A stretch of DNA of 64,000 bases from Thermodesulfobacteriota bacterium. Its GTDB lineage: Bacteria > Desulfobacterota > Binatia > Bin18. Positions 1 to 64,000 of the stretch are shown here, piece by piece. The notes under the pieces were generated by a model. That model worked only from the letters and a program-made list of their open reading frames with translations, ran no database searches and was not told the DNA's origin. Where the stretch lies: the NCBI GenBank assembly GCA_964291405.2, contig OZ219926.1, positions 1,664,001 to 1,728,000 of the forward strand, written 5' to 3'. The first letter of the stretch is position 1. Each line of letters starts with the position of its first letter. The position numbers were made by a program, and so were the translations under genes.

Positions 1-1372
1 CAAACACACGATCCCAGGACTGACGGCGCAATCCCCAGACCAACAAGACCAGGGCGCCACCAACACCCAAAAACCAGCCGGCAAACGCGCCGGGATGGTC
101 GGACACGATGCCCGTGAACATGGGCAGATTGCTCTGGTCTTTCGGATGCAGAAACGGCCGGATCAGACCCAGTGGGTCAAACCCGCCGGCCTGGGCGATC
201 ACACCAAGCATGGCCAGACCGATCACTCCACAGCAGACAGCACCGGCGGTCTTCAGCAGCGCGAGAAAGCCGGGGGGCAGGTCGATCTCTCCTCGACGAA
301 GCTCTTGCCACCAGGCACCCAGCAACAGGGCAATAGCCGGATAGATGGGCAGGATGTAGACTGTGCGCTTACTGCTTGAGGCCGAATAGAACAGAAAAAT
401 CGTGGCGATCCAGACAAGCAGATAGGTAAAGTTCTTCTTGGCCCAATCCTGCCGACATTGGTATAAAAAATAGAACAGCGGCGGAAAGAAAAAACTCCAT
501 GGGGCCATGCCCAGAAACAGATTAGGGATGAAATAATAAAAGGGATGGACGTGCCCGGCGCCGGCCGACCCGCTCGACACAAACCGTAGCACATTCTCTT
601 TCATGATCTGCTTCTCAAAAAATGGCTCACCGCCGTGCCACAGGGCCAGCGCGTACCACGACCCGGCGATGAGGAGGAACAGCAAACCGCCCGTGACGAG
701 ATGCAGGTGACGGACAAACAGCAGATCGCGTTTGACGCACAGGAATACGATGATAACCAGCCCCGGCAGCACCGCGCCAATCGGTCCTTTGGCCAGGGTT
801 GCCAGACCGAGGAGACAGAAGAAGCCGAGCGCCTCAAACCACCCGACCCGTTGCTTGCGATACACAGACCAAAAGGAAAAAAAGGCCGCGACCATAAAGA
901 AGGTCAACGTCATATCCACCCGGGCCGTTGTCGCAGCCCGGACCCACTCAAAGCTGGTGGCCAGGGTCAGACCGGCAATCAGCCCGGCCTCAACTCCCCA
1001 CAGGACGGCGCCGACCCGATAGGTCAGAAGTACACCGAGCAGAGCCAGTAACGCGGAAGGAGAACGGATCGAGAATTCGCTCAACTGACCCAAGGCAAGC
1101 GCAGCCGACGTTCCAAGCCAGTGAAAGAGCGGGGGTTTGGACGGAATGATGTGACCGTTACGTAAAGGCAGAATCCAGTCCCCGTTGTGATAGACCTCCC
1201 AGATAACGGTCGCCTCACGCGGTTGCCCCTTGGTGTAAAAAGGAATATCGCCCAAACCCCAGATGAATATCAGGCTACAGAAAAGACTAAGCAGCACGCC
1301 AAAGAAGAGAACGCGGGATTGCAACAGCTTCTCCTCGACAGTATGAACGGCACGCACGGGGCGGCGGTTCAC
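1..1372 (-). CDS. ArnT/GT83-like (PMT_2) lipid-linked glycosyltransferase, 3' end runs off the window
   Basis: Not in the ORF track because it is open at the edge. Manual translation from GTG 1372, which overlaps the TGA of the upstream gene (GTGA): ...GLGDIPFYTKGQPREATVIWEVYHNGDWILPLRNGHIIPSKPPLFHWLG...SSKRTVYILPIYPAIALLLGAWWQ. Clear paralog of 1369..3243. Confidence 0.88.
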   Translation of the reverse strand, partial: MNRRPVRAVHTVEEKLLQSRVLFFGVLLSLFCSLIFIWGLGDIPFYTKGQPREATVIWEVYHNGDWILPLRNGHIIPSKPPLFHWLGTSAALALGQLSEFSIRSPSALLALLGVLLTYRVGAVLWGVEAGLIAGLTLATSFEWVRAATTARVDMTLTFFMVAAFFSFWSVYRKQRVGWFEALGFFCLLGLATLAKGPIGAVLPGLVIIVFLCVKRDLLFVRHLHLVTGGLLFLLIAGSWYALALWHGGEPFFEKQIMKENVLRFVSSGSAGAGHVHPFYYFIPNLFLGMAPWSFFFPPLFYFLYQCRQDWAKKNFTYLLVWIATIFLFYSASSSKRTVYILPIYPAIALLLGAWWQELRRGEIDLPPGFLALLKTAGAVCCGVIGLAMLGVIAQAGGFDPLGLIRPFLHPKDQSNLPMFTGIVSDHPGAFAGWFLGVGGALVLLVWGLRRQSWDRVF

Positions 1373-3243
1373 GATGCGGAGTTCTCGTCTACGGGTTCAT
1401 CCGATGCTTCAGGCAATGCCCGCTCTTCGGATTCGGACGGAGCAGGTAAGACGGTTGTCCCCGTCTCCCTATTTTGCTCAGGCTGAGGAAGCAATGCGGC
1501 AAGCACCAGACGATGTTTCTTGTCCGGTCCCTTGCCCTCACTCGTGACCAGACGCTCAAGGTGAGGCTGGCCCTCTGAGAGCTCAGGCCAGTCCGTCTCA
1601 CGGACGAGTAAATATAGTGCAGCGTCGGTCTGTGACGCGTCTCCCTGTCTGACCCCTGGGTAAGATGAGTACATGTGCTCGGCATCCGAGGGCTGCTGGA
1701 GGGCACGTTGACTCATTTCAGGAATACGGCGGTCAGCGTAGAAGATGGCCCCATAGTCAGAGGCGGGGTGGTAAAAATACAGCGGTGCGTCCTGCACCAT
1801 GGAACGCACGCCCAGCATAAAGGATTTATACGTCCGCTCTTGGGCCAGGAGCGGATGAAACAGGGCGTTCGCAAAGTACAACGACGCGGAGATCGAAACC
1901 GTCAACGCGGCAAAGACCGGTACCCATCGGTCTCGGCGCAGCCCCCAGATATACCAGCCGGCTGCTCCGGCGAGCAGCGCAATCCAAATACACACGAGAG
2001 GAAACTGACCTTGTAAACTCTGCGCGACAATAGGCAGATTCGCCCGATCCCGGGGATGCAGGAAAGGGGACACCAGATGATCCAGATCAAAGCCGATACC
2101 GTGAGTGATCAGCACAATGAGGATGAGTGCCCCAGCACCGCCCAGAGCAAGCGCGCAGCCTCGGACGACGCGTTTGATCGCGGGCGATGATAACACTCGC
2201 GACCCTTCTATCAATTCCTGCCACCACCACCCGAGCAATAAGGCCAGTGCCGGATAGAGCGGGAGGATATAATTACTGCGTTTCCCGGACGCCAGCGTAA
2301 AAAAGAGAAGCTCAACCCCTACCCAGATCAACAGGTAGAGCTGTTTCTTCTCCCGCCATATGTCGCCTGACCGGTAGAGCGTAAACCCAAGCGCAGGCAA
2401 GAAAAGGCTCCAGGGCAGCATCCCGACAAAGAGGGTTGGCAAATAATACAGCAGGGTGTGCTCTCGGCTCGGTCCGCCTTTCTCACTGGCGAAAAATCGA
2501 AACACATTCTCATCCAGAATCTGGCGTTGGAAAAACTCTCCGCCGCCTTGGAGGAGGGCCAGCACATACCACGATACGGCAATACCGCCCGCTATCAGTA
2601 GCCCTTGGCCGAGACGCAAGCGGCGAAGAAACGCGAGTTCTCTGGTCCACCACAAAAAGGTGCCTACAATCAGGACGGGTAGCAGCAGCCCCAGCGGCCC
2701 TTTGGCCAGGACGGCAAAACCGATGCTGGCGTAGAAGAGGAACAGTGTCCGTCGTTGTGTCGCCCGCTCCTGGAAGGCCCAAAAAAAGAAAAACTGCGCG
2801 GCTGTCAGGAAAAACAGTAAGACCATATCGCTGCGCGCATTGATTGACCAGCGTGTCCATTCCGGGCAGGTGGCCAGGATCAAAGCGGCCAGCAGCCCGA
2901 CGCGCCAGGACCAGAGCGCGCGTCCGAAGAAAAACGTGCCCAGGACTGTTGCAGTGGCAAACAGGGCGGAAGGGAAACGGACTGCCAACTCACTCACCTG
3001 GCCGGTGAGTAAGGAGACCACGGCACCGATCCAGTGAAACAGCGGCGGCTTGAGCGGCTGTTCGACCCCGTTCCGGAGGGGAAGAATCCACCCGCCGCCG
3101 TTCACCATTTCCCAGACGATCAGGGCTTCTTTTGACTCTTCGTAATTGTAAAAAGGAATACGGCCAAGGTCTAAAAAATAGAGCAGAAAGCAGAGAAAGA
3201 GGAGGCCGGCAACAATCTGGCGGGTGCGCTGCGGTTCGTTCAT
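1369..3243 (-). CDS. ArnT/GT83-like glycosyltransferase (multi-TM)
   Basis: KPPLFHW, RFPSAL, LAKGPLGL, LPWS and KRSNYILPLYPALALL motifs of ArnT-family enzymes; many TM helices; SD GAGG upstream. Confidence 0.92.
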   Translation of the reverse strand: MNEPQRTRQIVAGLLFLCFLLYFLDLGRIPFYNYEESKEALIVWEMVNGGGWILPLRNGVEQPLKPPLFHWIGAVVSLLTGQVSELAVRFPSALFATATVLGTFFFGRALWSWRVGLLAALILATCPEWTRWSINARSDMVLLFFLTAAQFFFFWAFQERATQRRTLFLFYASIGFAVLAKGPLGLLLPVLIVGTFLWWTRELAFLRRLRLGQGLLIAGGIAVSWYVLALLQGGGEFFQRQILDENVFRFFASEKGGPSREHTLLYYLPTLFVGMLPWSLFLPALGFTLYRSGDIWREKKQLYLLIWVGVELLFFTLASGKRSNYILPLYPALALLLGWWWQELIEGSRVLSSPAIKRVVRGCALALGGAGALILIVLITHGIGFDLDHLVSPFLHPRDRANLPIVAQSLQGQFPLVCIWIALLAGAAGWYIWGLRRDRWVPVFAALTVSISASLYFANALFHPLLAQERTYKSFMLGVRSMVQDAPLYFYHPASDYGAIFYADRRIPEMSQRALQQPSDAEHMYSSYPGVRQGDASQTDAALYLLVRETDWPELSEGQPHLERLVTSEGKGPDKKHRLVLAALLPQPEQNRETGTTVLPAPSESEERALPEASDEPVDENSAS

Positions 3244-3253
3244 GCACTACCTC

Positions 3254-3331
3254 AAAGAGTGAACGTGTCCTCCAATAGATAGGCAGATGCTGGATACGTT
3301 TACTCTTTAGATACCGAAGGCACTATCTGCC
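3254..3331. promoter_or_regulatory. 17-bp imperfect inverted repeat (3254-3270/3292-3308) with a possible loop pairing, directly upstream of the arnT RBS
   Basis: AAAGAGTGAACGTGTCC vs GGATACGTTTACTCTTT (15/17); loop GGCAGAT (3282-3288) is complementary to ATCTGCC (3325-3331). Confidence 0.35.
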
Positions 3332-3441
3332 GGATGATGGGCTGTCAAATCCCTCGAGGCCCCTCTTTTGCTCAAACAGTCGAGCCAAAAACGGAGTGGA
3401 GCAGACCGGCAGCCGATGCAGGGTGCTACGGAAAATCAGCG

Positions 3442-3711
3442 CTAGGAGGAGGCTCCGCTCCGTCTCAGCACCCGGTAATGGGTGAGGAGTTGACCGACGC
3501 GTTCCTGCTCAGAAGTATGTCGTCTCAACTCCAGGAAGAGTTTCACCAGTTCGTCTTCCCCGGCTTCGTCGGCAGGCTGTAAGACTTTGAGCAATTCTTC
3601 TACTAAATTGGGGAATTTCTCACTGGGGATGTAGTAATGCGCCCAGCCAAACTCACAGTGGCGATGAAGGATCTTTGCAATCATTTTTTCTAAGTTCTCC
3701 TGGCCCGTCAT
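3442..3711 (-). CDS. small hypothetical protein (89 aa)
   Basis: ATG with GGAGG SD; helical, natural-looking composition; fills the gap between arnT and mutY. Confidence 0.6.
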   Translation of the reverse strand: MTGQENLEKMIAKILHRHCEFGWAHYYIPSEKFPNLVEELLKVLQPADEAGEDELVKLFLELRRHTSEQERVGQLLTHYRVLRRSGASS

Positions 3712-3878
3712 GACTGCTCTGCCTCCTCCGTAGAACGCGCCGCTACCTTAATGGCTCTCCCTGTCAGAGTCAAGACGAAAGAGGAGTGAACATGCCCTCC
3801 AACAGGCCTGCAAATGTTGGCACGTTTACTCCTTTCCCCCTTTCCCAAGCGCCCGGTTTCTGTCACAAGAGGTCCACA

Positions 3879-4598
3879 GTGTCGCGTACGCCAAAACCCA
3901 AGCCTGACCGAGCAAAGCAGAGGAAGGACCCGCCGATCGCCCACCAGGCAACCATCCGAGCTTTTCAACGCCGCCTGATTGCCTGGTATCGGCAGCATGG
4001 ACGGGATCTGCCCTGGCGACGGACGCGCGATCCCTATGCCATTCTGGTGTCTGAGGTCATGCTGCAGCAGACCCAGGTCCAACGGGCCTTGCTGTATTAC
4101 GAGAAATTCTTGCAGAAATACCCCACGGCAGAGGACCTAGCGCAAGCGCACGAGCCCCAAGTCCGTGAAGCCTGGGACGGTCTGGGGTATTACGCGCGGG
4201 CTCGGAATCTGCACAAAGCGACCCAACAGATTGTCACCCAACATCGAGGGAAATTTCCGCGCAACCCGGAAGAGCTGACGAAACTGCCCGGCATTGGCCC
4301 GTATACTGCGGGAGCAGTCTCAAGCTTCGCTTTTCACAAAGACGCCGCCATTCTGGATACCAATGCGGCCCGGGTTCTGCGGCGGTTTTTTGGCCTCGTC
4401 CCCCAGCAGCGCACACCCCGCTTCCTCTGGACGGTTGCCCGGCAGGTGACCCCCAAGGGGCAGGCTCATATCTTTAATCAAGCCATTATGGATGTCGGCG
4501 CTACCATTTGTGTTGCTCGCACCCCTCGATGTCCACATTGCCCGCTCCGGCCGGTGTGTCGAAGGGGAAAGACCACCGCCCCGACGGGTTCGGTTTGA
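3879..4598 (+). CDS. mutY: A/G-specific adenine glycosylase, short form without the C-terminal MutT-like domain
   Basis: RDLPWR, VSEVMLQQTQV, WDGLGYYARARNL, HhH LPGIGPYTA, FeS motif C-x6-C-x2-C-x5-C. GTG 3879 after AAGAGG chosen as start. Confidence 0.9.
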   Translation: MSRTPKPKPDRAKQRKDPPIAHQATIRAFQRRLIAWYRQHGRDLPWRRTRDPYAILVSEVMLQQTQVQRALLYYEKFLQKYPTAEDLAQAHEPQVREAWDGLGYYARARNLHKATQQIVTQHRGKFPRNPEELTKLPGIGPYTAGAVSSFAFHKDAAILDTNAARVLRRFFGLVPQQRTPRFLWTVARQVTPKGQAHIFNQAIMDVGATICVARTPRCPHCPLRPVCRRGKTTAPTGSV

Positions 4599-4676
4599 CG
4601 CTCTTACGGTTCTCCCGTATAGTGATCCCCCGACGGCCCGGCGGCTTTGCCGTGCTGGTCCTGAGGTCTTCCAAGC

Positions 4677-7932
<3,256 letters not shown>

Positions 7933-8041
7933 CGACTGTCTTGGTCACGCCACCCCCATTCGGCGTTTCGCCCTTCAACATGCTCTTCTTTGATTCGTTC
8001 AGGAGAGGTGATAGGCTGTCTACGGTCGCTGGAACACTGTC

Positions 8042-8632
8042 ATGAGTCGTCATCAAATCCGCTTTATACTGGGTATTACGGTGCTCGGGCTCATCCTTAT
8101 TCTGGGCTATCTCAGCTCTCAAGTGGGAAAAGACCCGGCGACCGCGCGGCTCATCGACGAACTCTCGACCCCGGACGTGACTGAAGAGACGATGGTCCAA
8201 CGCATGACGGAGTTCCGACGGGTGAAGATGCAGGACGGCAAAAAAGTGTGGGAAATTGTGGCCCGACAGGCGCGCTATTTTGCCGACACCAACGCCGTCG
8301 TCATTGACACTCCTGAAGTTTCGCTCTATTTCGGCGATGGCGAAGCGCTCGCATTACGCTGTCAAGAAGGCACAGTCCACCTGGATGGGGAATCAGAATT
8401 ACTCCATATCGATCTCTGGGGCGACCTGGAGATACAGATGGGAGATATTTCCCTAAAAACCGACCAGGCAACCTACGACCGCCAGAAAAACACCATATCC
8501 TCGGACGGGGTCATTCACGTTGTTGGTCAAGGATTTACGCTTGAAGGCAAAGGCTATACGGTCGCTGTTGACACCAAGCAACTGACCCTGAATGCGGAAG
8601 TCTATACAACGGTGACACGGGAGTCCGGATAA
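8042..8632 (+). CDS. lptC: LPS export periplasmic protein LptC
   Basis: Single N-terminal TM followed by beta-jellyroll-like sequence; first gene before lptA and lptB. Confidence 0.8.
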   Translation: MSRHQIRFILGITVLGLILILGYLSSQVGKDPATARLIDELSTPDVTEETMVQRMTEFRRVKMQDGKKVWEIVARQARYFADTNAVVIDTPEVSLYFGDGEALALRCQEGTVHLDGESELLHIDLWGDLEIQMGDISLKTDQATYDRQKNTISSDGVIHVVGQGFTLEGKGYTVAVDTKQLTLNAEVYTTVTRESG

Positions 8633-9225
8633 TGCGCTCAACATCGGCAGGGACTGGGTGGGTGGTCTTTCCCTCAATCCTTGCTATCCCCTTGTTCTTG
8701 TCTCCGTTGACGCTGGCAGCCGAGGACGCCCAACAAGGCCCGACCGACCGTACAGTCCAGAATTCGGCCGCGACCTTTGCGGATTCTCTGGCACTCACCT
8801 CGCGAAAAGACCCCATTCATATTCGCTCGCATGACCTCGAGTTCTTCTATGAAGAGAAGCGTATCCAGTACCGCGGGAATGTGGTGGTGACCCAGGGTGA
8901 TATGACATTAAAGAGCGATAGGCTGACTGTGCTGTATGAAGACCCCGCACCGGCAGCCGCGAATACCTCGGCTCAGCAACGGCTCAAGCATATTGTTGCC
9001 GAGGGGAGGGTCGAAATTACTTCCGGCGAACGGCGCGCCACGAGCCGCAAAGCGATTTTTAATCAGAAAAAGCGTACGGTCACGCTCAGGGGGAATGCGG
9101 TTCTTCAGGAGGGTCTCAACCAAGTCAAGGGAGATATCGTGACCGTCTTTCTGGACGAGAACCGCAGTATTGTGAAGGGCGGGAAGGGAAAACGACGAGC
9201 CCAGATGGTCCTTATTCCCGACTAG
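8632..9225 (+). CDS. lptA: LPS transport periplasmic protein LptA (OstA family)
   Basis: Signal peptide; PIHIRSHDL, YRGNVVVTQGDMTLKSDRL, LRGNAVLQEG. Confidence 0.9.
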   Translation: MRSTSAGTGWVVFPSILAIPLFLSPLTLAAEDAQQGPTDRTVQNSAATFADSLALTSRKDPIHIRSHDLEFFYEEKRIQYRGNVVVTQGDMTLKSDRLTVLYEDPAPAAANTSAQQRLKHIVAEGRVEITSGERRATSRKAIFNQKKRTVTLRGNAVLQEGLNQVKGDIVTVFLDENRSIVKGGKGKRRAQMVLIPD

Positions 9226-9286
9226 GACGCCAGGGGAGTCGTTGCGGCGAGACCGATCAGAAGGACACGCAGGAGAGAACAACGGA

Positions 9287-10018
9287 GTGAGTAATACGCC
9301 AGTCCTCCAAGCCGAAGGCTTGTGGAAAACCTATGGGAAACGCGCGGTTCTGCGCGATGTCAGCGTGCGCGTCAAAGGCGGCGAAGTGGTGGGCTTACTC
9401 GGTCCCAACGGAGCAGGAAAGACAACGACCTTTTCGATCATCGTCGGTATTATTCGACCCGATAAGGGTGAGGTCTACTATAATGATGACGAGATTACGA
9501 CCTTACCTATGCATAAGCGGGCACGCCGGGGGGTAACCTATCTGCCCCAAGAGCCGTCAGTTTTCCGGAAATTGACCGTAGCGGAAAATGTGATGGCTAT
9601 TCTGGAGACGACATCGCTGAACAAGGCGCAGCGGGAAGAGCGCCTGGCTGAGCTACTGGCAGAGTTGGGGATTAGCCATTTGGCAGCCAATCGGGCGGAT
9701 TCACTCTCTGGAGGAGAGCGACGTCGGGTCGAAATTTCTCGTGCGCTGGTGATGTCACCGGCCTTTATGCTCCTTGACGAACCCTTTGCCGGAATCGATC
9801 CGCTCTCGGTTGTTGATATCCAAGAAATCATCATGCAATTACGCGGACGCGGAATCGGTATTCTTGTCACCGACCACAATGTTAGAGAGACGCTGAGCAT
9901 TTGTGATCGCGCCTATATTCTGAGCGATGGTAGTGTGTTTGAGGAAGGAACACCCCAGGAAATCACGGCGAGCAGTCGCGCCCGAGAGGTCTACCTGGGA
10001 GAGCGCTTCCGCCTCTAG
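9287..10018 (+). CDS. lptB: LPS export ABC ATPase
   Basis: GPNGAGKTT, YLPQEPSVFRKL, LSGGERRRVEI, LDEPFAGIDP, TDHNVRETL. GTG 9287 after AGGAG. Confidence 0.97.
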   Translation: MSNTPVLQAEGLWKTYGKRAVLRDVSVRVKGGEVVGLLGPNGAGKTTTFSIIVGIIRPDKGEVYYNDDEITTLPMHKRARRGVTYLPQEPSVFRKLTVAENVMAILETTSLNKAQREERLAELLAELGISHLAANRADSLSGGERRRVEISRALVMSPAFMLLDEPFAGIDPLSVVDIQEIIMQLRGRGIGILVTDHNVRETLSICDRAYILSDGSVFEEGTPQEITASSRAREVYLGERFRL

Positions 10019-10043
10019 TGACTGAAGACAAGGGTAGAGTTGT

Positions 10044-11501
10044 ATGGGGTTAGACCTCAGACTGACTCAGAAGTTGACCCAAAAACTGGTGATGACGCCC
10101 CAGTTGCGTCAAGCCATCAAAATTCTGCAACTGCCCCGCGGCGAGCTGGATACGCTCATTGATGAAGAGTTGGCGGAGAATCCGATCATTGAACGCGTGA
10201 CCGAGGACGAGGCTATTTTTGATGACGGCCGCGGCCAGGGCGAAGAACCCACCCAGGCCGCTACGCAAGACGCGAACGCGGAAAAGGACCAGATTGACTG
10301 GCAGACCTATCTCAGCACCTATAATAACAATAATGACATACTGGCTCCTCCTCCAACTGGAGATGAAGACGCGGATGGTGAGCGTCAAAATGCTCCAGAG
10401 GATCGCTTGCCCCGCGCAGAGTCGCTGGCCGAACATCTCACCTGGCAGCTACGCTTCCGCACTCTGACAGAAACAGAAGAACATCTCGCCTCTCTGATCA
10501 TAGGGAACCTGGACGTTGACGGCTATCTGGAGGCCAGTGTCGAGGAACTCGCAGATAGCGCAGACGCTAGTCCTGAGGAGGTTGAACGGGTCTTGCGGAT
10601 TGTTCAGTCGTGCGACCCGATTGGAGTCGGCGCCCGAGACCTCCAGGAATGCCTGCTGTTACAACTGCACACTGCTCGGCACGAGGGAGAAGCGGTTGAA
10701 GAATCCTTACTCCGTTTAACCACAACGATCGTCCATCACTATCTCCAGACCCTTGAAGGGCGGCGGTATGACCGACTGGCAAAAGCGCTCAACGTCCCGA
10801 CGGAAATAATCCAGCGGGCGATCAAGCTCATTACGGCCCTTGAACCCAAACCCGGGCGCAATTACGGTGACGGAGATATCCGCTATGTCACCCCGGACGT
10901 GTATGTCCATAAGATCGGAGATGAGTATCGGGTGACGCTCAACGAAGAGGGTCTACCGCGTCTCAAAGTGAGTAATGCATATCGCCATTTACTCACCCAA
11001 GAGGGCGAGGCAAAAGAGTATGTCCAGGAGAAACTGCGGGCGGCAGCCTGGCTGATTAAGAGTATTCACCAACGCCAGCGGACCTTGCTCATGGTCGCCG
11101 AGAGTCTGATAAAATTTCAGCAGGATTTTCTGAATCATGGTATTTCCCAGATGCGTCCACTGGTGTTGCGCGATGTTGCGGATGACATCGGCGCTCATGA
11201 GTCAACGGTCAGTCGGGCCATTGCGGGCAAGTATATTGCCACGCCACGCGGGTTGTACCCGCTCAAAAAATTCTTCACCACAGGGCTGAAGAGCCACTAT
11301 GGACAAGCCGTTTCGGCAGAAAGCGTAAAGGCCCAAATTCGAGCACTGATTGATCAGGAAGACCCCTACAAACCCCTGAGTGATGAAGAAATTGCAAAAA
11401 CGCTGTCCCGCAGTCATATCAAGATTGCCCGCCGGACCGTTGCCAAGTATAGAGAGGGCCTCAACATTCTTTCCTCTGCCAAGCGGAAGTACGCCCGCTA
11501 G
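10044..11501 (+). CDS. rpoN: RNA polymerase sigma-54 factor
   Basis: MTPQLRQAIKILQL, HESTVSRA, RpoN box ARRTVAKYRE. Confidence 0.99.
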   Translation: MGLDLRLTQKLTQKLVMTPQLRQAIKILQLPRGELDTLIDEELAENPIIERVTEDEAIFDDGRGQGEEPTQAATQDANAEKDQIDWQTYLSTYNNNNDILAPPPTGDEDADGERQNAPEDRLPRAESLAEHLTWQLRFRTLTETEEHLASLIIGNLDVDGYLEASVEELADSADASPEEVERVLRIVQSCDPIGVGARDLQECLLLQLHTARHEGEAVEESLLRLTTTIVHHYLQTLEGRRYDRLAKALNVPTEIIQRAIKLITALEPKPGRNYGDGDIRYVTPDVYVHKIGDEYRVTLNEEGLPRLKVSNAYRHLLTQEGEAKEYVQEKLRAAAWLIKSIHQRQRTLLMVAESLIKFQQDFLNHGISQMRPLVLRDVADDIGAHESTVSRAIAGKYIATPRGLYPLKKFFTTGLKSHYGQAVSAESVKAQIRALIDQEDPYKPLSDEEIAKTLSRSHIKIARRTVAKYREGLNILSSAKRKYAR

Positions 11502-11534
11502 GCGACAGTCCTATTCGTAATAAGGAACACTCCC

Positions 11535-11996
11535 ATGCGTGTCGTTGATATCCTCAGCCAAGAATCCATTCTCCCCCAGCTCCAGGGTCGTACAAAGACC
11601 GATGTCCTCCGTGAGCTCGCCCAGCACCTCGCCCAGCACACGCCCGGTGTCGACGCCGAGCAGTTAGTCGCCGTTCTCCTGGACCGGGAACGTCTCGGCA
11701 CAACGGCTATTGGCGAAGGCATTGCCATACCGCACGGGAAGTTGGCTGGACTCAAAGATGTCGTCGCCGTTTTTGGCCTGAGTCCACACGGGGTAGACTG
11801 TAGCTCTCTTGATGGCGGGCTGACACGACTGTTCTTTTTGCTGGTTGCGCCAGAGGATTCTGCCGGCGTCCACCTCAAGGCCCTGGCCCGGGTCTCTCGC
11901 CTCTTGAAAGACAAGGCGTTTCGAGAACGCTTGCTCCAAGGCGGCAGCCAAGCAGATTTACACCAGATGATCTGTGAGGAAGATAGCAATCTTTAG
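11535..11996 (+). CDS. ptsN: PTS IIA(Ntr)-like protein
   Basis: RERLGTTAIGEGIAIPH, HLKALARVSR; follows rpoN. Confidence 0.93.
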   Translation: MRVVDILSQESILPQLQGRTKTDVLRELAQHLAQHTPGVDAEQLVAVLLDRERLGTTAIGEGIAIPHGKLAGLKDVVAVFGLSPHGVDCSSLDGGLTRLFFLLVAPEDSAGVHLKALARVSRLLKDKAFRERLLQGGSQADLHQMICEEDSNL

Positions 11997-12025
11997 TAGG
12001 GATATAGCACCCGGCAAGGACAGCT

Positions 12026-12898
12026 ATGCAGGTCGTTGTCGTTACGGGCTTATCAGGCTCGGGGAAAAGTACCGCAATCCGCGTCCTTGAGGATCGTGGA
12101 TTCTACTGTATCGATAATCTACCGGTCACGCTCATCCCCCGATTTCTTGAGCTCAGCGAAAATAATCAGGAACATATTGGCCGCGTGGCCCTAGGTATCG
12201 ATCTGCGCGAGCGTATTTTTCTGCACGAATATCCGACGGTCCTTGAAGGACTGCGCAAACAGGGCCACCAGATCAGAATTCTGTATTTTGAAGCCAGCGC
12301 CGACGTCCTCGTGCGGCGCTTTAGCGAAACCCGCCGTCCCCACCCTGCTGCCGGAGACGGGGGAGTCCTCCAAGGGATTCGGACCGAAGAGGAACAGCTC
12401 GCCGGACTGCGCGCAACGGCCGACCTAGTTATGGATACGTCTGCGTATACCGTGCACGAGCTCCGGGAGGCCCTCCTTCAACATATTGAACGCTATCCCC
12501 ACTCCCAACAGCCCTTACTCATTACCGTCGAGTCGTTTGGCTATAAATACGGAGTGCCCATTGATGCCGATATTATGCTGGACGTCCGTTTTCTGCCCAA
12601 TCCCTTTTTTGTTGATGCCCTCCGGCACAAGACCGGTACGGAGCGCGCCGTCATAGAATTCGTCCTCGGCCAAGAGGAGACCGTTCTCTTTTTGAGCCAG
12701 ATGTCGGCCTTACTCAAATCGACGCTTCCTCTGTATGCCAGAGAAGGCAAAAGCTATCTCACTCTGGCCATTGGGTGTACGGGTGGCCAGCACCGCTCGG
12801 TCGTCATCGCCGAAGAATTGGGCAGACAGCTTCAAGCGTGGGCCTATACCGTTCGTATTCAGCATCGCGACAGGCAACGGCAAAGTACACCGGCATGA
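12026..12898 (+). CDS. rapZ: RNase adapter RapZ (P-loop ATPase)
   Basis: [51 protein letters not shown]. Confidence 0.97.
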   Translation: MQVVVVTGLSGSGKSTAIRVLEDRGFYCIDNLPVTLIPRFLELSENNQEHIGRVALGIDLRERIFLHEYPTVLEGLRKQGHQIRILYFEASADVLVRRFSETRRPHPAAGDGGVLQGIRTEEEQLAGLRATADLVMDTSAYTVHELREALLQHIERYPHSQQPLLITVESFGYKYGVPIDADIMLDVRFLPNPFFVDALRHKTGTERAVIEFVLGQEETVLFLSQMSALLKSTLPLYAREGKSYLTLAIGCTGGQHRSVVIAEELGRQLQAWAYTVRIQHRDRQRQSTPA

Positions 12899-13170
12899 CC
12901 TCCCACCTCCAAACCCGGCTCACCCTGCTCAACGCAATGGGCTTACACGCCCGCGCGGCGGCGGCTTTCGTCAAGGCCCTCAAGGACCTCGAGGTTGAGG
13001 TCACCGTCAGTTGGGAGGGACAAACGGCGAATGGACGCAGCGTCCTCGACCTGTTAACCCTCGGTGCTCCGCAGGGCAGCGTTCTTGAGCTCCAGATTCA
13101 GGGCGTGGATGCAGACGAGGCGCTCTCGACCCTCACCCGCCTCGTCGCCAATCGCTTTGACGAAGAATAA
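12895..13170 (+). CDS. ptsH: HPr/NPr-family phosphocarrier
   Basis: GLHARAAA (His15) and NGRS (Ser46-equivalent); ATGA overlap with rapZ. Confidence 0.9.
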   Translation: MTSHLQTRLTLLNAMGLHARAAAAFVKALKDLEVEVTVSWEGQTANGRSVLDLLTLGAPQGSVLELQIQGVDADEALSTLTRLVANRFDEE

Positions 13171-13202
13171 ATGCGCTCTTCCGGACAGCCGCTTTCTACC
13201 CC

Positions 13203-13231
13203 TTGACGCTCAGAAGGGGATTCTATTATAT
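13203..13231 (+). promoter_or_regulatory. candidate sigma-70 promoter for metK
   Basis: TTGACG at 13203 followed by an AT-rich TATTATAT block at 13224-13231 (spacer 15-17). Confidence 0.4.
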
Positions 13232-13280
13232 GCGCCCAGCCGTTTAGGGTACGGGCAGCATCACGCCAAGGAGAAAAACT

Positions 13281-14468
13281 ATGACGGGGAAAGAGTATTT
13301 ATTCACGTCCGAATCGGTGTCAGAGGGTCACCCGGACAAAATGTGTGATCAGATCTCGGACGGCATCCTGGACGCCTTACTCGAACAAGACCCGGAGAGT
13401 CGTGTGGCGTGCGAAACGCTGGTCAAAACCGGTATGATCGTTGTGGCGGGTGAAGTCACGACCAAAGCCCAGACCAGCTATCATTTTGTCATGGATGTCG
13501 CCCGCCAGATCGTGCGTGACATCGGCTTCACCGACTCTTCCCTCGGTTTTGACGCCGACACCTGCTCCGTGTTGACCGCGCTCAGCCAGCAGTCTGAGGA
13601 CATTGATCAGGGGGTATCCGAGGGGAAAGGTCTCCACAAGGAACAGGGCGCGGGCGATCAGGGTATGATGTTCGGCTTTGCCTGTGACGAAACCAAAGAC
13701 TATATGCCGTTTCCCATTTATACGGCCCACCGTCTGGTCCAGGAAATGGCTGAAATACGGAAAAGAGGCGAGTTGCCTTTCCTGCGGCCGGACAGCAAGT
13801 CGCAGGTGACGGTGGAATACCAAGATGGCAAACCGGTTCGCGCCGATACGGTCCTGATCTCAACCCAGCACGATCCTGACGCGGCCTATGACACGATCAG
13901 AGAGGCCATTGTTGAAGAAGTCGTGAAACGCGTCATTCCACCGGAGTTTTTGGATCAGAAGACAACGTTTCTGGTGAATCCGACTGGGCGTTTTGTCAAC
14001 GGCGGCCCGTACGCAGACTGCGGCCTCACCGGACGGAAAATTATCGTCGACACCTATGGCGGCTACGGCCGACATGGCGGTGGCGCGTTTTCGGGCAAAG
14101 ACCCCAGCAAGGTAGACCGCTCAGCCGCCTATATGGCGCGCTATATTGCCAAGAATCTTGTGGCCGCGGGTTTGGCCACACGCTGCGAAGTACAACTCGC
14201 CTATGCGATCGGCGTGGCAGAACCGGTTGGCGTCTATGTTGATACCTTCGGCACGGGTGTCTTACCGGAGGAACGCATATCCGCAATCGTCCGTCAGGAG
14301 TTCGATCTTCGACCCGCTGCCATTATTCAGACACTCGATTTGAAACGTCCTATTTATCGGGAGACTGCGGCCTATGGCCATTTCGGCCGGCCAGCAGAGA
14401 ACGGCTTCTTCCCCTGGGAGCGGATTGACCGTGTCGAGACCCTCAAGCGTGCAGCGACAACCGCATAG
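13281..14468 (+). CDS. metK: S-adenosylmethionine synthetase
   Basis: [49 protein letters not shown]. Confidence 0.99.
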
Positions 14469-14474
14469 CCATAA

Positions 14475-15773
<1,299 letters not shown>

Positions 15774-15782
15774 GTTCTACCC

Positions 15783-16961
15783 ATGGTCGGTGGGGTGTTT
15801 CGGTGGATGCTGGGGGCGGTGCTTCTTACGAGCGTAGCCCCCTTCGCCTTTGCCCTCTCCCCGCCCCGTCCCGCTCTCGAAGAAATACGGCATACCTCAG
15901 TCCCGGATTACACCCGGGTCATTATTACCCTCTCGGACCGAGCAGACTATAACCACTTCCGGGTTGCGGCCAACCAAGCGCATGACCGACCGCCCCGTAT
16001 TGTCATCGATTTCTCCTCAACGCGTATTGCTCCTCGCCTGCGGGCGCCCATTCCCGTGGATGACGGCCTGCTCAAACGTATCCGGACGGGTCAGTTCTCG
16101 CCAACCACCGCCCGGGTCGTGCTCGATTTGGAACAGATTGAGAGCTATACCGCTTTTCCGCTCTACTCTCCGTATCGACTCATTATTGATGTCAAAGGGA
16201 AGAGCAAGAAAGCACCACCGCACCAACAGGCCAGACAATCACGAGCGCCCCCAACCCCTCAATACCGAATTATGATTGACCCTGGGCACGGTGGCCGCGA
16301 CCCAGGCGCGGTCGGTGTTAACGGTCTCAAGGAAAAAACCGTGGTTCTTGCCATCAGCAAAAAGCTGGGTAAAAAGCTGGAGTCCCGTCTTCCGGTTAAA
16401 GTATTCTATACGCGAGAGAAGGATGTCTTTGTTCCGCTGCCGGAACGCACCGCCCAAGCCAATGCGGTAAAGGCCGACCTTTTTCTTTCGATCCATGCCA
16501 ATGCAAGTGAAAATCCTCGTCTCCAAGGAGTGGAGACCTATCATCTGAATAACACCGATGATCGTGCCACTATCCGGTTGGCCAACTTTGAAAATGGCCT
16601 GCAACACCTGCGACAACCGCCGCAGGTAGGAAGCGAATTATCCGAGATTGTGAGTGATATGATCCATAATGACAAATTAGAGGGGTCGGTTATCCTTGCC
16701 CATGTCCTTCAGTCCTCTATGATGACCCAGGTTACCAAACGTCATACACGGGCACGTAACCTTGGGGTAAAAAAAGGACCGTTCTACGTGCTCGTTGGAG
16801 CGGAGATGCCGTGTGTACTCGCCGAAGTGTCATTTCTGACGCACCGCGTCCAGGGTCGGCTGTTGCGCTCCTCGGACTATCGGGAAGCCATAGCGGAAGG
16901 ACTTTTTCAAGGGATTGCCCGATTTATCAAAGAAGAGTTACCACGTATGGAAAGCCTATGA
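15783..16961 (+). CDS. amiC: N-acetylmuramoyl-L-alanine amidase (AMIN + Amidase_3)
   Basis: Signal peptide, AMIN domain (RIRTGQF...ARVVLDL), IDPGHGGRDPGA, EK, SIHANA, LAEVSF. Confidence 0.9.
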   Translation: MVGGVFRWMLGAVLLTSVAPFAFALSPPRPALEEIRHTSVPDYTRVIITLSDRADYNHFRVAANQAHDRPPRIVIDFSSTRIAPRLRAPIPVDDGLLKRIRTGQFSPTTARVVLDLEQIESYTAFPLYSPYRLIIDVKGKSKKAPPHQQARQSRAPPTPQYRIMIDPGHGGRDPGAVGVNGLKEKTVVLAISKKLGKKLESRLPVKVFYTREKDVFVPLPERTAQANAVKADLFLSIHANASENPRLQGVETYHLNNTDDRATIRLANFENGLQHLRQPPQVGSELSEIVSDMIHNDKLEGSVILAHVLQSSMMTQVTKRHTRARNLGVKKGPFYVLVGAEMPCVLAEVSFLTHRVQGRLLRSSDYREAIAEGLFQGIARFIKEELPRMESL

Positions 16962-16990
16962 ATCCGCCTCGTCAAGAAAGATAGCGTATA

Positions 16991-19699
16991 ATGGATACCG
17001 ATCAGCAATACCCGCCCCCTGGTCTCATTGAGCTACCGCCCCTCCCTTCGTCAGACCCGGATGTGGAACTTGATCCCGATTGGAACCTCAGTCGGATTGC
17101 CAGCACCTATCGCACCCAGGTCCACGAGTTGCTGATACAGCATCAGGCGGAGAGCCAGAGTGGACGCTCCGTGGTCGAGTTCCACACCGCCCTGATCGAT
17201 CAGTTCGTGCGGTATGTCTTTACTGCCGCGACCCGTCTCTACACGCGTCGCTATACCAGCCTCAGCCAACGCTGTAGTCTGTTTGCCCTGGGTGGCTATG
17301 GTCGAGGCGAGTTGAATCCGCATTCTGACATTGATTTGCTTTTTCTCTACCACTGGAAAATCACCCCCTATGCCGAGACGGTGTGGGAAACTCTGTATTA
17401 CAGTCTGATGGACGCAGGCTGGACGGTCGGCCACGCGGTCCGCAATATTCGGGAATGCCTCCGGCATGCGAGTCGGGATCTCGAAATTAAAACCTCCCTG
17501 CTCGATAGTCGCTATCTGTGTGGGGAAGAGTCCCTAGCCCGTGAGTTTCAGACCGCCATGAACCGAGACCTGGTGGAGAAGAGGACTGAACAGTTTTTTC
17601 AGGCAAAGGCCGAAGAGAGCCACGTCCGCCACCAGCGCCACGGCAATTCGCTCTATCTGCTCGAACCAAACCTGAAAGAGGGCTGTGGCGGGTTGCGCGA
17701 TTTGCATACCGCCTGGTGGTTGGCCAAAGTGAAATTCAAGCTCACCAACTGGCGCGAGCTCATCGTCAAAGGCGTTGTCTCGGAATCGACCCTGGCCGCG
17801 GTAGAAGCAGCCCAGGATTTCTTGTGGCGGGTGCGGAACGGACTCCATCTTCTTGAGCGAACAGAGCAGGACAAGTTGACCTTTGAGCATCAAGATCAGC
17901 TCGCCCCGGCGTGCGGTTTTTCGGACACCACCCAGTTCATGCGGACCTACTACCAACACGTCACAACCATTCACGATTTTACCCGGTTCATGTTTGAGCG
18001 CTGTGTCACACCGTCGCGACTCTTCAACTTCTTGGGTCGTCCGCGGGGTCGGGACATCCGTGAGGGAATCCGTATTGTTGACCAGACCCTGCATGTGACT
18101 AAGCCCGAAATGCTCACCCAGGAGCCGCTCAATCTCGTGACGCTCTTCCATGACGCTCAACGTCACGGAGTCACGTGTACCCGTGAAACCAAGCAGGTGA
18201 TTCGTCAGGCGCTGACCAAGCTCCCACCGGAATCGGCCAGTCACCCCGATGTGCGGGATGCCTTTCTCACCATCTTATCCTGGAAGCAGCGGGTTGCCCC
18301 AACCCTGCACGCGATGCACGAAGTCGGCCTGCTCGAATGGCTGTTACCCGAGTTTGGTCATTTACGCTGGCGAACGCAGCGCGACCTGTACCATATCTAT
18401 GCCATCGACGAGCATACACTGCACGGCGTGGCAGAACTCGAACGCTTGCGCGACGGCGAATATAAAGAAAGTCTGCCGCTCCTGACCCAGGTCATGCGTG
18501 AGATTGACCGGGTAGACCTCTTATTCTTGTCAATGCTCTTCCATGATGTGGGTAAGGGATTCGGCGTTGAGCACTCCGCCCGGAGTGCCGAGATGGTGGA
18601 CGCGGCCGCCAGACGCTGGCAACTGCCGCCAGATGAGGCGCATGAGTGGCAGGTCCTCGTCCGCCAGCATCTCTTTATGTCTCATATTGCCCAGCGGCGC
18701 GATCTTTCAGACGACGCGCAAATTGCCGATTTCGCCCGGACGGTAGAGAATCCCGGGTGCCTGAAGAGGCTCTATCTGCTGACGTTCGCCGATATGAAGG
18801 CCGTTGGCCCCAAGGTCTGGAATAGCTGGAAGGGGGGACTCCTCAATGAACTCTATCTACGCACCTTGGAGCGATTGGAAACGGGAGCGCTTGTTGAGGA
18901 GGATCAAGACGCACGCCTCCAGCGCCGGAAAGATCGCATTCGACAGCGCCTAGCTGCAGAAGCAGTGGTCGATCAGCTCTCCCAGTTCCTGACTGCAATG
19001 CCGGATAGTTATTTCCTGACGACCCCGGAGGATGCGGTTCCAGAGCATTTTCAACTCATGAGCCGTTTTGTCCAGGCAGAGGCTGAAGCTCCCTACCGCG
19101 CCAGCCTGCACCACTTTCCAGAGCAGGAATATAGTGAATTCACCCTGGTCACCCGTGATCGCCCAGGGCTCTTTTCCATGCTCGCTGGTGTTCTCACCGT
19201 CAGCAGCCTCAGTATCTCCGGAGCGCGTATTGCCACCAGCCAGCAAGGTATTGCTTTAGATGTCTTTCGGCTGTCGCACCTGGACCGCCAAGACATGCTG
19301 CTCTCGGAAGATACCTGGGCCCGATTTTATACGCGGCTGAACGCCGTCTTATACGGTGAGCGAACAGTTGAGGACCTGCTTCAGGCGGCCAGGCCACCGG
19401 CGTTTCTGCAACGCTCCCGCCCGCGCCTGCGGACCGAGATTACGATTGATAACACCACGTCGCCAACCTACACCCTGGTCGATGTCACAGCGCTTGACCG
19501 GATTGGACTCTTATTCGAGGTGACCCACGCCTTGTTCCAACTCGACCTTGTGATCCACCTAGCGAAGATCACAACCAATGTCGATCAGGTTCTTGATGTA
19601 TTCTACGTGACTGATGGGACAGGCGCGAAAGTTGGGAATCCCGATCAGGTGCTGGCAGAGCTGCAAGGTCGGCTGCGTAGCCATGAGGAAGCGGCATGA
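16991..19699 (+). CDS. glnD: [protein-PII] uridylyltransferase/uridylyl-removing enzyme
   Basis: GGYGRGELNPHSDIDL, EPNLKEGCGGLRD, HD domain (DEHT...FHDVGKG), two ACT domains (DRPGLF, DRIGLL). Confidence 0.97.
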   Translation: MDTDQQYPPPGLIELPPLPSSDPDVELDPDWNLSRIASTYRTQVHELLIQHQAESQSGRSVVEFHTALIDQFVRYVFTAATRLYTRRYTSLSQRCSLFALGGYGRGELNPHSDIDLLFLYHWKITPYAETVWETLYYSLMDAGWTVGHAVRNIRECLRHASRDLEIKTSLLDSRYLCGEESLAREFQTAMNRDLVEKRTEQFFQAKAEESHVRHQRHGNSLYLLEPNLKEGCGGLRDLHTAWWLAKVKFKLTNWRELIVKGVVSESTLAAVEAAQDFLWRVRNGLHLLERTEQDKLTFEHQDQLAPACGFSDTTQFMRTYYQHVTTIHDFTRFMFERCVTPSRLFNFLGRPRGRDIREGIRIVDQTLHVTKPEMLTQEPLNLVTLFHDAQRHGVTCTRETKQVIRQALTKLPPESASHPDVRDAFLTILSWKQRVAPTLHAMHEVGLLEWLLPEFGHLRWRTQRDLYHIYAIDEHTLHGVAELERLRDGEYKESLPLLTQVMREIDRVDLLFLSMLFHDVGKGFGVEHSARSAEMVDAAARRWQLPPDEAHEWQVLVRQHLFMSHIAQRRDLSDDAQIADFARTVENPGCLKRLYLLTFADMKAVGPKVWNSWKGGLLNELYLRTLERLETGALVEEDQDARLQRRKDRIRQRLAAEAVVDQLSQFLTAMPDSYFLTTPEDAVPEHFQLMSRFVQAEAEAPYRASLHHFPEQEYSEFTLVTRDRPGLFSMLAGVLTVSSLSISGARIATSQQGIALDVFRLSHLDRQDMLLSEDTWARFYTRLNAVLYGERTVEDLLQAARPPAFLQRSRPRLRTEITIDNTTSPTYTLVDVTALDRIGLLFEVTHALFQLDLVIHLAKITTNVDQVLDVFYVTDGTGAKVGNPDQVLAELQGRLRSHEEAA

Positions 19700-20643
19700 C
19701 TCAGCCTGCCGTTGCTCGCCAGGCCTCCCCCTCTCACCAAAATAGTGCCCAGAGTGACGCCCTGCTTGACACCTTTCTGGGGCATCTCACCGTAGAAAAG
19801 GGCTTAACGCCGCGCACGGTAGAGGTCTACAGTCGGGACCTCCACCGGTTCTGCGCCTATTTATCGACCCAAGATATTGCGGACGTCAGACAGGCCGGTT
19901 CGCGCCATATCGTTGGCTTTCTCAGCGCCCTGCACGATCAGGGAGTGTCAACCCGTACCCAATCCCGAGTCTTAACCGCACTACGCGGCTTGTACCGCTT
20001 CCTCCAACGAGAAAACGAACTGCCCGGGAAGAATCCAACCGCCCTGCTCCATCTGCCCAAGTTTGGTCGCGCCCTGCCACACGTCCCTTCCCAGCAACAG
20101 GTAGACACGCTCATATCGGTGCCAGATGCAGCGACCCCGCTCGGCATGCGGAACCAGACCATGCTCGAAGTGTTATACGCGACAGGCCTGCGCGTCTCCG
20201 AACTGGTTCAGCTGACAGTCTCTCAGGTCAACCGGGAAGCGGGATTCGTCCGGGTGCGGGGCAAGGGCAATAGAGAACGCCTCGTCCCCCTGGGGACTCG
20301 GGCGCTCTCGCAGCTCCAGCGCTATCTCGACACCGTTCGCCCGGTTCTGCTGAAGCAGCGCAGCAGCGACTATATCTTCCTGACTCGCTCCGGGAAGCCG
20401 CTGACCCGTCAAGCATTCTGGGCGATGATCAAAGGTTATACCAAGCACAATCCTGAAAGCGGCCCCGTCTATCCCCACTCCCTGCGACACGCCTTTGCAA
20501 CGCATCTCCTGGAGGGTGGAGCGGACCTACGAGCGGTCCAGTCCATGCTGGGGCACGTCGATATCGCCACAACGCAAATCTACACCCACCTGGCGAGCGC
20601 CCGCTTACGCGAGGTACACCGAAAGTATCATCCGCGCGGCTGA
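19696..20643 (+). CDS. xerD: site-specific tyrosine recombinase XerD
   Basis: LYATGLRVSEL, GKGNRERLVP, TRQAFW, PHSLRHAFATHLL, LGHVDIATTQIYTH, YHPRG end. Confidence 0.95.
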   Translation: MTQPAVARQASPSHQNSAQSDALLDTFLGHLTVEKGLTPRTVEVYSRDLHRFCAYLSTQDIADVRQAGSRHIVGFLSALHDQGVSTRTQSRVLTALRGLYRFLQRENELPGKNPTALLHLPKFGRALPHVPSQQQVDTLISVPDAATPLGMRNQTMLEVLYATGLRVSELVQLTVSQVNREAGFVRVRGKGNRERLVPLGTRALSQLQRYLDTVRPVLLKQRSSDYIFLTRSGKPLTRQAFWAMIKGYTKHNPESGPVYPHSLRHAFATHLLEGGADLRAVQSMLGHVDIATTQIYTHLASARLREVHRKYHPRG

Positions 20644-20669
20644 GGGCTCAGGCCCTGAACGGACGAGAT

Positions 20670-20697
20670 AAAAAAGGGCTGCCCGCTTCTTCAGCCC
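20670..20697 (-). terminator. intrinsic terminator after the Zn-ADH gene
   Basis: Minus strand GGGCTG-N10-CAGCCC followed by T6. Confidence 0.6.
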
Positions 20698-20702
20698 ATC
20701 TT

Positions 20703-21797
20703 TTACATCACGACCACACTCCGGGCGACTTCGCCTTTCTCCAGCGCGGTCATGGCATCGTTCACTTCGTCCAGAGAGTAGGTGCGGGTAACCAGCTCAT
20801 CGAGTTTGAGCTTGTTGTTCATATACAGCTCAATCAAGCGCGGCATATCGACGTGCGGACGGGAGGAGCCGTAGACCGAACCCTGGATCTTTTTCTCGTT
20901 GAGCAGACTGAACGCGGGGATCGTCACCGTCTCTTCACGCGCCGGGGCACCAACAACAATCGTACTGCCACCCTGTCGGGTACAGGCATAGGCTTGTTCA
21001 ATAGTTTTGCCCAGGCCGATCACTTCAAAAGCGTAATCCGAGCCGCGCCCGTCAGTCAGACCCCGCACGGTCTTGGTCAGATCGTCTTGGGACGGATTCA
21101 CGGTGTGGGTCGCGCCAAACTCTTTGGCGTACTCAAGCTTATTGTCCATCAGGTCAACCGCGATAATAATGCTCGCGCCAGCCAGCGCACAGCCTTGAAT
21201 CACGTTTAACCCCACCCCTCCACAGCCGATGACCACGGCGCTCGTGCCGGGCCTGACCGCGGCGGTATTGATGGCGGCCCCGACCCCGGTCATGACGCCG
21301 CAGCCGACCAAACAGGCTTTGTCGAGCGGCACATTATCCGGGATTTTGACACAGGCGATTTCGGGCACCACCGCGTATTCCGCATAGCTCGATAGGCCGG
21401 CGGCATGATGAATCTTCTGTCCATTTTTACTCAGCCGACAGGTACCATCAAGGAGGGCGCCTTTACCCATAATCGTCCGCATATTCACGCACAGGACCGG
21501 GCTGCCCTGCGCGCAGTAGTAGCAGTGGCCGCAGTAGGGAGCGAAAGACAGAACTACATGGTCACCGGGCTTGACCATCGTTACGTCCGGCCCAACTTCT
21601 TCGACAACGCCAGCACCTTCATGCCCAGGCACGACGGGCAGCGGGGAGCGAAGTACGCCATGGATCATGGAATAGTCGCTATGGCAGACGCCATTAGCGG
21701 TAATTTTGACGCGGACTTCTTTTGATTTGGGATTGTCGAGGTCAACTTCTTCTACCTGGAGTGGGGTACTGAGTTCGTATAGGACTGCGGCTTTCAT
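20703..21797 (-). CDS. Zn-dependent alcohol dehydrogenase (class III-like MDR)
   Basis: GVCHSD, GHEGAG, CGHCYYC..C, LVGCGVMTG, GCGGVG. Confidence 0.93.
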   Translation of the reverse strand: MKAAVLYELSTPLQVEEVDLDNPKSKEVRVKITANGVCHSDYSMIHGVLRSPLPVVPGHEGAGVVEEVGPDVTMVKPGDHVVLSFAPYCGHCYYCAQGSPVLCVNMRTIMGKGALLDGTCRLSKNGQKIHHAAGLSSYAEYAVVPEIACVKIPDNVPLDKACLVGCGVMTGVGAAINTAAVRPGTSAVVIGCGGVGLNVIQGCALAGASIIIAVDLMDNKLEYAKEFGATHTVNPSQDDLTKTVRGLTDGRGSDYAFEVIGLGKTIEQAYACTRQGGSTIVVGAPAREETVTIPAFSLLNEKKIQGSVYGSSRPHVDMPRLIELYMNNKLKLDELVTRTYSLDEVNDAMTALEKGEVARSVVVM

Positions 21798-21808
21798 AAC
21801 TTCCTCCT

Positions 21809-22813
21809 TTATGCGCTGGGTCCGGATTCCTCTCGAAGCGCGGAGCTTTCCAGGATTTGATGTGACGCGGTATGGGGATCAAGCGTTCCGGCACCAACCG
21901 CGTCGAAATAGCGCGACAGCTCGGGATCGGTCTGGGCTCCAGCGGTCAAGCGTTTGCGGACTTCATATTCGACTCGGGTAATGAGTTCCTCGCGCCGACG
22001 CTCCGAGCGCCGGCGTGTCAGCTCTCCAGACGCAAGGGACGACTGATGATGATCCCGTATGGCTTGCAACAGCTCCGGCAGGCCCGTCCCGTTAATCGCC
22101 TGCGTCGCCAGCACGGGGATGCGCCAGGGCGACTGCGCCGACTCCTCCGCCGGCCGATTACTGTATTTCAGCTCCAGCATCAGGCTGAGTTCGGTCATCA
22201 TCCGCTGCGATCCGTCTCGGTCCGCCTTATTGACGACGAAGATATCCGCAATCTCCATCAACCCGGCTTTCATGACTTGAACACCGTCACCGGCTTCCGG
22301 CACAAGCGTCACCAGCACGGTATCGGTCGTGCCCATGACGTCCAATTCCGTCTGCCCAACGCCGACCGTCTCAACCAGAATATAGTCCAGGCTGGCCGCA
22401 TCCATCAGCTTAATGACGTCTTTGGTCGCGCGGGACAGCCCGCCGTGACTCCCGCGCGTCGCCATGCTCCGAATGAAGACACCGCTGTCAAGATAATGTT
22501 TCGTCATCCGAATCCGGTCGCCTAGCAGCGCACCGCCGGTAAAGGGGCTCGACGGGTCAATGGCAACAATCCCGACCGTTTCTCCGGCCTGACGCATCAG
22601 TGTCGTTAGCCCGTCTACCAGACTCGACTTGCCGGCACCCGGAGGGCCGGTAACACCTATCGTACAGGCGTGCCCTTGCCTGGGCCCGATGGCCTCCAGA
22701 ATACGGCCCAGCCGTTCATCTTCGCGTTCCACCAGCGTCATCAGACGAGCCAGCGCGCGGCTATCTCCGGACGACAGTCTTTCGAGTAGTTGGTCCAGTG
22801 TGTGTTTTGCCAT
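21809..22813 (-). CDS. meaB: MeaB/ArgK/MMAA GTPase (cobalamin-mutase chaperone)
   Basis: GVTGPPGAGKS, DPSSPFTGGALLGDRIRM, RSMATRG, ETVGVGQ, KAGLMEIAD, NKAD. Confidence 0.95.
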   Translation of the reverse strand: MAKHTLDQLLERLSSGDSRALARLMTLVEREDERLGRILEAIGPRQGHACTIGVTGPPGAGKSSLVDGLTTLMRQAGETVGIVAIDPSSPFTGGALLGDRIRMTKHYLDSGVFIRSMATRGSHGGLSRATKDVIKLMDAASLDYILVETVGVGQTELDVMGTTDTVLVTLVPEAGDGVQVMKAGLMEIADIFVVNKADRDGSQRMMTELSLMLELKYSNRPAEESAQSPWRIPVLATQAINGTGLPELLQAIRDHHQSSLASGELTRRRSERRREELITRVEYEVRKRLTAGAQTDPELSRYFDAVGAGTLDPHTASHQILESSALREESGPSA

Positions 22814-22928
22814 GGGTGCGCTTCTTTCTCCTTGAGCGGTCTATATACCGGAAGCTGCTGGTAAAGTCAGTGGAGCTTGGTATGCTGTGAAAGGAAAAAT
22901 ACACAGACTGCGCAGCGCGGAGGAAAGC

Positions 22929-23705
22929 ATGGAATGGGACACTCTCTATATTGAAAAAAAGGAGACGGTGGCCTTTCTGACCCTGGATCGTTCAGCGTCC
23001 TTAAATGCGGTGAACGACCAACTCACGGCTGACCTCGAAGCGGCATGTCGAGCGCTCGACACGGATGCCGACCTCCAAGTGGTCGTGCTGAGAGGTGAAG
23101 GCCGCGCCTTTTGCTCCGGCATGGACCTCAAGGCGGCCGCCATGCGCCCCTCAACGAACGCGGCCATTGATGAGGTGTGGGCTCCGTGGCAACGCGCACT
23201 GGATACCCTGGAGCACCTCAACGCTCTTACAATTGCTTCCATTCACGGCGCCTGTCTTGGAGCTGGTTGCGAGTTGGTCTTGGCCTGCGACTTTCGGATT
23301 GCGGCCAATACCGCCTTCTTCTCCCTACCCCAAGTGCTCTATGGCTCGCCGCCCGATGCCAGCCAGAGCTATAAAATCGCGCAGCTCATTGGTCTCGCCA
23401 AAGCCAAAGAAATCCTCATTCTCGGGGAACGCTTTGATGCCGCACAAGCCGAGCGTTGGGGACTGTTGACCAAAGTCGTTGAAGCCGGGAATCTCAAAGA
23501 AGAGACCGAACAACTCGTCGCCCGTTGCCAAAAGGTTGGCAGTCGAGCCGCGACCGTCGCCAAGCATCTGCTGCATCAGTCCTGGACGATGGGCCAGGAG
23601 ACTTGGTCGTCGGAAATATCCCGTGCCCGTGCGACCGCGCTTGAGACCAAGGACTTTGCCGAGGCCATGCGTATCTACCGCGAGCAGCGCAAGCCGCAGG
23701 TGTAG
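22929..23705 (+). CDS. crotonase/enoyl-CoA hydratase-isomerase family protein
   Basis: AFCSGMDL, IHGACLGAGCELVLACDFR. Confidence 0.9.
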   Translation: MEWDTLYIEKKETVAFLTLDRSASLNAVNDQLTADLEAACRALDTDADLQVVVLRGEGRAFCSGMDLKAAAMRPSTNAAIDEVWAPWQRALDTLEHLNALTIASIHGACLGAGCELVLACDFRIAANTAFFSLPQVLYGSPPDASQSYKIAQLIGLAKAKEILILGERFDAAQAERWGLLTKVVEAGNLKEETEQLVARCQKVGSRAATVAKHLLHQSWTMGQETWSSEISRARATALETKDFAEAMRIYREQRKPQV

Positions 23706-23706
23706 A

Positions 23707-23760
23707 GGGAATTGGGGATTCGGGGTTAGGGTTCACTTCCTAGTCCCTAACCCCCAACCT
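23707..23760. repeat. G-tract inverted repeat between convergent genes
   Basis: GGGGTTAGGG (23722-23731) and CCCTAACCCC (23745-23754) form a perfect 10-bp IR, with further GGG/GGGG tracts upstream. Confidence 0.65.
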
Positions 23761-23772
23761 CATGCTCCTTGC

Positions 23773-24189
23773 CTACTCCTTGCCGCTCAGCGCCTGACTG
23801 AGCGCGGTGCGATAGGGATGGGTATCCATGTAGATACGCAACACCTTAAACTTGCCGTTCTCAAACGTCCAGAAGTTCAGATTGTCCATCACCAACGGCT
23901 TGCCGTCCGTCGTCTTGCCTTCGAGATGGAGCGGCGCGATCAGTTTATTGCCTTCGATAATGATGTCCGTAGCCGTGGCAGTATAATCAACCAAGCTGGT
24001 CGTCAGTTTTTCGTAGAACACGCGCAGGGCCGCTTTGCCCTGAATCCCGGCGGCACCGGTGACAGGGTTGATGAGTTTGGCATCGTCGGCAAACAGTTCG
24101 AGAATGCCGTCCACATCGCCGTTCGTCACGCGCTCAAAATACGTATGAGCGGCGCTCTCCATCTGCTGTTCAGTCTGCCCGCGCGCCAT
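23773..24189 (-). CDS. NTF2/SnoaL-like fold protein
   Basis: YF...GDVDGILELFADDA...IQGKAALRVFY...FENGKFKVLRIYMD. Confidence 0.88.
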   Translation of the reverse strand: MARGQTEQQMESAAHTYFERVTNGDVDGILELFADDAKLINPVTGAAGIQGKAALRVFYEKLTTSLVDYTATATDIIIEGNKLIAPLHLEGKTTDGKPLVMDNLNFWTFENGKFKVLRIYMDTHPYRTALSQALSGKE

Positions 24190-27100
24190 GGTTCCCTCCG
24201 TTCAGATAGGCTTTCAAACACTGTGCCGTGTAGGACTGCTGGACCTTCTTCATGAGTTGCTGGGGTGTACCGCTGGCCACAATATTGCCGCCGGCGGCAC
24301 CGCCTTCGGGACCGAGGTCGATGATGTAATCGGCCTCTTTGATGATGTCGAGATTGTGTTCAATCGTCACCACCGTATTGCCCTTATCAATCAGTCGATG
24401 GAGCGTGTGGATCAGCTTTTCGATATCGGCGAAATGGAGGCCTGTTGTCGGCTCGTCCAATACGTAGAGCGTTTTCCCGCGCGAGCGTTTTGCCAGCTCG
24501 TAGGCCAGTTTGATGCGCTGTGCTTCACCCCCGGACAGCGTATTGCTGGCCTGACCAAGCCGGATATAGCCCATGCCAATATCGTTCAGCAGCTTGAGCG
24601 GTTGCGCGACCTTGGGCACGCCAATGAAAAACGTCGCCGCCTCTTCAATGGTCATTTCAAGCACATCGGCAATATTCTTGCCGTTATAGGCAATTTCCAG
24701 GGTCTCCTCGTTATAGCGCCTGCCACCGCACAGATCGCAGGTGACGTAGACGTCGGGCAGAAAGCTCATCTCCATTTTAATGCGGCCCTGTCCGGCACAG
24801 GTCTCGCAACGCCCACCTTTCACATTGAAAGAGAACCGACCGGGTTTATAGCCGCGCAGCCGTGCATCGGGCAACAGAGAAAAGAGCTTGCGCACCTCGT
24901 CCCAAAAGCCCACGTAGGACGCCGGGACCGAACGCGGAGTTTTCCCGATGGGCGATTGATCGACCTCGACCACACGCTCAATCCCCTCCGTATTGTCAAT
25001 GCTGTCATGCAGCCCGACCCGACCGGCATATAAACCCAGTTTGCGCCGGAGCCCATTGACCAAGACTTCCTGGACTAAGGAACTCTTCCCCGAGCCAGAC
25101 ACCCCGGACACACCGACCCACGTCCCGAGCGGAATATCAATGTCGATATTCTTCAGATTATTCTCTCGCACGCCCCGCATGCGCAGCCGCGGCCGCTCCG
25201 TGAGAGACCGAACCGGACCGAGCCGCGGGTGGGCCGAGGAGAGAAACTGACCGGTGAGGGAGGCCGTGTTCTTGCGTAACTGCTGGGGCGAGCCTATAGC
25301 CACCACTTGACCACCGTGCACCCCGGCGCCTGGCCCCAGGTCGATCACCACATCCGCATTCTCAATAGTCTGCTCGTCGTGTTCGACGACCAGCACGGTG
25401 TTGCCACGTTCTTGCAGATTCCGCAGGGTATCAATCAGGCGGGCATTATCGCGCGGGTGCAGCCCGATGGTCGGTTCGTCCAGGATATAACACACCCCAC
25501 ACAGATTGGAGCCGAGCTGAGCGGCCAGACGAATCCGCTGCGCCTCCCCGCCGGACAAGGTATCCGCGCGGCGGTCCAAGGACAGATAGGACAGGCCGAC
25601 CTGATTCAGAAAGCTGAGTCTGGGAACGATTTCTTTGAGAATCGGTCGCCCGACGAGCGTGTCACGCTCGGACAGAGACAGGTCCTGCAAACGACTGAGG
25701 CAGTCTGCTGCCGACAGACGCATCAGCCCCGGCAGCGACTGGCCACACACCTGTACAGCCCGCGCACGTGGATTCAGACGCTCCCCCTGACATTCCGGAC
25801 AGGCTGACTCACCCAGGAACTGCGACAGCGCGTAGGATGAACCCGTATCCTCGCCGTAGTCAAGCGTTTCATTCAGGATATCGAACGCCCCTTGCAGCCC
25901 CTGACCGTCCCCGGAAAGGACCAGTTGACGCTGCTCCGCGTCCAGTTCGCCAAATGGTCGGTCGACCGGGACACCCAGCTTCTTGAGTCCACGCAGGAGC
26001 TTGTTCTTGGCCCGTTTCAGCTCAGAACGGGCAAGCGGCAGGAGGGCGTCTTGTTTGAGCGACTTGCTCTCGTCCGGGACGACCAGCTCGGGATCGAACT
26101 CCCACAAAAATCCGGCACCGGAGCAGTCCGGGCAGGCTCCCTGGCGGCTGTTAAAGGAAAACAGGCGAGGCTCAGGTTCTTCAAACCCAAGGCCACAAGC
26201 GACACAGAAGAGATGCTCGCTATAGGTCCGCTCGTCTTCGCCGCACACGTGCACCGCACCACTCCCGACCCGCAGGGCCGACTGGAGCAGCGTCTCGGTG
26301 TCACGCCGATTTTCGTTTGCGCCATTCACCAGCGTCTCGCCAATCACAATATCGATGTCGTGCTCTTTATAGCGCTGCAAACTCTGTCCCGGTTCGATCG
26401 TCGTCGGACGGCCGTCGATGCGCGCCTGCTTGAAGCCCAGCTTGCGCGCCCCGGCTAAAATATCTTTGTGAAACCCCTTCCGCCCTCGCACCACCGGAGC
26501 GAAAAAAGTTGTTTTCTGCCCGTGAAAATCGGCCTGAATATGATCCAGGATTTGACTTCGGCTCTGAGCCGCCAACGGCGATCCACACTGGGTACAATGT
26601 TGGACACCGATCTTGGCGTACAGCAGCCGCAAGTAGTGCGACAGTTCGGTCACGGTGGCAACGGTCGAATTCCGCCCGCCCCGACTCATCCGCTGCTCAA
26701 TGGCCACCGTGGGCGGAATACCAGTCAGCAGGTCAACATTGGGCCGGGCGAGCACTTTAATAAATTGCCGCGAGTACGCAGACAGGCTGTCAATATAGCG
26801 TCGCTGGCCTTCGGCGTAGACCAAGTCAAACACTAGCGTTGACTTACCGGAGCCGGACAGACCCGTCACCACCACCATCTGGTCGCGCGGAATATCGACT
26901 GAAATATCTTGCAGGTTGTGTTCCTTGGCCCCAATAATGGCAATGGACTTACCGCTCCCGACCTCAGCGACAAGCGGCCGAGCCGGAGATTTCGCTTTCC
27001 GCCGCTTCCGCTGCGGGCGCCGCCCTGCTGAATCCAAGACTTCCTTCAGATAGCGTCCGGTATGCGAGGCCCGGACCTCGGCCACCTCCTCCGGCGTTCC

Positions 27101-29884
27101 CTCGGCCACAATCGTCCCGCCACCGTCTCCCCCTTCAGGCCCGAGGTCTATCAAATAGTCGGCAGACTTAATGACCTCAAGGTTGTGCTCAATAATCAGG
27201 ACCGAATGGCCATACTCGACCAGTTGGTCGAACGCGTTGAGCAGTTTCTGTATATCGGCAAAATGCAGCCCGGTTGTCGGCTCATCAAAGATGAACAGCG
27301 TGCCGTGGGTGTCGGCGTCTTTGGAGCGCTCCTTGGCAATATGCGTTGCCAGCTTCAGCCGCTGGGCCTCACCCCCGGACAGCGTGGTCAGCGCCTGGCC
27401 CAGACGCATATACTCCAGACCGACTGCGGCCAGCGGGCCCAGACGGCGCTTGAGCTCTTTTTGCTCGCCAAAAAATTCTATGGCTTCGGCAACGGTAAAA
27501 TTCAGAATGTCGGTCAGACTCTTGCCCTTATAGCGAACTTCCAGCACCTCCGCCCGATAACGTTTGCCCTGACACTCGGGGCAGGGGACATACACGTCCG
27601 AGAGAAACTGCATCTCGACTTTTTCAAAGCCCTCACCTTTACACGACTCGCAACGCCCACCCTCGACGTTGAACGAGAAGGTACTCGGCGTATAGCCACG
27701 GACCCGCGCCAATTCGGTTTGCGACAAGAGACGCCGCACCGTATCAAACGCCTTGGTGTAGGTGAGCAGGTTGGCACGCGGAGTTGTACCGATGGCCGAC
27801 TGATCGACAAAGATAATATCGGCAAGCTGATCGCCTCCCAGGATAGCACGGTACGCACCCGGAATGCCGACCGGCTCACCCCGCTGTTTTTTGAGTCCGC
27901 GATACAGCACGTCTTCCACCAGCGTCGATTTGCCGGAGCCGGACACGCCGGTCAGACATACCAGACAGCCGAGCGGAACGGTGACATCGATATCCTGAAG
28001 ATTATGCGCACTCGCTCCTCGGACGGCCAGCCTATGTTTTTTCCTGACGGGCCGGCGTTTCTGCGGGAGCGGAATGGTCAACCGTCCAGACAGGTATTGA
28101 CCGGTCAGCGACTGCTTGTCTTTGAGCAGCCTGGTATACGGCCCGTTGAATACGATCTCGCCGCCTTTTTCACCGGCCAGGGGTCCCAGGTCGATGACAT
28201 TATCCGTCTCGCGAATAATCTCCGGATCGTGCTCAACCACAACAACCGTATTCCCGTTGTCGCGCAGGTCTTGCAGAATACGGACCAGACGCTGGCTATC
28301 GCGCGGATGCAACCCGATAGACGGTTCGTCCAGAATATAGAGGGTGTTGACCAGCGCGGAACCAATCGCCGTGGTCAGGTCCACGCGTTCCAGCTCGCCG
28401 CCGGACAGGGTGCGGGATTGCCGGTCCAGGGTCAGGTATTCCACGCCGACCTCAACCAGATAGCGCAGGCGTTTCCGAATCTCATCCAGCATGAGACGGG
28501 CGACCTGCTCCTGGTAGGCAGTCAGCTTGAGGGCGGCAAAGAATTCCGTGCACGCCCCGATGCTCATCAGATTGATATCGGCCAGGGTTTTGCCCCCAAC
28601 CCGATACAACAGGCTCTCCGGTTTGAGGCGCGCGCCCCGGCAGTCTTCACACGAGAAATAGCCCCGGTAGCGGGCCAGAAAGACGCGCACATGCATTTTA
28701 TACGTTTTGGTTTCCAGCCACTTGAACCAGCCTCGGACGCCGTAGTAGTCATCGTCGCCTTCCATGATGGCCTGCTGTTGCTCCGGGCTGAGCGCCTGCC
28801 AGGCCACGTCGGTCGGAATGTTATGCTGCTCGCAAAAGGAAAATAACTCGCGTCGCTCCCACTGTGCCGCTTTGATCCGCCAAGGCTTAATGGCCCCGTG
28901 TTTCAGCGTCAGGGTCGGATCGGGGACGATCAACTCCGGGTCAATATCAATCGTGCGACCAAACCCGCGGCAGGTATCGCACGCACCGAGCGGGCTATTG
29001 AACGAGAACATATTCGGCACGGGCTCTTGATAGGCAATGCCACACGCCGCGCACTCAAGCTGGTCCGAGAACGGCACCGCGGTGAAAGAGGGAACGTCTC
29101 CTTCATCGCGAGAAGGGGCGGGAGACGTTTCCTCTTTGTTGTCTTCATCGGGAAAAATCAGCGTCAGGCGACCCTTGCCATACTGAAAGGCCTGTTCGCA
29201 TGAGTCGTGGATGCGCTTTTTGGAGCGGGGAGTAAGGGTCAGACGATCAACCAGAACGGTGCAGGTTTCCGGCTCCGCCTCGGGCCGGTCTGCCAGCTCC
29301 TGAATATCGATCGGCTTACCAGCCACAACGATTCGATGGAAACCGGACTGCAACAAGCCGTTACGGACTTCCTCCCAGGGCAGGCTGGCCGGCGTTGACA
29401 CGCTGAACGTGACCAGAAAGCGGCAGCCGTCCGACTTTTCTTTGCGCAGCTTTTTGTACACTGACTCGGCCGAGTCACGCTCCACCGGCTGATCGCATTC
29501 CCGACAGTACAGACTCCCTATTTTGGCAAACAGGAGCTTGAGATGGTCGTGCAGTTCGGTCATGGTCCCAACGGTTGAGCGCGAGGTCCGCACCGGCCGG
29601 TTCTGGTCAATGGCAATGGCCGGTAGAATGCCGTCAATGCGCTCGACCTGGGGCTTGTCCATACGGTCGAGAAACTGCCGCGCGTAGGCCGAGAAGCTCT
29701 CGACGTAGCGACGCTGACCTTCAGCGTACAAAATATCGAAAGCCAGGCTCGACTTGCCCGACCCACTGACTCCGGTCACCACTGTCAGTTGGTGCAGGGG
29801 AATCTGCACATCGATGTTTTTGAGATTGTTCTGGCGCGCGCCAGTTACCCGAATCGAGCCACCACCCGTCCCGTTGGTTTCCAA
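24170..29884 (-). CDS. uvrA: double-length (tandem-duplicated) excinuclease ABC subunit A
   Basis: Four Walker A motifs ([40 protein letters not shown]), four LSGGE signatures, CxxC Zn modules and a linker between two full UvrA units. TTG 29884 after GGAGG preferred over ORF start 29965. Confidence 0.95.
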
Positions 29885-30118
29885 TCCTGCCCTCCACGTA
29901 TAGCAATCAGTGGCCAGGTCGAGATGTGGGGTCCACCTCTGCCGCCGGACCGTTGTCTCCTTCATACTGAGCCGAGCCGGTTCCGTCTAGTCGGGCGTGT
30001 GATTTCGCTCTTGGAGTGCACTGGTGCTGGCCGGGAGCGTGAGCTTCTGGCCCACAGAAAGCAGCCTCAGGCCGCCTCGTCTACGCCCCAACTTGCATGC
30101 TAGAGATGAAAAGCTGTT

Positions 30119-31477
30119 ATGGTCGCCCAGCCTTCTCCATCCTCCATATCACCCCAGCGTATCCTTTTTGTCACCGAGCCGGGTATGGGTCATGTCCATC
30201 CGTTGCTGCCGGTGATGCACAACCTCCAGGCCAGGGGCCACGCCGTTGCCTTGGCCACCAGCCGGCTGTATCAGGAGCGTATCGAGCGCGAGGGCCTGCC
30301 ATTCTACCCCCTCAGCCCCCACTACTCCGAAGAACGCCTAGAGGAATTTTTCCCGCCCATTCGCTATCTGCGTATCCATTATCTGCGCGTGAGCTACGAC
30401 TTTTTACGCATCTTCATGGCTTCAATACCCACACGTATCCCGGAACTCCGACAGATTACTCAGGTCTTCCGGCCCCGCGTTGTTGTGGCCGGACCGTTGA
30501 CCTTTGCCGCCCAGCTTTTTTGCGAGCAGCAGGCAATGCCGTGGGCCGTGCTGAGCCCCATGACCCACTTCATGTCCCCGAGTCTGCACGCCCCTCCGGC
30601 CGGCTTGCCACGAGTAGAAACCATACCCGCGGCCCTCCGTTTTCCCTATCGGCTCGGACTCAAAGGCGCGCTCCGCGTGGCCACGACGCTAATGGCTCCG
30701 TGGCGCTTTGCCCTGAATCGCTATCGCCGGCAGCTTGGACTCCCTCCCCATGCCGACCCACTCTCACCCCAGGCCGTCGCCCCGTCCTTACTCATCCATA
30801 CCTGTAGTCGGGAATATGATTACAATCGGCCCGACCTGCCGCCCCAAGTGCATTACGTTGGTCCATCGGTATGGGACCGGCCGATTGACTGGCAAACGCC
30901 GGGTTGGCTGACGGAGGTACCACAGGGCAAGCCGCTTGTGTACGTCAGCCTCGGCACAGTTTTTAATACGCGCCTGAGTGTCTTCCAAAAAATTATTCGC
31001 GCCCTCGGTCAGCTCGACGTCTTCGGTCTGGTTGCCACCGGTCCCGGTTGTCCGCCCGATCTTTTTTCGGCAGTTCCGTCTAATGTGCGTATCGAGTCGT
31101 ATATTCCGCAGACGGTGCTACAAGCAGAGCCGAAAACTCGCCCGGCCCTGATCATTTCACACGGTGGAGTGAACACCGTGCTGACCGCACTGTCCGACGG
31201 GATTCCGCTACTGTGCATCCCCCTCGGCGCGGATCAGCCCGATAATGCCCAGCGCTGCGTAGATGTCGGAGCCGGTCTGCGGTTGGACCGACGCCTGCTG
31301 ACGACCGCCCGACTCAAACGCGCTATCCACACCCTGCTCAGTCAGGGCTCGTTCACCCGTCAGGCAGAACAGATGCAACGCACCCTGCGCCAGCATAACG
31401 GTCCCGAGGAAGCCGCGAATCTTATTCTTCGACTGGCTGAAACCAGGACGGCGGTCCACCGTACCTCCCTTGACTAG
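30119..31477 (+). CDS. GT1 (UDP-glycosyltransferase/MGT-like) glycosyltransferase
   Basis: PGMGHVHP, VYVSLGT, YIPQ, ISHGGVNT, PLGADQPDNA. Confidence 0.92.
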   Translation: MVAQPSPSSISPQRILFVTEPGMGHVHPLLPVMHNLQARGHAVALATSRLYQERIEREGLPFYPLSPHYSEERLEEFFPPIRYLRIHYLRVSYDFLRIFMASIPTRIPELRQITQVFRPRVVVAGPLTFAAQLFCEQQAMPWAVLSPMTHFMSPSLHAPPAGLPRVETIPAALRFPYRLGLKGALRVATTLMAPWRFALNRYRRQLGLPPHADPLSPQAVAPSLLIHTCSREYDYNRPDLPPQVHYVGPSVWDRPIDWQTPGWLTEVPQGKPLVYVSLGTVFNTRLSVFQKIIRALGQLDVFGLVATGPGCPPDLFSAVPSNVRIESYIPQTVLQAEPKTRPALIISHGGVNTVLTALSDGIPLLCIPLGADQPDNAQRCVDVGAGLRLDRRLLTTARLKRAIHTLLSQGSFTRQAEQMQRTLRQHNGPEEAANLILRLAETRTAVHRTSLD

Positions 31478-31539
31478 GGGCCAGTGGTTCTCTTTCGGTA
31501 CGTGACGGGGTATAGCAAGGGAAAGAAGAAGGAGTACCC

Positions 31540-32127
31540 ATGACCACACTGCTCGGTATTTCAGGCAGTCTCACGGCCGGCGGCAGTACTCGAACTGTTG
31601 TCGATGCCGCACTGGCAGCCGCGCAAACACACGCCCCGGACATCACGACCGACGTGATCGACCTGCGTGACGTGACCATCTCTTTTTGTGACGGGCGACC
31701 ACCCGAAGACTACCCGGACGACACCCCCCACGTCCTTAAACGCATCAACGCTGCCAACGCCTATATCATCGGCACACCCATCTATCGAGGTTCATACACC
31801 GGAGCCCTCAAGAACCTGCTCGACCATATTCCGGTCGAAGCCTTTATGGGCAAGGTCGTGGGTTTGATTGGGAACGCTTATACCGACCATCACTACCTCA
31901 GCATCGACCAGGAGCTGAAACCGGTATTGGCCTGGTTCAATACGCACATCGTCCCTGGAAGCGTGTATGTTCGAGCCGACCAGATGAAGGCCGGAGAGAT
32001 TACTGATGAGCGGGTGCAGGATCACCTGCGTCAGCTCGGAGAGGCCGTCATCAGGCTGTGCCACAGCCTGAAAGACAGTCCCCAAGGCCCCCCGCCATTA
32101 GTCTTATGGCCGCGAAAGAAATCCTAA
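31540..32127 (+). CDS. NAD(P)H-dependent FMN reductase (SsuE/MsuE-like)
   Basis: GISGSL...S.T, GTPIYRGSYTGALKNLLD, DHHYL. Confidence 0.9.
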   Translation: MTTLLGISGSLTAGGSTRTVVDAALAAAQTHAPDITTDVIDLRDVTISFCDGRPPEDYPDDTPHVLKRINAANAYIIGTPIYRGSYTGALKNLLDHIPVEAFMGKVVGLIGNAYTDHHYLSIDQELKPVLAWFNTHIVPGSVYVRADQMKAGEITDERVQDHLRQLGEAVIRLCHSLKDSPQGPPPLVLWPRKKS

Positions 32128-32244
32128 ATTCTCCGATATTATAAAATCCAGGAGCGAGGTGACACATACTCCTCTCCTTTCCACTTTTCTTGACGCCTGT
32201 CCGCTGGCGGCATACCCTAGCGCCCGGCACAGGAGGAAGACCGA

Positions 32245-33243
32245 ATGCGGTTTGTCATCTTTGGGGCAGGTGCGGTCGGCAGCACGGTCGGCGCCCATCT
32301 CTCAAAAGCCGGCGCTGCCGTCCTGCTTATCGGAGACCCGCCCCATATTGAGAAAATTCAGACGGACGGACTGAAAATATCCGGCAAGTATGGCGAATTT
32401 GTAACCACGCCAGCGGCCTGTTCCGCTCTGGACGATTGGCAGTTCCAGTCGGACGACGTTGTTTTCCTGTGTGTCAAAACCTATGACACCCCTGTTGCCC
32501 TTGAGCAACTGCGCGCTAAGGTCCTGTCCGATACTCCCATTTTCTGTCTCCAGAACACCATGACCAATGAAGAGTTGGCGGTCGAACATTTCAGCAATGT
32601 CTATGGCGCGGCTCTACATCTGGGGGCTCGCTTTGTCTTTCCCGGTGAGGTTGGCCACCTGGGTGGCAATTCGCTGGTGATTGGTCGCTATCTCAGCGGT
32701 CTTGACGAGACCACGGAACAGGTCGTGGCCGCCCTGCAAGCCGCCAATATGGGCGGAACGCTGACGGACGATATTCTGGCCTGCAAGTGGGCGAAATTTT
32801 GCATCAATCTGATGAACGCGCCAGCCGCGATTCTCGACCGCTCCGGACCGGAGTTGCTGAACGACCCGGACTCGCGCCGCTTATGCGGCGACATGCTGGC
32901 AGAAGCCCAGCACGTCCTGGCTCGGGCCGAGATCAAACTCAAAACCCTGCCCGGTGACCAGCCCTTGCCGGATATGGTGACCGCATTTCGTCAGACCGAC
33001 TTTACCCCACAGCCCTTGCCCGACCGCTCGACCCATGTTTTCCCGTCCATGTGGCAGGATGTATTCTGTCGGCGGGGCAGAACGGAAGCACGCTATCTCA
33101 ATGGTCGGGTCCACGAGATGGGGCAAAAACTCGGGATTGCCACCCCGATCAACGCTCTCCTCACTCAGGTAGTCGACACCATGGCGGAGCGACGGGAACT
33201 GCCGGGCACGTATACGCTATCTGGTTTGCGCCGCATGCTGTAA
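32245..33243 (+). CDS. ketopantoate reductase (PanE/ApbA) family protein
   Basis: [40 protein letters not shown]. Confidence 0.9.
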
Positions 33244-33271
33244 CCCGCCAGTCACGCATCAGGATAGATCC

Positions 33272-33691
33272 ATGCCACACCTGCCCTTTCACCTCGCCCT
33301 CCCAGTTCATAACCTGGAGGCTGCCCGGACATTTTATGTTGACCTGCTAGGCTGTTCGGTTGGCCGCGAGAGCGCGACCTGGATTGATTTCAATTTTTTC
33401 GGACATCAGGTCACCACCCATCTTTCTCCTGAAGCACCCCGACCTGCGGCCACCAATCCGGTCGACGGCCAGCAGGTTCCGGTTCGGCATTTTGGTGTGA
33501 TTCTCGACTGGGACGCCTGGCAGGCGTTGGCTGAGCAATTGACACAGGCCGGTGTCTCGTTCTTAATCGAGCCCGGCATTCGTTTTCGCGGCCAGGTGGG
33601 TGAACAGGCCACCATGTTTCTCTTGGACCCCAGCCACAACGGGCTGGAGTTCAAGGCGTTTCGAGACCGGGGGCAGATTTTTGCCCGATAG
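33272..33691 (+). CDS. VOC/glyoxalase family protein
   Basis: [47 protein letters not shown]. Confidence 0.92.
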
Positions 33692-33717
33692 AAATCAGTG
33701 AAAAACAGGAGGATCCT

Positions 33718-34770
33718 ATGAAAGCGCTGGCATTTTTAGGCGTAGACAAGGTCGGCATTATCGACAAACCCATTCCTGACCCTGGTCCGAACGATGCAGT
33801 GATTAAGACAACGGCTTCACTGATCTGCACCTCGGATGTGCATACCGTGCGGGGTGTCATCCAGATTCCCGAGGGCCGGGTCCTCGGCCACGAGAGCGTT
33901 GGCGTCGTGTATCAGGCCGGTGCGAATGTTACGACCTGTAAAGAGGGCGACCGGGTGGTGGTGAACGCCATCACGCCGTGCGGCAAGTGCGACCCCTGCC
34001 AGCGCGGCATTACCTCGCAGTGCGGCGGCATGCTGGGCGGCTATAAGTTCACCACTCAGCGCGACGGCAATATGGCCGAATACTTTTTTGTCAACGATGC
34101 CGACTACAACGTGGTCGCCATCCCGGATGAGCTGACGGACGAGCAGGCGCTCTACACCACAGACATGATGTCCACCGGCCTGGTGGGAGCCGAGAACGCG
34201 GAGATTCCGGCTGGCGGGACGGCGGCAGTCTTCGCCCAAGGTCCGGTCGGGCTGTGCGCCACGGCCAGCGCGCGACTGCTGGGCGCCGGGCTGGTCATCG
34301 CCGTTGACTCCAAGCCGGACCGCAAGGAACTCGCCAAAACGATGGGCGCCGATATTGTTGTCGATCCGACCGAAGGAGACGCGGTCGAACAGATTATGCA
34401 ACTCACGAACGGCCTCGGCGTGGATTCCGCGATTGAGGCGCTGGGCTCTCCGACTACCTTTGAGAACTGTGTGAAAGCGACCAAGCCGGGCGGAGTGATA
34501 TCGAATATCGGCTATCATGGGGAGGCCGGCGATGCGTTGAGTATCCCGCTGCCGGATTTCGGTCTGGGCATGGGCGACAAGAAAATTCACACGGCGCTGT
34601 GCCCGGGCGGGCGGGAGCAGGTCACGCGCCTGCTGCGGCTGATTCAGAACGGACGCATTGACCCCACGCCATTGACCACCCATCGGTTTCCCTTTACGGA
34701 AGTCGAGACCGCGTTCACTATGATGACGACCAAGGCGGACAATATCGTCAAGCCGCTCATTATGTTTTAG
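33718..34770 (+). CDS. secondary (isopropanol-type) Zn alcohol dehydrogenase
   Basis: ICTSDVHTV, GHESVG, TDMMSTG, QGPVGL, LCPGGRE. Confidence 0.9.
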   Translation: MKALAFLGVDKVGIIDKPIPDPGPNDAVIKTTASLICTSDVHTVRGVIQIPEGRVLGHESVGVVYQAGANVTTCKEGDRVVVNAITPCGKCDPCQRGITSQCGGMLGGYKFTTQRDGNMAEYFFVNDADYNVVAIPDELTDEQALYTTDMMSTGLVGAENAEIPAGGTAAVFAQGPVGLCATASARLLGAGLVIAVDSKPDRKELAKTMGADIVVDPTEGDAVEQIMQLTNGLGVDSAIEALGSPTTFENCVKATKPGGVISNIGYHGEAGDALSIPLPDFGLGMGDKKIHTALCPGGREQVTRLLRLIQNGRIDPTPLTTHRFPFTEVETAFTMMTTKADNIVKPLIMF

Positions 34771-34797
34771 GGGCAGGTGAAGAGTGATGAGCGAGGA

Positions 34798-34874
34798 ACC
34801 CACCCCGGCCTTCGGCCATCGGAGCAATATGCAATCCCCTCCTTGGGGGGGTGACCCAAAGGGCCAGGGTGGGT
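34798..34874. repeat. degenerate REP-like palindrome overlapping the TPR gene start
   Basis: ACCCACCCCGGCC (34798) vs GGCCAGGGTGGGT (ends 34874) inverted; internal TCCCCTCCTTGGGGGGG. Confidence 0.5.
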
Positions 34875-35491
34875 TGTCCCTTTTATCCCCTCTCCCCTGG
34901 AGGGAGTCTTCTGCTCACTCCCTCGTCCTCTCCGCCTACCTTATCCCACTCAGCCTCTTGCTCTGCCTCTTCTCCTCTCCACCCGCCGTTGCTCAGGACA
35001 ACCTCCAAACCGGGGTCCAACTCTTTGAGGCCGGCCAGTTGGTCGAAGCGCGTCAATTTTTTGAGGCCCTGCACCAGCAGCAACCGACCAATACAAGCGC
35101 GCCCTTTTATTTGGGACGGATTGCCTATGCCGAGAAAAACTATGAACAGGCCGTCCCCTGGTTCGAGAAGGCTGTGGACGGCGAACAGTGCAATGCCGAC
35201 TATCATGTGTGGCTGGGACGCGCCTACGGACGTCACGTCGAGCAGATGAACATGTTCCGCAGGCTCCGTAATCTCTCTCTCGTCAGGAACGTCCGTACTC
35301 ACTTTGAAAAAGCGGTCGGCTGCGACCCCACCCACGTAGCGGCCCACTGGGACCTGATGCAGTACTATAGGGATGCTCCAGGTTTCGTGGGCGGCAGCCG
35401 AAAAAAAGCCGAGGAACAGGCCACCATCATCACCCGCCTCGACCCCGCCGAGGGCCAAAAAGCACGGCAGTTCATCGCCGAAATGGACTAG
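34829..35491 (+). CDS. secreted TPR-repeat protein
   Basis: Signal-like segment ending AVA-Q; TPR helices (YLGRIAY..KNYEQAVPWFEKAV; YHVWLGRAYG); APGFVGGS. Start is uncertain (34784, 34787 or 34829). Confidence 0.8.
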   Translation: MQSPPWGGDPKGQGGLSLLSPLPWRESSAHSLVLSAYLIPLSLLLCLFSSPPAVAQDNLQTGVQLFEAGQLVEARQFFEALHQQQPTNTSAPFYLGRIAYAEKNYEQAVPWFEKAVDGEQCNADYHVWLGRAYGRHVEQMNMFRRLRNLSLVRNVRTHFEKAVGCDPTHVAAHWDLMQYYRDAPGFVGGSRKKAEEQATIITRLDPAEGQKARQFIAEMD

Positions 35492-36509
35492 AGCGTGTTA
35501 CACTGTCGTGTAGCGTCTAGAGGAAGGCGTGGTACGTGGTGAGAGGCAAGGGGGACGTATGCAAGCATATTCGCTAGATCTCCGGGAGCGCGTCGTAGCC
35601 GACCGGGTGGCGGGACTGCGCACGGCCGAGGTGGCCCGCAAGTATCGCGTGAGTCCGGCGTGGGTACGCCGGCTCCTGCAGCGCTACCGGGCGACGGGGA
35701 AGGTGGCCCCCAAGCGACGGACGCAGTATCGCCTGCCCCTCCTCCAGCCGTATCTCCCGCAACTTGCCGCGTTGATTCAGGCGCAGCCCGACGCGACCCT
35801 CGCCGAGTTACGCGCGGCCTTGGGCGTCTCGGTCAGTCTGCCCACGGTATGGCGAGCCATACGCCACTTAGGCCTGACGGTAAAAAAAAGTCCTACACGC
35901 GGCAGAACAAGATCGGCCTGATGTCGTGGTGGCACGCCAGCGCTGGCGCGCCCAAGCGGCCTCCCTCGATGGGCACGGCCTCGTCTTCCTGGATGAGACG
36001 GCCGTGCGGACGAATCTGACCCGGCGGTACGGTCGGAGTCGGCGCGGGACACGCCTCGTCGCCAAAGTCCCTCATGGACACTGGCAAACGACCACCCTCA
36101 TTGCCGCCCTGCGCGCGCAGCACCTCACCGCCCCGGCGGTCTTGGATGGGCCGGTTGATGGCCCCTGCTTTGTCGCTTATGTCGAACAGGTCCTCGCGCC
36201 CACCTTGCACCCCGGCGACTGCGTCGTCATGGACAATCTCGCCTGTCATAAAGTCACAGGCGTGCGCCAAGCGATTGAGGCTGTCGGGGCGCGCTTGCTC
36301 TATCTGCCCCCCTACAGCCCCGACTTCAATCCCATTGAGCAAGTCTTTGCCAAACTCAAAGCCCGCCTGCGGGCCGCTCCGCCCCGCACGGTTGCCCGCT
36401 TGTGGGCCGCTATTGGCCACACCCTCCAGACCTTCTCTCCCGCGGAATGTGCCAACTATATCCGCCACGCTGGCTATCGCCTCGCTACACCACCATGAAA
36501 ACTGCTCTA
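35489..36509 (+). mobile_element. IS630-family insertion sequence with duplicated TA target inside CTAG
   Basis: Imperfect terminal IRs TAGAGCGTGTTACACTGTCGTGTAGCG and reverse complement TAGAGCAGTTTTCATGGTGGTGTAGCG (20/27); TA at 35489-35490 and 36508-36509. Confidence 0.93.
35559..36498 (+). CDS. IS630 transposase, split into orfA (35559-35921) and orfB and joined at an A8 run (35882-35889)
   Basis: orf[15 protein letters not shown] and PDATLAEL; orf[42 protein letters not shown] (DDE intact). orfB is in the +1 frame. Confidence 0.9.
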
Positions 36510-38543
36510 GTGATCGCTACCGAAGATAAAACGGCGTGGGAGATCCACACGCGCGAGGCAAAGCACGCGCGGTTGAGAAGCCTTGCCGATTCCATCAACG
36601 ACACAGCGCGCATGGCGCGGAATTCACTGTCGCTGCTCTTGATAGTAGCGCTCTATCTGTTCTTGACCCTGATATCCTCCACTGACGAAAACCTACTCCG
36701 TGATAGTCATCAGATCACATTACCGCAGGCGGGTGTCGACCTTTCGATCGTGCAAAGTTATATCTTTGCGCCGCTGATCTTCCTCTATCTGCACGTTCAG
36801 TTGTTGTTCCAACTGACTGTGTTGGCACGGAAAATACAGACATTCGAGCGGACGCTAAAGGATGAATTTCCTGGCGAGGCGAGCCCAAACAAGCAAAGGG
36901 AAGAATGTCGGGACTGGCTCTCCGCTTTCGCTTTCGTTCAGATATTCCGGCTGCCCTCCAGTGAACCACACATGTCTAAAGTACTAGCGTGGCTCGGTAT
37001 CGAAGCGGCCCCGCTGATGCTGCTGTTCTTCCTTGACCTCTCATTCATTCGCTATCAGTCCGATCGGATTACATGGGAACACCATGCCGTCTTCGTCGTC
37101 GATTTGATGTTCCTTGCATGGTTCAACGGGCAGGTGTTTGGTGGCTGGTTTTGGGTTCGTTGGAAACACCTGAGCAAATCGTTCGTTCAGAGCTTCAGTT
37201 GGCGGTCATTGAGCAAAAGCGTGATGATAATACTGGCATCCATCGGAAGCTTGGTAAGAGGGGTGCTGGCGGTCAGCATGGTGCTACTGCTGGTCTTTGC
37301 AGCACATCCGCCGAGCTTCGATCCCAAAACTGTAGTAGAGGACCGATTGAGTATCTGGGGCAGCGAGAGATTGGGCTTTCACATCGGATTCTGGGAGGCG
37401 GTACTTTCTGATGGTAAGAACCCGCTTGACGCTGGTCCATGTAAATGGTGGGGCTTAGCCTGCCGCTATCTTGATGTCAGAAATAAGGGTCTAGGCAACA
37501 GCCCAATTCTGGATATGGTCATTCCAAAGCCAGGTAACTCCGGTGACAATAGAAGCTTTGCGAACATTACTTTGGCTGGTCGAAAATTGCTCTTCGCAAA
37601 TCTTCAGGGCACACACTTACAAGGCGCGGACTTTACAAATGCACACTTGCAAGGCGTGAACCTCCGGGTGGCATACATGCAAGGCGCAAACCTGAGGGAT
37701 GCACAGTTACAGGGTGCCGATCTCCGGGAAACACACTTACAAGGCGCAAACCTCACAAATGCAGGGTTACAGGGCGCAAACCTCACAAATGCACACTTGC
37801 AAGGCGCGTACCTCGTGATGGCACACTTGCAAGGCGCGCGCCTCGTGATGGCACACTTGCAAGGCGCGTACCTCTGGATGGCACAGTTACAGGGTGCCGA
37901 CTTGAGGGATTCACAGTTGCAGGGTACGAACCTCCGAGGTGTGCACTTGCAAGGCGCTGACTTGAGGAACGCACAGTTGCAATGTACGAACCTCCGAGAT
38001 GTACACCTGCAAGGCGCTGACTTAGGGGACGCGCAGTTGCAGGGTGCCGACCTTGGGGACGAAGAATTGCGGGGCGGTGCTGGCAATCCAGACCTGGGGT
38101 ATTTAGTGTGGGCACCGGGCGTCTCATACGACTTTCCTGCTGACAAATCGTCCTATCTGAAGACTCTGATCACCGACGAGACAGCGACCGTCAAGCTTGC
38201 GTGGGCGGCATGGTCCATGTCCGTGGGGGAACTCTTGCAGGAGTGTGTGAATGAAGATCAGGAATATAGAGTTTCTCTCCCGTCCAATCACGTCCAACCT
38301 GATTGGAATGCCTGGGCCAACTGGACAGCCGAATTTGCTTGCGAGGACGAATACACTGCCCGCAGTAGCCTAAATCGTTGGATGTCAGAAGAAGACCCTC
38401 TGTCCGGTTTGGAAGGTTCTGATAGGGCCGAAGCTCAGAAACTTGTCCGCAGAGCTTTAGTAGCCGCACGAGAGACAGGGGAAGAATGCCCCGGTCTTCA
38501 TTCCATCTCTGACGACGAGTGGAAGGAATTTGTTGGTAGTTGA
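36495..38543 (+). CDS. membrane-anchored pentapeptide-repeat protein
   Basis: About 5 N-terminal TM segments, then A(H/Q)LQG-A(D/N)Lxx repeats. Start is ATG 36495 (inside the IS end) or native GTG 36510. Confidence 0.88.
37611..38060 (+). repeat. 15 x 30-bp tandem repeat encoding pentapeptide decamers
   Basis: Units such as GCACACTTGCAAGGCGCGTACCTCGTGATG recur every 30 bp. Confidence 0.9.
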
Positions 38544-38569
38544 CCTTGACCGTAGAGGCAGGCGGACGC

Positions 38570-38905
38570 TTACTCCCCATCCCCGGTCAGGATACGACCC
38601 TGAAAACGGCGGATGAGGTCGTGGGCGATTTGGCCGGAGTGATGCATGGCGGCCAGCCCTTCGACAATGACCTGTTCGATCTCTTCGGCGCGGACCGTGT
38701 CGTGAGACAGGGGCTTTTCTTCGGTCGGACCGATGACCAGTTGGGCGGGGATGCGCTCTTTTGACCGCCTGAATTTGTCGGCAATGGCGCGCAGTTGCGT
38801 CAGGGTGTCTACCTCGGCTTTAATGCTCACCCGACACGGTTTGTCCTCGTTTTCAATAGTCACCCTGACAATTTTCAAGCCCACGCGTTCCGCCATGTCA
38901 GCCAT
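38570..38905 (-). CDS. hypothetical protein (111 aa)
   Basis: ATG with GAGGG SD, 3 bp after the upstream small gene. Confidence 0.6.
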   Translation of the reverse strand: MADMAERVGLKIVRVTIENEDKPCRVSIKAEVDTLTQLRAIADKFRRSKERIPAQLVIGPTEEKPLSHDTVRAEEIEQVIVEGLAAMHHSGQIAHDLIRRFQGRILTGDGE

Positions 38906-38908
38906 CCC

Positions 38909-39079
38909 TCATGAAGTCTCGGCCTCGGTCGGTTTTTCATACACCCGAATCGGGATAATGCGCAGACAGGTGGGACAGGGAACATCCTTGATTACCGGGA
39001 AGGAGAGATAGGTCTCAGTAATCTGTTTGAGCTGGATTTGCAGTTCTTTTTCACAACAGGCTTGGAGTGCATCGGCCAT
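38909..39079 (-). CDS. small Cys-rich protein (CC...CPTC), possible Zn ribbon
   Basis: MADALQACCEKE...VPCPTCLRIIPIRVY; co-oriented with its neighbours. Confidence 0.6.
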   Translation of the reverse strand: MADALQACCEKELQIQLKQITETYLSFPVIKDVPCPTCLRIIPIRVYEKPTEAETS

Positions 39080-39138
39080 GCCTTGTGCACTAGCCAACCG
39101 GCCTGAGGAAGTCAAGGACGCGGCGTTTCGAGCGCTAT

Positions 39139-39498
39139 CTAGGGCTTCTTTTTGATAGTCGCCCCGGAGCGTTTGCGCATCACATCCGAGACCCGCTGGG
39201 TCTCACTCATATCGCCCATTGTCAGCGCCTGTTTGAACTGGGCGGACAGCATCCGCATGAGCGCGGCCTCCTGCGGGTCAAGCCCGTCAGCCAACTGCGA
39301 CAGGGTGTCCATTGCCGTTCCGATTTTTGAGGTAGCCTTGGGCACATCGCCGTCGGCGCGAGCGGCAACCGCCTCCTGGAGCAGCTTTTGGACCATGTGT
39401 AAGCCTGGCTTGGATTGCGGACCCAGCACGATTTCCAATTCCGGCAGCTGGGTCAACAGGGCGTTTAAGGACTCTGGATACGAATGCTCGTGTGCCAT
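39139..39498 (-). CDS. hypothetical helical protein (119 aa)
   Basis: Natural helical composition; divergent from pepP. Confidence 0.7.
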   Translation of the reverse strand: MAHEHSYPESLNALLTQLPELEIVLGPQSKPGLHMVQKLLQEAVAARADGDVPKATSKIGTAMDTLSQLADGLDPQEAALMRMLSAQFKQALTMGDMSETQRVSDVMRKRSGATIKKKP

Positions 39499-39564
39499 AT
39501 AGTACCAAGAGTCTTTAATTGTTGGGCGAAAGTCAAGTCAACACGAAGCGGACGACACGGTAGC

Positions 39565-40881
39565 ATGCCAATGAACGCAAATTTTTCGACCTATGCAGCC
39601 CGCCGGCAGGCGTTTCTGAAACAGATGGGCGATGGGGTTGCCCTCTTTCCGGCCGCTCCCACTTCCATTCGCTCCCAGGATGTTGAGTATCGCTATCGCC
39701 AGGACAACGACCTGTACTACCTGACCGGTTTTCCAGAACCGGAATCCCTGTGCCTGCTTTCGCCCAACCACGACAAGGAACAGTTTATTCTGTTTGTCCG
39801 TCCGCGCGACAAGGAAAAAGAGACCTGGACAGGAAAACGGTTTGGCGTTGAGGGCGCGCAGGAACACTTTGGCGTGGACGCAGCCTATACGATCGATCAA
39901 CTCGACAAGGTGCTGCCCGAACACCTGCTCACCGCGGAGAAGATCTACTACGGCCTCGGCCGTGACGAGCGCCTCAATGCAAAGATTCTGGACTTCGTGA
40001 ATCAGGGCCGGCTGCAACGCCCGCGCATCGGGCGCGGACCGGTCTCGCTTATTGATCCCAGCGATTTGCTACATGAAATGCGCTTGTTTAAAACCCCGGA
40101 AGAAATCGACCTGATGCGCTGTGCGGTCAAGGCGTCTGCCGCGGCCCACTACGCGGCCCTGCACGAGACGCGGCCGGGCATGTACGAATACGAAATTGAA
40201 GCCCTACTTGAATACCATTTTCGCCGCAACGGAGCGGATGGACCAGCCTACCCTTCGATTGTTGCCTCAGGTGCGAACGCCACGATCCTGCATTACATCT
40301 CCAACGATCAACAAATGCAGGACGACGATCTTTTGCTGATTGACGCCGGTTCGGAGTACGCCTGCTATTGCTCGGATGTGACGCGCACGTTTCCGATTGG
40401 TCGCGCGTTCTCGGCTCAGCAGAAAGAAATCTACAGCCTGGTTCTGACCGCGCAAAAACATGCGATTGCCATGATCCGGCCCGGCGTGGGCTTTGACGAC
40501 GTGCACCAACGCGCCACAGAGATATTGATTGACGGGCTACGTGATCTCGGCCTGCTCTCCGGCAGCACGGAGGACATTCTTGAGAAGGGCGACTATCGCC
40601 AGTTCTATATGCACCGCACGAGCCACTGGCTGGGCATGGATGTCCACGACGTGGGTAAATACAGAGTTGGTGAAGAATCCCGGACGCTCAACCCTGGGAT
40701 GGTCCTGACGGTTGAACCCGGCCTGTATATCGCCGCAGATGCCGATGTACAAGCCGCCTACCAGGGTATTGGGGTCCGCATCGAGGACGATGTTCTCGTG
40801 ACAGCCGACGGTCACGACGTGCTGACCAGTGCAATCCCGAAAGAACTCGACGATATCGAAGCCGCCCGACGGGAGGCATAA
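39565..40881 (+). CDS. pepP: Xaa-Pro aminopeptidase P
   Basis: YRQDNDLYYLTGF, AYPSIVASG, LIDAG, SDVTRTFP, HWLGMDVHD, TVEPGLY, GVRIEDD. Confidence 0.96.
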   Translation: MPMNANFSTYAARRQAFLKQMGDGVALFPAAPTSIRSQDVEYRYRQDNDLYYLTGFPEPESLCLLSPNHDKEQFILFVRPRDKEKETWTGKRFGVEGAQEHFGVDAAYTIDQLDKVLPEHLLTAEKIYYGLGRDERLNAKILDFVNQGRLQRPRIGRGPVSLIDPSDLLHEMRLFKTPEEIDLMRCAVKASAAAHYAALHETRPGMYEYEIEALLEYHFRRNGADGPAYPSIVASGANATILHYISNDQQMQDDDLLLIDAGSEYACYCSDVTRTFPIGRAFSAQQKEIYSLVLTAQKHAIAMIRPGVGFDDVHQRATEILIDGLRDLGLLSGSTEDILEKGDYRQFYMHRTSHWLGMDVHDVGKYRVGEESRTLNPGMVLTVEPGLYIAADADVQAAYQGIGVRIEDDVLVTADGHDVLTSAIPKELDDIEAARREA

Positions 40882-40914
40882 GAAAAGTCCCAAAATCCAG
40901 GGCTCCATCCGTCC

Positions 40915-41205
40915 TCAGCCGGTAGGGCGCTGGGCGTGGGCGTTCAGGTAGTCGAAGATGATACGGCGCTCGGTTTCGGATAAAGACGGACGACCGAGGC
41001 GCAGAAACTCCGTATCCATACGCGCCAGCATGAACTGCCACATCTCCGGTGTGAGCAGGCCGGGATGATACAAACGGTGACAGCCGGAGCAGCGCTGCCG
41101 GTAGAGTCGCGCGCCCGCTGAGTCGGGCTCGGGCAAGGTTGTTTCACACGCTGTTAGGCTGGCGCACAGCAGCCCCAGGATCACACTTCGCAACCCCCAC
41201 CCCAT
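40915..41205 (-). CDS. small monoheme c-type cytochrome lipoprotein
   Basis: Lipobox LTA-C; heme motif CSGCH; W..M..RM. Confidence 0.85.
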   Translation of the reverse strand: MGWGLRSVILGLLCASLTACETTLPEPDSAGARLYRQRCSGCHRLYHPGLLTPEMWQFMLARMDTEFLRLGRPSLSETERRIIFDYLNAHAQRPTG

Positions 41206-41212
41206 TCCGGAC

Positions 41213-41704
41213 TCACACTCGAAACGGCTCGCGACAGACCGCTACCTGGCCGGGGATGTCTTCAATCAGGACCTCGATCGTTTCGATGCTGTTCCCGCGG
41301 GCTGCCGCCAGACGGGTACGCAGTCGCGCAATCAGATACTGGGCAATCTCTTCCGATGAGGAGTGCACGATGGGCAGCAGGCGGACATCTTGTCGTGGAA
41401 AGCTAAACTGGGTGCCGTCTTCACACTCCACCCGAACGGTCTCAGTATCCGCAGTAATACGCAGGCAATCGCTGTGTTCGGGTAGCAGGGTGGTAAAATG
41501 CAGTTGCTGGCATTCTTCTTCGGCGATTTTTTTTAGCACCAGAAAATCCACGACATAGCCGTCCGGTCCAACCGGTCCACTCACCTTCACTTCAGCCTGA
41601 TAGGTGTGACCGTGCAACGGTTCTCGAAAGCCTTTGAAGGCAATGAAATGCGCCGCGGTAAAACATAACTGTTCCTTGCCGATTGATACCGAGAAGATAC
41701 TCAT
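41213..41704 (-). CDS. 6-pyruvoyl-tetrahydropterin synthase family, PTPS-III type (Glu instead of Cys)
   Basis: AAHFIAFKGFREPLHGHTY, DGYVVDF..LK, SSSEEIA. Confidence 0.9.
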   Translation of the reverse strand: MSIFSVSIGKEQLCFTAAHFIAFKGFREPLHGHTYQAEVKVSGPVGPDGYVVDFLVLKKIAEEECQQLHFTTLLPEHSDCLRITADTETVRVECEDGTQFSFPRQDVRLLPIVHSSSEEIAQYLIARLRTRLAAARGNSIETIEVLIEDIPGQVAVCREPFRV

Positions 41705-41716
41705 CCGTCCGTCCTC

Positions 41717-42589
41717 TTAGCTGTCGAAGCCCTCAAGAAAACCTCCCAGTCCACTCCGGCGCAGCGCCGCTTCAGAGCTGCCGAACACCTGCGTATACTG
41801 TTCCGGTCTCAAGCCTGTCGTCTGGAGAAAACACGCAACTTCTTCGGCCAGTACGAGCCGGATACGCTGGGACAGCATTTCTGCCAGATTACGATTATTC
41901 CCCACGCTCACCAGAAAATCCCGCACGTTGAGGCCATGCACTCCACCCAGCAGACACGAGAGAAAATAGGCCATCTGATCCTCATTCGGCTTGCGCCGCC
42001 AGGTCTCGGCCGTATTCAGAATGGTGTTGATGCCCGTCTGTTGGCGAATGGGGACCACATCCGGCGTGCCGGTTCCCTTCGGTCCGGGCGCGAGAAAAAT
42101 CAAGGCATAGCCTGCTTTAGCCAATCGAACCGGATGGGGGATGTAGTGGGGCGAGGTATAGCCCGTCATCAGAAAGAGCTGACGCCGATAGGCTGCCAGA
42201 TCATGCGCCTGCTCGGCCGCAAGCTGCCACAGCCACTCGGCCACCCCAAGGCCATGTTTTCGCGCCCACTCAACCAGGGTCAGCATAGCTTCCGGTCGAT
42301 ACCCCTCTCGTTTGACCAGGCGGCCACAGTCTTCCAGCGAGACGCTCAGCCCCAGAGCTTCGACCCTTCCGTCAGGCGCGGTTTGCGGCGAGACGACGGA
42401 GCCTTTCAATGCGGGCTGCTCAAGCTCCAGGTCGGTGGCAAAGCGGTCGCCGTATTTGGAGAGTTTGGCAAAGCCTCGACGACAATTATCCAAAGCCACA
42501 ATGTGGACCGTCCGCATCTGAAACGTGCCAGAAAACGACAGGCCCCGACCGCTCATCAACGAACCATGACCGATGACGGTGACTTCCAT
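41717..42589 (-). CDS. hypothetical protein with a gamma-glutamylcyclotransferase-like N-terminus
   Basis: VIGHGSLMS resembles the GGCT/ChaC (F/Y)GYGSL motif; L.KREGY resembles the LDxRE motif. Confidence 0.6.
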   Translation of the reverse strand: MEVTVIGHGSLMSGRGLSFSGTFQMRTVHIVALDNCRRGFAKLSKYGDRFATDLELEQPALKGSVVSPQTAPDGRVEALGLSVSLEDCGRLVKREGYRPEAMLTLVEWARKHGLGVAEWLWQLAAEQAHDLAAYRRQLFLMTGYTSPHYIPHPVRLAKAGYALIFLAPGPKGTGTPDVVPIRQQTGINTILNTAETWRRKPNEDQMAYFLSCLLGGVHGLNVRDFLVSVGNNRNLAEMLSQRIRLVLAEEVACFLQTTGLRPEQYTQVFGSSEAALRRSGLGGFLEGFDS

Positions 42590-42601
42590 GCCTCTCCTAG
42601 C

Positions 42602-43618
42602 CTAGCGGGTCCCGACGGGCCGGAAAAGTCGGGCTGCCGGAGATGTACCTTTCTCATCTTCTGCGGGGGGAGAAAACTCATGCACAATGATGTCTGAGGC
42701 TTCGACCTTGCGGACCGCCGTCCAGTCATGGTCGGGCAGGACAAGAAGTTCCGGAACGAGATCCTTGAATTTCTTGAGGCGCCAGATTTTTTCCCACCAC
42801 AGCTCGCGCTGAAAGGCCAGACCTGGCATCCAGGCATAGCGCGCCTGACTGTGTGTCCAGGCCAGATTGCCACACAGGAGAACGGGCTGGTCGGGCAGGC
42901 GGACAAGGACGGCAAGCCCGCCAGCGGTTGCGCCGGTAACGTCAATCAGCTCGATACTGCCATCCCCAAAGAGGTCATGGCTCCTGGCAAAAGTCCCAAG
43001 TGGCGTAGCAGCGGAAAAATCAACAAATTGCCATTTCTCAACTTGATCAAATTCATCCGCCATGTACAGGCCGAGAGGGTGGCTGCTCAGCGCGGCGACG
43101 TGTTCCTCGCGCGTCACCACAGCAGCCACTTGAGACAGACTCTCCAGCTCACCGGTATGATCGAGTCGCAGGTCGGGCAGAATCACGAACTTCACCCTTT
43201 CCGCTGAGAGCTGGGCAGTCTTGAACTGGGAGAGAATATCCTGGCCGGGCTGCATGTCCGCCTGGCCAAAGATCGAGCGGACTGGTCCTAAGTAACGCGG
43301 CGCATCTTCCGCCAGCCCTCGGTTCAACCCGGTGCCGACCAGGACCAGACCCTGCTTGGGATGCTCGATGCCAAACACCAGTATATTGAGGGTGTGCTGC
43401 TGCGGGAGGCTACCGTCTTGGTAGACGATCCGGCTGGAGACCGCTATCGAGCCTGTATCAAAGACGTGCAATTTGGTTCCACTCACGCCTCGGTACTGTT
43501 CCGGCCAGTTCTGTAGAATCGGCTCGATATAAGGCAGCCGGAGCGGCTCGTCGCAGGCCACACCCAATATCAATACACAAACGATGAGCAAACGAATAAC
43601 AGAGAGAGAAGACAGCAT
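42602..43618 (-). CDS. metallo-beta-lactamase-fold lipoprotein (AHL-lactonase-like) with degenerate metal ligands
   Basis: Lipobox GVA-C; IEHPKQGLVL, DLRLDH, DLFGDGSIEL, GATAGG, LCGN, LPDHD. Confidence 0.8.
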   Translation of the reverse strand: MLSSLSVIRLLIVCVLILGVACDEPLRLPYIEPILQNWPEQYRGVSGTKLHVFDTGSIAVSSRIVYQDGSLPQQHTLNILVFGIEHPKQGLVLVGTGLNRGLAEDAPRYLGPVRSIFGQADMQPGQDILSQFKTAQLSAERVKFVILPDLRLDHTGELESLSQVAAVVTREEHVAALSSHPLGLYMADEFDQVEKWQFVDFSAATPLGTFARSHDLFGDGSIELIDVTGATAGGLAVLVRLPDQPVLLCGNLAWTHSQARYAWMPGLAFQRELWWEKIWRLKKFKDLVPELLVLPDHDWTAVRKVEASDIIVHEFSPPAEDEKGTSPAARLFRPVGTR

Positions 43619-43829
43619 TGTCGTGAGGCCAAGGCTGGGGCAGCATCTCAAACCTGGGCTATCCACTAGCACTAGCAGTTCACACGCAGTCTTGCACCTC
43701 CGTAAAATCAGGAGAGGCCGCCGCTCTCAAACGGAAAGTTTCACCTTCTCTTGTGAGTTGACCTGGGAAAGGCTGTCAACTATGGTGTGAGCGCCTTTTT
43801 CAAGGAGCACGGGGACTAAGGATTCTCGC

Positions 43830-45233
43830 ATGGACTGGCCACCAGGCACCGAGGAGCGGAGTGCACTCGCTGAGGTCGAAGCGAGACTGCACAGGCTTCA
43901 GGCGCGTTTTAACCTCTATACCGCTCAACACCGCTTCTACGGTATTGGGACGGTGTTCGCTCTCGGCTTTGCGCTTTTTACTTTTTTGGCCTTCTCACTC
44001 TCTTCGTTCTGGTTCATCTTGGCGGCCTGGCCGCTCCTCGCCCTGGCCGGTTATGTCTGTTTTCGGTTTCTCCGCCAAGGGGTAGCGGACTGGACCAATC
44101 TGCACACCGCCTCCCGTCGGATCGACCTCCAGGCTGGGCTCAAACAGCGCCTGTCAACGCTGACAGCCCAGATTCTGGCGAACCCCTTCAATGGCCCTCC
44201 GGCTTCCCGCTTATGGACCTATCTTCTCCGCGATAATATGGACCGGTTGTCGCTGTGGGAGGTCAAAAAGGTCGCGCCACGGCGTATTCCCTGGAGCGTC
44301 CTGCCTTTTCTCGCCGCTCTGGCGTTCGCCTTCCTGGTGGCCTCCGTCCCGTTGCTGTCACCCGCGTCTGAACCCGAACCTTTCTCACTGACCAATCTTG
44401 AACTGATTTCCTCCGAGTTGCCTGAACGCACGGGACAGCTGGTGGACAAACGTCTGTCCATACCACCGGAAGACTTCACCGCTCGGCCATTGGACTCGCT
44501 GCCTGTTGGTGAGACATTGTCTGAGCAAGCAGACAGCCGGATGAGCTTGCAGGATCACGCAGCAGAAGAAGGTCTGGGACAGGAGCTGCTGGAACTGGCG
44601 TCTCTGCCCGAAGACCTCCAGCAAGCCCTGCGAACGGCGCTGCAAGGACTCCAGGAGTCTCAGTTGTCTCTTGACGAACAGAACGCTGCCGAGGGACGTC
44701 ACCTCCTCAACGATGAACAAGCACAGGATGTACACTCTGAGCAGCAGGCGGGGGATGCCGGCCAGCAGGCTCTTGGCGAGGGCCAGGCCGGGCAGGGTGC
44801 CGAGCGAACTGCGGCGGGCAGCCAGCAAGCTCCCGAACAGGGCAGCGGCCTCCAAAAGCTCAAACAAGCGCGTCTTGATCGGCGGAAAGCGGCAGGAGCC
44901 TTTCAATCCGCCAACCCCCAGCTTCCCCGCCGGGGGGGTCAGGCTGGCCGGGGTGGTATGGGGGCAGGGACGGGCACAGACCGACGCCTGTACGGCAACG
45001 AGGCCAATCTTGGGGGCACGCCTCAGACCTTCAGTCTGTCCCTTGATGCCAGTTTTGAGAAGAGCCATACCGGTCACGAGATTGTCAAAGATGAGGGCGG
45101 CGGGGTGATTATCAAGTCCACCAGCCAACTCAGCGCAAACCAAGCCTTGGACGATGCCATCCGAAATGCCCAGATTCCACCTGAATATGAGGACATTGTG
45201 AAACAGCTGTTTTCCCGGGGGACAGTACAGTGA
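43830..45233 (+). CDS. membrane protein with a Gln/Gly-rich tail, first gene of the MoxR-vWA cluster
   Basis: Three TM helices, ID...GLKQRLST, low-complexity G/Q region, C-terminal IPPEYEDIVKQLF. Confidence 0.8.
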   Translation: MDWPPGTEERSALAEVEARLHRLQARFNLYTAQHRFYGIGTVFALGFALFTFLAFSLSSFWFILAAWPLLALAGYVCFRFLRQGVADWTNLHTASRRIDLQAGLKQRLSTLTAQILANPFNGPPASRLWTYLLRDNMDRLSLWEVKKVAPRRIPWSVLPFLAALAFAFLVASVPLLSPASEPEPFSLTNLELISSELPERTGQLVDKRLSIPPEDFTARPLDSLPVGETLSEQADSRMSLQDHAAEEGLGQELLELASLPEDLQQALRTALQGLQESQLSLDEQNAAEGRHLLNDEQAQDVHSEQQAGDAGQQALGEGQAGQGAERTAAGSQQAPEQGSGLQKLKQARLDRRKAAGAFQSANPQLPRRGGQAGRGGMGAGTGTDRRLYGNEANLGGTPQTFSLSLDASFEKSHTGHEIVKDEGGGVIIKSTSQLSANQALDDAIRNAQIPPEYEDIVKQLFSRGTVQ

Positions 45234-46333
45234 GTGAAACGCCAAAAGGAGCAAACGTATCAACATCTCAGCATGTATTGGAGAATACGTTTACTCCTTC
45301 AACCGATCTTGTTCTTGAATTTCAGGATATCTTTCAGCGGATTCAGGCCGAATTGGCCAAGGCTATTATCGGCCATGAGGAACTTATTCAAAATATTCTG
45401 ATCGCCTTTTTTGCCGGTGGCCATGTGCTGATCGAGGGCGTACCAGGAACGGGCAAAACGCTTTTGGTGCGTTCGCTCGCCCGCGTCCTGAATCTCAGCT
45501 TTAGCCGGATTCAGTTCACCGTGGACCTGATGCCCGCAGACGTGACCGGCACCCGTATGGTTGTGGATCAAGACGACGGCCGGCGCGATTTCGTCTTTGC
45601 TGAAGGGCCGATTTTTTCTCACGTGCTGCTGGCGGATGAGATCAACCGCTCCACTCCCAAAACCCAGGCCGCACTGCTCGAAGCCATGGCCGAACTCCAG
45701 GTCACAGTGGCCGGCACAACCTATCAACTGCACCCACCCTTTTTCGTGCTGGCGACGCTCAACCCGATCGAAATGGAAGGCACCTATCCGCTGCCCGAAG
45801 CCCAGCTTGACCGCTTCTTTTTTAAGGTTCGCCTGACCTATCCCACCCACCACGAGGTCCGACGCATTATCAGCTCAACCACCACCACGACTGAGCCAGA
45901 GATTCATCCCGTTTTTTCCGAAACGGAAGCTGCCGAAAAGATTATGGCGTTTCGGCATCTGGTCCGCGATGTCCTGGTCGCCCCCCATATTGAAGAGTAT
46001 ATCGCGGCCCTGATTCATGCCACGCTGCCGGCGGACGCGCTATATATGAATCAGACCGATACGGCCGAGGTAACCTTGCCGAAAGACGACTTGGTGAGCC
46101 GCTATGTCAATTTCGGCTCAAGCCCGCGGGGTGGCCAGACCCTGATGCTGGGCGCGAAAGTCGCCGCCCTGCTCGATGGGCGGGTCAACGTTAGCTACGA
46201 CGATGTTGACCAAGTCATGATACCGGCCCTCAATCATCGGCTGGTACTCAATTTTGCCGCTGAAGCAGAGAATATTGACCCGGCCTCGATCATTGAGCGT
46301 ATTCTTCAGTCCGCCAAAAAAATCCAACGATAG
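45230..46333 (+). CDS. moxR: MoxR-family AAA+ ATPase
   Basis: GHVLIEGVPGTGKT, RIQFTVDLMPAD, LADEINR, NPIEMEGTYPLPEAQLDRF, GSSPRG. Confidence 0.96.
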   Translation: MSETPKGANVSTSQHVLENTFTPSTDLVLEFQDIFQRIQAELAKAIIGHEELIQNILIAFFAGGHVLIEGVPGTGKTLLVRSLARVLNLSFSRIQFTVDLMPADVTGTRMVVDQDDGRRDFVFAEGPIFSHVLLADEINRSTPKTQAALLEAMAELQVTVAGTTYQLHPPFFVLATLNPIEMEGTYPLPEAQLDRFFFKVRLTYPTHHEVRRIISSTTTTTEPEIHPVFSETEAAEKIMAFRHLVRDVLVAPHIEEYIAALIHATLPADALYMNQTDTAEVTLPKDDLVSRYVNFGSSPRGGQTLMLGAKVAALLDGRVNVSYDDVDQVMIPALNHRLVLNFAAEAENIDPASIIERILQSAKKIQR

Positions 46334-46347
46334 GAATAGGGCCGCGC

Positions 46348-47247
46348 GTGAGTCTGACCGATCCCGCCTTTTTCAAGCAGCTTGACCGCCTGCGTATGCG
46401 TGTCCGCGCAGCACGCGGCCACCGTCCTGGGGAGACGCCCATTCCACGCACGAGCCAGGCCTGGGGCGTAGAATTCGAGTCCTACAAAGACTATTCGCCC
46501 GGCGATGATTTTCGCTATTTAGACTGGAATGCTGCCGGGCGACTCGATCAGCTGCTAGTCAAGACGTTTACGGCTGAAAGGGAAATCCCGTTTCATCTCA
46601 TTCTCGACACCAGTGCGTCGATGGGCGCCCCTGCCGGAGACGAGAAATTTGCCCATGCCGTGGACCTGGTCACGGCGCTCAGCTATATCGTACTCTCCAG
46701 TAATAATACGCTCCGGATCGCTGCTCTGTCTGCGCCCCCGCGCCCTTTTCTGGCAACACCCTTCTTACGTCATCGCAACCGTTTTCTTCGCGTCTCCCCG
46801 TTTTTGGAAGCGCTGACACCGAGCGGGAAGACCTACCTCAGAGAGTCTGTTCAGTCGTATATTCGGCAGACCAAAGAGCCGGGTGTGGTCATCCTGGTTT
46901 CGGACTTTCTGACCCGACCCGCACAGTATGAAGCCGCCCTGCTCTTTCTGATCGCACGGGGCTATGAAGTCAAAGCCATTCAGGTGCTGGGCGAGAGCGA
47001 GCTTCGCCCGGAACGTCTTTTTCGGCGCGGCAAGCTCTACGACGTCGAAGAGCAGACCGAACGCTGGGTCACCCTCAGCCGGGCCAACCTTGAGAAATAT
47101 CATCACGCCCTATCGCTCCATTGTGACGCGCTCCAACAGTTCTGTCATAGACATCGGGTGCTCTATACGCGTCTCTCCAGCGCGCAGCCTATCACCGAAA
47201 CGGTGACGGAGGCACTCGCCCAGGTGGGACTCGTCACCCTTCACTGA
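46348..47247 (+). CDS. DUF58 domain protein
   Basis: VEFESYKDYSPGDDFRYLDWN, LDTSASM, LVSDF. Confidence 0.93.
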   Translation: MSLTDPAFFKQLDRLRMRVRAARGHRPGETPIPRTSQAWGVEFESYKDYSPGDDFRYLDWNAAGRLDQLLVKTFTAEREIPFHLILDTSASMGAPAGDEKFAHAVDLVTALSYIVLSSNNTLRIAALSAPPRPFLATPFLRHRNRFLRVSPFLEALTPSGKTYLRESVQSYIRQTKEPGVVILVSDFLTRPAQYEAALLFLIARGYEVKAIQVLGESELRPERLFRRGKLYDVEEQTERWVTLSRANLEKYHHALSLHCDALQQFCHRHRVLYTRLSSAQPITETVTEALAQVGLVTLH

Positions 47248-47263
47248 GCATCTTCTGCGGCGT

Positions 47264-49147
47264 ATGGGCATCCTCAATCCAGCGGCCTTACCGTTCGTTT
47301 CCCTGCTCGGCGTTCTGCTCCTGATCTATCTGCGCCAGCGGACCCGCACCCGTATTGAAGTCCCCAGCCTCCTGTTCTGGACAGACGTTCCAGAAGATCG
47401 TGTGCGGTCCAGACGCTTCCGGCCCGACCTCCTCTTTCTCCTTCAGATCCTGCTCCTCCTGCTACTGATTGGGGGATTACTGCATCCGTACTGGTCACGC
47501 ACGGTGACCGAAACGCGCGGAGACCGGCAGATTCTCGTCTTCGATCTGTCGGCGAGCATGCAGGCTTACGAAAACGGCGTCCGTCGATTTGACCTGGCCC
47601 TGGACCAAGCCAAAGATGTACTCCATGATCTGGCACCGCTTGACGAAGTCATGCTCATCGGCATTGCGGCCCGACCCCAGGTCATCAGCGGTTTTACCAC
47701 AGACCATCGTTTGGTGTTGCACCGCCTCGAAGGCCTCCGGCCGCAGGATACGGGCACCCAGTTGGAGCTGGGCATCGAACTCGCCCTCGTTCAGCGTGAC
47801 CGGGCCGGACGTCAGGCCCAGATCCATGTTTTTACCGACCTGCCGTCCAACCAGTTGAGTCTGTCAGAGACACAGCAACAGGCGTTGACCTATCATCGTG
47901 TGGGTGAGACAGACGACAATATGGCTTTGGCCTCGGTCCACGTCTACCAGAATCCCTTCCAGGACTACTCCCAGGCCCAGGCCTATATTCTCGTTCGCAA
48001 TTACGCCAATCGCACAAAAACGGCGACGTTGCGCGTCGAACTCAATGGCCAGGCAGTCTTTCAGGAAGCATTCAGCCTCTCGGCCAACAACACCCGCTCG
48101 TTCTCTTTAGGAGGTTTTACCGGGCCGGGGCAGCTTGCCGTTCATCTTGAGTCCGAGGATGCCTTAGCCGTCGACAATCACGCCCTCAACTGGGTGGCTG
48201 AACGCCGTTCGTGGCAATTAGTCCTGGTCTCTCCGGCTGCTCACCTGCACCAGGAAGTCCAGCAGCTCAGTCGTGCATTACCCGGCGTGACGCTGCATAG
48301 CACCATGCCCGAGGACTTCTCGCCCACTCAAGTGAGCGAACAGGATGTCGTCCTTTTCCACCAGTTTGTTCCAGACGGGGTCGTTCCCGCCAATAGCCTC
48401 TACATCTTTCCACCAGTTGAAAACTCGCTCTTTCCTGTGCTGACCGAGGCCGCGGACCTGACAATTCTGGACTGGAACGACGAGCACGAAATTTTACATA
48501 ACCTACAATATGTTGAGGCCCTGCCGTTCAAGCAGGCTCGTATCCTCGCCCTCCCCTCCTGGGCCCAGGTGCTTATTTCCTCAAAGACCAACCACGGCGA
48601 GATCCCGCTTGCTCTGACCGGAGAGAGGGATGGCCAGCGTATTGTCTGCCTGGCCTTTGATCTCGGTGCGGGAAATCTTACCGACTCGGACAATCTGACC
48701 CTGCTCGTCCTCTTTCTCAATGCCCTGCGCTGGCTGCGCCCGCCCAACCCGCTCGACCCTCACATGTTGCCCGCCGGAGACGTGTTCTTTCTCCCCACAG
48801 ACGCTCCCCTTGACGGCGCACGCCTCTCCACGCCTCAAACTGAAGTGCAGGTCCTTGAAGCCGACACCGTGCCGCTCGATCAGGTGGGCATCTACCGGAT
48901 TGAGACTGATACCTATCATGCGGAACTGTACGCTAATCTTTTTGACGAAGCCGAGTCCAACATTGGCCGACAGATCGTGGACGAGACACAGCCATCCGTG
49001 TCGCCGGGGGTTCGTACCTCACCCGAAGCCGTACAGCGCGAAATTCCGGTCGAGTTTGGCCAGAGCCTGTACTGGCTGGCCGCTCTTCTACTCTTTGGTG
49101 AGTGGCTCTACGCCTTGTGGCGCTCTCCGCTGGAGGGTGTGTCATGA
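47264..49147 (+). CDS. BatA-type N-terminal double-TM vWA domain protein
   Basis: NPAAL...LIYL...VPSLLFW; MIDAS DLSAS; VFTD; C-terminal TM. Confidence 0.9.
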   Translation: MGILNPAALPFVSLLGVLLLIYLRQRTRTRIEVPSLLFWTDVPEDRVRSRRFRPDLLFLLQILLLLLLIGGLLHPYWSRTVTETRGDRQILVFDLSASMQAYENGVRRFDLALDQAKDVLHDLAPLDEVMLIGIAARPQVISGFTTDHRLVLHRLEGLRPQDTGTQLELGIELALVQRDRAGRQAQIHVFTDLPSNQLSLSETQQQALTYHRVGETDDNMALASVHVYQNPFQDYSQAQAYILVRNYANRTKTATLRVELNGQAVFQEAFSLSANNTRSFSLGGFTGPGQLAVHLESEDALAVDNHALNWVAERRSWQLVLVSPAAHLHQEVQQLSRALPGVTLHSTMPEDFSPTQVSEQDVVLFHQFVPDGVVPANSLYIFPPVENSLFPVLTEAADLTILDWNDEHEILHNLQYVEALPFKQARILALPSWAQVLISSKTNHGEIPLALTGERDGQRIVCLAFDLGAGNLTDSDNLTLLVLFLNALRWLRPPNPLDPHMLPAGDVFFLPTDAPLDGARLSTPQTEVQVLEADTVPLDQVGIYRIETDTYHAELYANLFDEAESNIGRQIVDETQPSVSPGVRTSPEAVQREIPVEFGQSLYWLAALLLFGEWLYALWRSPLEGVS

Positions 49148-51795
49148 CCGCGGAAGTTTTTGGCCAGGCGTACACGATTCTGTCGCCGAAGTTCTTGTGG
49201 CTGCTGCTGCTGCTGCCCCTGCTGTGGCTGCCCTTACACGGCCGCTCCCAGCGACGCGTGCTCCTGGGCGCAGCGCTCCTGAGAACGGTGGCCGCTCTCC
49301 TGCTTATTCTGGCTCTGGCCGGTCTGAGCCATCAGACCATTCTGTCCGATCAGCGCTTAGCCGTTGTGGCGGCTGTTGATACCTCAGACAGTATGGCCGC
49401 AGAAGCCCGGACCTGGATGCAGACCTATCTGGATCAACTCAAAGAAGCGCTCTCGGCACAAGATGAGTTCGCCATTCTCTCATTTGCAGCGGATACTCAG
49501 CTCGTTCTCGCTCCCGGTCCGGCAGCCCAGGCGCTCCTGCCCGAGTCGCTACCGTCGTCTGACCGCGCAACCAGTACCAATATTGCGCAAGCGCTTGAAC
49601 GCTCCTTTGCCCTGTATCCCGAGGGGGCGGAAAAACGTCTCCTCCTCCTGACCGACGGCAACGAGACAACGGGCATGGCCCGCCAGACCGTCGCCGCAGC
49701 CCGTCAAATGGGCATCGCCATTTATCCGGTCATTCCCCCCGGCGGACAACAGGCCGAAGTCTCCCTGGAAAAATTCGTGGTTCCGCCGTTGACCCGTGAG
49801 GGCAGCGTCTTTGATATGCGCCTCGTTGTCCGCAACGGCCATGGCCAGCCGGTTCCGGGCAGGGCGGACATCTATGCCGACGACCGGCTCCTGACCCGTC
49901 AGGCGGTGAGTCTGGAACCCGGCCTGTCGGTTCTGGAAATTCCCGCTCAAATCCTTCAGCGTGGGAACTATCTGCTGCGAGCCGAGGTTCAGACGGACGC
50001 CGATACCATCACCGGGAACAACACCCAGAGTACAAGTCTGGCCGTTGCCGGGAAAACGCGTGCCCTGGTCATTACCGACAACCCCAAGACCCACCTGGCA
50101 CACGCCCTGCGCCTCAAAGAAGTGGATATTGAGTTCCGACGTCCCGAGGGTCTGCCAACCAGTCTGCCTCGGCTGCTCGACTATAATAGCGTGGTCTTTG
50201 ACGACATTGGCCGCAAAGACGTGACACAGCGCCAGATGACCGCCATCGAGCGCTATGTCCGCGACTTTGGTGGGGGCTTTCTCATGGCCGGCGGGACGCG
50301 GACGTTTGGAACGCTCGACTATCAAAACTCCGCCATAGAACGGCTCTTGCCGGTCTCCTTTCACGAGCAGCGTCCGCAGAAAAAGAAGCGGATTCCGATC
50401 GCCCTCTTTTTATTGATCGATCGCTCAAACAGCATGGGCTACAACAGCCGCGTGCGCGGTCTGCACGACGGTCAAAAGATGGAGTATGCGCAGAAGGCGG
50501 CCATCGCTGTCCTGGGTCAACTCAAAAACACCGATCTGGCGGGCGCCATTGCCTTTGACTCAGAAGCCTATGCCCTGTCCGCATTAAGGCGGCTGTCACA
50601 GAACCGCTCGACGCTACGGAGTCGCATCGGGCGCCTCCGGTATGGCGGCGGGACGGATTTCTATAACGCCCTGGAAGCTGCGGCCGATCAGTTGAGTCGG
50701 AGTCGGCGATCCATTCGGCATATTATTCTCCTCACGGATGGCGATACTAACCGCAGCCCGAACGATCATTATCCTCTGATCAAAACCATTGCCCAGCGCC
50801 AGATCTCGATTACGACCATTCGGATTGGGAGCGATACCGTTAACCTGCAACTCCTGTCGTATATGTCGGAAAAAACGGGCGGGCGCTTCTACCATGTTGA
50901 AGACGCCACCATGCTGCCCCAACTCTTGGTGCGGGACACCCGTCAGACCCTGCGCCGGCAAGGTCAGGAAGACGAGGGCCCTAAGGATATCGTCCCCCAG
51001 GTCGGCGTCCGGGGACAAATTTTACGCGGCTTGTCCGACTTCCCGGCCCTGGACGAATATATGCTGACCAAGCCCAAGAAGCGGGCGAACGTCCAGCTCT
51101 ATACCGACGTCCACGGCGAACAGGACCCGCTCCTGGCCACCTGGCAGTACGGTCTGGGCAAGGTCGTTGTCGTGCCGTTTGATCCGAGCGGCGCCGGCTC
51201 AGGAGACTGGATACGCTGGGAACGCTTCGGGAAATTCTGGTCTCAGGCGGTTCGCTGGGCCATGCGGAATGAAACACCGCTGGACTATCGACTGAGCGCA
51301 ACCAAGCGCGGCGAACGCACGATCCTCCGGGTCGAATCCTTTGACAATACGGAGGACAGCATCCTCCAGGCCCGCCTAGCCAGCGGAACCCGAAGCGAGA
51401 CTCTAACCCTCATGCCGGTTGCCCCGCGTATCTCCGAAGCCGTCCTGCCCGCTCGCTATACGGGCAACGTCCCTGTCACCATCGTCAAACGCAGAGGCAA
51501 TACGATTCTGAATCAGCGGAGTCAGACGGTTCTGGTTGGACAAGAAGTGGACGGCGCGTTGAGAGAATATCGCCAGCAACAGCCCAACCGGCCCTTGCTG
51601 CACGCCCTGGCCGAAGGAACGGGCGGCAGCCTCAACCCGACGTTTGACGAACTCACTTCCCACGTCCGGGGCGGCCGGAAAGTCCTCCTCCACCCGCTCG
51701 AAAATACCCTTATTGTCATCGCCCTCTTCTTCCTCCTGGCCGACATCGCCCTGCGGGTTTTGTTCGGCCCACCGCCCGAGACCTCACCGCTCTGA
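49144..51795 (+). CDS. dual-vWA protein with a glutamine-amidotransferase-like domain
   Basis: MIDAS motifs DTSDS and DRSNS, two LLTDG, YVRDFGGGFLMAGG, PLLATWQYGLGK. Confidence 0.9.
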   Translation: MTAEVFGQAYTILSPKFLWLLLLLPLLWLPLHGRSQRRVLLGAALLRTVAALLLILALAGLSHQTILSDQRLAVVAAVDTSDSMAAEARTWMQTYLDQLKEALSAQDEFAILSFAADTQLVLAPGPAAQALLPESLPSSDRATSTNIAQALERSFALYPEGAEKRLLLLTDGNETTGMARQTVAAARQMGIAIYPVIPPGGQQAEVSLEKFVVPPLTREGSVFDMRLVVRNGHGQPVPGRADIYADDRLLTRQAVSLEPGLSVLEIPAQILQRGNYLLRAEVQTDADTITGNNTQSTSLAVAGKTRALVITDNPKTHLAHALRLKEVDIEFRRPEGLPTSLPRLLDYNSVVFDDIGRKDVTQRQMTAIERYVRDFGGGFLMAGGTRTFGTLDYQNSAIERLLPVSFHEQRPQKKKRIPIALFLLIDRSNSMGYNSRVRGLHDGQKMEYAQKAAIAVLGQLKNTDLAGAIAFDSEAYALSALRRLSQNRSTLRSRIGRLRYGGGTDFYNALEAAADQLSRSRRSIRHIILLTDGDTNRSPNDHYPLIKTIAQRQISITTIRIGSDTVNLQLLSYMSEKTGGRFYHVEDATMLPQLLVRDTRQTLRRQGQEDEGPKDIVPQVGVRGQILRGLSDFPALDEYMLTKPKKRANVQLYTDVHGEQDPLLATWQYGLGKVVVVPFDPSGAGSGDWIRWERFGKFWSQAVRWAMRNETPLDYRLSATKRGERTILRVESFDNTEDSILQARLASGTRSETLTLMPVAPRISEAVLPARYTGNVPVTIVKRRGNTILNQRSQTVLVGQEVDGALREYRQQQPNRPLLHALAEGTGGSLNPTFDELTSHVRGGRKVLLHPLENTLIVIALFFLLADIALRVLFGPPPETSPL

Positions 51796-51909
51796 TTTTC
51801 TTGATAAGCAACCATCCAGGGAAAGAATGCACATGCGGTGTGGTAGTGGCCGGGGAGTTTTCCAGCTATGTATAACCGCCGTGGGACAACAACCTAGCGG
51901 AAGCCGTCT

Positions 51910-52248
51910 ATGCCGATTGCCAGAAACAATATGACCACGACCCCCGCAGTTCCGGGTCGCACCATTCAGGAAGCGCTTGGCATTGTCAGCGCCGAGTGTG
52001 TTTTGGGTATCAACGTCTTTCGGGATATGCTCGGAGGCCTGCGGGACTTTTTTGGAGGCCGAAGCGGCACCCACCAAAAAGCGCTACGGGAAGCCAAGGA
52101 CACCTGCCTGGAAGAACTCGCAGAGCAAGCCTCGCAGCTCGGTGCCGATGCGGTTGTCGGTGTCGATATGGATTACAGCGAAATCAGCGGCGGAGGAAAA
52201 GGCATGTTGTTGCTGGTCGCGACTGGAACGGCAGTTCGGCTGAAATAG
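51910..52248 (+). CDS. YbjQ/UPF0145 family protein
   Basis: LGIVSAE...N.FRD...RDFFGGRS, LGADAVVGVDMDY, VATGTAV. Start may be 51931. Confidence 0.92.
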   Translation: MPIARNNMTTTPAVPGRTIQEALGIVSAECVLGINVFRDMLGGLRDFFGGRSGTHQKALREAKDTCLEELAEQASQLGADAVVGVDMDYSEISGGGKGMLLLVATGTAVRLK

Positions 52249-52306
52249 CGACTGAGAGATTCCCTGCCGAAACCCGAGAGAGAACCATACCAGAAAAGAT
52301 TGTACA

Positions 52307-52666
52307 GTGAGCCACTTCCCGAATTTCCGTAGTGTGAAAGTGCCGAATCCATATATCCGCGCGGTCTTGTGCGCGAGCCTGATCGTGCTCGGAGCGTCCT
52401 GCTCCTGGCTGCCGTTTAGCAGAGGCTGCTGTGATGAGGATCGCGACCTGGGCGTCACCTATCTTCAGGAGCCGGGACAATTTCAGACCGCAACACCAAC
52501 GTATGGCAGAGCCCGTGACATTGACCCTGGGGCGGGAGAAACCATTACCAAGCCAGGCTTGCTCTCGAAGTATAATCCGTTCAAGGGCTTTATGGACGAA
52601 GACGAAAACGAGCCGGTCGCCTCAAGCGACGACGATGGATTCTTCGGGAATTTATTCCCGTTTTGA
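52307..52666 (+). CDS. hypothetical lipoprotein
   Basis: Hydrophobic stretch plus LGAS-C lipobox; acidic tail. Confidence 0.6.
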   Translation: MSHFPNFRSVKVPNPYIRAVLCASLIVLGASCSWLPFSRGCCDEDRDLGVTYLQEPGQFQTATPTYGRARDIDPGAGETITKPGLLSKYNPFKGFMDEDENEPVASSDDDGFFGNLFPF

Positions 52667-52674
52667 TCCCTGCC

Positions 52675-53868
52675 CTAGTGCAGTGGCTTCTCGCCAACAA
52701 GGACGAGGACGCCGGAATACTGGTGGACGATGGCTTGGCGCTGCACGGGAGCAATTTCGCAGCCGGTAAAAAACCCGATAACCGGCACATCGGCCAGGTA
52801 TTGGTTGATATAAGAAGAGTCGATATCGGGAATCCCGTAGAGCCCGCTTCCACGTCCGACACAGTTGAAATAGAGACCAAATGCCGGGCGGCCATGTTGC
52901 CAGCTCCGGTCCTGCGCTTCCAGCTCACGTTTCAGGTCGGTCCGTGCGCCGTTCCCATCGCGTAAGGTGAAGACCAGCTTCTGGCCTTCGACAATCTGGT
53001 CCGCCACCGCAATAATCCCGCGCTCCGGATCAAAGCCCACAAGATTCCGCACGACGTATTCGCCAGGGGCAATATGCTGGCGTTCGGCGTCGACCGGCAG
53101 GCCAACGAAGATATAGGCCGCGGCACGGCGCAGGTCCTCGCGGAGTTGAGGGCTCACACATTCGGCAAAGACCTCAAACGCCGGCCTGCCGTCGAGCTCA
53201 AGGATGAGATTGTTGTGGGCTTTCGTAACCCGATGTACGGGACTCACCGGTTGGCAGGCCTGGGTGATACCAATGGTATAGGTGAATTGGCCGCTCAGCA
53301 GCGCTCCACTTACGGCGTCACTGCTGACCGTGTCTCCGCACAGCTGGAAGGTCTCACCAACACTCCCGTCCTCAGACGCCCCGCCTCCAACAAAAGGCAC
53401 GTCCGAGAGCCCGCCCTCAGCGATTCCGTCAAAGAACGTCTGAGAGTCAAAATTATACGTATCGGGGAAGACAAGGGCGAGATTTTCGGGACCGAGGTGA
53501 GGGGTCAGGCTGGACACGACCTCCCGGCCGACCGTGCGCGCCCGGCCACGCAGTTGGGGAACAAAGAAGCGCTGGGCGGACAGCCTGTCCGAGCGCACGG
53601 CTAACACCGCGATACCCGGCGCGCGTTCCACCTCTCCAGCCGAGGTCAGCACGCCACCGGCACTACAGCCAACAACCTGACTGGCTTGCGTTTCAGTGCG
53701 GACCGTACGCAGAACGCGCCCGTACCCGGCCCCGTGGTGCGCGGTGGCAAAGACCAGGGCAAAGTCAGCGCGATCGCCCCCTGCCTGGCTCAAGGCCGCC
53801 TGGGCCGCTTCCCGCGTGGCCTGTTCGGTATCCGGTTGTTTTGAGAGACCAACTCCAGCAGTGAGCAT
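52675..53868 (-). CDS. stand-alone FIST (NosP-like) sensory domain protein
   Basis: VGCSAGG, GGGAS, QACQPV, ILELDGRPA, YFNCVGRG, GFFTGCEI. Confidence 0.92.
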   Translation of the reverse strand: MLTAGVGLSKQPDTEQATREAAQAALSQAGGDRADFALVFATAHHGAGYGRVLRTVRTETQASQVVGCSAGGVLTSAGEVERAPGIAVLAVRSDRLSAQRFFVPQLRGRARTVGREVVSSLTPHLGPENLALVFPDTYNFDSQTFFDGIAEGGLSDVPFVGGGASEDGSVGETFQLCGDTVSSDAVSGALLSGQFTYTIGITQACQPVSPVHRVTKAHNNLILELDGRPAFEVFAECVSPQLREDLRRAAAYIFVGLPVDAERQHIAPGEYVVRNLVGFDPERGIIAVADQIVEGQKLVFTLRDGNGARTDLKRELEAQDRSWQHGRPAFGLYFNCVGRGSGLYGIPDIDSSYINQYLADVPVIGFFTGCEIAPVQRQAIVHQYSGVLVLVGEKPLH

Positions 53869-53888
53869 ACATGCTCCTCACAACCGGC

Positions 53889-54572
53889 CTAGTCCGGTTT
53901 CTTGAGGCCGAGCCGTTCGTAATATTTCTCCGGGACTTTGTCCGGGTCTTTATAAATAATAAAAGAACAGTGCTCTTTTCCGAGAACGGCGGCCGGCTCG
54001 ACCACGACAAAAGGTTTCCCGTTTTTTTCGATGTCAACCAACTCCATCGGCGGCTCGTGGGCACAGTACACGGGAAAGTCGGCACGGTTATAGGTCATCC
54101 GCTGTGGCTTTTCCACCGTATGAAAGGCGTCGGGTCCGTCGTATTTGCCTTCGAGGACCATGCGGCCTCCACTACCGCAGGGACGCATCTGAATAACAAC
54201 CTTTTCCTCATCCTCTTCAATATGCATAGGCTGAAGATGGCCTCGCAGACCGGCAATAAACATCTTGATCTTCCGGGGCAGCTCTTGAGGGTCCTGCGGC
54301 ATTTTTTCCAAATTCGGCAGCCACCAGGCTTTCACGCCGGCCATCATGACCTCTTCCAGCACCTCGTCGCCAAAGCGTTTCCCCACCTCGCTCAGTGTCG
54401 CGGTCGTCCAGTTCCGGTACAGATCGTGCATCCCGAGGAATTCATTATACATGCGCTGCGCAATCTTCTTGGCCTGCTCCGCATCCCCGGCGTCAATGGC
54501 TTCCGTTAAGCGGTCCACCGTTCGTTTTCCCATTTCACGGATTTCTTCTTCGGAAAAAAGGCGCTCACTCAT
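53889..54572 (-). CDS. conserved-looking hypothetical protein with PCGSGGR, YCAH and C motifs
   Basis: ATG 54572 after AGGAGGGG; co-oriented 20 bp upstream of the FIST gene. Confidence 0.8.
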   Translation of the reverse strand: MSERLFSEEEIREMGKRTVDRLTEAIDAGDAEQAKKIAQRMYNEFLGMHDLYRNWTTATLSEVGKRFGDEVLEEVMMAGVKAWWLPNLEKMPQDPQELPRKIKMFIAGLRGHLQPMHIEEDEEKVVIQMRPCGSGGRMVLEGKYDGPDAFHTVEKPQRMTYNRADFPVYCAHEPPMELVDIEKNGKPFVVVEPAAVLGKEHCSFIIYKDPDKVPEKYYERLGLKKPD

Positions 54573-54695
54573 ACGATCCCCTCCTATCGTGATAAAGCCT
54601 GTCTCGGGATATATCCCAATCCACCATTCCATTGCAAAGCCCTGAGAGCCTGGATACCGTACCGCTGACAACGAACGGAAAGGAAGAGACTGACT

Positions 54696-56756
54696 GTGGC
54701 TCGCGGAGGTGGGGGGCAAAGACGATCATTTGCGCGCACGGCTGGCGTCAAACTGTCGCCCATTAAGGCGATGGAGCTGGCGGCCAGTCGGGTGCCGGAC
54801 GTGGTCTCTCTGGCCCAAGGCATCCCCAGCTTTGACACGCCCGAGCCGATCAAATCCTTTGTCCAACAAAAAATCGCCGAGGGCGAGTGTGCCACCTACT
54901 CGTTGACTCCGGGCTTACCCCAGCTGCGCGAATGCATTGCCGAGTCGCTGCTGCGAGAAGGCATGCACTACGACCCGGACCAGGAGATTATTGTTTCCAG
55001 CGGCTCGATTGAGGCCATTGCCGCGACGCTGCTGACCCTCACCCGCCCAGGAGATGAGATCATTCTGCCTTCTCCCAGCTATGCCTCCTACCAGGAGGTT
55101 GTCCGCATCGCCGGCTGTACCCCGCGCTTCGCCCCACTCCACGAGGAGCAGAATTTCGCCTTTGACGAAGAAGCGTTCGAGGCCTGTCTATCGCCGTACA
55201 CGAGAGCGATTTTATACTGCAACCCGAACAATCCAACCGGAACGGTCTTCTCAGAAGCGGAAACGCGCGCCCTGATTGCGCTGGCCGAACGGCATGATCT
55301 TTTTCTGATTATTGATGAAGCCTATAAGGATTTTGTCTACACGCCAGAAGCTTATTTCAGTCCGGCTCAGGTCGCTGATGTCCGGCAGCGTATTGTGCGG
55401 ATTTTCACCTTCTCCAAAGCCTATGGGATGACGGGCTGGCGGGTCGGCTACCTCCATTCCGACGCTCGGAATGTCCAAGAGATTCTCAAAGTGCACGACG
55501 CCCTGGTGACCTGCGCACCGGTTGTGTCGCAATATGCGGCCTTAGCCGCACTCGAATACGGACACGAACATATTACCTCCTTTCGGCAGGCATTTAAGCA
55601 GCGCCGAGATCTGACGCTCACGCATCTCGATCAACTCTCCCACGTGTTTGACTACCAGAAACCCGAAGGCGCCTACTTTGTCTTTCCCCGGATGAAAGAC
55701 GTGGTTGTCCACGCCCGCGATTCGTACGCCCTTGCCTACGATATTCTGGAAAAGGCAAAGGTTGCCGTTGTCCCCGGCATTGCCTTTGGGCCCAGCGGCG
55801 AGGCCCATATACGGCTGAACTTCGGGCGCAGGCCGGACGATATTACCACTGCCTTCGAGCGTCTCACCGCGTACTTCAGTCCGGCAGCCGCGCGTCGGGC
55901 GCAGCCTACTCAGCACCGTGCAAGCCGGCCAACGGTCTCGGCAGCGGAGCGTATCCCGTCCCCTCCCATCCCCCGTCTCTCGCGTAACCTCTTTTCCTAT
56001 CAGCGTCTGCGTGGCTTCGCTGTCCTGATATTGCGAGCGCTCGCCCGTCTGAGTCTGTGGCGGAGAAATCCCCGGGTGATTGCCATCGCCGGCAGTCACG
56101 GCAAGACCGTTATCAAGCGCATTGTGACCGAGCTCTTAACCCAGCGGTACCGGGTCCAGCCCAATCCCCGTTCCTACAATACCGATATTGGCCTGCCCCT
56201 TGCCATCCTCAACATTGAATTGGCTTCAGTCCGTCTGCGAGACCTCGCGCGCGGCTTCGTCCGGGCGGTCTGGACCGCGCTCTTCAATACCGAGGCGCCC
56301 GACATCCTCGTGCTCGAATTCGGCGTCCGTCATCGGGGCGATATGCAGCAGCTGGTCCGAACGGTGATCCCCGACATTACCATCCTGACAACCCTGACGC
56401 CGAGCTATAGTACCGATGTCGAAGAGTTGCACACGCTCCAGGATGAAATGCGGCAGCTGTGCCTCGCGGCCGGAGCCAACTGTCAGTTTGTGATTGATGG
56501 AGATGATCCCCTGCTCCAGGATGTCATCGTGTCCTTACCCACGCCGCCGCTGCTGCTGCAGCGTTCTGCGTGGAGAGCCGAGAAGAGCGGTCTTCAGCTC
56601 CAGAGCCCCGTCCGGTGTTATCCGGTAACACGGGAAATCATTGGTGAGAATGAGCGTTTTTCGGTCCAGGCGGCCGTAGCCGTGGCCGAGCGCTGGACCA
56701 ATCTGTCCCCCACCGAGATCCAGCGTTTCCTCAGTGAAAACATAACCGAGCACTAA
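54696..56756 (+). CDS. class I/II PLP aminotransferase fused to a MurF-like Mur-ligase ATP-binding domain
   Basis: N-terminal SLAQGIP, CNPNNPTG, IDEAY, TFSKAYGMTGWRVG, GAYFVF; C-terminal IAIAGSHGKT, SYNTDIGLPLAIL, LVLEFG. Confidence 0.85.
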   Translation: MARGGGGQRRSFARTAGVKLSPIKAMELAASRVPDVVSLAQGIPSFDTPEPIKSFVQQKIAEGECATYSLTPGLPQLRECIAESLLREGMHYDPDQEIIVSSGSIEAIAATLLTLTRPGDEIILPSPSYASYQEVVRIAGCTPRFAPLHEEQNFAFDEEAFEACLSPYTRAILYCNPNNPTGTVFSEAETRALIALAERHDLFLIIDEAYKDFVYTPEAYFSPAQVADVRQRIVRIFTFSKAYGMTGWRVGYLHSDARNVQEILKVHDALVTCAPVVSQYAALAALEYGHEHITSFRQAFKQRRDLTLTHLDQLSHVFDYQKPEGAYFVFPRMKDVVVHARDSYALAYDILEKAKVAVVPGIAFGPSGEAHIRLNFGRRPDDITTAFERLTAYFSPAAARRAQPTQHRASRPTVSAAERIPSPPIPRLSRNLFSYQRLRGFAVLILRALARLSLWRRNPRVIAIAGSHGKTVIKRIVTELLTQRYRVQPNPRSYNTDIGLPLAILNIELASVRLRDLARGFVRAVWTALFNTEAPDILVLEFGVRHRGDMQQLVRTVIPDITILTTLTPSYSTDVEELHTLQDEMRQLCLAAGANCQFVIDGDDPLLQDVIVSLPTPPLLLQRSAWRAEKSGLQLQSPVRCYPVTREIIGENERFSVQAAVAVAERWTNLSPTEIQRFLSENITEH

Positions 56757-56814
56757 AACCAGGCACGTTCCTACTTGCAATACAGGGCCGACTCGTATTA
56801 TGCTTTATCCTTGT

Positions 56815-56889
56815 ATGGACGACCCTCCATCTGATGATCCGTGGTCAGAGACTCAACTGCGGCTTCTCCTAGCCAGCCGGGAGGTGTAA
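56815..56889 (+). CDS. putative 24-aa leader peptide MDDPPSDDPWSETQLRLLLASREV
   Basis: ATG just downstream of a TTGCAA (56775)/TATGCT (56799) promoter-like pair; in frame with the downstream CNNM gene; overlaps that gene's SD. Confidence 0.55.
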   Translation: MDDPPSDDPWSETQLRLLLASREV

Positions 56890-56898
56890 AGCGCACGC

Positions 56899-58248
56899 AT
56901 GGAGAGTCCCTTCCTCGGTCTGCTCATCACACTCCTGCTGGTCTTGGTCAACGCCTTTTTTGTCGCGGCAGAGTTTGCAATCGTCAAGGTTCGCGCGTCC
57001 CAGATCGAACTTCTGGTTCAGACCGGTAGCCGAACGGCCAAGATGGGCCAGTATCTCATCTCCCACCTCGATGCCTCCCTGTCGACGATCCAACTTGGCA
57101 TTACCCTGACTTCTCTGGGGTTGGGCTGGATCGGGGAGCCGATTGTGGCCAAACTCATTATTGAATTTATGCACCTGGTTGGCCTGGAAGCCGACCCGGA
57201 TTTGGCGCGCAGTATCGCCCTGCCGGTTGCCTTTATCCTGCTCACCTTTCTTCTTATTGTCTTTGGCGAACTGGCCCCCAAAGCGCTCGCCATCCAGCAT
57301 TCCCAGTCAACAACGCTCGTCGTCGCCTTTCCGCTGCGGTTTTTTTACCTCATCTTTTCTCCGGCGATTGTGGCCCTCAACTGGACCTCCAACCAGGTGC
57401 TGCGGCTCTTTGGCATTCGGCCGGCGAGCGAAGCGGAGCACTATCACTCGGGCGAAGAGCTACGCTTCCTGCTTGAGCAAGGCCGCGAGGGCGGCACGAT
57501 CGAGGAAGAGGAGCACGAGCTGATTGAGAACGTCTTTGAGTTTGGAGAGACCACTGTGCGGGAGATCATGGTTCCCCGGACCAATATCGCCGCCATTGAG
57601 GTCACCTCCTCCCGCAGTGCCCTGGTCAACCTCCTGGTTGAAGGCGGCTATAGCCGCATACCGGTGTATGAAGATTCACTCGACAATATTATTGGGGTTG
57701 TGCATGCCAAAGATCTCATTACCCTCATGGAACATCGGGATCTGATCATTCTCCGCGACCTCCTCCGGCCCGCGTTCTTTGTTCCGGAGACGAAGCCGAT
57801 CGACGATCTGTTACGGGAGTTTCAACGCCGCAAGGTGCATATTGCCATGGTGGTGGATGAATTTGGCAGTACGGCCGGCCTCGTCACCATGGAAGACGTT
57901 CTTGAGGAGTTGGTCGGAGAAATTCAGGACGAGCACGACAGCGAGAACCACGATATCGAAAAGGTCTCCAATCAGACCTATATCGTCAACGCGGCCCTTT
58001 CCATTGCCGATGTCAACGATCACATTGACGAGTTCGAGCTTCCCGAGGGGAGTGACTACACCAGCGTGGGTGGCTTCATCAATAAATGGCTCGGGCGCAT
58101 CCCCGAGGTCAATGAGATGTTTGAGTACGACGCGCTGCGCATGACCGTCCTCAAAACCGACAACCATCATGTCACCCAAGTCAAAATAGAAAATTTGTCA
58201 GACCTCACGCCCACACCGACCACTTCCCTGATCAAAGAGGAAGCATGA
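56899..58248 (+). CDS. CNNM/CorB-type (DUF21-CBS-CorC, 'hemolysin family') Mg2+ transporter
   Basis: NAFFVAAEFAIV, QLGIT, VFGELAPK, IMVPR, YSRIPVY, VVDEFG...EDVLEELVGEIQDE. Confidence 0.95.
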   Translation: MESPFLGLLITLLLVLVNAFFVAAEFAIVKVRASQIELLVQTGSRTAKMGQYLISHLDASLSTIQLGITLTSLGLGWIGEPIVAKLIIEFMHLVGLEADPDLARSIALPVAFILLTFLLIVFGELAPKALAIQHSQSTTLVVAFPLRFFYLIFSPAIVALNWTSNQVLRLFGIRPASEAEHYHSGEELRFLLEQGREGGTIEEEEHELIENVFEFGETTVREIMVPRTNIAAIEVTSSRSALVNLLVEGGYSRIPVYEDSLDNIIGVVHAKDLITLMEHRDLIILRDLLRPAFFVPETKPIDDLLREFQRRKVHIAMVVDEFGSTAGLVTMEDVLEELVGEIQDEHDSENHDIEKVSNQTYIVNAALSIADVNDHIDEFELPEGSDYTSVGGFINKWLGRIPEVNEMFEYDALRMTVLKTDNHHVTQVKIENLSDLTPTPTTSLIKEEA

Positions 58249-58511
58249 CACCCACGGTGACCTTGTATTCTCGTCCGGGCTGCTGTTTGTGTGACGACAT
58301 GAAAGCGATTGTTGCCGAAGTCCAGGCCGACACGGCTCTCACCGTAACGGAAATCAATATCTCGACGCAGCCGGAACTCGAAGCCCGCTTCGGCCAGGAT
58401 ATTCCCGTACTGTTTATCAATGGCCGCAAGGCGTTCAAATATCGGCTCACCGCCCGAGCGCTGCGCCGGCGTCTGCACCGCTCCGGGGCGGAGGCGAGGG
58501 CGCTGCCATGA
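58245..58511 (+). CDS. glutaredoxin-like protein (DUF836)
   Basis: LYSRPGCCLCD, IPVLFING. Confidence 0.88.
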   Translation: MTPTVTLYSRPGCCLCDDMKAIVAEVQADTALTVTEINISTQPELEARFGQDIPVLFINGRKAFKYRLTARALRRRLHRSGAEARALP

Positions 58512-58846
58512 CGTCGGCCATCGTTGTCCTGGTCACGGTCGGCTCCGAGCAGGAAGCCGAGACCATTGCCACGGCCCTGCTTGAGGAACGCCTCGCCGCC
58601 TGTGTGAACATGACCAGCCCGGTACGGTCGCTCTATCGCTGGGAAGGGCGTATTGCGGACGACCAGGAATGGCAGCTGGTCATCAAAACCCAGGCGCGTC
58701 TCTTTGAAGCCCTGGCGGCGCGTGTCCGCGCCCTCCATTCGTACGACGTTCCCGAGATTATCGCGCTACCCGTTCTCGCCGGGACCACGGACTATGTCGA
58801 CTGGATTCAAAACGAGACCGAGAGCGAGCGTCAACGCGGGTCGTAA
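58508..58846 (+). CDS. cutA: divalent cation tolerance protein CutA
   Basis: LLEERLAACVN, SLYRWEG, HSYDVPEII. Confidence 0.95.
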   Translation: MTSAIVVLVTVGSEQEAETIATALLEERLAACVNMTSPVRSLYRWEGRIADDQEWQLVIKTQARLFEALAARVRALHSYDVPEIIALPVLAGTTDYVDWIQNETESERQRGS

Positions 58847-58853
58847 CGGACAG

Positions 58854-59696
58854 CTACCATTCGGCCCAGCGGTCGTCTTCTTCGACCACCACGCTTTGCA
58901 GGCCGGCCCGGGCCACGGAGCGGGCCTGGTGCTCGGCCTGGGCACGTGCGGCGAACGGTCCGAGACGGACTTGGTAGTACCGAAACCGTCTGCTTGACAA
59001 CGGACTGATATACACCGACGAGAAGTGTTGTGTTAACGCCTGCTTCAGATTCGACGCTTTGTCCGCATCGGTGTAAGAGCCGACCTGGACGGCGTACAAG
59101 ACGGTGAGCCTGGGAGTCGGAGCGGAGAGCACCTCGATTCGTACCAGCGCGGTCCCTGGGGCATACAGGCCAATACTTTTTGCCGCCGCCAGAGACAGGT
59201 CAATAATACGCCCTGCCACAAATGGCCCCCGGTCGTTGATGCGGACTTCAATCGCCTGCCCATTCTCAAGGTTTGTCACCATCACCTGGGTTCCCAGCGG
59301 CAGGCTCCGATGGGCAGCGGTCAGGGCGTTCTGGTCATAGATTTCGCCGTTTGCCGTTCGCTTCCCGTGGAACCCCGGCCCATACCATGAGGCGATACCG
59401 GTCTGCACAAAACGAGAGGGACGGACCACCGGCTGCGGTTCAAACGGCACCACGGTTCCCGGATCAGACGGCGGCAAGGCGGACGGACTCTTCGGATCGA
59501 TCAGTGGTTCAAGCGTGTCATGGGGAGGAGTAGTGACGGGAGATGCTGGAATAGTGGTCGATGGTTCAGACACAGACTGGAGGGGAACCGCTGGGGCGGC
59601 AGGGAAAAACCGAGCAGGCTGAACCGGCCGCGTTGCCGTACTGCACCCCGCCAGGATGCCCATCAGTATCCATCCCTGCCACCTCCACCCCTGCAT
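58854..59696 (-). CDS. rlpA: septal ring lytic transglycosylase RlpA (DPBB + SPOR) lipoprotein
   Basis: LAG-C lipobox, ASWYGPGFHGKRTANGE, TAAHRSLP, INDRGPF, IIDLS, SPOR domain VQVGSY. Confidence 0.96.
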   Translation of the reverse strand: MQGWRWQGWILMGILAGCSTATRPVQPARFFPAAPAVPLQSVSEPSTTIPASPVTTPPHDTLEPLIDPKSPSALPPSDPGTVVPFEPQPVVRPSRFVQTGIASWYGPGFHGKRTANGEIYDQNALTAAHRSLPLGTQVMVTNLENGQAIEVRINDRGPFVAGRIIDLSLAAAKSIGLYAPGTALVRIEVLSAPTPRLTVLYAVQVGSYTDADKASNLKQALTQHFSSVYISPLSSRRFRYYQVRLGPFAARAQAEHQARSVARAGLQSVVVEEDDRWAEW

Positions 59697-59805
59697 AGAC
59701 TACGATTATACACACAGGCGACTGGAGCAGACAACGAAGGGTGTCGTCTCACCCTACCCTCCGGTTGCTTGTCCTCGGGGTGTTTCCCGTGTATCATATG
59801 GAGCC

Positions 59806-60510
59806 ATGGCGGGCTTCAATACGCCTTTTCGCCAACTCAAAAAAACGCTCAAACCGTCCATCGCCGAGCGGGCTGCAACCACAGCGACTCTGCCCAGGGG
59901 TACGTCCAACCCGGTTGAAAAGACTGAGGAAAATCCTGTGGACCTCTTCCAGCGGGCTATGCAGGATGTCACCCGGCTCAAGGAGGACGCGCGGGTCAGC
60001 AGCCCTCCACCCACCCTCTCCCCCCGGTCTCCACAAGACAGCGAGAACGAGGCCATTGCCGAGTTATACGATCTGGTCGCCGGGCGGAGCGACTTCGATG
60101 TCACGGATACCGACGAGTATGTCGAGGGCTGTGTCGTTGGCCTGGATACGGGTTTGGTCCGTAAGCTGAGACAAGGAAAATTTGCGCGCCAAGCGGCCCT
60201 GGACCTGCACGGGATGAAGACGGACGAGGCCAAGCCCGAGTTGGAGCAGTTCCTCAACCGGACCACCCAGGCCGGCATCCGCTGCGTCCTTGTCATTCAT
60301 GGACGCGGCAAAAACTCTCCTGGGCAATTCCCGATTCTCAAGGACAAGATGAAACAGTGGCTCACCCGAGGCCGGCTGGCGAAAATGGTGCTGGCCTTTT
60401 CCACCGCCCGTATCCACGATGGGGGCCCCGGTGCCATGTATATTCTCCTGAGACGAAAACGCGGCCAGAAAAAGCCCGTCCTGATGTGGGAGGGAGCCAA
60501 GCGTGAGTGA
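59806..60510 (+). CDS. Smr domain protein (SmrA/SmrB-like)
   Basis: LDLHG, VIHGRGKNS, DGGPGAMYILL. Confidence 0.92.
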   Translation: MAGFNTPFRQLKKTLKPSIAERAATTATLPRGTSNPVEKTEENPVDLFQRAMQDVTRLKEDARVSSPPPTLSPRSPQDSENEAIAELYDLVAGRSDFDVTDTDEYVEGCVVGLDTGLVRKLRQGKFARQAALDLHGMKTDEAKPELEQFLNRTTQAGIRCVLVIHGRGKNSPGQFPILKDKMKQWLTRGRLAKMVLAFSTARIHDGGPGAMYILLRRKRGQKKPVLMWEGAKRE

Positions 60511-61777
60511 AAACCGGCCGGCGGGTCAAAACGGTCAGTCCGACTCTTCCGGCGCTGCTCGGGCGACGCCCCCCATCCAGATTGCGTATATTGGACCGGA
60601 CGGGCAAATTTTCGTGCGCCGCTTTCCGTCAGACACGATCCACCAGCTCACCTGGAGTTGGCAGGACCAGCAAGCACAGTATCCTCCACAGGGTCCTCAG
60701 GATCCGGAGCCGCAGCCTACTCCACCCTCCGTGACTTATTCCTGGCCAACCTGGTCGCCAGACAGTCAACAGCTCGCCTGCTTTGCCCGACAGGGTGAAG
60801 ACGGGCCGGCCAGCGTGTATACGGTTGCCGCCGATGGCGTGGAGTCCTGGGAGCGGGCCAACCTGGGGCAAGGCGCTCCGATTTATGGCAACTGGTCACC
60901 CCAGGCTGACATGTTTACCGTCCTGGTGCAGCGCAGCGACCGCCAGCTTGCGTTAGAAACGATTGGTATAACCCAGCCCGGCAAGACCCGCACCCTGCTC
61001 ACCGGCGCACCGCTTTTCTGGTCGTGGGCTCCGCAGGGGCAGCTTGTGGCGGCGCACGTGGGTGACAACGAAGCCGGGCGGGTTGTGCTGATTGAGGCTG
61101 CAACAGGAAGCATTGTACGGGAGGTCAGCACCAGTCCAGGGACGTTCCGCGTTCCGGTCTGGTCCCCGGACAGTGAGTTACTCACCTATGTGGAACGGGG
61201 GACCGACGGCAACCAGACCCTACGCCTGTTCGATATCCAGAGCGGCGAGAGCGCTCCTGTTTGTCGGGCCAGCGGCATGACCGCGGCGCTGTGGTCACCG
61301 GACGGGCAGGCGCTGGTCTTTAGCAGTACCCAACGCCAGAACTCACTGCTCTCTCCCGCGCTGCATCTGCTCGACCTGTCCACCGGCCAGACTACGACCC
61401 TGCTTGAAACGCCGGTCGCGGGATTCCTGTGGGCTCCACAGGGAACTCACTTGGTCTACCTGAGCGTAGACGTACAACACAGCCAACTCAGGTGGCATCG
61501 ATATGACCGAACAACCGGAGAAAGCCAGGAATTGATCCGGTTTCTACCCAGCAGAGAGCAAACGCTCCAGTTTTCATTTTTCGACCAATATGCGGCTTCT
61601 CATCCCTTACTCGCGCCGGACGGGGCGCTGCTGACATTTACCGGCCATCTTCCCGACGCGGCTGCGCAACCGGCCACGACCGCGCCCACGGTCTACACCC
61701 TGCCCCTCACGCCCCCCTTTACACCGCAGGCCATCGCCTCGGGTTCCTTTGCCTGCTGGAATCTGCGGGCAGGGTGA
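60503..61777 (+). CDS. TolB/PD40-like beta-propeller protein
   Basis: Repeated WSPD/WAPQG motifs. Confidence 0.85.
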   Translation: MSENRPAGQNGQSDSSGAARATPPIQIAYIGPDGQIFVRRFPSDTIHQLTWSWQDQQAQYPPQGPQDPEPQPTPPSVTYSWPTWSPDSQQLACFARQGEDGPASVYTVAADGVESWERANLGQGAPIYGNWSPQADMFTVLVQRSDRQLALETIGITQPGKTRTLLTGAPLFWSWAPQGQLVAAHVGDNEAGRVVLIEAATGSIVREVSTSPGTFRVPVWSPDSELLTYVERGTDGNQTLRLFDIQSGESAPVCRASGMTAALWSPDGQALVFSSTQRQNSLLSPALHLLDLSTGQTTTLLETPVAGFLWAPQGTHLVYLSVDVQHSQLRWHRYDRTTGESQELIRFLPSREQTLQFSFFDQYAASHPLLAPDGALLTFTGHLPDAAAQPATTAPTVYTLPLTPPFTPQAIASGSFACWNLRAG

Positions 61778-61913
61778 AGGTCCGCTCCTGTGGCCCTCTT
61801 GCAGAAAGCCGGGAGAGCAGATTAGTATCGGGGCACTTTCTGAAAGAGTAAAAATTCAGACCTACTCATCGGAGTTCCACCAACTCAATTGTTCAATTCT
61901 TCAGGCCAAAGTG

Positions 61914-62711
61914 ATGCCAGCAGACCCCTCCCGTGTTGACTTGCTGCTCCAGTATGCGTTGCTCGTTGCTGGAGAGCAGGATGAGTTCTTAGACCGCCGG
62001 CTCGGACCAATTCACCTGATTAAGTATGTGTATTTGGCCGACCTTTTCTATGCGAAACGAAACAACGGCGTTACCTTTACCGGAACAGAATGGCAATTTT
62101 ACAAATTCGGTCCGTGGTCCCAATCGGTTTACGAGCGTATTGAGCCCGCACTCAGCGCTATCGATGCGGAGAGACAGTCTTTTGAGAGCAATTATGAAGA
62201 GAAGGAGGATTGGGTTCGTTGGTCTCTGAGCGATGAAGGGCAATTAGAAGAGATAGGGAACCAACTACCATTTGCGATAACTTCGGGACTGAAAGCAGAT
62301 GTGCGGCAATTCGGGCAAGACACGCAGGGCCTGCTGCATTACGTTTATAGGACGGAACCCATGCTATCTGCCGCGCCCAATGAGCTTTTGGACTTTACAG
62401 TTGTCACCCAGAACATCTCAATGGATGAACCTGTTACAACACCGCTGAGAATGGATAGCTTATCGAACAAGAAAAAGAATCAATTCAAAGAGCGAATGCG
62501 GGAATTACGAGATCGGCATAAAAACAGAGAGCGCAGAGAGCACAAGCTGATTAACCCCGTCGCAGACGCCCGTTATGACGATGTTTATACCGAGGGCATG
62601 AACTGGCTCGATAGCCTCGCCGGCGAGCCATTACGGGAAGGTGAACATGTCGTCCAATTCTCGGACGAGGTGTGGAAATCCGCTACCAGGAAAGGCGAGG
62701 ATGTATCCTGA
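61914..62711 (+). CDS. Panacea/SocA (DUF4065)-like antitoxin-domain protein with a C-terminal extension
   Basis: HLIKYVYLADL...GVTFTGTEWQFYKFGPWS matches the KLxYxAD...G..TG..W/Y....GP pattern; more AT-rich than upstream genes. Confidence 0.7.
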   Translation: MPADPSRVDLLLQYALLVAGEQDEFLDRRLGPIHLIKYVYLADLFYAKRNNGVTFTGTEWQFYKFGPWSQSVYERIEPALSAIDAERQSFESNYEEKEDWVRWSLSDEGQLEEIGNQLPFAITSGLKADVRQFGQDTQGLLHYVYRTEPMLSAAPNELLDFTVVTQNISMDEPVTTPLRMDSLSNKKKNQFKERMRELRDRHKNRERREHKLINPVADARYDDVYTEGMNWLDSLAGEPLREGEHVVQFSDEVWKSATRKGEDVS

Positions 62712-62754
62712 GGACTGCGTACAGTCAATTATTCAGCCAGGCGATTGGTGGTGA
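62701..62754 (+). pseudogene. 5' stub (MYPEDCVQSIIQPGDWW*) of the gene coupled to the Panacea-like gene
   Basis: ATG overlaps the end of the upstream gene and follows GAGG; stops after 17 codons at the junction with the opposite-strand stub. Confidence 0.45.
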
Positions 62755-62764
62755 TGTCCAACAT
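62729..62764 (-). pseudogene. possible 5' stub of type I hsdM (MLDITTNRLAE*)
   Basis: ATG is 1 bp outside the left IR, where hsdM would follow hsdR. It resembles the MLDxxTKRRID starts I recall for methylases paired with this hsdR type (recall only). Confidence 0.35.
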
Positions 62765-62815
62765 AGTCTGAACTGTGATTTGTGGGATTGGTAGGATTAG
62801 CAGGATTTAGGGGAT

Positions 62816-63226
62816 TTATGGAGTGCGTTGATTCTTTTGGTTGAGCTTCTTGTTGGTGACTCGTTTGAATTCGAGGCTTCTGGCTCCAAAATTGATGAGC
62901 AAGCCGACTTCCAGATCATACGCCTCCAGGTAGTTGATGGCCTGGGCCAGATGAACGTCTTCCAGTTGGATAATAGCCTTCAATTCCACACAGACAACAT
63001 TACCCACCAGGAAATCCACCCGTCTCGTCCCGATGTGTTGGCCTTTGTAGTAAATCGGCATGACATGTTCGCGGCTGAAAGGAATGCCTTGGTCCGCCAG
63101 TTCGATTTCTAATGCCCGCTGATAAATCACCTCCTGAAAGCCATTCCCCAGAGCCGAATGCACCGTCATAGCACACCCGATGATCTGGCCGGTCAGCTCC
63201 GAATACTTATGCTCCTTTCTCATCAT
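62816..63226 (-). CDS. GxxExxY protein (PD-(D/E)XK nuclease superfamily)
   Basis: IIGCAMTVHSALGNGFQEVIYQRAL, RRVDFLV, VELKA, AQAINYL, GLLINFG. Confidence 0.93.
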   Translation of the reverse strand: MMRKEHKYSELTGQIIGCAMTVHSALGNGFQEVIYQRALEIELADQGIPFSREHVMPIYYKGQHIGTRRVDFLVGNVVCVELKAIIQLEDVHLAQAINYLEAYDLEVGLLINFGARSLEFKRVTNKKLNQKNQRTP

Positions 63227-63251
63227 CACAGCCCGTCTCTTTGCACGAAAA

Positions 63252-63449
63252 TCACGGCACCGGCAATCCATCTTCTTGGAGCGCGTCGATGTACCCCTCA
63301 ATCGCCTCTTCGATATTGGCAATCGCCTCCTGCTTCGTCGCCCCTTGGCTGATGCAACCGGACAGGCTTGGGCATTCGGCGACCCAATAGCCATCTTCGC
63401 CGGGGTAGATCACCACTTGTCTCGTAGTTTCTCTGATCCAATCAGTCAC
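63252..63449 (-). CDS. HicB-like antitoxin (short, possibly decayed; no hicA nearby)
   Basis: RQVVIYPGEDGYWVAECPSLSGCISQGATKQEAIANIEEAI. Confidence 0.8.
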   Translation of the reverse strand: MTDWIRETTRQVVIYPGEDGYWVAECPSLSGCISQGATKQEAIANIEEAIEGYIDALQEDGLPVP

Positions 63450-63453
63450 AGCC

Positions 63454-63634
63454 TAGAGCGTTTTACTATAGGCTGTAGCCCTGCCGTTACGTGCTCGTCA
63501 TGTCGGACGCGCTCCGGCATCCCTGCTTCGACTTCGCTCCGCTACGCTCAGCACGAACGGCAGACCGTTAGTCCTGAGCGGCAGGCGCAACGCGCCTGAA
63601 GTCGAAGGGCTACACGGAATCGTAATTTGCTCTA
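63454..63634. mobile_element. IS630-type MITE (non-autonomous) carrying a REP-like palindrome
   Basis: CTAG at both ends with TA duplicated. TIRs TAGAGCGTTTTACTATAGGCTGTAGCCCT and reverse complement TAGAGCAAATTACGATTCCGTGTAGCCCT; no transposase. Confidence 0.8.
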
Positions 63635-63677
63635 GCCCTCTTCATCCATCAATCCCATAAATCTCGTAAATCACAGT

Positions 63678-64000
63678 TCAGACGAATTGGTTCAACGACA
63701 CATAGTCCTTCACATACTCGGGAATGAGCGCGCGGTATCTCTCCGGCACGGCCCGGAAGTCGCCGATGGAAAAAACCGGAGAGGTGGCCAGCCTGGCGAA
63801 CTGCCGCTTGTCGATGATGTCACGGGTGTAGCCGTCGGTGGTGTACGCCTTAAAGTAGGTCTTGATAGCCGCGACGGAGTCCGCCCGTGTTGGCGTATGG
63901 TCGGTGACAAACTTGGTAAATTCTTCCTCCAGCAGTTCGTCCTTGGATTTGAAGCGCGGGATGATGTCAAAGACTCTTTCCAGGATTTCACGCAGGGTCA
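63678..64000 (-). CDS. C-terminus of a probable type I restriction endonuclease R subunit, 5' end outside the window
   Basis: Manual translation: TLREILERVFDIIPRFKSKDELLEEEFTKF...IKTYFKAY...IPEYVKDYVSLNQFV*. The ORF is clear; the HsdR assignment is from recall. Confidence 0.65.
   Translation of the reverse strand, partial: TLREILERVFDIIPRFKSKDELLEEEFTKFVTDHTPTRADSVAAIKTYFKAYTTDGYTRDIIDKRQFARLATSPVFSIGDFRAVPERYRALIPEYVKDYVSLNQFV

Follow-up and report, generated by a model that had tools for sequence, protein, structure and literature searches.

A repeat-armed GxxExxY nuclease gene at a degraded hsdR-hsdM junction, a possible decaying copy of a selfish cassette found across phyla

The 918-bp unit between inverted repeats near the end of the window (the whole 64,000-nt stretch of Thermodesulfobacteriota DNA that was analyzed) is read here, with a probability of about 0.5, as a vertically inherited and decaying copy of a selfish, self-contained cassette, of a family that would spread across phyla to stop/start junctions, with its arms acting as cis sites and its nuclease providing for homing-like copying. 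The native unit would be about 490 bp long and comprise a 5′ arm (GTCTGAAC followed by GATT words phased at 9 bp), a 135-aa GxxExxY ORF and an inverted 3′ arm. It would pass between phyla as a unit and lodge at the stop/start junctions of co-directional genes, in this case the hsdR-hsdM junction of a type I restriction operon, and the copy in this genome would be immobile and in the course of being eroded. The cassette family is widespread and apparently undescribed, no published account of it having been found.

Organization of the 918-bp unit

The unit is bounded by a 16-bp inverted repeat (GTCTGAACTGTGATTT) without mismatches, at 62766-62781 on the plus strand and 63668-63683 on the minus strand, and the complementarity extends to 33 nt at 82%. 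Across the whole genome (4,947,718 bases) the 16-mer was found solely at the two ends of the unit, allowing up to two mismatches, and none of 100 shuffles equalled the three matches counted at up to three mismatches. Inside the left end, GATT starts at 62777, 62786, 62795, 62804 and 62813 on the plus strand, exactly 9 bp apart, and at the right end it starts at 63672, 63663 and 63654 on the minus strand. Three GATT words at exact 9-bp spacing occur at five overlapping places in the genome, four of them inside the unit, and the reversed control word at none. A preliminary description of this DNA had reported the perfect terminal repeat and the 9-bp periodicity, both of which are borne out, and the genome search that it proposed found both to be unique to this place rather than scattered.

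In the orientation of the nuclease gene, the left terminal repeat is the outer end of the 3′ arm (ending in AAATCACAGTTCAGAC), and the five-word array of this arm (62777-62817, plus strand) overlaps the GxxExxY stop codon. The 5′ arm (63638-63683, minus strand) opens with GTCTGAAC, runs through the three phased GATT words of the right end and continues with GATGGATGAAGAGGG. The number of units in the 3′ arm differs among relatives, from one or two in G025 to six or seven in G015 and G018. No target-site duplication was seen at this copy, where the flanks read ...AACATA and GAATTG..., and there is no population of gene-less hairpins in this genome. A search of 62300-64000 against Rfam gave no match at E-values up to 1.

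Gene content and later insertions

The gene for the GxxExxY protein of the PD-(D/E)XK nuclease fold (62816-63229, minus strand) is intact, encodes 137 aa, and is the sole PF13366 gene of the genome. Its scores place it well inside the family (PF13366, 133.7 bits, 5.2e-39, cut-off 22; TIGR04256, 139.8 bits, 4.5e-41, cut-off 35). The name-giving motif reads G30-F-Q-E33-V-I-Y36, the predicted catalytic residues E33, D72, E82 and K84 are all present, and motif and predicted catalytic residues are invariant in an alignment of 72 sequences. The AF2 model (pLDDT 89.2) has a nuclease-type alpha/beta core, for which Foldseek gave Cas4, lambda exonuclease and Hjc as nearest, a generic placement at a TM of about 0.5. 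A sequence search of the PDB returned no real match (best E = 0.89), and among PHROGs there was a marginal match (E = 0.001) to an entry of unknown function. For six intact copies, namely the present one, four others of the genus and one of a neighboring genus, dN/dS was 0.06-0.22, which shows the gene to be evidently under purifying selection while it is intact. In the available part of PMC3424549, PF13366 is listed with unknown function and multiple transfers. No published function for GxxExxY or PDDEXK_3 proteins was found in the papers searched, and the earlier statement that no function has been established for them therefore stands. The remaining ORFs inside the unit have no Pfam match, so that no recombinase or transposase is present; the families found were PF13366 and HicB-like ones only, with no known transposase family among them. 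The nuclease gene is thus the sole intact enzyme gene of the unit, as first described.

Between this gene and the 5′ arm lie two segments that are, from the comparisons given here, evidently later insertions into the cassette. The first (63230-63452, minus strand) contains a HicB-like antitoxin ORF (63252-63449; PF15919, 1.6e-8); the other HicB-like profiles matched inside the unit were PF21748 and PF24113, the latter below its cut-off. An intact pair for comparison is found in G007 and G013 (HicB of 68 aa with HicA, PF07927, 1.3e-19). The copy in the unit lacks the last 11 residues, its ancestral ATG has become ACG, and it has no HicA partner. The second segment is a MITE-like repeat of 185 bp (63453-63637, no strand assigned) with the ends CTAGAGC...GCTCTAG, which is present in this genome in six full copies at 98.9% identity or more and in about 20 partial or diverged ones. 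In a metagenome contig (X2) with 271 nt of identical sequence, 63456 is joined to 63646 and the 185-bp repeat is missing. With six near-identical copies and a repeat-free allele, the nested repeat behaves as a classical MITE. Another metagenome contig (X3) joins 63215 to 63646 and so represents the plain form without the HicB piece, which is also absent from all eight other cassette-bearing copies at the hsdR-hsdM junction. The HicB piece is, to judge from these alleles, a truncated remnant adjoining a recent MITE insertion. The preliminary description had taken the whole 918 bp as the element and HicB as its passenger, and neither view held: the plain cassette measures about 490 bp in relatives and in metagenome contigs, and the HicB piece is missing from the other junction copies.

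The hsdR-hsdM junction in this genome and its relatives

To the right of the unit is the 3′ part of an internally deleted hsdR (63678-64000, minus strand), within an ORF of 231 aa that extends past the end of the window to the equivalent of position 64373 and has no Pfam match. HsdR proteins of relatives are 838-867 aa long and carry ResIII and HSDR_N domains, and the deletion here amounts to about 1.9 kb relative to G015. To the left, hsdM is reduced to a stub (62730-62765, minus strand) consisting of the ATG at 62765-62763 and 11 further codons, in which homology covers only about 26 nt (62740-62765). From the same ATG the hsdM of relatives reads MLDxxTKRRIDTARDLLVGKVP, and the full gene encodes N6_Mtase and Methylase_S domains. 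Both hsdR and hsdM are therefore wrecked in this genome, and both are intact in G002 and G016. The fit of the repeats to their flanks, first described as seamless, is true to the letter, since GTC TGA of the right repeat (63683-63678) supplies the last codon and stop of the ORF to its right and the left repeat has an ATG 1 nt past its end, but the supposed hsdR-like gene is a 231-aa remnant and the ATG opens an 11-codon stub. The idea that the operon was left unbroken consequently fails at this locus, whereas the assignment of the neighbors to restriction genes was confirmed by the full HsdR and N6_Mtase/HsdS genes of the relatives. In G016 the arm has TGG where the right repeat has its stop, and hsdR continues to the TGA of the first unit.

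The same junction in other members of the genus holds a range of occupants. A plain cassette of about 490 bp is found in six relatives (G002, G015, G010, G018, G005 and G025), deletion derivatives occur in three (G017, G006 and G022), the junction copies are degraded in four of nine relatives, and plain and MITE-less alleles are present in metagenome contigs. The junctions of G016 and G012, two genomes without a PF13366 gene, carry an ORF of the PF05635 family (6.6e-15), and the hsdR-proximal end of this cassette reads GTCTGGACTGTGATTC; of the PF05635 genes analyzed in the genus, 24 of 28 are framed by inverted phased arrays. These alleles show that the junction evidently changes its occupant, which is a GxxExxY cassette, one bearing a 23S-IVS-type ORF, or HicBA, and that decay by internal deletion has taken place there repeatedly. 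One junction in one genus thus presents the intact cassette, deletion derivatives, other cargo, replacement by a toxin-antitoxin pair and secondary invasions, a series that documents how such a cassette lives and dies but not how it is born.

No clean empty site was found at this junction, all 13 of the 13 hsdR-hsdM junctions examined in relatives being occupied, and there was no direct joint of hsdR to hsdM among the contigs listed from four sequencing runs; the empty-site alleles that the preliminary description suggested looking for were accordingly not encountered. A second cassette type in the genus adjoins an acyl-CoA dehydrogenase gene, and here too no empty allele was seen, in a comparison where the far-flank anchor was missing in four of nine relatives' loci; even in the short alleles, 24-27 nt of the 3′ arm are retained. 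The PF13366 cassette locus occurs at most once per genome, in 11 of 28 genomes of the genus. Exact termini were confined to the junction copies plus two in G003, and when one mismatch was allowed, a degenerate search of the genus returned no more places than the reversed control did. With at most one locus per genome and no gene-less hairpin population in this one, nothing shows recent movement here.

Recurrence across phyla and junction geometry

The 80 best GxxExxY homologues (63-97% identical as protein) come from phyla that include Bacteroidota, Dehalococcoidia, Poribacteria, Verrucomicrobia and candidate-phyla bacteria. With up to one mismatch, GTCTGAAC lies upstream of the gene in 64 of the 80 loci and its inverted form lies downstream, likewise in 64 of 80, compared with 36 of 606 control windows (6%). 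Shuffles and distant windows served as controls in the comparisons across loci. The spacing from GATT to GATT in these flanks has its peak at 9 (58 and 72 counts), and 31 and 33 of the 79 flanks contained three or more phased GATT words, compared with none of 308 controls. Simple cassettes from other phyla are 460-490 bp long. The collection of homologue flanks proposed in the preliminary description thus returned both the terminal motif and the 9-bp phasing, and these data support the repeat-armed GxxExxY unit as a real recurrent entity that is not vertically confined, as well as horizontal transfer as the probable means by which the cassette family spreads.

The explanation that the inverted repeat arose by chance or in assembly has in its favor that the genome is a metagenome-type assembly, and nothing more. 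It was ruled out by the presence of the structure in independent assemblies of at least eight relatives and in contigs from other sequencing runs, by the 64 of 80 loci, and by shuffles that never matched.

The proposed placement at gene junctions is likewise upheld across the homologues. A long co-directional ORF ends nearby in 43 of the 64 loci with the 5′ motif, and in 32 of these 43 the arm contains its stop codon, which lies at the TGA of GTCTGAAC in 13 loci, within the first unit in 12 and within a later one in 7. On the other side, a long ORF starts nearby in 24 of the 49 loci with the 3′ motif, 15 of these starts lying 2-5 nt past the arm. For the most part the cassettes lie within operons, and the cassette and both its neighbors are co-directional in 56 of 80 loci. 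Together the loci show a geometry in which, as judged from predicted ORFs, the upstream gene usually has its stop within the 5′ arm and the start of the following gene comes 1-5 nt past the 3′ arm.

Restriction genes are frequent among the neighbors, both upstream (HsdS in 17 of 71, HsdR-type ResIII in 12 of 71) and downstream (HsdS in 8, N6_Mtase in 7 and HsdR-type ResIII in 6, n = 77). With restriction neighbors in about 40% of the nearest homologues, the nuclease could be viewed as an accessory gene that the type I restriction operon has domesticated, one of those known to lie embedded in operons of this type, the arms being its translational or transcriptional control region and whole restriction islands being transferred across phyla. 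The identity of the cassette tracks that of the adjacent hsdR 3′ end (95.1 versus 96.0% in G002 and 91.5 versus 92.5% in G015), which fits co-inheritance with the island, and the island occupies a variable position between a PD40-repeat gene and rpe, where G013 has none. This explanation is nevertheless very unlikely. The remaining neighbors are unrelated housekeeping genes, such as those for PEP carboxylase, methionine synthase and a Nuo51-type subunit, and the second cassette type of the genus lies beside the acyl-CoA dehydrogenase gene. The genes flanking the 80 loci are not homologous among loci, although the cassettes are 63-97% identical, and in the genome studied here the nuclease is intact beside the wrecks of hsdR and hsdM, so that the cassette outlives the restriction genes.

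A different reading, and the one favored in the preliminary description, is that of a true miniature transposon, in which the GxxExxY protein is a transposase that binds the phased GATT words and cuts at the GTCTGAAC termini, moving by cut-and-paste or copy-out, with gene-less hairpins as non-autonomous forms. Terminal inverted repeats and subterminal phased words are indeed kept across phyla as a sequence consensus and not as mere structure, and gene-less arm-to-arm hairpins lie beside or inside cassettes in G007 and at loci of other phyla (for example L041, L054, L087, L095 and L110). Weak arm-to-arm joints were also present in one metagenome run, where the shorter side has only 24 letters. 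Direct duplications of flanking sequence abut both ends in 7 of 59 cassettes (18-56 nt), or in 9 if two weaker cases (10-11 nt) are counted. These duplications are, however, long and variable, and about 50 of the 59 cassettes have none, the present copy included. Copy number also speaks against transposition, with no or one copy per genome in the genus and only 1, 1 and 9 exact termini in three carrier genomes of other phyla, and the gene-less forms of the genus are plain internal deletions at the same site rather than new insertions. No PD-(D/E)XK protein is known to serve as sole transposase. Cassettes with PF05635 share the same build without the nuclease, and their presence in genomes that lack PF13366 (G016 and G012) shows that a cassette-encoded nuclease cannot be the general means of insertion. 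On balance, a transposon is improbable.

Arms, nuclease and proposed explanation

The two arms of one element are 0.758 alike, against 0.722 for arms of different elements, and this small margin indicates a conserved consensus rather than drift as complementary pairs. Covariation gave no support for pairing, positions 9-10 agreeing in 18 of 60 elements versus 21% expected, and mismatches compatible with G:U were without strand bias (71 sense, 67 antisense). The RNA fold of the whole cassette was no better than that of shuffles (z = -0.32). For the G002 cassette, the MFE and centroid RNA folds each contain the terminal 16-bp stem together with its GGGAUU/AAUCCC extensions. The spacers that separate the GATT words lack complementarity from one arm to the other, which leaves a simple long hairpin weak beyond the terminal 16 bp.

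A conserved consensus beside a conserved catalytic site would also be expected of a site-specific nuclease resembling Ssn/SRM, for which the arms would be recognition sites flanking the gene for regulation or local action, in a role in genome dynamics or defense (for example on incoming or single-stranded DNA) and with no self-movement. The layout matches that of Ssn, and the family prefers restriction operons. Against this, the motif has no genome-wide population, occurring here only at the gene's own flanks and rarely in the three carriers, and no PADLOC defense model matches the nuclease, nor the PF05635 ORF, the HicB remnant, the Panacea-domain ORF or the hsdR remnant. The degraded junction copies in four of nine relatives sit poorly with a strong benefit to the host, and the same arm architecture surrounds an ORF that is not a nuclease. 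This alternative is accordingly considered unlikely.

The preferred reading, a selfish cassette with homing-like copying, has two components that are each put forward tentatively. By analogy with the terminal repeats of 23S rRNA intervening sequences (IVSs), the arms might act as cis sites that pair in the operon transcript, a suggestion that is possible but falls short of probable; the flanking cistrons would then be held together at the base of the stem and so kept adjacent, and the ribosome-binding region of the cassette would be masked. Held with the same reserve, the conserved outer arm may be recognized as DNA by the cassette nuclease, and its cuts may promote copying of the cassette by recombinational repair into cassette-free or gene-less alleles, in a manner that would be homing-like and not cut-and-paste. 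Against the preferred reading stand the failure to find a clean empty site, the at most single locus per genome, the missing target-site duplication of this copy, the lack of covariation between the arms and the PF05635 cassettes of the same build in genomes that have no PF13366 gene.

A bolder and rather doubtful extension would place the GxxExxY and PF05635 (S23p) cassettes in a single class of operon-junction intervening sequences that spans phyla and comes with two forms of cargo, the 23S rRNA IVSs being only its branch in rRNA. Insertion would be exactly at the stop/start, the arms would zip together in the transcript, and the nuclease form would spread by cutting of arm DNA and repair. 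Phased arms could zip in any register, bringing the upstream stop to the downstream start so that translational coupling survives, and the zipping might also gate translation of the cassette or let RNase III excise it. In bacterial genomes, few small ORFs of unknown function are commoner than those for GxxExxY and four-helix-bundle 'IVS' proteins. Should both be the cargo of a single class of hairpin-armed cassettes that seek out junctions, this would explain thousands of puzzling annotations, give the question of where 23S rRNA intervening sequences originate a testable answer, and reveal a route into operons by which foreign genes avoid polar damage. Such a PD-(D/E)XK nuclease, if it recognizes a simple phased array sequence-specifically, could also find use as a tool.

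Comparison with known systems

The locus lies in what was a type I restriction-modification operon, of which hsdR and hsdM are no longer intact in this genome. Insertion sequences and MITEs resemble the cassette in having terminal inverted repeats and short gene-less derivatives, but the cassette has no known transposase family, a low copy number and no short duplication of fixed length, there being none at this copy and long, variable ones in 7-9 of 59 other cassettes. Free-standing homing endonuclease genes of phages consist of a lone nuclease ORF between two genes, are typically found once per genome, spread horizontally and frequently decay; they are not bounded by inverted repeat arrays. 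The cassette, likewise a lone nuclease ORF between genes that is single-copy, horizontally spread and often decayed, differs from them in being so bounded, and no cassette-free allele that could be cleaved was identified for it here.

The REP/REPIN-RAYT system, to the extent covered by the available text of PMC3116915, shares with the cassette a single-copy enzyme gene between short, inverted, hairpin-capable repeats and the existence of gene-less hairpin forms, for the cassettes at least in other phyla. The cassette differs in encoding a PF13366 protein instead of a Y1 HUH (IS200/IS605-like) transposase, in a repeat that is not dispersed (in this genome the arms occur only at the gene), in arms that are phased arrays rather than single REP palindromes, and in its location at the stop/start junctions of operons. 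Closer in layout, and in layout only, is Ssn/SRM, a small nuclease gene that has a hairpin-forming motif on either side, an association conserved across phyla. According to the part of PMC11893778 that was consulted, 42% of Ssn homologues are flanked in this way, and the motif is where the nuclease binds and cuts single-stranded DNA, so that there is a tested precedent for flanking repeats as the recognition sites of the enzyme itself. Unlike Ssn, which is of the GIY-YIG type, the GxxExxY protein has a PD-(D/E)XK fold, the arrays of the cassette are phased, and its motif does not have hundreds of genomic copies. Restriction-modification gene complexes insert with target duplications that are long and variable (PMC2853133, in the section available), which recalls the 18-56 nt flank duplications of 7 of 59 cassettes and the many cassettes in restriction operons; the cassette is, however, a single-gene unit of 0.5 kb and not a restriction system, and most copies have no duplication.

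The 23S rRNA IVSs offer a further parallel. The IVS of Coxiella burnetii, in the portion of PMC4990558 that was available, measures 428-444 nt, has a 28-bp terminal stem whose loop contains an ORF, and is cut out by RNase III. Like the cassette, IVSs as covered there are selfish inserts of about 430-490 nt with terminal inverted repeats able to form a stem and one small ORF in the loop, are sporadic and horizontally acquired, and lie within a longer transcript without destroying the function of the host. The IVS-type PF05635 ORF between inverted phased arrays that sister species have at this very junction is a further link. The cassette departs from them in lying between protein-coding genes and not in helix 25 or 45 of 23S rRNA, in carrying a PF13366 PD-(D/E)XK ORF rather than the S23p/PF05635 four-helix bundle, and in having arms that consist of phased 9-bp units and whose terminus is conserved among phyla. 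The two have in common a pair of complementary termini able to form a long stem around the ORF loop, which in the unit described here consists of 16 bp, or 33 nt at 82%.

Ends and Gene Content of the Unit

The 918 bp unit at 62766–63683 of the window (C3:1664001–1728000 of a 4.95 Mb genome in three contigs) is best read as a copy of a selfish single-gene cassette with hairpin arms that spreads horizontally and is found at operon junctions; the copy in this genome is a relic. Public contigs closely related to this genome carry the label Candidatus Binatia. Its terminal inverted repeat, GTCTGAACTGTGATTT, lies at 62766–62781 (plus strand) and 63668–63683 (minus strand) with no mismatches, can be followed out to 33 nt with 82% complementarity, and has no other copy in the whole genome at up to two mismatches. 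GATT words follow one another at exactly 9 bp, five within the left end and three within the right; genome-wide, three GATT words at this spacing occur at five overlapping places, four of them within the unit, against none for the reversed control word. The genome has a single GxxExxY ORF (62816–63229, minus strand; PF13366, 5.2e-39; TIGR04256, 4.5e-41), which is accompanied by a HicB-like ORF recognized by a profile match (63252–63449, minus strand), with no family match among the remaining ORFs of the unit. The right-hand ORF takes its final GTC TGA from the right repeat; one base past the left repeat stands an ATG. The preliminary description (perfect terminal repeats, 9 bp arrays inside the ends, a GxxExxY protein as sole enzyme with no recombinase, and these junction codons) is correct as a whole, since ends, arrays, ORF content and junction codons all match.

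GxxExxY residues E33, D72, E82 and K84 are invariant across 72 sequences, and the AlphaFold model is confident (pLDDT 89.2), its predicted fold sharing no more than the minimal PD-(D/E)XK core with Cas4, lambda exonuclease and Hjc. A PDB sequence search, PADLOC models and Rfam, applied over the region, returned no relative, model or family. Intact copies of the gene are under purifying selection (dN/dS 0.06–0.22, 15 pairs).

The hsdR-hsdM Junction in the Genus

In six relatives (genomes G002, G015, G010, G018, G005, and G025 of another genus), the same repeat closes an HsdR of 838–867 aa (ResIII, HSDR_N) and the same ATG opens an N6_Mtase/Methylase_S gene (MLDxxTKRRIDTARDLLVGKVP). The two genes are separated by a plain cassette of about 490 bp, consisting of arm, GxxExxY ORF and arm. 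Alleles with hsdR joined directly to hsdM, proposed earlier as a check, were not found, as all 13 relatives' junctions examined were occupied. The GxxExxY region is full-length at six (with indels in G010), the gene is deleted internally with arms retained at two (G017, G006), and a deletion runs from the gene into hsdM at one (G022). HicBA is present at two (G007, G013), where just GTCTGAACTG remains beside the hsdR stop, and a PF05635 ORF ('23S rRNA intervening sequence protein') at two (G016, G012), within arms that start GTCTGGACTGTGATTC and continue as 7 bp GATTGTG units. The G016 arm has TGG where others have TGA, and hsdR there reads on as far as the TGA in the first unit; the hsdR stop codon is indeed supplied by the arm. 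The number of 9 bp units ranges among relatives from 1–2 up to 6–7. Since cassette identity follows that of the adjoining hsdR end, the data point to co-inheritance with the island, the restriction-gene stretch between a PD40-repeat gene and rpe. Of the 28 genus genomes, 11 have PF13366, each at a single locus.

Next to an acyl-CoA dehydrogenase gene in G007 (L114, G007:C248) is another type of GxxExxY cassette, which has GTCRGAATCTGGATT ends and is adjoined by a gene-less hairpin. At this site in the relatives (loci L185–L193), G005 and G002 have internal deletions, and the last 24–27 nt of the 3' arm remain in G010, G041 and G015; there was no clean empty site here either, the far anchor being found in five of the nine loci fetched and not in the other four. 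From the junction and second-site series, we see the genus pattern as one of old residents eroding, with gene-less forms produced by deletion in place. A divergent GxxExxY subfamily (GFDEVVYQRAFE...; L119–L123 in G008, G020, G014 and G024) has a conserved context and no repeat arms, with stop codons in two of four copies.

Decay and Secondary Insertions at This Locus

The right-hand ORF (231 aa, no Pfam match) is not a full hsdR, and the frame opened by the left-hand ATG is just 11 codons long. Further left, the first real gene is convergent (61749–62711, plus strand; SocA/Panacea antitoxin-like domain PF13274, 2.6e-6), and G006, G005 and G017 have homologues of it at the same island. Compared with same-genus relatives, hsdR is short of about 1.9 kb and about 26 nt of hsdM is retained. 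The unit sits inside an operon wreck, and the proposal that it had left its operon unbroken fails at this locus.

The type I restriction operon has also decayed independently in several relatives: hsdR is 417 aa after an internal deletion in G007 (L022), G005 (L023) has a deletion of the start of hsdM, and a deletion extends into methylase motif I in G022 (L028). The whole stretch from the PD40-repeat gene to rpe is a variable island (L003 1777–4392 vs L026), just 174 bp long in G013 and holding 1.2–3.8 kb of other content in other relatives. Directly upstream of the hsdR remnant, on the minus strand just beyond the window end, is a solitary 5'-type arm (L003 4345–4401, window-equivalent 64345–64401) of TCTGGAC CATGATT followed by five or six units at 10 or 9 bp spacing, also found in G015 with one more unit. 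Its terminal 8-mer overlaps the rpe start codon, and ATGGTCCAGA is the native rpe start in island-free G013.

HicB had been regarded as a passenger of the unit. The HicB piece and a 185 bp repeat separate the 5' arm from the GxxExxY start, a stretch unbroken in G015, and are absent from all eight other cassette-bearing copies. The piece ends 11 residues short, has ACG in place of the ancestral ATG and is missing its HicA partner; intact HicB-HicA pairs adjoin hsdR in G007 and G013. Three metagenome contigs, one identical over 271 nt and missing the 185 bp repeat alone, one about 96% alike with a plain cassette, and one of the HicB-hsdR form, show intermediate states of the locus. HicB is therefore a later intruder, given its absence from other copies and these intermediate states. 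The 185 bp repeat (63453–63637) is MITE-like, with ends CTAGAGC...GCTCTAG, and has six genomic copies at ≥98.9% identity and about 20 further partial or diverged ones; this insertion is recent, because a near-identical strain in another run is without this copy.

The Family in Other Phyla

The 80 best homologues (63–97% protein identity) come from Bacteroidota, Dehalococcoidia, Poribacteria, Verrucomicrobia, Calditrichota, candidate-phyla bacteria and others. The terminal motif GTCTGAAC (≤1 mismatch) occurs within 220 nt upstream at 64 of the 80 loci and inverted downstream at 64, against 36 of 606 control windows. GATT-to-GATT spacing in the flanks peaks sharply at 9, and at least three phased GATT words are present in 31 and 33 of 79 flanks (0/308 controls), so that the proposed search of homologue flanks recovered both repeats and periodicity. 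Simple cassettes measure 460–490 bp. Close to the 5' arm, 43 of 64 loci have the end of a long co-directional ORF, with its stop inside the arm in 32; close to the 3' arm, 24 of 49 have the start of a long ORF, which lies 2–5 nt past the arm in 15. The seamless fit noted earlier is thus a family trait. Both neighbours are co-directional with the cassette at 56 of 80 loci, and are often restriction genes, otherwise diverse housekeeping genes. Domestication as an accessory of the restriction operon, for which the restriction neighbours and co-inheritance with the island speak and against which the housekeeping neighbours count, is rated very improbable.

Direct flank duplications abut both ends of seven of 59 cassettes (nine with two weaker cases), the seven clear ones being 18–56 nt long; the remaining cassettes, and this genome's copy, have none. 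These seven (L092, L100, L095, L056, L080, L091, L093) are in other phyla, and the duplicated flank is often the downstream gene's first codons or the upstream gene's last. The duplications recall the 'insertion with long target duplication' of restriction systems as outlined in PMC2853133. They would suit a true transposon, which we consider unlikely for a family in which most members have no duplication.

Composition of the Arms

Identity between the two arms of one element is barely above that between arms from separate elements (0.758 vs 0.722 over 34 nt, p = 8e-4), their variable dinucleotides agree in 18 of 60 cases (21% expected), and G:U-compatible mismatches have no strand bias (71 vs 67). 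For these reasons the arms obey a conserved consensus, made up of a terminal 8-mer and GATT cores in fixed phase between which the spacers are free, and do not drift as complementary pairs. This is the pattern that protein recognition would predict, and it is compatible with pairing but does not need it. In the plain G002 cassette, a 16 bp terminal stem with GGGAUU/AAUCCC extensions appears in both MFE and centroid folds, the whole fold being no better than shuffles; arm pairing is physically plausible in these models.

The arm consensus would also suit an Ssn-like nuclease with cognate repeats, of the kind outlined in PMC11893778. Inverted phased arrays frame 24 of 28 analysed genus PF05635 genes, and G016 and G012 have PF05635 cassettes with PF13366 absent, both of which count against a purely nuclease-centred view; we hold the Ssn-like explanation to be doubtful. 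PF05635 genes give 29 matches in 17 of 28 genus genomes (L155–L183), including one here (C3:3642593–3642880, L170) and ones downstream of hsdM in G007 and G013, with very varied array units (TAGTGG.., GGGGWTT.., GGTTCAA.., TTGRGTC.., AATTACG..). For the selfish cassette at operon junctions, two steps may be proposed at lower odds: the arms could pair in the transcript, so that insertion is not polar, and the conserved outer arm could be the nuclease's DNA target for homing-like copying.

Comparison with Known Systems

The literature searched under the names GxxExxY and PDDEXK_3 yielded passing mentions only, and in a survey table (PMC3424549) PF13366 is entered as a family of unknown function that has undergone multiple transfers. 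The cassette is built like the 23S rRNA intervening sequences (IVS) outlined in PMC4990558 but resides at operon junctions, and it shares its layout with the REP/RAYT systems as presented in PMC3116915, while enzyme and copy number differ. We file it as an IVS-like or REP-like repeat-bracketed gene, set apart by a different enzyme, phased arms and an operon-junction habit.
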